DNA from: a virus | Lineage: Duplodnaviria; Heunggongvirae; Uroviricota; Caudoviricetes | Virus record (IMG/VR): IMGVR_UViG_2713896790_000009 | Length of the DNA stretch: 5,755 nt | Direction: 5' to 3' (one strand) | Shown here: positions 1-5,755 of the stretch, piece by piece | How positions within the stretch are numbered: the stretch's first letter is position 1 | Layout of the letters: every line of letters begins with the position of its first letter | The notes under the pieces: generated by a model | The model's input: the letters and a program-made list of their open reading frames with translations, nothing else | Databases searched by the model: none | What the model was told of the DNA's origin: nothing | Made by a program: the position numbers and the translations under genes

Positions 1-1399
<1,399 letters not shown>

Positions 1400-1418
1400 A
1401 TTTTATAACCCCAATACG

Positions 1419-1442
1419 GGCGTCAGAAATGACGCCTTTTTT
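1419..1442 (+). terminator. Rho-independent terminator downstream of J
   Basis: Perfect inverted repeat GGCGTCA (1419-1425) / TGACGCC (1430-1436) around loop GAAA, followed by TTTTTT (1437-1442), 20 nt after the J stop codon. Confidence 0.7.
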
Positions 1443-1466
1443 ATTGCAGAAAAGCGAGAGGTAATT

Positions 1467-1984
1467 ATGCGTAAATTATGTGCTGTTATTCTGTCCGCAG
1501 TAGTCTGGCTGGTTGCCGCTGGTACGCCAGCGAGCGCAGCAGAGCATCAGTCCACACTAAGCGCCGGGTATCTTCAGGCCCATACTGATATGCCAGGCAG
1601 TGATGACCTGAAGGGCATTAACGTGAAATACCGTTATGAATTTACGGACACGCTGGGGCTGGTGACGTCATTCAGTTATGCCAATGCCAAAGATGAGCAA
1701 AAAACGCATTACAGCGATACCCGCTGGCATGAAGATTCAGTGCGTAACCGCTGGTTCAGCATGATGGCGGGGCCATCTGTACGCGTGAATGAATGGTTCA
1801 GTGCTTATGCGATGGCAGGTGTGGCTTACAGCCGTGTTTCGACGTTCTCCGGGGATTATCTCCGCGTAACTGACAACAAGGGGAAAACGCACGATGTGCT
1901 GACCGGNNNNNNNNNNNNNNNNNNNNNNNNNNNNNNNNNNNNNNNNNNNNNNNNNNCATCGTGGGTGTCGGTTATAAGTTCTGA
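1467..1984 (+). CDS. lom: Lom outer-membrane protein (Ail/Lom family beta-barrel, lysogenic-conversion moron); contains a 50-N gap at 1907-1956
   Basis: ATG at 1467 preceded by SD GAGAGG (1456-1461). Translation MRKLCAVILSAVVWLVAAGTPASA|AEHQSTLSAGYLQAHTDMPGSDDLKGINVKYRYEFTDTLGLVTSFSYA...YSDTRWHEDSVRNRWFSMMAGPSVRVNEWFSAYAMAGVAYSRVSTFSGDYLRVTDNKGKTHDVLTG closely matches lambda Lom as I recall it, including a signal peptide with an ASA-type cleavage site. After the gap the sequence reads ..IVGVGYKF* (stop TGA 1982-1984), the conserved Lom C-terminus with terminal Phe. The track's ending SWVSVISSD (to 1988) is a gap-induced frame artefact. Confidence 0.85.
1907..1956. other. Run of 50 N (assembly gap or masked bases) inside lom
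   Basis: Exactly 50 N. About 131 nt (44 codons) are expected here from lambda Lom, so the gap is not length-true. Confidence 0.9.
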
Positions 1985-2010
1985 TTAGCCAGGTAACACA
2001 GTGTTATGAC

Positions 2011-2038
2011 AGCCCGCCGGTTCAGGCGGGCTTTTTTG
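2011..2038 (+). terminator. Rho-independent terminator downstream of lom
   Basis: Stem AGCCCGCC (2011-2018) / GGCGGGCT (2025-2032), loop GGTTCA, followed by TTTTTT (2033-2038). Confidence 0.7.
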
Positions 2039-2048
2039 TGGAGTGGAT

Positions 2049-4424
2049 ATGGCAGCAGTAAAAATCTCAGGTGTGCTGAAAGATGGTGCGGGAAAACCAA
2101 TACAGAACTGCACTATTCAACTGAAGGCAAAGCGTAACAGCACCACGGTACTGGTGAACACGGTGGCCTCTGAAAATCCGGATGAAGCCGGGCGTTACAG
2201 CATGGATGTTGAGTATGGTCAGTACAGCGTCACCCTGCTGGTTGAAGGTTTTCCGCCTTCACATGCCGGGACCATTACCGTCTATGAAGGTTCCAGACCA
2301 GGTACGCTGAATGATTTTCTCGGTGCCATGACGGAAGATGATGTCATGCCGGAGGCATTGCGTCGTTTTGAGGAAATGGTGGAAGAAGCGGCACGCAACG
2401 CTGAAGCCGCCTCTCAGAGCGCAGCGGCGGCAAAGAAATCCGAAACTGCAGCGGCATCATCGAAGAACGCGGCGAAAACCTCAGAAACGAATGCAGCTAA
2501 CAGCGCACAGGCGGCAGCGGCCTCGCAGACTGCATCGGCAAACTCCGCAACAGCAGCTAAAAAATCAGAAACCAACGCGAAAAATAGCGAGACAGCCGCA
2601 AAGACGAGCGAAACCAACGCAAAGTCCAGCCAGACGGCAGCGAAGACCAGCGAAACGAATGCCAAAGCCAGTGAAACTGCGGCAAAAAACAGCCAGGTTG
2701 CAGCAGCCCAAAGCGAGAGCGCGGCAGCCGGTTCTGCGACTTCAGCAGCTGGATCAGCAACTGCTACGGCTAACAGCCAGAAAGCTGCGAAGACGAGTGA
2801 AACTAACGCAAAGTCCAGCCAGACGGCAGCGAAGACCAGCGAAACGAATGCCAAAGCCAGTGAAACTGCGGCGAAAAGCAGTCAGGATGCAGCGGCTCAA
2901 AGCGAGAGTGCCGCAGCCAGTTCTGCAAGCGCGGCGGCTGCTTCTGCCACTGCATCAGCTAACAGTCAAAAAGCAGCAAAAACCAGTGAAACCAACGCAA
3001 AGGTGAGCGAAACAGCGGCAGCGAACTCAGCGAAAGCATCGGCAGCAAGCCAGACGGCAGCTAAAGCAAGCGAAGATGCAGCCAGAGAGTACGCAAGCCA
3101 GGCTGCGGAGCCGTATAAATATGTCTTACAGCCGCTGCCTGATGTGTGGATACCATTTAACGATTCGCTGGATATGATTACGGGCTTTTCGCCGTCATAT
3201 AAAAAAATTGTTATTGGTGACGATGAAATAACGATGCCTGGCGACAAGATTGTTAAGTTTAAACGTGCATCGAAAGCAACCTATATTAACAAATCTGGTG
3301 TGCTGACAGAGGCTGCCATTGACGAGCCACGATTTGAACGTGATGGCCTGCTTATTGAGGGGCAAAGAACAAACTACATGCTCAATTCGGAAAGCCCTGC
3401 CAGTTGGGGGCGATCTTCAAATATGGATGTGCCCGAAACAGGGACGGATAATTTTGGTTTTACCTATGGAAAGTTTGTCTGCAACGATTCTCTGATTGGG
3501 CAAACCTCAGCCATTAATATGGCATCAATTGCTGCAACAAAGTCAGTTGATGTCTCAGGCGATAATAAACACGTGACAACCTCATGTCGTTTTAAAACAG
3601 AACTGCAGGTAAGGTTGCGTATCCGGTTTGATAAATATGACGGTAGCGCAACAACTTTTCTTGGTGATGCGTATATTGATACACAAACGCTTGAAATTAA
3701 TATGACAGGCGGTGCTGCCTCAAGGATTACAGCGAGAGTCAGAAAGGACGAAGCTACCGGATGGATTTTTGCAGAGGCAACAATTCAGGCAATTGATGGG
3801 GAGCTAAAAATAGGCTCTCAGATACAGTATTCTCCTAAGCAGAGCGGGGCAACCGTATCTGGTGACTATATTTATCTGGCCACCCCACAAGTAGAAGATG
3901 GGCCTTGTGTATCATCTTTTATTATATCAGGAGCGACGGCGGCGACCCGCGCAAGCGATATAGTTACAGTTCCAATTAAGAATAATCTTTATAATCTTCC
4001 TTTTACGGTTCTTTGTGAGGTACATAAGAACTGGTATAAAACGCCAAATGCAGCGCCACGTGTTTTTGATACCGGCGGTCATCAAACCGGAGCGGCTATT
4101 ATTCTTGGCTTCGGTCGTTCAACAGATTACGACGGATTTCCTTATTGCGATATTGGAGGAGCTAACAGACGGGTAAACGAAAACGCATCGCTTGAAAAAA
4201 TGGTTATGGGGATGCGTGTAAAGTCAGAGCAGTCTACGTGCTCAGTAAGTAACGGGCATATATCCAGCGAAACAAAAACCACATGGTCCTGTATTCAGAA
4301 CACCGCAATTATCCGTATTGGAGGCCAGACTACAGCCGGGTTACGTCATTTATTTGGTCATGTCAGGAATTTCAGAATATGGCACAAGGCATTGACTGAT
4401 GCTCAGGTGGGGGAGTCAATCTAA
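2049..4424 (+). CDS. stf: Side tail fibre protein (Stf-like), mosaic: lambda-Stf-like N-terminal anchor, Ala/Ser/Thr/Lys-rich repetitive shaft, divergent C-terminal putative receptor-binding domain (possibly LamG/concanavalin-like jelly roll)
   Basis: ATG at 2049 with GGAG (2040-2043) upstream; the track's GTG at 2043 is a less likely start. Translation from 2049, MAAVKISGVLKDGAGKPIQNCTIQLKAKRNSTTVLVNTVASENPDEAGRYSMDVEYGQYSVTLLVEGFPPSHAGTITVYEGSRPGTLNDFLGAMTEDD, matches the lambda Stf N-terminus as I recall it. A single uninterrupted ORF ends at TAA 4422-4424. The C-terminal motif FGHVRNFRIWHKALTDAQV resembles the C-terminal strand signature of LamG-like domains; this is from memory and not verified. 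Confidence 0.85.
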   Translation: MAAVKISGVLKDGAGKPIQNCTIQLKAKRNSTTVLVNTVASENPDEAGRYSMDVEYGQYSVTLLVEGFPPSHAGTITVYEGSRPGTLNDFLGAMTEDDVMPEALRRFEEMVEEAARNAEAASQSAAAAKKSETAAASSKNAAKTSETNAANSAQAAAASQTASANSATAAKKSETNAKNSETAAKTSETNAKSSQTAAKTSETNAKASETAAKNSQVAAAQSESAAAGSATSAAGSATATANSQKAAKTSETNAKSSQTAAKTSETNAKASETAAKSSQDAAAQSESAAASSASAAAASATASANSQKAAKTSETNAKVSETAAANSAKASAASQTAAKASEDAAREYASQAAEPYKYVLQPLPDVWIPFNDSLDMITGFSPSYKKIVIGDDEITMPGDKIVKFKRASKATYINKSGVLTEAAIDEPRFERDGLLIEGQRTNYMLNSESPASWGRSSNMDVPETGTDNFGFTYGKFVCNDSLIGQTSAINMASIAATKSVDVSGDNKHVTTSCRFKTELQVRLRIRFDKYDGSATTFLGDAYIDTQTLEINMTGGAASRITARVRKDEATGWIFAEATIQAIDGELKIGSQIQYSPKQSGATVSGDYIYLATPQVEDGPCVSSFIISGATAATRASDIVTVPIKNNLYNLPFTVLCEVHKNWYKTPNAAPRVFDTGGHQTGAAIILGFGRSTDYDGFPYCDIGGANRRVNENASLEKMVMGMRVKSEQSTCSVSNGHISSETKTTWSCIQNTAIIRIGGQTTAGLRHLFGHVRNFRIWHKALTDAQVGESI
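2427..3080 (+). repeat. In-frame coding tandem repeats in the stf shaft region (about 33-bp AAKTSETNAKxSx-type sub-repeats; 189-bp tandem duplication)
   Basis: Copy 1 at about 2600-2788 and copy 2 at about 2789-2977 are offset by exactly 189 bp (63 codons), with a 68-bp perfectly identical core (2616-2683 = 2805-2872). A partial third copy starts near 2978. Encoded motif AAKTSETNAKSSQTAAKTSETNAKASETAAK recurs. Confidence 0.85.
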
Positions 4425-4705
4425 TGAAAGATTTAACACTCAAATTTGCCGACAGGGCCGACTTTTCGGCCTTTATGGATAGCACTGGCTATTATGATGA
4501 CGAGTCGATGCAGGATGATATTCTTATTGACGTGATAGGTAACGTGTACAAAGAAACCGGAGAACTGACTGAAGATGGCGAACCGGTATGTGTTAAGGAA
4601 GACGGATATTTTGTAAACGTGCGCATCATTAATGATTCGCAAATATCGTCATTATTCGATGAATACGTGGTTGCTGTTGAGCATCAACTTCGTGGCTGGA
4701 TGTGA
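4424..4705 (+). CDS. Hypothetical acidic 93-aa protein, translationally coupled to stf; candidate tail-fibre chaperone/assembly factor of unrecognised family
   Basis: ATG at 4424 overlaps the stf stop (TAATG), with GGGGGAG (4410-4416) upstream. ORF MKDLTLKFADRADFSAFMDSTGYYDDESMQDDILIDVIGNVYKETGELTEDGEPVCVKEDGYFVNVRIINDSQISSLFDEYVVAVEHQLRGWM is rich in Asp/Glu. It has no resemblance I can recognise to lambda Tfa; the function is inferred from position only. Confidence 0.6.
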   Translation: MKDLTLKFADRADFSAFMDSTGYYDDESMQDDILIDVIGNVYKETGELTEDGEPVCVKEDGYFVNVRIINDSQISSLFDEYVVAVEHQLRGWM

Positions 4706-4714
4706 GGAAGAAAA

Positions 4715-5755
4715 ATGGCTACATCGACAGTAATTCCTGATGACATCAAAACGCTAAAATCCGACGTTAGCAAATTAAAAAACGATCAAGGAAGCTACGC
4801 AACAAAATTATATGTAGACAGCAAAGATGAAATCGTTGGTGACTGGTCTGCTTCATGGTATCAGCAGGTATTGCCAACTAGCGGAGCTATATTTGGGAGA
4901 AAACTCCGCTCAACTCACAGGACGGCAGGTGTTGAGGATGCGTATTGCGAACTATACCTCAAAAAATGGATAGACAGTCCAGGTAACGCAATGGCGCGCC
5001 TTAACCTGAACGATAACGGGACAAACATTTGCTGGGACTTTACCAACCTTTATGGCGGTACGATGATTTTTCCCGGTGACAGCGGATACCTCAAAATGGG
5101 TAACTGCCTTATGTCATACAGCAAGCGTGGAAGTAACGCGCTTATTAAATTTGATTACACCGACACATTACAGATCAAATATGCCAATCATGGGTCAACC
5201 ATGACATTAAACACACAGGGAACCGCTTATGCTGGTGTTACTGCTCAATTGTGGGGCAACACCAGCCGTCCTGTTGTTTATGAAGTCGGTGTTGATGGTG
5301 GCGCTTATATGTTCTATGCGCAGAAAAATACCGATAACACCTATATGTTAAGCGTTAATGGTGCATGTCATGCCACCGCATTTAACCAGCATTCCGACCG
5401 GGATCTGAAAGACAACATTCAGGTGATCGATAATGCAACCGACCGCATCCGTAAAATGAACGGCTATACATACACGCTTAAAGAAAACGGTATGCCCTAT
5501 GCTGGTGTCATTGCACAGGAAGCTCTGGAAGCAATCCCAGAAGTTGTAGGTTCCGCAATGAAATATCAGGACGGTGCGAGCGGATCGGAAGGTGAAGAAG
5601 GTGAACGTTATTACACAGTAGATTATTCTGGTGTTACTGGCTTGCTTGTTCAGGTAGCCAGAGAGTCAGACGACAGAATAACAGCACTGGAAGAAGAAAA
5701 CGCAGAATTAAGACAAAGATTATCTGCAATTGAGGCGGCGCTTGCGTCTAAATAA
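4715..5755 (+). CDS. Tail fibre/tailspike-like protein with a C-terminal intramolecular-chaperone autoproteolytic domain (peptidase S74-like)
   Basis: ATG at 4715 with SD GAGGAAG (4704-4710); stop TAA 5753-5755. The C-terminal region HSDRDLKDNIQVIDNATDRIRKMNGYTYTL...YAGVIAQEALEAIPEVV...YYTVDYSGVTGLLVQVARE...ITALEEENAELRQRLSAIEAALASK carries the S-D-x-x-x-K-x-N-I signature with Ser227/Lys232 spacing and a terminal predicted coiled coil, as in the endosialidase and T5 L-shaped-fibre chaperone domains. The N-terminal 226 aa are unrecognised. Confidence 0.7.
   Translation: MATSTVIPDDIKTLKSDVSKLKNDQGSYATKLYVDSKDEIVGDWSASWYQQVLPTSGAIFGRKLRSTHRTAGVEDAYCELYLKKWIDSPGNAMARLNLNDNGTNICWDFTNLYGGTMIFPGDSGYLKMGNCLMSYSKRGSNALIKFDYTDTLQIKYANHGSTMTLNTQGTAYAGVTAQLWGNTSRPVVYEVGVDGGAYMFYAQKNTDNTYMLSVNGACHATAFNQHSDRDLKDNIQVIDNATDRIRKMNGYTYTLKENGMPYAGVIAQEALEAIPEVVGSAMKYQDGASGSEGEEGERYYTVDYSGVTGLLVQVARESDDRITALEEENAELRQRLSAIEAALASK

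Follow-up and report, generated by a model that had tools for sequence, protein, structure and literature searches.

The window analyzed here, a lambda-like prophage stretch of 5,755 nt from a virus of the Caudoviricetes (IMG/VR record IMGVR_UViG_2713896790_000009), contains the end of J and the lom gene, followed by a lambda-type side tail fiber gene (stf), the small gene orf93 and a second fiber gene, orf346 (Table 1). The last three are tightly packed, as the original prediction had stated: the stop codon of stf (4422-4424) overlaps the ATG of orf93 (4424-4426) in TAATG, and a spacer of 9 nt (4706-4714, ggaagaaaa) separates orf93 from orf346. No promoter- or terminator-like sites above shuffle expectation were found within 3110-5755, and the only strong terminator-like hairpins in the window are located at 1418-1437 and 2011-2032, on either side of lom. 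With regard to expression, we count this arrangement of three genes that overlap or lie 9 nt apart, without internal terminators, in favor of the explanation that they form a module. Drawing on the observed composition step, junction, distribution, linkage and domain homologies, we consider it rather likely that nt 3129-5755 represent a horizontally mobile distal tail fiber module that has been placed on a resident lambda-type Stf, and that together they specify a fiber with two heads.

Table 1. Features of the stf-orf93-orf346 region, in window coordinates.
Feature	Position (nt)	Strand	Evidence
Resident lambda-type Stf part, virion anchor and shaft (context, outside the module)	2043..3128	+	Pfam, lambda alignment
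Stf tip neck, Q363-N442, opening with the junction motif QPLPDVWIPFNDSL	3129..3368	+	Homology start, conservation
Stf tip variable core, presumed glycan-binding head	3369..4328	+	NCBIfam, PDB, AlphaFold2/Foldseek
Stf conserved C-terminal end (..RHLFGHVRNFRIWHKALTD..) and stop codon	4329..4424	+	Conservation, breakpoints
orf93, small acidic stand-alone protein, PHROG 1361	4424..4705	+	
Second-fiber N-terminal 16 residues (MATSTVIPDDIKTLKS), proposed docking peptide	4715..4762	+	Cross-locus conservation
Second-fiber body, orf346 aa 17-226	4763..5392	+	phrog_4563, similarity to long-fiber ends
Peptidase_S74 domain (orf346 aa 227-346; Ser227, Lys232), C-terminal coiled coil, stop codon	5393..5755	+	PF13884, 6f45

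The true start codon of stf is probably the ATG at 2049; homologs of the protein start with MAAVKISG. Residues 5-134 of Stf correspond to the virion anchor PF08400 (Pfam phage_tail_N, E=7e-67), and residues 5-331 are 58% identical to lambda orf-401. The shaft is repetitive and rich in Ala, Ser and Lys, with a unit of 189 nt repeated 2.2 times at 2586-3002 and sub-repeats of 42 and 21 nt. The lambda Stf/Tfa system (Ur-lambda stf/tfa) occupies the same slot after J and lom, with the same PF08400 anchor and Ala-rich shaft. Unlike in lambda, however, a GTA-spike-like head, orf93 and a second fiber are found in place of the orf-314 distal part and Tfa. The lambda stf-tip/tfa arrangement has indeed been replaced, as was suggested from the sequence alone: nothing in 3129-5755 detectably resembles lambda orf-314 or Tfa, and a Caudo_TAP gene is absent from the window.

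Within the tip, Stf residues 437-637 (nt 3351-3953) match NCBIfam family NF048003, GTA_spike_fiber (50.5 bits; cut-off 36), and the core matches PDB entry 6tb9 (E=1e-7), which is the head-spike fiber Rcc01080 of the Rhodobacter capsulatus GTA, a binder of capsular polysaccharide (PMC10218006). The GTA domain sits on a head spike, whereas that of the window is placed at the end of a tail fiber, between a conserved neck and a conserved C-terminal end, the demonstrated likeness to the GTA protein being confined to the domain. An AlphaFold2 model of the tip was confident only for Stf residues ~451-621, which form a beta-sandwich, and so poor elsewhere (mean pLDDT 48) that the structure of the neck is uninterpretable. 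Foldseek searches with the confident part retrieved the tail fibers of Pa193/E217, carbohydrate-binding modules (CBMs) and legume lectins. In the proposed module, the distal 431 residues of Stf make up a neck and a lectin-like beta-sandwich head, the latter homologous to the GTA head-spike fiber, and this head most likely binds a surface polysaccharide such as O-antigen, capsule or LPS.

The second fiber combines a conserved start with a variable remainder. Its N-terminal 16 residues (MAT.T.IP.DI..LK) are 62-100% identical over 10 loci from five virion types, and identity in residues 17-70 falls to 10-28% in half of these loci. Behind this start, the fiber is built in at least four ways: with 346 aa and an S74 domain, with 234/245 aa, with an LtfB-like body (388-581 aa), and as a gp37-like protein of 303 aa that has a Caudo_TAP chaperone gene behind it. 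Other bodies follow the same N-terminus in PhiR49_1, tunus and the P2-like locus, and the body has therefore been exchanged independently. In the window, residues ~150-346 of orf346 share 42-58% identity with the C-termini of long fibers in T5-like, T1-like and rV5-like phages. The S74 domain (PF13884, E=4.8e-14, 52.8 bits with a cut-off of 22) starts at residue 227, and the region aligns with the chaperone-containing structure of S16 gp37 (6f45), including the SDRxxK motif. The K1F endosialidase, T5 pb1 and S16 gp37 likewise carry a C-terminal intramolecular chaperone of the Peptidase_S74 type, but in orf346 it sits on a very short fiber of 226 aa without an anchor of its own. S74 domains act on their own polypeptide, as do the chaperone domains of endosialidase and T5 pb1. 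The domain in orf346 would fold the trimer and then cut itself off at ~His226/Ser227, after which the body would serve as a second receptor-binding head.

The gene between the two fibers, orf93, is always located directly behind this type of tip. Among phage records, the tip was identified in 219 and orf93 in 179, and they are adjacent wherever both coordinates are given. The protein is probably a helper in the folding or assembly of the tip, or an adaptor. A more specific alternative, which we regard as possible but doubtful, is that orf93 is a structural adaptor that bears the second fiber in place of the neck, or else that its role is unrelated to the fibers. The adaptor role would suit a protein with a compact and confidently predicted fold and a gene that is always placed between both fiber genes: a scan of IMG/VR with the docking-peptide DNA pattern recovered orf93 5-15 nt upstream of all 117 matches (117/117) and a tip domain upstream of 104/104, although the sample consists mostly of near-identical E. 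coli prophage copies and the 117 matches are not independent observations. The identity of orf93 also correlates with that of the neighboring Stf C-terminal end (rho 0.54), but this may reflect mere physical linkage. Against this role, orf93 has no informative fold relative and is retained in loci without a second fiber, and its 97 clusters (50% identity) include no fusion to either fiber. Furthermore, the identity of orf93 between contexts is just 31-53% where that of the docking peptide reaches 62-88%, which makes it the weaker candidate for a docking partner.

Only the tip and orf93 are common to the five virion types with this second fiber, and the attachment site should therefore lie within the module. 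Our working model is that the side tail fiber is most likely branched, with two receptor-binding heads. The 16-residue N-terminus of orf346 would most likely dock within the module at a conserved site, for which the tip neck (Stf 363-442) is, judging from sequence conservation, the best candidate and orf93 the alternative. Among tips with a second fiber, the two most divergent, those of AKFV33 and BRET, have a neck that is 72% identical, versus 26-27% for the core, and in the remaining second-fiber loci the neck is 61-100% identical. In the rV5-like tip, which lacks a second fiber gene, 19 aa are absent from the neck. The tip and orf93 are also found without a second fiber in ev207, 4A7 and, apparently, the Dhillonvirus rolling, as they are in the rV5-like phages, and branching is thus optional.

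It is unlikely, in our opinion, that orf346 is an independent fiber or merely a chaperone for Stf rather than a branch on it. The records of VogelGryff and ESCO3 do name it “putative lateral tail fiber chaperone” and “endosialidase chaperone,” and the second fiber of the P2-like locus has its own chaperone gene and thus behaves as a self-contained unit. However, S74 domains work on their own polypeptide, and the N-terminal 226 residues of orf346 look like the ends with which long fibers bind receptors. Moreover, the conserved N-terminal peptide is present both in siphoviruses and in a P2-like myovirus, whose only common baseplate parts are the tip and orf93, and in the IMG/VR pattern scan it was never found without these two.

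The branched model has a counterpart in the L-shaped fibers of the T5-like phages DT57C and DT571/2, which like the module are encoded by two adjacent genes. The first product, LtfA, has a virion anchor, and the second, LtfB, has none and presumably attaches to LtfA, which would provide two receptor specificities (PMC4728585, PMC10713586). An LtfB-like body is found behind the tip and orf93 of the module in some T5-like and Seuratvirus loci. However, the N-terminus of DT571/2 LtfB (MSRNLMPKSG..) is unrelated to that of the second fiber described here, LtfA has neither the QPLPDVW junction nor a GTA-spike-like tip, and the ltfA-ltfB gap is ~40 nt with no orf93-like gene annotated in between. 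Podovirus tailspikes, likened to the module by logic alone, also place a short conserved N-terminal peptide on a variable second receptor-binding protein for plug-and-play exchange, but without a small third protein.

Tail fiber genes are reportedly mosaic among unrelated dsDNA phages, as Haggard-Ljungquist et al. in 1992 and Sandmeier in 1994 are said to have described. In the BASEL collection, phages of one group share only the N-terminal anchor of such genes, and distal parts are horizontally exchanged (PMC8594841, PMC11990801). Lambda Stf chimeras that were engineered to carry foreign tips retain function (PMC11338833). As an example of tail fiber gene swapping, the module is clear but ordinary, and such swapping is in itself not new; what we add is one specific and well-delimited module with mapped junctions. 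A boundary had been predicted at 3110, and a boundary exists, but in terms of homology it is located at nt 3129 (Stf Q363), where similarity to ESCO3, VogelGryff and FGS017, members of three virulent phage groups that are unrelated, begins exactly. The QPLPDVW junction follows fibers of lambda Stf, Nonagvirus/Seuratvirus, T1-like, Dhillonvirus, T5-like and P2-like types, and a 1479-aa rV5-like fiber ends in the tip behind a diverged motif, PVMPDLW. Conversely, the lambda-type N-terminus and shaft bear other tips in PhiR46_1, PhiR47_1 and PhiR49_1. Lambdoid phages are 94.3% identical over nt 3129-5691 (2.56 kb) to ESCO3, a virulent Nonagvirus in which these nucleotides stand behind an unrelated fiber N-terminus and between flanks without similarity; we list this as a recent transfer. 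With the tip behind at least five unrelated tail fiber scaffolds, the exchange proposed for this region is supported, and the T1-like, T5-like and P2-like contexts, together with ESCO3, show that it is not tied to this stf N-terminus.

The three genes were also expected to travel together, which holds for the whole block in some phages only. At least three sub-blocks, namely the tip core, the tip end with orf93, and the second-fiber body, reassort independently of one another at conserved linkers, and some loci lack the second fiber. Depending on the locus, the tip core is between 26% and 100% identical to that of the window. The neck serves as one recombination linker and the C-terminal end of Stf, with a conservation of 0.85 in the 763-782 bin, acts as a second: similarity to PhiR46_1 and PhiR49_1 restarts at nt 4344 and 4309, respectively, and recurrent breakpoints in E. 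coli genomes fall within 4329..4424. Exchange probably proceeds by recombination at the QPLPDVW.. neck, the Stf C-terminal end and the N-terminus of the second fiber, and single sub-blocks can be swapped as well. We find it improbable that the genes are inseparable and are passed on and traded only as a unit, as their tight packing could suggest. It is true that 3129-5691 is common to Tritos, HannyBb, PhiR63_1, 2G7b and ESCO3 at 94-99.9% identity, and at least 80% of the stretch is present in 393 of 5426 complete E. coli genomes. Yet 1860 E. coli genomes have partial matches with recurrent breakpoints, and the combinations differ: a tip core 95% and an orf93 47% identical to the window with a different second fiber in the P2-like locus, a tip core 33% and an orf93 98% identical with the same second fiber in PhiR46_1, an orf93 97% identical with a different fiber body in PhiR49_1, and no second fiber in ev207, 4A7 and naswa.

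The exchange has also left its mark on base composition. The GC content is 53.4% over nt 1-3110 versus 44.1% over 3111-5755, and a maximum-likelihood fit of one change point places it at nt 3113, whether computed on the whole window or within stf alone (log-likelihood gain of 25.0, matched by 0/2000 permutations of 30-, 90- or 300-nt blocks). The AT-richer 3′ part is thereby confirmed, as is the placement of the step after the repetitive shaft. The earlier estimates by hand count were fair for the right side (37-47%) but somewhat high for the left (55-62%). By part, GC is 53.3% in the J C-terminus, 51.9% in lom, 52.5% in the stf N-terminus and 56.5% in the shaft (54.5% over 2043..3128), versus 44.1% in the Stf tip, 42.2% in orf93 and 44.6% in orf346. 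Only a share of the step can be read as a trace of exchange: since the cassette proteins recoded with upstream codon usage have an expected GC of 0.498 versus 0.443 observed, ~5.5 of the 9.6 points are due to synonymous usage and ~4 points to amino acid composition, as in the Ala-rich shaft. It is hardly credible that the whole step is a by-product of an Ala-rich shaft (GC of 0.69 at codon position 2) next to a beta-rich head, given that synonymous-site GC was tested and is not equal across the junction (GC3s of 0.538 upstream versus 0.378 in the cassette), that J and lom are not Ala-rich and yet have 52-53% GC, that the module keeps its composition on every scaffold and that the exchange is directly visible from sequence homology. 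In all 11 loci the GC content of the module is 0.40-0.44, against a local background that is 0.39-0.45 in the virulent phages but 0.51-0.58 in the lambdoid and P2-like loci. The module thus has the composition of virulent coliphages, whereas in prophages of the lambdoid and P2-like types it is foreign, and this suggests that these prophages probably acquired it from the virulent pool.

The window covers the distal tail region of a lambda-like E. coli prophage, in which the J C-terminal domain (PF12421) and Ail_Lom precede stf in the gene order also seen in lambda and in many lambdoid phages. The stf product resembles lambda Stf in its PF08400 N-terminus and in its position after J and lom in the lambdoid tail operon, but it lacks the distal gp37-like region followed by Tfa (Caudo_TAP) that is typical of lambda Stf. 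No Caudo_TAP match was obtained in the window, and lambda orf-314 and Tfa have no BLASTP similarity to the cassette at nt 3129–5755, which consists of the Stf tip, orf93 and a second fibre encoded by orf346. Lambda has in common with this stf only the N-terminus and the shaft, in agreement with the original prediction that the cassette replaces the lambda stf-tip/tfa arrangement; the tight packing that it described, with a TAATG overlap and a 9-nt spacer, is also present. At least 80% of the whole window was recovered in 168 of 5426 complete E. coli genomes, and near-identical stretches occur in strains including UTI89 and NU14 and in isolated lambdoid phages, among others Tritos, HannyBb, PhiR63_1 and 2G7b.

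Coordinates of the genes in the window and of the conserved small protein following the module in five lambdoid loci (L001, L002, L003, L007 and L009, positions in each locus)
Feature	Position (nt)	Domain
lom	1467-1988	Ail_Lom
stf, side tail fibre, 793 codons	2043-4424	PF08400 anchor, aa 5-134, E=7.3e-67
orf93, 93 codons	4424-4705	
orf346, 346 codons	4715-5755	Peptidase_S74 domain
MDITPFLHALCAVAAQLLIGLF.. protein	L001 7689-7982; L002 7424-7711; L003 7103-7390; L007 6606-6899; L009 7342-7635	

The stf gene is listed from the GTG at 2043, but its homologs start with MAAVKISG, which corresponds to the ATG at 2049 with GGAG 7 nt upstream. This is probably the true start, in which case all Stf residue numbers given here would be lower by 2. 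Masked sequence is present as two stretches of exactly 50 N, at 813–862 (J) and 1907–1956 (lom), resulting in artificial X stretches and broken ORF calls at both places. The shaft at 2400–3100 has an extreme AT skew of +0.5 to +0.7 (many more A than T in the coding strand), with Ala/Ser/Lys/Thr/Glu repeats and long spurious antisense and out-of-frame ORFs.

The nucleotide composition of the window is not uniform. The GC content is 53.4% over 1–3110 and 44.1% over 3111–5755 (shaft 56.5%, tip 44.1%, orf93 42.2% and orf346 44.6%), and a single change point fits best at nt 3113, whether the whole window or only stf is analyzed. Its likelihood gain was not reached in any of 2000 permutations of blocks of 30, 90 or 300 nt. 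The drop placed by hand count at about nt 3110 is thereby confirmed, although the hand-counted values to the left of it were a little high, and the step does follow the repetitive shaft, where a 189-nt unit repeated 2.2 times at 2586–3002 ends just 5' of it. The step is more than an effect of the alanine-rich shaft: the GC content at synonymous sites falls from 0.538 upstream to 0.378 in the cassette, and recoding the cassette proteins with the upstream codon usage gives an expected GC content of 49.8% versus the observed 44.3%, so that roughly 4 GC points are compositional and 5.5 synonymous.

The GC content of the module was 40–44% in all 11 loci compared. In the virulent siphoviruses this equals the local background (ESCO3 0.45, tunus 0.44, VogelGryff 0.43, FGS017 0.39), whereas the upstream tail genes of the lambdoid and P2-like prophages have a GC content of 0.51–0.58, with the module 10–14 points lower. 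A module native to a phage pool of about 42–45% GC would produce just such a step inside a prophage of about 53% GC, which suggests, but does not prove, a transfer from virulent to temperate phages.

The junction itself is sharply defined. In pairwise BLASTN comparisons with fetched loci, similarity to Nonagvirus ESCO3, Seuratvirus VogelGryff and the T5-like Salmonella phage FGS017, representing three unrelated groups of virulent phages, starts exactly at nt 3129, while similarity to the T1-like phage tunus starts at nt 3087. At the protein level, the switch is located directly before QPLPDVWIPFNDSL (Stf Q363). The junction motif, QPLPDVW, was found behind a T5-type LtfA N-terminus in protein P0077, behind P2-type gpH N-termini with PF12571 and PF03406 in P0048 and P0109, and also behind Nonag- and Seuratvirus fibres, one T1-like fibre and one Dhillonvirus fibre. 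A TBLASTN survey recovered the 437-residue tip in 219 phage records. In rV5-like myoviruses, the tip is part of 1479-residue fibres and the motif has diverged to PVMPDLW. Records labelled as "Campylobacter phage" (MG0656xx) and "Listeria phage" (OR84xxxx) contain the coliphage module at 70–80% or higher identity; these are probably mislabelled or contaminated entries.

In ESCO3, the entire stretch 3129–5691 is 94.3% identical to the window and neither flank matches, indicating that the module recently passed between a temperate and a virulent lineage. PhiR46_1, PhiR47_1 and PhiR49_1, for their part, have the window's lambda-type N-terminus and shaft with 90–98% identity, in front of tips with cores (nt 3369–4328 in the window) that are only 33–47% identical. 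The original prediction of an exchanged module was to be judged by whether the cassette also occurs in other contexts; since it is located behind unrelated scaffolds and the lambda-type shaft carries other tips, the outcome favors an exchange, and the interpretation was essentially right. Mosaicism of tail fibres across unrelated phages was already recognized in the early 1990s, and the module is a clear and well-delimited instance of this phenomenon, rather than a new kind of system. What we add is the exact junction at nt 3129, the internal sub-module structure, the breadth of scaffolds, the strict linkage of the tip and orf93, and a probable docking peptide.

Sequence comparisons indicate that the cassette is a mosaic, not a single block. 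Similarity to PhiR46_1 and PhiR49_1 continues across the junction to nt 3376, is then lost, and returns at 4344 and 4309, respectively, to be lost again at 4758 in PhiR49_1. The similarity of the PhiR47_1 cassette is restricted to 4694–5755, that of ev207 extends to 4071, and those of VogelGryff and FGS017 end at 4447. The P2-like prophage contig (L012) has a tip core of 95% identity, an orf93 of 47% and a different second fibre, whereas PhiR46_1 has a tip core of 33%, an orf93 of 98% and the same second fibre. In PhiR49_1, orf93 is 97% identical and a different fibre body follows an almost identical N-terminus. At least 80% of the length of 3129–5755 was recovered in 393 complete E. coli genomes and pieces of it in 1860 (34%) in all, with recurrent ends near window nt 3373, 3933, 4317–4393 and 4727–4758. 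Thus, the claim that the three genes travel together holds for the whole block shared with ESCO3, but not in general, as the sub-blocks assort independently and not every locus has the third gene, which ev207, 4A7 and the rV5-like naswa lack, as apparently does the Dhillonvirus rolling.

Conserved stretches are the neck (Stf 363–442, nt 3129–3368, conservation 0.88–0.95), the C-terminal end of Stf and the first 16 codons of orf346. Their positions coincide with the breakpoints, and they presumably serve as linkers for homologous recombination. We also considered the possibility of an invertible fibre segment, given a Pin-type recombinase downstream in Tritos and in Rac-site copies and two tip "places" in 4A7. 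However, the two places in 4A7 are explained by three inserted mobile-element genes that separate the tip from orf93 (L011, 7267–9683), and PinR belongs to the neighboring Rac-type region. Some module copies are interrupted by insertion sequences, a further example being E. coli JCH767 (H335), where an IS3 family transposase is annotated inside the match.

Several lines of evidence provide a weak but consistent indication that the tip is a glycan-binding head. Stf residues 437–637 match the NCBIfam "phage head spike fiber" domain NF048003 (50.5 bits, curated cut-off 36), and the tip is similar to PDB 6tb9 (E=1e-7), the RcGTA head-spike fibre Rcc01080, for which binding to capsular polysaccharide has been demonstrated experimentally (PMC10218006). 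The AlphaFold2 model of the tip, built from a shallow alignment (77–100% identity), has a mean pLDDT of 48, and its only usable and confident part is a central beta-sandwich at Stf ~451–621. A Foldseek search with this core identified relatives in the tail fibres of the Pseudomonas phages Pa193 and E217, carbohydrate-binding modules (CBMs) and legume lectins.

The second fibre contains a Peptidase_S74 domain (PF13884) at residues 227–278, with 52.8 bits, well over the gathering cut-off of 22. A Ser/Lys pair at the domain start, S227-D-R-D-L-K232, is aligned with SDRRIK of 6f45, the chaperone-containing S16 gp37 structure, and by what is known of the family S227 and K232 would be the catalytic residues. 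In the K1F endosialidase and in T5 pb1, the S74 domain folds the trimer and then cuts itself off; by analogy, the last ~120 residues of orf346 would fold the trimer and then self-cleave, leaving a fibre of ~226 residues. In its distal half, orf346 is similar to long-fibre ends of T5-like, T1-like and rV5-like phages. Across the loci that have a second fibre, its body varies strongly: 346 residues with S74, 234 or 245 residues, 388–581 residues and LtfB-like, or 303 residues and gp37-like. The last type, in the P2-like locus, is followed by a separate gene for a Caudo_TAP chaperone, so that the same docking peptide is paired with a different fibre-folding system. Gene calling had missed this fibre, with its docking peptide and gp37/gpH-like end (L012, 2557–3999).

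The protein encoded by orf93 belongs to PHROG 1361, "unknown function," and is named hypothetical, uncharacterized or prophage protein in every source that names it. No relatives were identified in Pfam, NCBIfam or PDB. It is predicted to fold into a small alpha/beta domain (pLDDT 84), the structural neighbors of which were uninformative, and neither its sequence nor its fold resembles those of the known fibre chaperones (Tfa/Caudo_TAP, gp38, gp57A). A profile search against 1.84 billion representatives yielded 97 clusters, nearly all of stand-alone proteins of 85–110 residues. The search was aimed at fusions, but the few long hits are giant PKD-/TPR-repeat proteins and were regarded as artefacts of summed repeat matches. 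Multi-stretch hits to such proteins, including P0279, P0290 and P0299, had E-values down to 3e-16 and are probably due not to homology but to the summing of a GYFVNVRI-like strand motif across the repeats. The tip and orf93 form an invariable pair, with orf93 homologs directly after the tip in lambdoid, T1-like, Dhillonvirus, Queuovirinae, T5-like, rV5-like and P2-like loci. When covariation with parts of the tip was examined, the sole correlation was with the adjacent C-terminal end of Stf and was inseparable from physical linkage.

Wherever the second fibre is present, its first 16 residues retain the pattern M-A/V/T-T-x-T-x-I-P-x-D-I-x-x-L-K, the candidate docking peptide. The gene is adjacent to that of the first fibre and its product has no virion anchor; the 16 residues are conserved over 10 loci, while the bodies vary. 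A scan of IMG/VR with a DNA pattern that encodes only this peptide retrieved 120 sites. An orf93 homolog ended 5–15 nt before the ATG in all 117 sites with enough upstream sequence, and the tip domain was found upstream in all 104 sites with 1.9 kb upstream; there were no exceptions, although the copies are not independent of one another. Given the strict linkage of the tip and orf93 and the probable docking peptide, a branched, two-headed side fibre would be the most likely architecture.

Fibres with the docking peptide are carried by lambda-like, T1-like, T5-like and Queuovirinae siphoviruses and by one P2-like myovirus. Because the tip and orf93 are the sole parts that these virions have in common, the attachment site for the second fibre should be located within the module. 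As the candidate site, the neck is favored over orf93: in AKFV33 and BRET it retains 72% identity next to a tip core with 26–27%, whereas orf93 is only 31–53% identical across contexts. Naswa (L019) is the one aligned tip with a strongly diverged neck and no second-fibre gene, and it is missing 19 residues that correspond to Stf 382–400 (FSPSYKKIVIGDDEITMPG, window 3186–3242). The missing segment may provide the strand on which the second fibre docks, a lead that comes from a single case. One hypothesis, to which we give slightly less than an even chance, is that the neck, orf93 and the 16-residue peptide represent an undescribed, self-contained "branching kit," in which orf93 is a new class of small fibre-assembly or adaptor proteins and Stf 382–400 is the docking strand. 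If so, the kit would enable any long fibre to carry a second, freely exchangeable receptor-binding fibre, on scaffolds ranging from lambda-like, T1-like, T5-like and Queuovirinae siphoviruses to P2-like myoviruses.

Functionally, the module resembles the branched L-shaped LtfA/LtfB fibres of DT57C (PMC4728585, PMC10713586) and the arrangement of a branching domain plus a conserved docking peptide in Klebsiella podophages (PMC13352976). It is not the docking system of LtfB, since the N-terminus of the DT571/2 LtfB is unrelated to the docking peptide and the shared part, residues 27–60 of the FGS017 fibre, is a generic motif only. Furthermore, LtfA has neither the junction motif nor the GTA-like tip, and no small gene is annotated between ltfA and ltfB, where the module has orf93. 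In the lateral fibres of Drexlerviridae, Queuovirinae and T5-like phages, only the N-terminal anchor is conserved within a phage group and the remainder differs, as the BASEL papers already state (PMC8594841, PMC11990801). The arrangement of tip, orf93 and docking-peptide fibre was not found described in the literature searched.

These results document recent gene flow between temperate E. coli prophages and virulent coliphages, involving a module of which pieces are present in about one third of the complete E. coli genomes. They also draw attention to PHROG 1361 as a widespread, unannotated family of small proteins with a tight linkage to a single fibre-tip type. The receptor-binding unit already works on at least six tail-fibre scaffolds, and QPLPDVW represents a precisely delimited natural graft point, to which the natural sub-module boundaries can be added. 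Grafts of this kind are functional in engineered lambda Stf chimeras (PMC11338833). A direct use would be host-range engineering of lambda-derived particles and therapeutic phages, with the candidate docking peptide as a route to adding a second receptor-binding protein.

All lambdoid loci, also those without a second fibre, encode a conserved, hydrophobic and membrane-like protein of 95–97 residues (MDITPFLHALCAVAAQLLIGLF..) downstream of the module, just past the end of the window; it might be an additional companion specific to the lambdoid loci. No promoter- or terminator-like sites beyond chance were identified inside the cassette, while two clear hairpin-plus-T terminators flank lom. These are GC-rich hairpins followed by T runs at 1418–1437 and 2011–2032, and because they directly follow J and lom, respectively, lom is bracketed by terminator-like sites. 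The region at about 863–1990, containing the C-terminal receptor domain of J and lom, looks like a second exchangeable block. Its identity with PhiR46_1 and PhiR47_1 is 95–98%. In Tritos and ev207, which have the same stf gene, the match extends only to about nt 1020 and lom is missing altogether, and the match to lambda is limited to 865–949. Within this block, the GC content falls to 0.45–0.46 at 1100–1500.

Follow-up and report, generated by a model that had tools for sequence, protein, structure and literature searches.

The window is the whole 5,755-nucleotide stretch of viral DNA analysed here, and the features described below lie on its plus strand. The gene stf (2049..4424) encodes a side tail fibre of 791 aa, the proximal fibre, which matches the prophage tail fibre N-terminal domain PF08400 (E 7e-67) and, over its full length, phrog_1419. 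The reading frame is open from a GTG at 2043, but the true start is probably the ATG at 2049, since the resulting MAAVKISG... agrees with the N-terminus of lambda Stf. The shaft contains a tandem repeat (189-bp x2.2) at 2586-3002. The head region opens with a conserved 'neck' (PLPDVWIPFNDSLDM ... EGQRTNY; 3132..3377), which in an alignment of 92 unique sequences stands out as the best-conserved part of the C-terminal region of Stf, with 0.8-0.98 of the 92 sequences matching the window residue. The variable part of the head is a lectin-like / GTA head-spike-fibre-like beta-sandwich domain (3351..3953) that differs among loci and matches NCBIfam NF048003 GTA_spike_fiber (E 3e-13) and PDB 6tb9, Rcc01080 (phmmer E 1e-7). 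This type of head has been termed 'galectin-like' or 'lectin-like head D69' (PMC11990801, PMC12143355). Stf ends in a conserved tail (RHLFGHVRNFRIWHKALTDAQVGESI; 4344..4421), with about 0.85 conservation over loci, which is also kept in distant metagenomic homologues.

Directly behind stf lies orf93 (4424-4705, TGA stop), encoding a small acidic protein of 93 aa that is predicted to be a fibre accessory. The original prediction had read a TAATG at 4422-4426 with the orf93 start on the stf stop codon, and these coordinates are exact: the stf stop TAA occupies 4422-4424 and the orf93 ATG 4424-4426. Reading of the sequence also places an SD-like GGGGGAG at 4409-4415, within the 3' end of stf, so that the coupling junction spans 4409..4426. 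An own promoter of orf93 above background was not found. The product is indeed rich in Asp and Glu (13 Asp and 8 Glu versus 4 Lys and 3 Arg), with a mass of 10.7 kDa, a pI of 4.05 and a net charge of about -14. This acidity is common to the family, whose 62 unique members have pI values of 4.05-4.52.

The original prediction did not recognise the family of orf93. We found that it belongs to phrog_1361, whose HMM aligns residues 1-93 with profile positions 1-92 of 92 (E 7.1e-46) and which PHROG labels "unknown function". Members occur in six phage lineages, namely lambdoid, T1-like, Dhillonvirus, 9g/Seurat-like, T5-like and rV5-like coliphages. The full-length match to phrog_1361, homologues in 181 phage records, the presence of the window's variant in 1067 of 5426 complete E. 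coli genomes (~20%) and a dN/dS of 0.29 in the window clade (45 unique alleles) demonstrate that orf93 is a genuine conserved gene and not a chance ORF. The window protein carries all of the family-conserved residues (M1, F8, D36, I38, G39, G61, V64, N65, R90, W92), and its placement follows the family pattern, overlapping a fibre gene with a lectin-like head and a ...HLFGH.RN.R.WH.AL... tail.

Searches for relatives of known function were negative. Neither orf93 nor 21 relatives matched any Pfam entry at E<=1, Caudo_TAP included; orf93 had no match in NCBIfam and none to a defence system in PADLOC. None of the matches sought in these three resources pointed to a toxin, a regulator or a defence gene. 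The PDB, searched by phmmer and by profile, gave no informative relative, and a profile comparison of the family with the T5-type collar protein LtfC was negative. A weak match to GAPDH (E 0.13) was taken as chance, and the giant repeat proteins P0157 and P0162, matched through a short motif, were dropped as family members. The AF2 model is confident (pLDDT 87.6) and has the order beta-alpha-alpha-beta-beta-alpha, a generic alpha/beta sandwich for which fold comparison gave no informative or chaperone match. Within the family, length varies most at the tip of a long beta-hairpin (residues 44-54). The C-terminal tail is conserved but less ordered in the model (pLDDT 67), as expected of a partner-binding tail.

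A second fibre gene (4715..5755), which the first reading of the window overlooked, starts 9 nt downstream of orf93, has a separate SD (GAGGAAG, 4704-4710) and bears on the interpretation of orf93. It encodes a distal fibre of 346 aa (phrog_4563 tail fibre, E 3e-220) with a Peptidase_S74 intramolecular chaperone domain at residues 227-278 (5393..5548; Pfam PF13884, E 5e-14); no such domain was found by Pfam in Stf or in orf93. Its N-terminal peptide (MATSTVIPDDIKTLK; 4715..4759) is a putative docking peptide. The peptide contains a conserved motif, M-x-T-x-T-x-I-P-x-D-I-x-x-L-K, that is common to distal fibres of lambdoid, T1-like, Queuovirinae and T5-like phages. When fibres were collected by a degenerate DNA pattern search on this N-terminal motif alone, an orf93-family gene lay upstream of all 116 evaluable motif-first distal fibres, the window's included.

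The position of orf93 directly downstream of stf, the slot of lambda tfa, bears out the original prediction. An orf93-family gene was found directly behind a homologous head in 85 of 85 loci and then in 154 of 154, with a stop/start overlap in 149 of the latter (TAATG in 58, ATGA in 91). Divergent T5-like members share this placement, as do the three remotest metagenomic ones. In rV5-like phages, the head and the orf93-family gene are exchanged as one cassette for an S74-bearing tip. The fibres of rV5 (gp41) and CarlMeissner are 91% identical over residues 1-1049; beyond this point rV5 has a tip with a Peptidase_S74 domain and no small ORF, whereas CarlMeissner has a head 45% identical to that of the window Stf, followed by an orf93-family gene. 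The 88-aa gp29 of rV5, a phage that does not itself carry the module, is unrelated to orf93. EmilHeitz also has an orf93-family gene; the lectin-like head is visible on its virions by cryo-EM in a map whose resolution of 7-9 A is coarse for a protein of this size (PMC12143355).

The proposed link between orf93 and the divergent C-terminal domain of Stf is very strong, as seen at all loci checked, in the conserved overlap and in the joint rV5-like cassette. The suggestion that orf93 may be dedicated to the tip stands in part. Its association with the head is constant, but it is not tip-dedicated in a co-evolving sense, because alleles 93-100% identical sit behind heads that are only 40% identical. 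Co-variation with the variable head is weak (Spearman 0.21-0.38), and the orf93 type follows the N-terminal 30 residues of the distal fibre more closely (Spearman 0.75). These pairwise-identity correlations were not weighted as strong evidence: they may arise from linkage and common descent, and orf93 variants only 43-45% identical are found with almost the same docking peptide. The conserved cassette consists of orf93 and about 30 residues of the next gene, with variable sequence on either side.

The dependence between the small gene and the distal fibre runs one way. The head and the small gene occur without a distal fibre in the phage 21 clade, in rV5-like phages and in the P0158 context. 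The phage 21 genome keeps its orf93-family gene, and the 11 unique proteins of this clade, diverging by up to 16%, have a dN/dS of 0.30, compared with 0.29 in the window clade. In DT57C and TrudiGerster, the proximal and distal parts are fused in one chain, and neither the head nor the small gene nor the 20-aa peptide is present.

Because the gene always lies directly behind lectin-headed fibre genes, orf93 is very probably an accessory protein of this fibre end, as judged from gene context. At about even chances, we further propose that it acts in trans as a partner in the assembly of the Stf head and that the distal fibre docks on the end formed by head and orf93. We infer that orf93 binds the head physically and acts in its assembly and in docking. 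Translation of orf93 is coupled to that of Stf, and the protein would bind invariant parts of the head, namely the neck (PLPDVWIPFNDSLDM...), which is a candidate binding site, and/or the tail (...HLFGHVRNFRIWHKAL). Its own conserved C-terminal ...R-x-W tail probably contributes to this binding. Completion or stabilisation of the C-terminus of the trimeric proximal fibre would require orf93, just as lambda Stf relies on Tfa and sister fibres on their S74 intramolecular chaperone. The end made up of head and orf93 may serve as a platform for the 346-aa fibre, which would attach by its conserved N-terminal peptide, so that the side fibre would consist of a proximal and a distal part.

This reading is supported by the constant adjacency to the head, by the rV5-like cassette exchange, by the observation that every other fibre polypeptide in these loci has an assembly device (S74 in the distal fibre, Tfa for lambda Stf), while this Stf has only orf93, and by the retention of orf93 under equal constraint without a distal fibre in the phage 21 clade. 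Docking on this end is favoured by the 116 motif-first distal fibres behind an orf93-family gene, by the single-chain fibres of DT57C and TrudiGerster and by the published model of the IrisVonRoten fibre described below. Other observations speak against it. An orf93-like gene is absent behind remote head homologues (RcGTA Rcc01080, RcapMu gp58 and a cyanophage protein), so the beta-sandwich head does not intrinsically depend on such a gene. Rcc01080, a homologue of the beta-sandwich at the centre of the Stf head, is a capsid appendage, and the RcapMu and cyanophage homologues, which come from outside the enterobacterial set, also lack the first neck part and the C-terminal LamG-like part seen in Stf. 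Tfa-type chaperones have a C-terminal part that tracks the fibre tip, whereas orf93 does not co-vary with the variable head. No similarity of sequence or fold to known chaperones was found, and the closer fit of the orf93 type to the distal fibre N-terminus suits a connector equally well.

As the original prediction stated, orf93 has no similarity to Tfa: no Pfam match was obtained, and hhalign against lambda Tfa returned a probability of 0.07%. Like lambda Tfa, T4 gp38 and Mu gpU (Caudo_TAP, PF02413), orf93 lies directly downstream of a fibre gene in the same operon, and its expected target is the C-terminus of a trimeric fibre without an intramolecular chaperone. Unlike these proteins, it shows no sequence relation to them, is predicted to be a generic alpha/beta sandwich and lacks co-variation with the fibre tip; it is also half the size of lambda Tfa (93 versus 194 aa), and its partner is another kind of fibre end, a lectin-like beta-sandwich head. 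The functional slot is equivalent to that of the Peptidase_S74 chaperone of K1F endosialidase, T5 pb1, rV5 gp41 and the window's 346-aa fibre, and in rV5-like phages the two are alternative C-terminal cassettes on nearly the same fibre. However, the S74 domain is covalently attached and auto-cleaved, whereas orf93 is a separate polypeptide without S74 similarity.

The three-gene order of the window is shared with IrisVonRoten gp22-gp23-gp24 and AKFV33 orf137-136-135, and comprises a lectin-headed proximal fibre, an orf93-family gene and a distal fibre with an IPxDIxxLK start and an S74 end. In the BASEL authors' model, IrisVonRoten Gp24 is attached to the proximal fibre Gp22; we found that Gp23 is the orf93 homologue. 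Published descriptions of the IrisVonRoten and AKFV33 fibres contain two large proteins only and give the small one no role. DT57C differs from the window in that its LtfA is a single fused chain, to which LtfB is joined at mid-fibre, and in that it has no small gene. In T4, gp35/gp36 form the joint of the proximal and distal half-fibres, a precedent, by role only, for small separate proteins that join half-fibres. They are much larger than orf93, which is also present in phages that have no second fibre to connect. Both are listed among the four long-tail-fibre proteins of T4 (PMC12143355).

In the main alternative, which we consider less likely, orf93 would be a connector retained in the virion, a small collar at the proximal fibre end into which the distal fibre plugs with its N-terminal peptide. 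It would thereby form a non-covalent joint between fibres, comparable in logic to T4 gp35/gp36. The invariable presence of an orf93-family gene ahead of motif-bearing distal fibres points in this direction, as do the Spearman value of 0.75, far above that for the head, and the conserved unit of orf93 and about 30 residues of the next gene between variable flanks. In single-chain fibres the head, orf93 and the peptide are missing together, and overlapping translation suits equimolar structural partners. However, purifying selection is equal where the distal fibre is absent, as in the phage 21 clade, rV5-like phages and the P0158 context. In such phages a connector would merely cap the fibre end. 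orf93-family genes do not always have both of the partners to be joined, and only the reverse dependence is complete (116/116). The pairing of a near-identical docking peptide with quite different orf93 variants also argues against a socket in orf93, and the correlation is explicable by linkage, because the neck and tail of stf, both conserved, are the sites of recombination joints. The socket could be the head instead, since it always co-occurs with an orf93-family gene. Mass spectrometry of AKFV33 virions identified ORF137, and the small protein was unreported among the four bands excised from a 10% gel. A bolder form of this reading, judged no more likely, is that orf93 is a new kind of virion protein, a 10-kDa acidic collar at the neck of the proximal fibre. 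It would be the socket for a universal 15-residue plug (MxTxTxIPxDIxxLK) by which siphoviruses from at least four lineages attach interchangeable distal fibres without a covalent bond.

Two further explanations fare less well against the same data. It is improbable that orf93 is a cargo gene (a moron, anti-defence factor, regulator or toxin-antitoxin component) riding in the fibre operon. It is small, acidic and without annotated function, and morons are often found near stf in lambdoid phages, such as lom here and sitABCD in phage 21; but its place behind one fibre domain is fixed in six unrelated lineages, including virulent phages, with the overlap conserved, and the gene swaps together with the head domain. 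The absence of PADLOC, Pfam and NCBIfam matches and of an own promoter above background also argues against cargo. Highly improbable is a tip adhesin that contacts the host receptor from the fibre end, like gp38 of T2-/S16-type phages. A position behind the fibre gene and the length-variable hairpin tip would suit such a protein, but orf93 is far more conserved than the head and the distal fibre, staying 93-100% identical over loci whose heads are 40% identical. Its dN/dS is 0.3, it has no hypervariable segments, and another fibre is attached distal to it in the window.

Lectin-headed lateral fibres are widespread, with the window variant in about one fifth of complete E. coli genomes and relatives in T1-, T5-, 9g- and rV5-like phages, and they are thought to read O-antigens. 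The orf93-family gene is annotated 'hypothetical' everywhere and left out of published fibre models; the Eligo chimeric-Stf papers, the Cronobacter Drexlerviridae paper and both BASEL papers do not mention a small protein of this type. For the building of chimeric Stf proteins and the swapping of lateral fibres, accessory genes that need to travel with the fibre end matter, and the orf93-family gene, as the constant companion of the head and upstream of every 'plug-type' distal fibre, is an obvious candidate requirement. If orf93 is a chaperone, it would be a third solution beside Tfa and S74, structurally unrelated to both. If it is a connector, it would define a modular fibre-to-fibre joint, and the collar and plug, if real, would form a modular plug-and-socket for host-range exchange.

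In a lambda-like tail operon, the window covers the host-range end; its bases 4000-5755 are 99.9% identical to Escherichia phage Tritos and 99.3-99.4% identical to PhiR63_1, HannyBb and 2G7b. The operon begins in the window with the C-terminus of J (Ig_GpJ_C), followed by lom and by stf, which encodes a 791/793-aa fibre with a prophage tail-fibre N-terminal domain. Directly behind stf lies orf93 (4424-4705, plus strand, 93 codons). After a gap of 9 nt, a second fibre gene (4715-5755), not mentioned in the original prediction, runs to the last base of the window and encodes a 346-aa distal fibre with a Peptidase_S74 domain at residues 227-278. Two masked runs of 50 N each (813-862 and 1907-1956) fall within the J C-terminal region and lom, and leave X runs in the translations. 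In the stf shaft (2586-3002), a 189-bp unit is present in 2.2 copies (84% matches) and is made of 21/42-bp sub-repeats encoding SETNAK-type heptads; this repeat is a likely source of fibre length variation. A strong terminator-like hairpin (2011-2041; 8 pairs, 7 of them G-C, and a T run) lies directly 3' of lom and ends 2-8 nt upstream of the stf start. Since it precedes that start, Stf expression must rely on read-through or antitermination.

We found that orf93 is a real gene. The original prediction of a stop/start overlap and an acidic product held: the stf stop (4422-4424) and the orf93 start (4424-4426) share one base (TAATG), and the product contains 21 acidic residues against 7 basic ones (pI 4.05). 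A Shine-Dalgarno-like GGGGGAG run is located 9 nt upstream of the start, and the acidity is kept in 62 unique relatives. As had also been proposed, neither Pfam nor NCBIfam showed any similarity to the tail fibre assembly protein Tfa, and a profile-profile alignment against lambda Tfa showed none either. orf93 matched phrog_1361 over its full length (E 7e-46). Its dN/dS was 0.29 across 45 unique alleles, homologues occurred in 181 phage records, and of 5426 complete E. coli genomes, 1067 carried the window's variant, in each case under the label 'hypothetical protein'. The family is catalogued yet uncharacterised. It is also small and narrow, with 50 representatives at 50% identity from 1.84 billion proteins searched, two of which proved to be spurious repeat matches.

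The partner of orf93 in every locus was the C-terminal 430 residues of the upstream fibre gene. Among IMG/VR prophages and lambdoid, Drexlerviridae, Queuovirinae, T5-like and rV5-like phage records, a family member lay directly behind a homologue of the Stf C-terminal region in 85, then 154 loci, with the stop/start overlap in 149 of the 154. Even divergent T5-like fibres, whose heads are only 35-37% identical, are followed by an 88-aa member recognised by the family profile only (E 2e-21). The three most distant metagenomic members, too, overlap a fibre gene at its end, and the product of that gene has the ...HLFGH.RN.R.WH.AL.D.Q tail seen in Stf. In the Stf head, a highly conserved neck (PLPDVWIPFNDSLDM...EGQRTNY) and a conserved tail flank a variable beta-sandwich that matches NCBIfam GTA_spike_fiber and Rcc01080 (PDB 6tb9). 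The homologous region of IrisVonRoten Gp22 has been termed 'galectin-like', and the region has also been published as 'lectin-like head D69', visible on EmilHeitz virions at 7-9 A (PMC11990801, PMC12143355). No such small gene was found behind the remote beta-sandwich homologues of RcapMu and a cyanophage. On a distant metagenomic contig (L164, 116-2739), a 73-aa ORF comes after the small gene, and behind it another protein with this head-type domain is encoded, placing two lectin-headed proteins in tandem.

The rV5-like phages carry alternative fibre ends. The fibres of rV5 (gp41, L160 20200-24018) and CarlMeissner (L005 1562-6333) share 91% identity across residues 1-1049, after which they diverge. 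The rV5 fibre ends in a tip and a Peptidase_S74 intramolecular chaperone, without a small ORF; that of CarlMeissner ends in a lectin-like head, 45% identical to the window's Stf, followed by a 110-aa orf93-family gene. The head and the small gene therefore travel as one cassette and occupy the position of the sister fibre's built-in chaperone. The family gene was found in 36 rV5-like records, including EmilHeitz.

The orf93 gene needs no second fibre. In phage 21, Stf is followed by a 92-aa family gene, a small membrane protein and cargo genes, and no second fibre was found anywhere in the genome. This arrangement forms its own clade of 11 unique proteins, at most 16% divergent, with a dN/dS of 0.30, no different from the window's clade. 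The downstream gene encoded the membrane protein in 45/45 loci where it was visible and a distal fibre in none; three further loci end at the contig edge. The membrane protein that replaces the fibre, common to about 45 prophage loci, is a conserved 97-aa protein with two TM segments, and sitABCD iron/manganese transporter cargo genes lie after it (L003 5292-5585; phage 21, L163 21582-25416). In one distant member, the gene's neighbours are a J-linked fibre on one side and a repressor-like gene on the other.

The dependence of peptide-bearing distal fibres on an upstream orf93-family gene was complete. The first 15 residues of the window's distal fibre form a motif, M-x-T-x-T-x-I-P-x-D-I-x-x-L-K, with which the distal fibres of four siphovirus lineages (lambdoid, T1-like, Queuovirinae and T5-like phages) all start. 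We scanned IMG/VR for this peptide only, as a degenerate DNA pattern, and in 116 of 117 hits a family gene lay no more than 420 nt upstream; the one exception was truncated by a contig end. In DT57C (ltfA, L161 2980-6210) and TrudiGerster (L162 2480-5878), the proximal and distal parts form one chain: DT57C LtfA 1-205 resembles AKFV33 ORF137 1-209, and 508-1073 resembles ORF135 2-548. Neither phage has the head, the small gene or the 20-residue peptide; all three are missing together. The window layout is therefore identical to the three-gene layouts gp22-gp23-gp24 of IrisVonRoten and orf137-136-135 of AKFV33, published as two-protein fibres with no role given to the middle gene.

Annotation of these modules is inconsistent (L001 5270-5947; L002 5267-6433; L155 4810-5076; L158 4501-4779). 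In KarlJaspers and VogelGryff the distal fibre carries the name 'putative lateral tail fiber chaperone', presumably from its S74 domain, and in SelmaRatti and IrisVonRoten the small ORF is called 'tail fiber protein'. The BASEL 2025 text gives the proximal fibre as Gp22 in one passage and Gp23 in another. Records named Campylobacter or Listeria phage (MG065635-MG065692, OR847733, OR848352) contain stretches 99-100% identical to E. coli rV5-like or T5-like fibre modules and are probably mislabelled or mixed.

Taken together, the product of orf93 very probably serves the lectin-headed end of the fibre as an accessory protein. The AF2 model is confident (22-sequence alignment; pLDDT 87.6, pTM 0.74): it starts with a strand and two helices, continues into a long beta-hairpin whose acidic tip varies in length, and then has a helix, with lower order in the conserved C-terminal ...R-x-W tail. 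BFVD matches were uncharacterised phage proteins only, and the predicted fold speaks neither for nor against any role. Heads ranging from 40% to 100% identity are paired with alleles that match orf93 of the window at 93-100%, showing that orf93 does not follow the variable surface of the head, which is presumably receptor-binding. An adhesin role is unlikely, as is a cargo gene unrelated to the fibre. If orf93 binds Stf, the contact would have to be with invariant parts.

Our preferred reading, at about an even chance, is that orf93 acts in trans to assemble or stabilise the C-terminal end of Stf, because it swaps against an intramolecular chaperone, is the sole candidate assembly device for the window's Stf, and persists where there is no distal fibre. 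The head and orf93 would then form a docking platform for the 346-aa distal fibre. The main rival, possible but less likely, would have orf93 retained as a virion protein that itself provides the socket for the N-terminal peptide of the distal fibre. The strongest correlation of orf93 pairwise identity was with the distal fibre's first 30 residues (Spearman 0.75), followed by Stf's last 25 residues (0.51); that with the head was weak (last 140 residues 0.21, middle 0.38, neck 0.27); these figures are weak evidence because both neighbours adjoin orf93 and pairs are non-independent, because the conserved stf neck and tail are natural recombination joints, and because orf93 variants that share just 43-45% identity can have almost the same peptide behind them. 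The searchable literature yielded no measurements of binding, folding or virion composition for any family member. Others have already noted the two-fibre arrangement; neither the consistent three-part module nor the way the small gene behaves seems to have been described. If orf93 is a chaperone or a connector, it would be a phage protein of a known kind in a structurally new variant.

Follow-up and report, generated by a model that had tools for sequence, protein, structure and literature searches.

Among the described systems that lie closest to the fibre considered here is the side tail fibre (Stf) of lambda, the architecture and domain limits of which were taken from a published description (PMC12617516). 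Another is that of IrisVonRoten (Bas32), a T5-like phage in which Gp22 serves as a proximal fibre whose galectin-like domain may be an extra receptor-binding domain (RBD), and to which a distal fibre is attached (Humolli et al., 2025, PMC11990801). For fibres of the IrisVonRoten type, this attachment of distal to proximal fibre is predicted by a published AlphaFold-Multimer model of that one T5-like phage only (PMC11990801). A further system is the head spike fibre of the Rhodobacter capsulatus gene transfer agent (RcGTA), which binds capsular polysaccharide (PMC10218006), a role similar in kind to the one put forward below for the present fibre. The O-antigen is the target of lateral fibres in T5-like phages and small siphoviruses (PMC8594841, PMC11990801) and, in the case of O16, the RBD favoured in the literature is the distal, Gp12-like one. 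The ends of side fibres decide which strains a temperate phage adsorbs to and thereby influence, in E. coli, both lysogenic conversion and the spread of prophages. Retargeting of lambda-based delivery particles likewise involves exchanging these ends (10.1101/2022.09.30.509847).

Examination of the 5,755-nucleotide stretch of DNA analysed here (the window; all features described below are on the + strand) revealed an ORF of 791 codons (positions 2049–4424) placed after J and lom, as part of a lambdoid tail operon. We assign this ORF, as stf, to a lambda-like E. coli prophage of the Tritos/HannyBb type, in which it encodes the side tail fibre; near-identical genes were found in phages Tritos and HannyBb, as well as in ~500 of the 5426 complete genomes of E. 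coli examined. Tritos (LF82 prophage 3) is a functional phage that has been shown only to plaque on K-12 (PMC9928086). The gene is ordinary and already catalogued, both the family to which it belongs (phrog_1419) and the fold of one close homologue having been recorded before. A Shine-Dalgarno-like GGAG, read from the sequence at positions 2039–2042, was assigned to the ATG at position 2049 rather than to the GTG at position 2043, since its spacing fits the former. By way of context, a terminator-like intrinsic hairpin (positions 2011–2032; an 8-bp stem with seven GC pairs, then a T run) is found 3' of lom, 17 nt before the stf start.

The first 95 residues of the protein (positions 2049–2333) correspond to a lambda-type collar, namely, the virion attachment domain. 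The Pfam family PF08400 (phage_tail_N) matched residues 3–132 (E 7e-67; 223.9 bits, cut-off 26.6), while the solved lambda Stf collar (9e7m) matched residues 3–95 (E 7.5e-49). When compared with lambda Stf (orf-401), 97 of the first 115 residues were identical (84%), with identity over the first 100 residues reaching 86/100. An earlier, sequence-only reading of this DNA, in which the N-terminal ~115 residues were likened to lambda Stf, is borne out by these values. The same reading had assigned the region to baseplate attachment; the attachment domain stands, but the baseplate does not, as lambda instead has a tail-tip collar. Membership of the lambda Stf type was defined by a collar homologous to lambda Stf residues 1–94, and such a collar is present here. 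These N-terminal ~95 residues thus form the lambda-type domain by which the fibre is anchored at the tail tip.

Similarity to lambda runs on, at a lower level, through the region that follows (58% over 341 residues). On the basis of composition, periodicity and alignment with lambda, residues 102–355 (positions 2352–3113) were described as a heptad-repeat shaft of the coiled-coil type, which aligns with the proximal coiled coil of lambda (lambda residues 102–393). Residues 116–355 consist to 95.8% of A/S/T/K/E/N/Q, and the 7-residue periodicity of the shaft gave a power of 8.4, as compared to a maximum of 2.6 upon shuffling. This composition and heptad period agree with the low-complexity A/S/T/K/E repeats previously noted for residues ~120–355. 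A coiled coil is accordingly predicted for the shaft, and a trimer is the presumed form of the fibre. The shaft further contains a tandem repeat of 189 bp (63 residues, nine heptads; 2.2 copies, with 42-bp sub-repeats; positions 2586–3002), detected by TRF with a period of 189 and 84% matches, the two protein copies of which are identical at 56 of 63 positions. Because the common 728-residue allele P0003 is shorter by exactly one 63-residue unit, the previous label of 'variable repeat shaft' proved to be literally true, with the 189-bp repeat differing in copy number between alleles. The remaining alleles of the stf-like fibre are 685–757 residues long. The length of the shaft, then, varies among alleles by whole 63-residue (nine-heptad) units.

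The final 436 residues (positions 3114–4421) comprise what is referred to here as the end module. No similarity between this module and lambda orf-314 was detected (best BLASTP E 2.7), nor was a gp37-like match obtained in Pfam, PHROG, PDB or fold searches, in line with the prior description of the last ~435 residues as unlike the lambda/gp37-type tip. The module begins with a conserved junction (module residues 1–95; positions 3114–3398; PLPDVW...RASxATYInKSG...EPRFE..GLLIEGQRTN), which, across 46 homologues, ranks as one of the best-conserved parts of the module. The junction is beta-rich in the model, and many distant representatives align with it alone. It is followed by an allele-variable, CBM-like beta-sandwich domain (module residues 96–272; positions 3399–3929) that is a homologue of the RcGTA head spike fibre and then by a Laminin_G_3/pentraxin-like domain of ConA fold (module residues 273–436; positions 3930–4421), which ends in FGHVRNFRIWHKALTDAQV.

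Structure prediction, as proposed in the sequence-only reading, was performed for the module as a monomer (AF2; pLDDT 92.9, pTM 0.89) and revealed a ConA-like beta-sandwich fold for the C-terminal domain. That reading had suggested a LamG/concanavalin-like ending. This holds for the ConA fold and for the motif FGHVRNFRIWHKAL, which lies within a weak Laminin_G_3 match (module residues 380–432; E 0.0015–0.006), but not for the end as a whole, which is built of three units and not of one LamG domain. Although the protein's own Laminin_G_3 (PF13385) score of 17.2–19.2 bits falls under the Pfam gathering score of 27.6, sequence kinship with this family is likely, since 33 of the 46 homologues match it (E up to 0.01, best E 1.9e-11). 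The NCBIfam model NF048003 matched residues 435–635 of the protein (50.5 bits, cut-off 36), and a profile of the 46 homologues detected RcGTA Rcc01080 (6tb9_F3; E 1.1e-38) and CRP (E 0.007). The possibility that the two beta-sandwich domains arose by tandem duplication was considered and rejected, as hhalign of the sub-alignments gave a probability of <1% and hence no detectable sequence relationship between them.

ConA-like and LamG domains are known to bind sugars or proteins. Because proteins are among their ligands, the fold alone leaves the ligand unfixed. Readings other than glycan binding were weighed. In one, the module would be an enzyme of the ConA-like glucanase superfamily, either glycanase or lyase, and would cut surface polysaccharide in the manner of a tailspike. 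The top structural matches, however, are non-catalytic lectins and CBMs rather than catalytic domains, no enzyme family was matched in Pfam, NCBIfam or PHROG, and, as we read the alignment, the invariant residues are found in the junction and the inter-domain segment, with no recognizable catalytic motif; an enzymatic module is thus considered highly improbable. In another, the module would bind a protein receptor, be it a porin such as OmpC or some other outer-membrane protein, as does lambda Stf, and not a glycan. Against this, the nearest sequence relative for which data exist binds capsular polysaccharide, the structural neighbours of the middle domain are first Pa193 gp46 and then almost exclusively carbohydrate-binding modules, and lateral fibres bearing the same module belong to the class that targets O-antigen. 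A protein receptor is, therefore, considered quite unlikely. It is reasonable to suppose, as did the sequence-only reading, that the receptor would differ from OmpC.

Conservation across the module is lowest at module residues 101–260 and 321–400, as expected for surfaces that contact a receptor. Glycan binding by a swapped, lectin-like end is part of the explanation that best fits the whole, and which we hold to be likely, namely, a lambdoid Stf with a collar, a heptad shaft and such an end, trimeric, glycan-binding, and branched or two-segmented. According to this scheme, the two lectin-like domains would bind a surface glycan, whether O-antigen, LPS core or capsule, with such binding providing for fast and reversible adsorption ahead of J engaging its porin. 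Gifsy-1 Stf, which binds Gal II of the LPS core and is reported to be 50.65% identical to Ur-lambda Stf, was considered as a precedent for the end module. Being of the lambda type, it was set aside, backing glycan binding by side fibres generally and not by the end module. A possible link to O16 was also sought by asking if a near-identical module or distal fibre is common to the two O16-infecting siphoviruses of the BASEL collection; with the IrisVonRoten module and Gp24 as queries, JakobBernoulli, the other of the two, was not among the close matches.

The region beyond stf was next considered. A translationally coupled gene encoding a 93-residue protein (positions 4424–4705; phrog_1361) begins with an ATG that overlaps the stf stop codon (TAATG). 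In each of the 85 loci with enough downstream DNA to be scored, a homologue of this ~90-residue gene begins 0–21 nt past the module (85/85). The protein shares 38–51% identity with its counterparts in T5-like phages and Dhillonvirus, and homologues were found in 181 phage records. No match was obtained in Pfam or NCBIfam, no PDB sequence was matched using a three-sequence profile, and phrog_1361 has no assigned function. Assignment of the ORF as a Tfa of the lambda orf-194 type was rejected, given the lack of homology, and no Tfa of this type was found downstream of stf. Next comes a second fibre gene (positions 4715–5755), encoding a 346-residue protein that is a candidate for a distal branch. 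The product begins with the peptide MATSTVIPDDIKTLK, contains a C-terminal Peptidase_S74 intramolecular chaperone (residues 227–278; PF13884, E 4.8e-14), and is covered from end to end by phrog_4563 ('tail fiber protein'). In T5-like phages, T1-like phages and Dhillonvirus, the third gene at such loci has the N-terminal motif M[AVT]TxTxIPxDIxxLK in common with it, while the remainder differs; across six lineages, this N-terminal peptide is kept.

Since the ~90-residue gene always follows the module and a second fibre gene usually does, the module is probably both a branch point and a glycan-binding end. Likewise, with a second fibre gene bearing a conserved N-terminal peptide coming next, the module is probably not the outermost tip. 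The junction, possibly together with the 93-residue protein, would hold the N-terminus of the downstream 346-residue fibre, in which case the appendage would be branched or two-segmented. Branching is not obligatory, given that 1H12, L051 and L081 have the module and the small gene and no second fibre.

One alternative is that the end module acts above all as a hub, docking a downstream fibre that carries the true RBD, with the lectin-like domains making no contact with the host. Such a role would account for the conservation of the junction and of the last ~35 residues among very different phages, and for a third gene in which the N-terminus is conserved and the body variable. Moreover, in the AlphaFold-Multimer model, the homologue from IrisVonRoten is labelled a 'proximal fiber' and bears the T-shaped RBP (PMC11990801). 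Yet the high variability among alleles of the two poorly conserved stretches would be needless in a pure scaffold, and functional phages, among them 1H12 and relatives of ev207, lack a second fibre while retaining the module along with the small gene. Homology of the CBM-like middle domain to the capsule-binding GTA fibre also speaks against it, and the published paper itself proposed a role as an extra RBD. A mainly structural module is, on balance, considered unlikely, and a module that both binds glycan and serves for docking is preferred.

Lateral fibres end in the same module in T5-like, T1-like, Dhillonvirus, Queuovirinae and rV5-like coliphages. The end module is a horizontally shuffled one that here stands in for the gp37-like, Tfa-dependent, OmpC-binding tip of lambda. 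Among the 5426 complete genomes of E. coli, 507 contained it with at least 80% of the module covered, including that of the Crohn's-associated strain LF82. Tentatively, and as a possibility that we would not favour over its absence, the end module as socket, the product of the obligate small gene as partner and the M[AVT]TxTxIPxDIxxLK gene product as plug may form one portable cassette. Such a cassette would pass between temperate lambdoids and no fewer than five groups of virulent coliphages; any plug-bearing fibre could be borne on any anchor, the socket would itself bear two variable lectin domains, and the 93-residue protein would be a new, non-Tfa adaptor or assembly factor. To our knowledge, no description exists of how general the cassette is, of what the small protein does or of the presence in ~10% of complete genomes of E. 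coli. Fibres of this type are common in E. coli and the discovery itself is modest; only the strictness with which the three-gene cassette is conserved goes slightly, and modestly, past the existing record. Nonetheless, a tandem lectin-like end held in common with virulent phages offers a concrete candidate as a glycan-recognizing part and as one suited to modular retargeting.

In comparison to known systems, DT57C LtfA/LtfB and phiEco32 gp14/gp15 are alike in concept, in that an anchored fibre bears a second one with its own S74 chaperone and receptor specificity (PMC4728585, PMC10713586). Assignment of the cassette to this branched-fibre system was, however, rejected, as the docking parts are unrelated; the module matched gp14 with an E of only 0.38. 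Furthermore, phiEco32 gp15 begins with MARELMPKSG..., as opposed to MATSTVIPDD... here, while DT57C LtfA has its own S74 domain and no LamG-type end, with the match to the LtfA PDB chain (E 0.026) being limited to the low-complexity shaft. In the Pseudomonas PB1-like myophage proteins Pa193 gp46 and E217 gp45, and in the C-terminal appendage of the Dit (gp17) of the Shigella siphophage Sf11, which has no assigned function (PMC12724387), the related parts belong to baseplate or Dit proteins and not to the end of a fibre. RcGTA Rcc01080 (NF048003; 6tb9 chain F3) shares a homologous junction and middle domain. The match is limited to chain residues 45–280 of 325, leaving the terminal LamG_3 part unmatched, and Rcc01080 differs in being capsid-borne and in being anchored by a 10-residue N-terminal peptide rather than by a collar and a predicted coiled coil.

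With the Stf of lambda (Ur-lambda), the fibre shares its position after J and lom, its collar and a homologous Ala/Ser/Thr-rich shaft of predicted coiled-coil type. By contrast, the hinge, the distal gp37-like six-chain coiled coil, the OmpC-binding tip (orf-314) and Tfa of lambda are missing here. In place of these distal parts are the CBM-like and LamG-like module, the 93-residue partner gene and the second fibre gene. As for IrisVonRoten, the anchor is there of the T5 type (LtfC-dependent) and here of the lambda type, and the host of IrisVonRoten is O16-bearing K-12. The distal fibre of IrisVonRoten is 574 residues long and T-shaped, with a Gp12-like RBD, as opposed to 346 residues here; the shorter protein aligns with Gp24 at the extreme N-terminus and then from ~residue 49 to the C-terminus, being without the ~220-residue N-proximal insert of Gp24. 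At the same time, the end module is 63% identical to that of Gp22, the homologous ~92-residue gene that follows the module there encodes Gp23 (38% identity), and Gp24 presents the N-terminal peptide MVTKTVIPTDITKLK, corresponding to that of the second fibre protein here, together with a C-terminal S74 chaperone. The locus hence combines the features that define the IrisVonRoten type, namely, a homologous end module, an adjacent gene of ~90 codons and a third gene whose product begins with the conserved peptide.

Examination of the DNA around stf, the gene encoding the 791-residue side tail fibre (Stf; 2049-4424), showed that the window covers the right-hand end of a tail operon of lambdoid type, with every gene on the plus strand. 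The left end encodes the C-terminal part of J (Phage_Tail_Tip and Ig_GpJ_C domains), followed by lom (1467-1988; Ail_Lom), stf, an ORF encoding a small protein of 93 residues (4424-4705; phrog_1361, a PHROG of unknown function) and an ORF encoding a second fibre of 346 residues (4715-5755) with Peptidase_S74 at residues 227-278. J and lom look broken in the ORF list because they are interrupted by two masked runs of 50 Ns (813-862 and 1907-1956). A strong hairpin resembling an intrinsic terminator (2011-2032, plus strand; 7 GC pairs and a T run) directly follows lom and ends only 17 nt upstream of the stf start, such that Stf expression would need read-through, as is expected under antiterminated late transcription like that of lambda. 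Within the repeat shaft of stf, an ORF of 146 residues was detected on the minus strand (2414-2854). Lambda has an annotated antisense ORF, orf206b, at the equivalent place; the ORF seen here most likely reflects the GCN-rich composition of the repeats rather than a genuine gene.

Stf itself joins a collar of the lambda type to a heptad shaft that varies in length and to an end module with CBM-like and LamG-like parts. The sequence-only reading had considered the first 115 or so residues to be lambda Stf-like, and this is borne out by matches to PF08400 in Pfam (residues 3-132; E = 7e-67) and to the solved lambda Stf collar among PDB sequences (9e7m/9mgh; residues 3-95; E = 7.5e-49), as well as by 97 identities to lambda orf-401 over residues 1-115. 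The low-complexity, variable repeat shaft proposed to follow was likewise seen, with A, S, T, K, E, N and Q accounting for 95.8% of residues 116-355 and with P0003 (728 residues; 219 member sequences), the most populous Stf allele in the protein database, corresponding to the window Stf minus exactly one 63-residue unit. TRF detected a 189-bp tandem unit (2586-3002; 2.2 copies) containing 42-bp sub-repeats, and the 63-residue protein copies share 56 identical positions. Further alleles comprise 685, 742 and 757 residues. A, L, V, I and M positions in the shaft follow a sharp 7-residue periodicity (power 8.4, as compared to a maximum of 2.6 in 500 shuffles). The shaft can still be aligned to that of lambda (58% over 341 residues overall), and residues 102-393 of Ur-lambda Stf form the corresponding shaft, a trimeric coiled coil in proximal position (PMC12617516).

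The end module, namely, the last 436 residues of Stf, showed no similarity to lambda orf-314, in agreement with the claim of a C-terminus unlike the lambda tip. An exhaustive profile-free search yielded 2059 related cluster representatives at E ≤1e-3 and 453 at E ≤1e-10. With 46 diverse homologues as input, AlphaFold2 modelled the module as all-beta (mean pLDDT 92.9; pTM 0.89), with Pa193 and E217 baseplate/fibre chains being the top Foldseek matches (E ~1e-6). Laminin_G_3 was matched by 33 of the 46 homologues (best E = 1.9e-11); the match in the window Stf is sub-threshold and spans the exact motif from which a lectin-like fold had been guessed. The last ~150 positions of the family profile match C-reactive protein (E = 0.007) and an S-layer protein (E = 1e-5). 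The middle part (module residues 86-279), modelled on its own with a pLDDT of 96.6, is by sequence the domain that NCBIfam calls 'phage head spike fiber', scoring 50.5 bits against a cut-off of 36. The family profile matches Rcc01080, the head spike fibre of the Rhodobacter GTA (E = 1e-38), E217 gp45/Pa193 gp46 (E ~1e-11) and the appendage at the C-terminus of Dit from Shigella phage Sf11 (PDB 9occ chain C, residues 217-406; E = 2e-15). No sequence relationship was detectable between the two beta-sandwiches of the module. Conservation across homologues is high at module residues 1-100, 261-320 and 401-436 and low at 101-260 and 321-400, a pattern that suggests a conserved scaffold with variable surfaces. 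Overall, the three-part description of Stf is confirmed and its interpretation, including the lectin-fold guess, is supported.

The Sf11 Dit, gp17, is described as carrying a 'large extra appendage of unknown function'; its homology to the middle domain of the module suggests that this appendage may have a carbohydrate-binding role.

Following stf are an obligate small partner gene and a gene for a second fibre whose N-terminal peptide is conserved, a neighbourhood that alters the reading of the end module as a 'tip'. The stf stop codon overlaps the ATG of the 93-residue ORF (TAATG), and a homologue of the small protein begins 0-21 nt past the module in each of the 85 related loci whose downstream DNA extends for 450 nt or more, T5-like, T1-like, Dhillonvirus and rV5-like phages included, and occurs in six phage lineages. 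The small protein, present in 181 phage records and 38-51% identical across families, has no match in Pfam, NCBIfam or PDB and no similarity to lambda Tfa, and might act as an adaptor, a cap or an assembly factor. Two kinds of gene occur in third position: one, the kind present in the window, encodes a fibre protein of 98-583 residues that starts with M[AVT]TxTxIPxDIxxLK, is variable beyond and often includes an S74 intramolecular chaperone, and the other encodes a hydrophobic protein of ~97 residues. The first ~16 residues of the second fibre (MATSTVIPDDIKTLKS) are kept in cassette third genes of T5-like, T1-like and Dhillonvirus phages, where the rest differs, and look like a docking peptide. 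That the module is purely a docking hub is rather unlikely. Small-protein identity does not track module identity: PhiR46_1 and the window share 43% identity in the module, 98% in the small protein and 91% in the second fibre. Module and partner therefore recombine with each other. The strictly conserved three-gene cassette, with its 93-residue partner, is the one point worth follow-up.

The window Stf belongs to a familiar kind of protein, of which it is an abundant, known allele; the architecture of a close homologue is already in print. Full-length relatives of 98-99.5% identity, whose annotation reads tail fibre or tail protein, are found in phages HannyBb, Tritos, PhiR63_1 and 2G7b, with that of Tritos (LF82 prophage 3) being termed 'lambda phage stf protein homolog', and phrog_1419 matches Stf end to end. 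The module is present in 219 phage records, and among 5426 complete E. coli genomes, 507 carry at least 80% of the module length. Carriers include lambdoids (mEp460, 1H12 and PhiR46_1, among others), T5-like phages (IrisVonRoten, 63% identity; AKFV33, 37%), Drexlerviridae (tunus, 85%), Dhillonvirus (KarlBarth, 63%), Queuovirinae (VogelGryff) and rV5-like myoviruses (phita32, 46%), and in some homologues, P2-type N-termini (PF03406/PF12571) replace the lambda type. This distribution is ordinary tail-fibre mosaicism. Several short or unannotated phage-collection records labelled 'Listeria phage' (OR849447.1, OR848352.1 and OR847733.1) or 'Campylobacter phage' (MG0656xx) hold sequences up to 99.7% identical to fibre genes of T5-like or rV5-like coliphages; these host labels look unreliable.

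In the mechanism proposed, a trimeric Stf fibre would project from the tail-tip collar in the fashion of Ur-lambda, with the lectin-like domains of the module probably attaching to surface polysaccharide for rapid, reversible adsorption. Glycan binding is supported indirectly, by the fold families, by homology to the GTA head spike fibre, which binds capsule (PMC10218006), and by the known O-antigen targeting by lateral fibres of phage groups sharing the module (PMC8594841, PMC11990801). Binding of a protein receptor by the module is quite improbable and enzymatic activity is very improbable indeed. Together with glycan binding, the conserved junction, perhaps with the 93-residue protein, would grip the N-terminus of the 346-residue fibre, so that the appendage would be branched or made up of two segments. 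For Tritos, only plaquing on K-12 has been shown (PMC9928086). The docking parts of the older DT57C/phiEco32 branched-fibre system are unrelated to the cassette described here. In IrisVonRoten, modelling of the lateral fibre proteins placed a T-shaped Gp24 on the proximal fibre Gp22 (Humolli et al., 2025; PMC11990801).

Follow-up and report, generated by a model that had tools for sequence, protein, structure and literature searches.

A probably old nine-heptad duplication, with rare copy-number variants, in the shaft of a lambda Stf-like side tail fibre gene

Within its shaft region, a side tail fibre gene of the lambda Stf type carries an in-frame tandem repeat of 189 bp, present in one, two or three copies in related genomes. 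Two copies are by far the usual state among alleles that have diverged by up to about 5%. We consider it very probable that the following account holds as a whole. A 63-aa module of nine heptads would have been duplicated in frame, long ago, in a Stf-like shaft. The two copies would then have diverged by 23% outside a core, while this core, a segment of 68 nt, would have been made identical again by gene conversion. Misaligned recombination or replication slippage between the copies, mostly in the core, occasionally gives rise to one-copy and three-copy alleles.

The whole stretch of DNA analysed, hereafter the window, comprises 5,755 nucleotides. The fibre gene and its surroundings are arranged as follows.

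899-1396: gpJ C-terminal domain (PF12421), upstream of the fibre gene
1467-1985: Ail/Lom (PF06316), between the gpJ C-terminus and the fibre start at 2049
2049..4424, plus strand: Stf-like side tail fibre gene, 791 aa from the ATG at 2049
2355..3110, plus strand: shaft of 36 unbroken heptads, predicted trimeric alpha-helical coiled coil, aa 103-354
3111..4421, plus strand: distal part of the fibre, probably receptor-binding, NCBIfam NF048003, not lambda/T4 gp37-like

A program-made list of open reading frames (ORFs) starts the fibre ORF at GTG 2043, as against the ATG at 2049 adopted here. An identical 791-aa protein (P0004) is named 'prophage tail fiber N-terminal domain-containing protein'. 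Lambda Stf-like side tail fibres are homotrimers, and four of them are found per virion. The collar domain by which lambda Stf-like fibres dock on the tail tip is present, as Pfam PF08400 phage_tail_N covers aa 3-132 (E 7.3e-67, 223.9 bits, cutoff 26.6). Moreover, PDB entry 9e7m, the Ur-lambda Stf collar domain (residues 2-94), matches the fibre with an E value of 7.5e-49. The gene lies after J and lom, the position of stf in a lambdoid tail module, and the order gpJ-lom-fibre is the same in lambda and in related loci. Judged by domains, homology and gene order, the fibre is a lambda Stf-like side tail fibre of a lambdoid E. coli prophage.

Fibre and lambda orf-401/Stf share 58% identity (aa 3-329 against lambda 2-342), which extends through the shaft, a proximal Ser/Ala-rich heptad rod of the lambda Stf type. 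PF08400, this identity and the 36 heptads bear out an earlier note on this DNA, in which the repeat had been assigned to a fibre shaft. Past the shaft, the alignment reveals no similarity to lambda orf-401. Here a GTA_spike_fiber domain (NCBIfam NF048003) is found at aa 435-635 (E 3e-13), and the fibre is thus a mosaic of a Stf-type proximal half and another distal half. The distal part (3111..4421) is predicted to be probably the receptor-binding part. A T4 gp37-like distal domain with a downstream Tfa assembly chaperone, as in the lambda Stf type, was not found for this fibre, and the 93-aa ORF downstream of it matches no family in Pfam or NCBIfam.

The shaft follows the heptad consensus S-[E/Q/A]-T-[A/N]-A-[K/A]-x. 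In the heptad table, position 1 is Ser in 32 of 37 rows and position 5 is Ala in 31 of 37. These Ser/Ala core positions alternate four and then three residues apart without a stutter across aa 103-354, that is, with the uninterrupted heptad periodicity and small or hydrophobic core residues of coiled coils. A Pfam scan of the shaft gave PF08400 and a sub-threshold CarboxypepD_reg only, without any repeat-family match. In Ur-lambda Stf, residues 102-393 form the proximal trimeric coiled coil, according to a model that is partly AlphaFold3-based (PMC12617516); the present alignment, which reaches lambda residue 342, ends inside this domain. Heptad statistics and homology to this model together predict a trimeric alpha-helical coiled coil for the present shaft. 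An AF2 single-sequence model of poor confidence (mean pLDDT 39.7) places helices at 96-217, 263-276 and 297-356 and renders the Gly/Ser-rich part of each unit as coil. In the autocorrelation of the DNA, lag 21 reaches 0.50 and lag 189 reaches 0.62, over a background of 0.325 +/- 0.017. The base period of the repeat is 21 bp, one heptad. A periodicity of 33 bp is ruled out, as the value at lag 33 (0.338) is that of the background.

The repeat itself consists of the following elements.

2586..2774, plus strand: repeat unit A, 63 codons, nine heptads
2775..2963, plus strand: repeat unit B, 63 codons, 28 nt different from A
2964..3002, plus strand: partial third copy, SQKAAKTSETNAK, 13 codons; similarity ends after 3002 (Tandem Repeats Finder, B/C alignment)
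2616..2683, plus strand: perfect core, copy 1, unit positions 31-98, identical to 2805-2872
2805..2872, plus strand: perfect core, copy 2, with the breakpoints of four variant alleles within it

Tandem Repeats Finder reports 2586-3002 with a period of 189, 2.2 copies, 84% matches, 0% indels and a score of 603; a repeat search finds two 189-nt copies with 83% identity. Self-comparison and Tandem Repeats Finder thus agree with the earlier note on the 189-bp periodicity and on two 63-codon copies followed by a partial third, which ends at about 3002. The perfect match of the 68-nt core (2616-2683 and 2805-2872) was confirmed, and it is the sole exact run of at least 12 nt at offset 189. The duplication had also been called exact, with near-identical flanks. 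This holds for the period, not for the sequence, since A and B differ by 28 substitutions and the flanks share only about 76-86% identity. Each unit comprises 63 codons and begins in frame 0 of the ORF; since 63 is 9 x 7, gain or loss of a unit leaves reading frame and heptad register intact. By its head-to-tail arrangement, constant period (189, 0% indels) and frame 0, the repeat is of the VNTR type. At about 0.15 nm per residue, the 63 residues of one unit would correspond to some 9.4 nm of rod.

The differences between A and B (28 of 189 positions, 15%; 15 synonymous and nine non-synonymous codons) are unevenly distributed. All of them lie outside the core, where 28 of 121 positions mismatch (23%) compared with none of 68 inside (Fisher p = 1.8e-6); at the flank rate, 68 nt without a mismatch have a probability of 1.7e-8, so that chance is far from accounting for the match. 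In seven diverged alleles the core copies mismatch by 1-3 nt only, and the flanking sites diagnostic of A and B persist. Patchy exchanges are seen in L010 and L011. Because the core differs by 1-3 nt in diverged alleles, its identity here most likely stems from gene conversion. This pattern of differences suggests that intragenic conversion homogenised the 68-nt core more recently than the duplication took place.

Two other origins of the core identity have to be weighed against gene conversion. Protein-level constraint combined with codon preference, acting without recent exchange between the copies, might seem to suffice, given that the core holds the most canonical heptads (SETNAK / SQTAAKT), which recur elsewhere in the shaft. 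We regard this as very improbable, since the same motifs elsewhere in the shaft use other codons (63-88% identity, family D1) and since synonymous changes, found in 15 of 32 same-amino-acid codons outside the core, affect none of the 22 codons inside it (p = 9.5e-5). Selection on the nucleotide sequence itself, whether for an RNA element, for an ORF in antisense or in another frame, or for a recombination signal, would account for the invariant synonymous sites, and the shaft is indeed overlain by a long other-frame ORF (2338-3006, plus strand) and an antisense ORF (2414-2854, minus strand). However, GC-rich periodic coding sequence for Ala, Ser and Lys yields such alternative-frame ORFs, and a comparable annotated antisense ORF, orf206b, overlies lambda's own shaft. 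Other alleles, moreover, have an imperfect core, in which 1-3 positions differ, and not always the same ones. An RNA or nucleotide-level function was rejected, as the repeat has no Rfam match, its RNA fold (z = +0.9) is not better than that of shuffled sequence, and no Chi site was found; selection of this kind is highly improbable.

The copy number was compared among relatives. Variant counts are lower bounds, taken from the highest-ranked matches of each search, with roughly 4,800 matching records; 5,426 complete genomes were searched, about 1,049 of which carry the module. The 901-bp arrangement with two copies was found in 109 records with an identity of at least 99%; overall, it is present in 967 complete E. 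coli genomes, and four isolated phages, e.g. HannyBb, Tritos and ev207, have it as well. It is kept in alleles down to about 94.6% identity. One-copy alleles were found in at least three of the about 1,049 module-carrying complete genomes (CB209, MSB1_4I and AVS0655) and in phage IdasGreatGrand, which was isolated as an infectious virus and whose source record reads 'mud in swamp'. Their fibres measure 728 aa in CB209, 738 aa in MSB1_4I and 731 aa in IdasGreatGrand, and MSB1_4I and AVS0655 have a different sequence in place of the distal fibre part. Three-copy alleles are known from draft assemblies only, as assembled sequence, in at least three of them (L001-L003; GCA_016108505.1, GCA_016595135.1, GCA_036902485.1). 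The corresponding proteins of 854 aa (P0001-P0003) consist of the 791-aa protein with exactly 63 aa added. Alleles of related genomes thus differ by whole units (one, two, three copies), again as in the VNTR type. Length classes of -84 and -315 bp also occur.

The single unit of all four one-copy alleles is a hybrid with A on the left and B on the right, and unit 2 in the DNA of the 854-aa alleles is the reverse, B on the left and A on the right. Breakpoints lie within the core in four of seven variant alleles (L002, CB209, MSB1_4I, AVS0655); those of L001 and L003 are at unit positions 9-11 and that of IdasGreatGrand is at about 112-134. Exchange is thus not confined to the core. Since sequence backgrounds, C-terminal domains and junctions differ, the variant events are independent of one another. 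Neither of the two three-copy junctions tested was present in the 5,426 complete genomes, where the best matches (96.3% and 97.5%) are those that two-copy alleles predict. The length polymorphism anticipated in the earlier note accordingly exists between isolates, in exact steps of 189 bp, and is rare; the 33-bp step proposed alongside is absent, the small step being 21 bp. Even though the counts are lower bounds, copy-number variants are clearly rare. With at least three one-copy alleles and neither of the tested three-copy junctions in the about 1,049 genomes, frequent variation of the contingency type was not found.

It had been suggested in the earlier note that the true copy number might be higher and collapsed by short-read assembly. 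The window does contain masked N runs, and units 1 and 2 of the three-copy alleles differ by 2-7 nt only, for which reason short-read assembly could merge them and leave such alleles under-reported. For A and B, however, exact sharing is limited to 68 nt, below the usual read length, and their 28 differing sites make them distinguishable by reads longer than 68 nt. Together with the 901-bp arrangement in the 109 records, the 967 complete genomes and the isolated phages, and with the absence of both tested three-copy junctions from complete genomes, this makes an artefact very unlikely. Programmed or high-frequency switching, i.e. a contingency locus that tunes fibre length to host surface layers, would fit the fact that frame and heptad register are kept in one-, two- and three-copy alleles alike and that an infectious isolate (IdasGreatGrand) has a one-copy fibre. 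Tail-fibre tandem duplications of an Enterococcus phage also arose repeatedly under coevolution (PMC6365445). Against switching, variants make up about 0.3% of the module-carrying complete genomes (a lower bound), the unit is long and 15% diverged, which known contingency repeats are not, heterogeneity within a strain is not in evidence, and two copies persist across alleles to about 94.6% identity; we consider it unlikely. Unlikely, too, is the joint reading that the 63-aa module serves as a length cassette, that reach is under selection and that two units are optimal for the usual hosts. If so, the recombinogenic core would supply a few shorter or longer fibres, which might be at an advantage where the O-antigen or capsule layer of the host is thinner or thicker, and stabilising selection on rod length would explain why two copies are nearly fixed across diverged alleles in a structure prone to recombination.

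An old duplication with later conversion and occasional gain or loss of a unit is a real yet ordinary form of phage-fibre variation, of a known kind, and calls for no new mechanism or element type. The literature searched held nothing specific on repeat polymorphism in lambdoid Stf proteins and one precedent for tail-fibre tandem duplication, in an Enterococcus phage (PMC6365445). The locus offers a clean natural case in which the length of a fibre rod is changed and its fold kept, as whole nine-heptad modules are gained or lost when diverged repeats recombine. Near-isogenic natural fibres of one, two and three modules could serve tests of the effect of side-fibre reach on adsorption; isolated phages are at hand with one module (IdasGreatGrand) and with two (HannyBb, Tritos, ev207). 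These fibres also offer natural cut points to fibre engineers.

Compared with Stf of lambda (Ur-lambda; orf-401/orf-314 in lambda PaPa), the fibre has the N-terminal collar domain, the gene position after J and lom and the Ser/Ala-rich heptad rod (58% identity) in common. It differs in a distal part that is GTA_spike_fiber-like, whereas that of lambda is T4 gp37-like and binds OmpC, and in a shaft alignment that requires a gap of 14 residues, two heptads.

In E. coli, short tandem direct repeats are deleted or expanded by misaligned replication or sister-strand exchange, and longer homology between direct repeats allows RecA-dependent crossover. The variants described here resemble such events in that exactly one unit is gained or lost and four of seven breakpoints fall in the longest stretch of identity. 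They differ in that three junctions are found beyond the perfect core; these need microhomology events, co-conversion of nearby mismatches or unsampled parent alleles.

The Klebsiella phage depolymerases DpK2 (RAD2, 7lzj) and Depo32 (7vyv/7vz3) match the shaft heptads weakly (E 0.002-0.003), over a few heptads only (chain residues 127-172). The N-terminal region of DpK2 is reported to be an extended triple-helical bundle, for which no atomic model was built (PMC8552709), and the matching shaft-type segment sits in this region, a further point in favour of the coiled coil. The remainder of the depolymerases consists of beta-helix enzymes unrelated to the fibre.

Enterococcus phage EfV12-phi1 carries 1.8-kb in-frame tandem duplications in its tail-fibre gene, which appeared under selection in the course of days, grew to many copies and varied within populations (PMC6365445). 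The prophage unit, by contrast, is ten times shorter and old, as judged by 23% divergence outside the core, and its variants are rare. In both systems, a segment upstream of the receptor-binding part differs in its in-frame tandem copy number between related phages.

The window corresponds to the distal tail module in a lambdoid prophage, and the repeat lies within the gene of its 791-aa fibre:

gpJ, C-terminal part (PF12421)
lom (PF06316)
2049-4424, fibre gene (791 aa); next come a 93-aa ORF and the gene of a second fibre (346 aa)
2586-2774, unit A of the repeat, 63 codons in frame 0 of the long ORF
2775-2963, unit B of the repeat, 63 codons in frame 0 of the long ORF
2964-3002, partial third copy, 13 codons, after which the similarity ends

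The N-terminus of the 791-aa fibre is a prophage tail fibre N-terminal domain (PF08400, E 7e-67), which matches the collar domain of the Ur-lambda side tail fibre Stf (PDB 9e7m/9mgh, E 7.5e-49). By BLASTP the fibre is 58% identical to lambda orf-401, the N-terminal half of Stf, and since aa 3-329 align with lambda residues 2-342, the lambda-like alignment passes through the repeat. Ur-lambda Stf consists of a collar (1-91), a linker (92-101), a proximal coiled-coil (102-393), a hinge and a distal domain, and residues 102-393 have been observed as a trimeric bundle (PMC12617516). In the window fibre, aa 103-354 form 36 uninterrupted heptads with the consensus S-[E/Q/A]-T-[A/N]-A-[K/A]-x. Position 1 is Ser in 32/37 rows of the heptad table and position 5 is Ala in 31/37, a spacing of 4 then 3 residues as for coiled-coil core positions. 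An AF2 single-sequence model of poor quality (mean pLDDT 39.7) places long helices at 96-217, 263-276 and 297-356, which is weakly suggestive of a helical shaft. Klebsiella phage depolymerases share a short run of these heptads in their N-terminal region, where a triple-helical bundle has been seen without an atomic model. Homology to lambda Stf together with the heptad shaft thus identifies the repeat as a duplicated 9-heptad module in the proximal rod of a Stf-type side fibre.

Like lambda Stf, the fibre has a collar and proximal rod of the lambda type. Unlike proteins with a lambda/T4 gp37-type tip, it ends in a distal half (aa 355-791, window 3111-4421) which is not lambda-like and matches the NCBIfam 'phage head spike fiber domain' (NF048003, GTA_spike_fiber) at aa 435-635. 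Two relatives, MSB1_4I and AVS0655, have divergent distal sequence from about aa 440, after EGQRTN; this swap marks an exchange point on the downstream side of the shaft and makes the fibre mosaic. The 791-aa protein is a mosaic Stf homologue.

The repeat had been described in the earlier note as an exact in-frame 189-bp tandem duplication. A 68-nt core (2616-2683, identical to 2805-2872), the period and the frame stand, but the copies are not exact: units A and B differ at 28 positions, affecting 15 codons synonymously and 9 non-synonymously, none of them in the core. The differences are distributed unevenly (0/68 in the core vs 28/121 outside; Fisher p = 1.8e-6), and the core is the only exact run of at least 12 nt at offset 189. 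With Tandem Repeats Finder the array spans 2586-3002 (period 189, 2.2 copies, 84% matches, no indels), and a separate repeat search gave two 189-nt copies with 83% identity. The elementary period is 21 bp, with an autocorrelation of 0.50 at lag 21 and 0.62 at lag 189. At lag 33 the value is 0.338 vs a background of 0.325 +/- 0.017, which leaves the suggested 33-bp step of length variation without basis.

Two units are the norm. Region 2300-3200 (901 bp) is of equal length in 109 E. coli records at at least 99% identity and is matched at at least 80% query coverage in 967/5,426 complete genomes. In a spread sample, the 901-bp span was retained in alleles down to 94.6% identity. The two-copy form is also found in the phage records HannyBb, Tritos, PhiR63_1 and ev207. 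That alleles about 5% diverged still have exactly two units is compatible either with infrequent events or with selection for length.

The expectation that shaft length varies between isolates in 189-bp steps was borne out by one-, two- and three-unit alleles, but this polymorphism is rare. The three best protein matches (P0001-P0003) have 854 aa (791 + 63), one extra unit in an otherwise unchanged fibre. In their DNA, from three draft assemblies (L001-L003), unit 1 is A, unit 3 is B and unit 2 is a B-left/A-right hybrid, the product that would be expected of unequal exchange. The switch point lies between unit positions 30 and 99, within the core, in L002 and at unit positions 9-11 in L001 and L003. 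The upstream backgrounds of the three loci show 100%, 99.4% and 98.5% identity and the downstream genes are different in L003; the three alleles require at least two events. One-copy alleles were searched for in complete genomes with a query specific for the reciprocal A-left/B-right hybrid junction, which identified CB209 (728 aa, 791 - 63) and MSB1_4I, whose 738-aa fibre has another distal domain. Phage IdasGreatGrand, recorded as an isolate from swamp mud, has a 731-aa fibre with one unit; a further query built on this phage yielded one more complete one-copy genome, AVS0655. One-unit and two-unit fibres are both present in isolated phages. The best-fitting breakpoints fall in the core in CB209, MSB1_4I and AVS0655 and at about unit positions 112-134 in IdasGreatGrand; overall, breakpoints lie within the core in 4/7 variant alleles. 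Junction-specific queries for the two observed three-copy junctions found neither among the matches listed for complete genomes. One-copy alleles thus make up at least 3 of about 1,049 complete genomes with the module (about 0.3%), and the 95% upper bound for three-copy alleles in the same genomes is about 0.29%, if absence of both tested junctions means zero such alleles. Variant counts are lower bounds, taken from the top-ranked matches listed.

The wider family has other length classes, each a change by whole heptads. The E. coli genomes E02 and E138 and the phages ev243, PhiR49_2 and PhiR40_1 have a shaft shorter by 315 bp (15 heptads), and E. coli EFF60, where the gene annotation is fragmented, lacks 84 bp (4 heptads) within unit A.

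Seven diverged two-copy alleles (L006-L012) largely keep the flank sites that tell A from B, so the duplication predates the spread of these alleles. In these alleles the A and B cores are just 1-3 nt apart, at positions that vary by allele; the perfect match therefore belongs to the window allele and its close relatives, not to the family. In the window, 22 core codons contain 0 synonymous differences vs 15 outside (p = 9.5e-5), a lack that protein-level constraint alone cannot account for. A nucleotide-level function holding the core is not supported: Rfam has no match in the repeat, the repeat RNA folds no better than shuffled sequence (z = +0.9), and no Chi site was found. In L010 and L011 there are patches in which one unit bears the diagnostic bases of the other. 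On these sequence patterns, core identity would be read most simply as the result of gene conversion, once or repeatedly, between the two units.

The earlier note had also raised the possibility that assembly collapsed a higher true copy number. A three-copy A-A'-B allele, its first two units only 2-7 nt apart, could indeed be under-reported in short-read assemblies. Collapse is nevertheless unlikely at this repeat, as complete genomes and phage genomes very often have two copies, the exact match is short (68 nt), and A and B are distinguishable at 28 sites.

The repeat preserves both the reading frame and the heptad register, and one-, two- and three-unit alleles occur on several backgrounds. 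We propose misaligned recombination or replication slippage between units as the source of the variants. In E. coli, deletion between tandem repeats of this size is largely RecA-independent. Junctions outside the core could be due to microhomology events, to co-conversion of mismatches nearby or to parent alleles outside the sample. With 63 residues at about 0.15 nm each, one unit would lengthen the rod, estimated at about 37 nm, by about 9.4 nm.

Several features of the neighbourhood were recorded. Long ORFs overlie the shaft in another frame (2338-3006, plus strand, 222 aa) and antisense (2414-2854, minus strand, 146 aa); most likely they are by-products of periodic GC-rich Ala/Ser/Lys coding sequence, and a similar antisense ORF, orf206b, is annotated over the Stf shaft of lambda. 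The gpJ frame has an in-frame amber (TAG) at 214-216 where the one-copy relative CB209 has CAG; barring a sequencing error, this nonsense mutation seems to disable the central tail fibre gene of the window prophage. Two 50-N runs (813-862 and 1907-1956) break gpJ and lom; because the reading frames continue through them, they look like masking, not assembly gaps. On visual inspection, GC-rich hairpins with T runs behind them at about 1417-1445 (after gpJ) and 2008-2038 (after lom) resemble intrinsic terminators, and the latter probably accounts for a weak sub-threshold Rfam match to Trp_leader (1957-2039, E 0.86).

Downstream, the 93-aa ORF (4424-4705) overlaps the fibre stop codon (ATGA). It has no Pfam or NCBIfam match, directly follows the fibre gene in every related locus or phage examined (L001-L005, L015, L016), and may encode a fibre assembly factor. 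The second fibre gene (4715-5755, 346 aa) carries a Peptidase_S74 intramolecular chaperone domain. In L001 (5856-8050), L002 and phage HannyBb a 97-aa ORF and then a resolvase/DNA invertase gene come after the second fibre gene, a hint that an invertible fibre segment may lie immediately past the end of the window.

A literature search found no published description of this 63-aa module polymorphism. As a type of variation it is familiar and ordinary: in-frame tandem duplications altering fibre length are documented for Enterococcus phage EfV12-phi1, in which 1.8-kb fibre duplications arose under coevolution (PMC6365445).

Follow-up and report, generated by a model that had tools for sequence, protein, structure and literature searches.

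A short fibre gene with a predicted self-cleaving chaperone downstream of stf, probably encoding a subunit of a composite side tail fibre

The 5,755-nucleotide stretch of DNA analysed here (the window; IMG/VR virus record IMGVR_UViG_2713896790_000009, Caudoviricetes) carries a lambda-type side tail fibre gene, stf, followed by a gene for a 93-residue protein and by a second, shorter fibre gene. This arrangement raises two questions: how a fibre of only 346 residues would be folded and processed, and where on the virion it would sit. The original prediction proposed that the short fibre ends in a self-cleaving intramolecular chaperone and that, together with Stf and J, it would give the virion up to three distinct receptor-binding proteins. 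Below, the gene and its domains are described, the short fibre is placed in its genomic context across phage groups, and the possible sites of attachment are weighed.

The short fibre and its chaperone domain

The coordinates of all features are collected in Table 1. The Shine-Dalgarno sequence of the short-fibre gene overlaps the TGA stop codon (4703-4705) of the preceding 93-aa gene, and its ATG lies nine nucleotides past that stop. The product is matched over its full length (1-346 of 346) by phrog_4563, 'tail fiber protein', and is labelled 'tail fiber domain-containing protein' in RefSeq; phage Tritos and numerous E. coli genomes contain DNA 99.9% identical to the gene. Pairwise comparison with diverged alleles gave dN/dS values of 0.11-0.40, so that the ORF is a real coding gene under purifying selection. 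It is a correctly annotated, known domain in an already known type of locus, and the gene set is not new. For Tritos and the ECOR prophages, the literature yielded no proteomics or experiments on the short fibre, autocleavage and virion incorporation included.

The proposed C-terminal chaperone was borne out by a profile search: PF13884 (Peptidase_S74) matched the short fibre with an E value of 4.8e-14 and 52.8 bits, where the gathering cut-off is 22 bits, and residues 227-278 cover profile positions 1-57 of 58. Ser227 (nt 5393-5395), in the motif HSDRDLKDNI (aa 226-235), falls on profile position 1, with Lys232 five residues on, and the chaperone domain comprises the last 120 residues. Across 19 family members with overall identities of 38-87%, Ser227, Asp228 and Lys232 are conserved in 90% or more; the catalytic Ser and Lys named at the outset are in place. 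The family profile also matched the chaperones of phage S16 gp37 (6f45, E 3e-8) and of MyRF (7dc3, E 1.4e-3), and SDRDLK of the short fibre aligns with SDRRIK of S16 gp37. The same spacing of five separates the dyad in endoNF (S911/K916), MyRF (S587/K592) and T5 pb1 (S1264/K1269) (PMC8326128, PMC4690869).

The catalytic serine had been chosen correctly, but the bond had not: cleavage was placed at Ser227|Asp228 (nt 5393-5398), whereas homology predicts it one bond upstream. T5 pb1 is cleaved between Thr1263 and Ser1264, its serine departing with the chaperone, likewise K1F (PMC4690869), and MyRF is cleaved at P586|S587 (PMC8326128). Because T5 pb1 and MyRF are cut N-terminal to the catalytic serine, the short fibre is predicted to be cut at His226|Ser227. 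The expected sizes are in agreement with those first put forward, a mature fibre of about 226 residues and a released fragment of about 13 kDa: the calculated masses are 24.9 kDa for residues 1-226 and 13.2 kDa for the chaperone. The chaperones of T5 and MyRF contain a central trimeric coiled coil (PMC4690869, PMC8326128), and the C-terminal helix modelled at residues 305-344 would be the corresponding trimerising element.

Upstream of the chaperone, the family profile matched T4 gp34 (4uxe, 5nxf, 5nxh) at profile positions 176-224, with E values of 3e-6 to 6.5e-6. This small knob lies immediately ahead of the chaperone and, after cleavage, would become the distal tip. An AF2 model of the 346-residue monomer, built on a 19-sequence alignment, reached a mean pLDDT of 56.6 and fell below 50 in the chaperone core (aa 218-283), as expected of an intertwined trimer modelled as a monomer. 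A Foldseek search of the PDB with this poor monomer returned no match at E <=0.001; its top entry was T4 gp34 (4uxe), at E 0.07.

The remaining part of the chain contains a candidate receptor-binding region. Among 49 unique alleles, column conservation is 0.69-0.86 in residues 31-110 vs 0.95-0.99 in residues 1-30, and in L071 the 31-110 block is saturated with substitutions while its flanks are identical. Residues 31-110 are also the best-predicted part of the AF2 monomer (pLDDT blocks 76-83). Exchange as a block is typical of receptor-binding domains, making this region, apparently swapped as a unit, the candidate. Between it and the N-terminus, the predicted helix of residues 9-29 is built of seven-residue repeats, present in one to about eight copies in homologues, and would form a trimeric coiled-coil stalk, short and variable in length.

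Table 1. Features of the fibre locus in the window (aa numbering within each protein)
Feature	Position (nt)	Strand	Basis or remark
stf, 793-aa side tail fibre	2043..4424	+	PF08400, E 7e-67 at aa 5-134; phrog_1419, full length
Conserved Stf head, aa 363-793	3129..4421	+	alignment of big fibres from unrelated phages
93-aa gene, middle gene of the cassette	4424..4705	+	phrog_1361
Shine-Dalgarno GAGGA of short-fibre gene	4704..4708	+	read from sequence; 6 nt 5' of ATG
Short-fibre gene, 346 aa, complete	4715..5755	+	ATG 4715, TAA 5753-5755; ORF list and sequence
N-terminal motif MATSTVIPDDIKTLK, aa 1-15	4715..4759	+	family pattern MxTxTxIPxDIxxLK
Predicted helix, aa 9-29, 'TLKSDVS'-type 7-residue repeats	4739..4801	+	AF2, low-to-moderate confidence
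Most polymorphic block, predicted beta domain, aa 31-110	4805..5044	+	column conservation; AF2
Small knob domain, aa 176-224	5240..5386	+	profile match to repeated T4 gp34 knobs
Predicted scissile bond, codons His226-Ser227	5390..5395	+	homology to T5 pb1 and MyRF
Intramolecular chaperone (Peptidase_S74), aa 227-346, 13.2 kDa	5393..5752	+	PF13884; matches to 6f45, 7dc3
Lys232, predicted general base of Ser-Lys dyad	5408..5410	+	five residues after Ser227
C-terminal helix, aa 305-344	5627..5746	+	AF2; pLDDT blocks 79-89 over aa 321-346

A three-gene cassette in unrelated phages

The short-fibre gene closes a conserved cassette of three genes, in which a head-bearing big fibre is followed by a gene of about 92 codons and by the short S74 fibre. 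A head-bearing stf lies directly upstream of the short-fibre gene in all 80 IMG/VR loci, and a homologue of the 93-aa protein was detected in 66 of them; the other 14 carry a PhiR47_1-type head, and their small ORF is too diverged for the search (31% identity in PhiR47_1). The same order of three genes was found in Nonagvirus ESCO3, in the T5-likes L006, HMD-P4 and IrisVonRoten, in the T1-likes JK16, L008 and L009, and in Dhillonvirus KarlBarth, whose annotation splits the short-fibre gene into two adjacent CDSs (98 + 196 aa) with no read-through in one frame. Among complete E. coli genomes, 1129 of 5426 (about a fifth) match a 1456-base query made up of the stf 3' end, the 93-aa gene and the short-fibre ORF, and 515 cover at least 80% of it; the gene also occurs in temperate phages of the human gut. 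The short fibre is optional, being absent from some phages that have Stf and the 92-aa gene: in ev017, Lambda_2E9 and PhiR40_1, each deposited as a phage genome, the head and the 92-aa gene are present and the S74 gene is missing. Nor is the predicted mature fibre unusually small, as first thought: in the PhiR49_1 and JK16 relatives the S74 domain begins at residues 116 and 99, leaving mature parts of only about 98-115 residues.

In the big fibre of the window, a lambda-type anchor at the N-terminus is followed by Ala/Ser-rich repeats and, at the C-terminus, a head; this fibre has no S74 domain, and no tfa gene follows stf. Across phage groups the N-termini of the big fibres are lineage specific, with PF08400 in lambdoids and another N-terminus in T5-likes, where the collar gene LtfC lies just upstream. 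Only the C-terminal 430 residues or so are common to all, and within them residues 363-445 are nearly invariant. This head is present in 217 phage records, contains an NCBIfam GTA_spike_fiber domain (Stf aa 437-637) and is possibly a receptor-binding domain itself. Residues 363-445 were considered as a socket specific for the short fibre and rejected, being equally conserved in 2E9, ev017 and PhiR40_1, which lack a short fibre. Beside identical short fibres, head identity ranges from 40 to 100%.

The start codon of the 93-aa gene overlaps the stf stop (TAATG), and no excess of promoters or terminators was detected between the cassette genes. The 93-aa protein had no match in Pfam or NCBIfam, and a search for homologues returned only 'hypothetical protein'; its AF2 model (pLDDT 81.6) had no informative structural neighbour. 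Homologues occupy the same position in all five phage groups, and one adjoins the head in the rV5-like CarlMeissner. The protein may help the Stf head to assemble or serve it as an adaptor; as it accompanies the head even where the short fibre is missing, it may serve the head only and not act as an adaptor for the short fibre. Head and small protein are both most diverged in PhiR47_1, while other loci combine a 40-44% identical head with a 97-98% identical small protein, so that the evidence for covariation with head or short fibre is mixed.

A pin gene lies downstream in Tritos and LF82, and we considered whether the ORF belongs to a Pin-invertible segment. This was rejected, as no crossover-type inverted repeats were found: the stf-pin interval of Tritos holds only three 18-nt inverted pairs, 83-94% complementary, and the ORF lies on the same strand as stf. 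Elsewhere in the window, J has an in-frame TAG at 214-216 in this copy, and this particular element may for that reason not make functional tails at all.

Where the short fibre is attached

The N-terminus, at first not recognised, proved to be a motif shared by short or distal fibres of five phage groups, among them Gp24 of IrisVonRoten. In an alignment of ten such proteins, M1, T5, I7, D10, I11, L14 and K15 are invariant, and past about residue 16 conservation ceases; across groups, the short fibres have only these 15 residues and the chaperone in common. Such a pattern suggests that residues 1-15 serve as a docking peptide. Because one and the same N-terminus could hardly suit four or five tails that are unrelated, the docking site is likely to lie on the conserved partners within the cassette.

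In our judgement the short fibre is probably a small subunit, distal or branching, within a composite side tail fibre, carried by Stf and most likely by the Stf head. Alternatively, it could be a third fibre in its own right, fixed by itself to the tail tip or the baseplate region, J, Stf and the short fibre being separate appendages. The gene indeed has its own reading frame, start codon and Shine-Dalgarno sequence, its product brings its own trimerising chaperone, and separately anchored multiple fibres do exist, as in ManiWeber, whose Gp114 has a baseplate anchor (PMC11990801). We nevertheless regard this arrangement as unlikely, since the Stf head and the 92-aa protein are the only conserved candidate partners: the N-terminus consists of the 15-residue motif and a coiled coil, with no anchor domain detected in Pfam, PHROG or NCBIfam; the motif is the same in five phage groups whose tails and big-fibre anchors differ; and the gene was never seen without its upstream head-bearing partner (80/80 loci).

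Two further readings deny the protein a place as a working fibre. It might be non-structural and act mainly as a chaperone that folds the Stf head in trans, a role suggested by its labels in ESCO3 and HMD-P4, 'endosialidase chaperone' and 'putative lateral tail fiber chaperone', by the smallest relatives, in which the chaperone (about 120 aa) exceeds the mature part (98-115 aa), and by an stf that has neither an S74 domain of its own nor a tfa gene after it. S74 chaperones characterised so far work on their own chain, however, and the phages that have the head but no S74 gene (ev017, Lambda_2E9, PhiR40_1) indicate that the head does not need it; the pre-chaperone part, moreover, is under purifying selection and has a gp34-like knob and a block-exchanged domain, as expected of a receptor-binding fibre, and we consider a role in trans improbable. 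It is more improbable still that the gene is a decaying, functionless leftover, the orphaned distal end of an older and longer stf displaced by a new head module. Full-length copies with conserved start, Shine-Dalgarno sequence and N-terminal motif are found in hundreds of genomes, and intact ones in phages deposited as isolates (Tritos, 2G7b, HannyBb, ESCO3, JK16, IrisVonRoten); the dN/dS of 0.11-0.40 also speaks against decay, as does the retention of the gene order in virulent phages, where dead genes are usually not kept. What gives the idea some appeal is the alignment of residues from about 90 to 346 with the C-terminal ends of far longer fibre families (phrog_6578, phrog_5668 and others), together with the truncated versions of 254 and 194 aa that are common in databases, an internal stop in PhiR47_1, and the tfa remnant that accompanies pin downstream in Tritos and LF82.

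For a short fibre carried by Stf, we propose the following course of assembly. The protein would be co-translated with Stf and the 93-aa protein from the late tail operon, using its own Shine-Dalgarno sequence. The C-terminal chaperone (aa 227-346, with its coiled coil at about 305-344) would align three chains in register and template the preceding beta structure, including the gp34-like knob at about residues 176-224. Once the trimer had folded correctly, the Ser227/Lys232 dyad would cut the His226-Ser227 bond in each chain, and departure of the 13.2-kDa chaperone would expose the distal tip of a mature fibre of 3 x 24.9 kDa. The 15-residue N-terminus and the short coiled coil would dock on the C-terminal Stf head and not on the tail tip, possibly via the 93-aa protein or aided by it. 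The target of residues 31-110 and the distal knob would be a surface structure that varies, probably a glycan, O-antigen for example, so that the side fibre would gain a second specificity. That there are three receptor-binding activities, residing in J, the Stf head and the short fibre, remains plausible, as originally proposed, but a separate third fibre is probably not among them: with the short fibre probably on Stf, two of the three activities would reside on one composite side fibre.

A broader and more speculative extension, which we hold to be possible though rather doubtful, is that MxTxTxIPxDIxxLK, the 92-aa protein and the Stf-type head form a universal plug, adaptor and socket for unrelated siphoviruses. 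If this were true, lambdoid, T1-like, T5-like, Nonagvirus and Dhillonvirus phages would attach interchangeable self-cleaving fibres, with mature parts down to about 100 aa, to their side fibres, which would be of use in host-range engineering. Should Stf indeed carry the short fibre, these prophages have a two-headed side fibre whose binding modules recombine independently, with a bearing on host-range prediction for gut prophages. To phage engineering the cassette offers a receptor-binding module that is compact and portable.

Comparison with known systems

A similar idea underlies the long tail fibre of T4 (gp34, gp35, gp36, gp37), with its proximal part, small joint and distal receptor-binding protein. 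For the 93-aa protein, homology to gp35 or gp36 was looked for and not detected. Fibre assembly in T4 uses the separate chaperones gp57A and gp38, not an S74 domain. The S74 domain itself, with Ser and Lys five residues apart, is C-terminal in K1F endosialidase, T5 pb1, GA-1 gp12 and MyRF as it is here. What differs is the part before the chaperone, 226 residues here as opposed to more than 900 in endoNF and 1263 in pb1, and its end, a gp34-like knob in place of a long triple beta-helix.

LtfB of DT57C and DT571/2 is, like the short fibre, a shorter second fibre with an S74 chaperone; it rides on the first fibre by way of a conserved stretch at its very N-terminus and confers a second host specificity (PMC4728585, PMC10713586). 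The N-terminus of DT57C LtfA inserts into the LtfC collar (PMC4728585, PMC10713586), and LtfB was placed on LtfA by similar logic, with genetic support (Golomidova et al. 2016, PMC4728585). Unlike Stf here, LtfA ends in an S74 domain, and in the two papers no small gene is mentioned between ltfA and ltfB (PMC4728585, PMC10713586). A tblastn search with the first 64 residues of the short fibre against 50,697 phage records, at E values up to 1, matched 54 records, DT57C and phiEco32 not among them; the docking peptide is hence of another family than the N-terminal 45 or so residues of LtfB and phiEco32 gp15. The short fibre would, by this comparison, work like LtfB while standing outside the LtfB family.

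A published parallel is IrisVonRoten (Bas32, Tequintavirus), in which the lateral tail fibre genes bas32_0022, 0023 and 0024 (Gp22, Gp23, Gp24) have the order seen here: the heads of Gp22 and of Stf in the window share 63% identity, Gp23 is the 92-aa homologue of the 93-aa protein, and Gp24 begins MVTKTVIPTDITKLK, the same motif as in the short fibre, and carries its S74 chaperone at residues 464-516. In the model of Humolli et al. (2025), a prediction in their work as well, Gp24 is a distal fibre seated on the proximal fibre Gp22, whose C-terminal head is described as galectin-like; the proximal fibre is named Gp22 in one place of that paper and Gp23 in another (PMC11990801). At 574 aa, with two receptor-binding domains in a published T-shaped fibre, Gp24 is larger than the 346-aa protein, to which it has no detectable similarity between motif and chaperone region. 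The proximal fibre of IrisVonRoten has a T5-type N-terminus and an LtfC collar, whereas its counterpart here is anchored through the N-terminal domain of lambda Stf.

Layout of the tail-operon end

The window covers the right-hand end of a tail operon of lambdoid type. The stf stop overlaps the start of the 93-aa gene in the sequence TAATG, and GAGGA lies six nt upstream of the ATG at 4715, so that stf, the 93-aa gene and the short-fibre ORF read as one tight unit.

Annotated features of the window
Feature	Window position	Description
J, 3' part		Pfam Phage_Tail_Tip + Ig_GpJ_C
lom	1467-1988	Ail_Lom
Terminator-like hairpin	2011-2032	
stf	2043-4424	793 aa; PF08400 at aa 5-134
93-aa ORF	4424-4705	
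Short-fibre ORF	4715-5755	346 aa

Two 50-base runs of N (813-862 in J, 1907-1956 in lom) replace 79 and 132 real bases, respectively, by comparison with L015, an IMG/VR contig identical to the window over 1957-5755. A frameshift reading of the J frame change after the first run and of the odd lom end was therefore rejected; both are masking artefacts. J also contains an in-frame TAG at 214-216 (TPGYF*ITATP), where L015 and E. coli AHB5 have CAG. If this TAG is real, J is cut off at roughly residue 727 of 1131, and this prophage copy would lack a functional tail tip, barring suppression of the stop or a sequencing error.

The lom gene between J and stf is absent from Tritos and LF82, whose stf, 93-aa and short-fibre genes are 99.9% identical to those of the window, indicating that the tail-fibre module is mosaic relative to its left neighbour. 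The Stf shaft (2400-3100, aa about 120-350) consists of long degenerate Ala/Ser/Thr/Lys-rich repeats (AAKTSETNAK...) that yield several long spurious ORFs on both strands. At the other edge, the last base of the window is that of the short-fibre stop codon, and L014 and L015, the IMG/VR contigs that match it, run on for only three bases past the match, so the 3' edge probably reflects prophage prediction and not a biological limit.

Chaperone domain, predicted cleavage and conservation of the short fibre

The HMM search suggested by the original prediction of an S74 chaperone gave a significant Peptidase_S74 match at aa 227-278 (E 4.8e-14), its 52.8 bits well above the cut-off of 22 bits and with Ser227 at profile position 1, bearing out the domain; the nucleotide coordinates predicted for the residues of HSDRDLKDNI (aa 226-235) were also correct. 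Ser227, Asp228 and Lys232 are kept in at least 90% of family members (n = 19; identity down to 38%). The family profile matches the chaperones of phage S16 gp37 (6f45, E 3e-8) and MyRF (7dc3, E 1.4e-3), and its positions 176-224 match the T4 gp34 knob repeats (E 3e-6). In the AF2 monomer model of the short fibre, which is poor overall (pLDDT 56.6), aa 305-344 are predicted as a long terminal helix.

Cleavage had been placed between Ser227 and Asp228, which is one bond off. T5 pb1 is cut at Thr1263-Ser1264, the serine departing with the chaperone, and in K1F the serine is likewise on the chaperone side (PMC4690869); MyRF is cut between P586 and S587, as determined by mass spectrometry, S587 being equivalent to endoNF S911 (PMC8326128). 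Since these cuts all lie N-terminal to the serine, the scissile bond is predicted by homology to be that between His226 and Ser227, which would separate a mature part of 24.9 kDa (aa 1-226) from a released fragment of 13.2 kDa (aa 227-346). Nor is the mature fibre unusually small, as had been supposed: in the relatives from PhiR49_1 (234 aa, same N-terminus, S74 domain from residue 116) and JK16 (224 aa, S74 domain from residue 99), the predicted mature part is smaller still, and shorter than the chaperone.

The short-fibre gene is already annotated and very common. RefSeq names its product 'tail fiber domain-containing protein', the full-length PHROGs family is phrog_4563 'tail fiber protein', and the precomputed Pfam label of its cluster is PF13884. 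The matching DNA of phage Tritos, which E. coli LF82 carries as a prophage, is 99.9% identical, and that of 2G7b, HannyBb and PhiR63_1 is 99.2-99.3% identical. When complete E. coli genomes were queried with the segment from the stf 3' end through the 93-aa gene to the short-fibre ORF, 1129 of 5426 gave a match, and in 515 genomes it covered 80% or more of the query. Purifying selection acts on the gene, with dN/dS values of 0.11-0.40 in comparisons with alleles 71-95% identical. The literature yielded no experiments on the protein, and tail fibres are not a topic of the Tritos paper. In PhiR47_1, whose record gives ECOR13 as host, the gene (L004:6020-7060) is interrupted by a stop codon within the chaperone domain (…SDGE*GERYY…) and split into two ORFs in the annotation. 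If PhiR47_1 is viable, an intact short fibre is therefore dispensable on at least that host.

A cassette with an optional third gene

The short-fibre ORF is the third gene of a cassette in which a big fibre (650-800 aa) is followed by a protein of ~92 aa and a short S74 fibre (224-574 aa). The cassette is found in other lambdoids (Tritos, PhiR49_1, PhiR47_1), the virulent Nonagvirus ESCO3, T5-like phages (HMD-P4, IrisVonRoten and one metagenomic contig), T1-like phages (JK16 and two metagenomic contigs) and the Dhillonvirus KarlBarth. The short-fibre gene of KarlBarth appears in its annotation as a pair of adjacent CDSs (98 + 196 aa) and has no read-through in one frame. The short fibre retrieved 80 IMG/VR loci. 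In every one the gene immediately upstream is a head-bearing stf, and 66 gave a 93-aa homologue; the remaining 14 have the PhiR47_1-type head and a small ORF (31% identical in PhiR47_1) below the search threshold.

The big fibres have in common only their C-terminal ~430 residues (the head; Stf aa 363-793), with hardly any variation in aa 363-445. The N-terminus differs by lineage: lambdoids have the lambda Stf anchor, T5-likes, in which the LtfC collar gene immediately precedes, have another type, and T1-likes have a third. In the short fibres, common sequence is confined to the chaperone and the first 15 residues (MxTxTxIPxDIxxLK), so the N-terminus, previously described as unrecognised, carries a motif common to cassette phages; it is followed by a variable number of seven-residue 'TLKSDVS' repeats. 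The 93-aa protein has a good predicted model (pLDDT 81.6), yet no informative structural neighbour.

In ev017, Lambda_2E9 and PhiR40_1, stf with the head and the 92-aa gene are followed directly by a gene for a putative 97-aa membrane protein, the S74 gene being absent. Head and a homologue of the 92-aa protein also occur in the rV5-like myovirus CarlMeissner, in which the motif is missing from the next gene. The 92-aa protein thus accompanies the head, the short fibre being an optional add-on. That the S74 protein might instead be a trans-acting chaperone for the head is argued against by the occurrence of head and 92-aa gene without it in ev017, Lambda_2E9 and PhiR40_1. In CarlMeissner, the head (45% identical) and small protein end a locus for a 1479-aa lateral tail fibre of Vequintavirus myoviruses (L095:824-5595), and the pair therefore crosses the siphovirus/myovirus boundary.

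The downstream gene encodes a conserved hydrophobic protein of 95-97 aa (MDITPFLHALCAVAAQ...; L001:10499-10792 in Tritos, just past the window's 3' end; L098:4584-4877; L097:4584-4871) without a Pfam match. It follows the short-fibre gene in most IMG/VR loci with downstream sequence, and the 92-aa gene directly in phages lacking the short fibre. Its placement after receptor-binding genes suggests a membrane protein, perhaps, as a guess, with a role in superinfection exclusion.

Probable attachment, specificity and known systems

The original prediction of a fibre gene with an S74 chaperone stands; a third fibre separate from Stf and J is less likely, as the cassette context points to an add-on on Stf. 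Only the conserved head and the 92-aa protein travel with the short fibre, and the same 15-residue N-terminus occurs in phages with unrelated tails, making it implausible that it plugs into each of them. The short fibre thus most likely rides on the head-bearing side fibre, judging from gene context. Stf 363-445 was rejected as a specific docking site, since phages lacking the short fibre conserve this segment just as strongly.

Per-column conservation across 49 unique lambdoid alleles is 95-100% in aa 1-30 and 227-346 and lowest in the block aa 31-110 (0.69-0.86). Between the window and a diverged allele (L071), the flanks are identical at synonymous sites and aa 31-110 are saturated, which shows that this block was exchanged as a unit. 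Specificity probably lies in aa 31-110, a candidate binding region. Head identity ranges from 40 to 100% beside identical short fibres, so the two candidate binding modules recombine independently. By analogy with T5 and BASEL phages, a surface glycan is a reasonable guess for the receptor.

Siphovirus lateral fibres may comprise one, two or more proteins (Maffei et al. 2021). For DT57C, the same argument, with genetic support, places LtfB on LtfA (Golomidova et al., PMC4728585), and robust LtfB density on the tail core was not found by cryo-EM (PMC10713586). This type of cassette is already described in T5-like phages; what the analysis adds is the shift of the predicted scissile bond, the motif at the N-terminus, the occurrence of the cassette across phage families with a third gene that is optional, and the block-exchanged aa 31-110. 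The closest published case is IrisVonRoten, whose bas32_0022, 0023 and 0024 are positional homologues of stf, the 93-aa gene and the short-fibre ORF, with a head 63% identical to that of Stf, an alignable small protein and a Gp24 N-terminus reading MVTKTVIPTDITKLK. Predicted structures place Gp24 as a distal fibre on the proximal fibre Gp22, whose C-terminal galectin-like domain was proposed as an extra receptor-binding domain (Humolli et al. 2025, PMC11990801).
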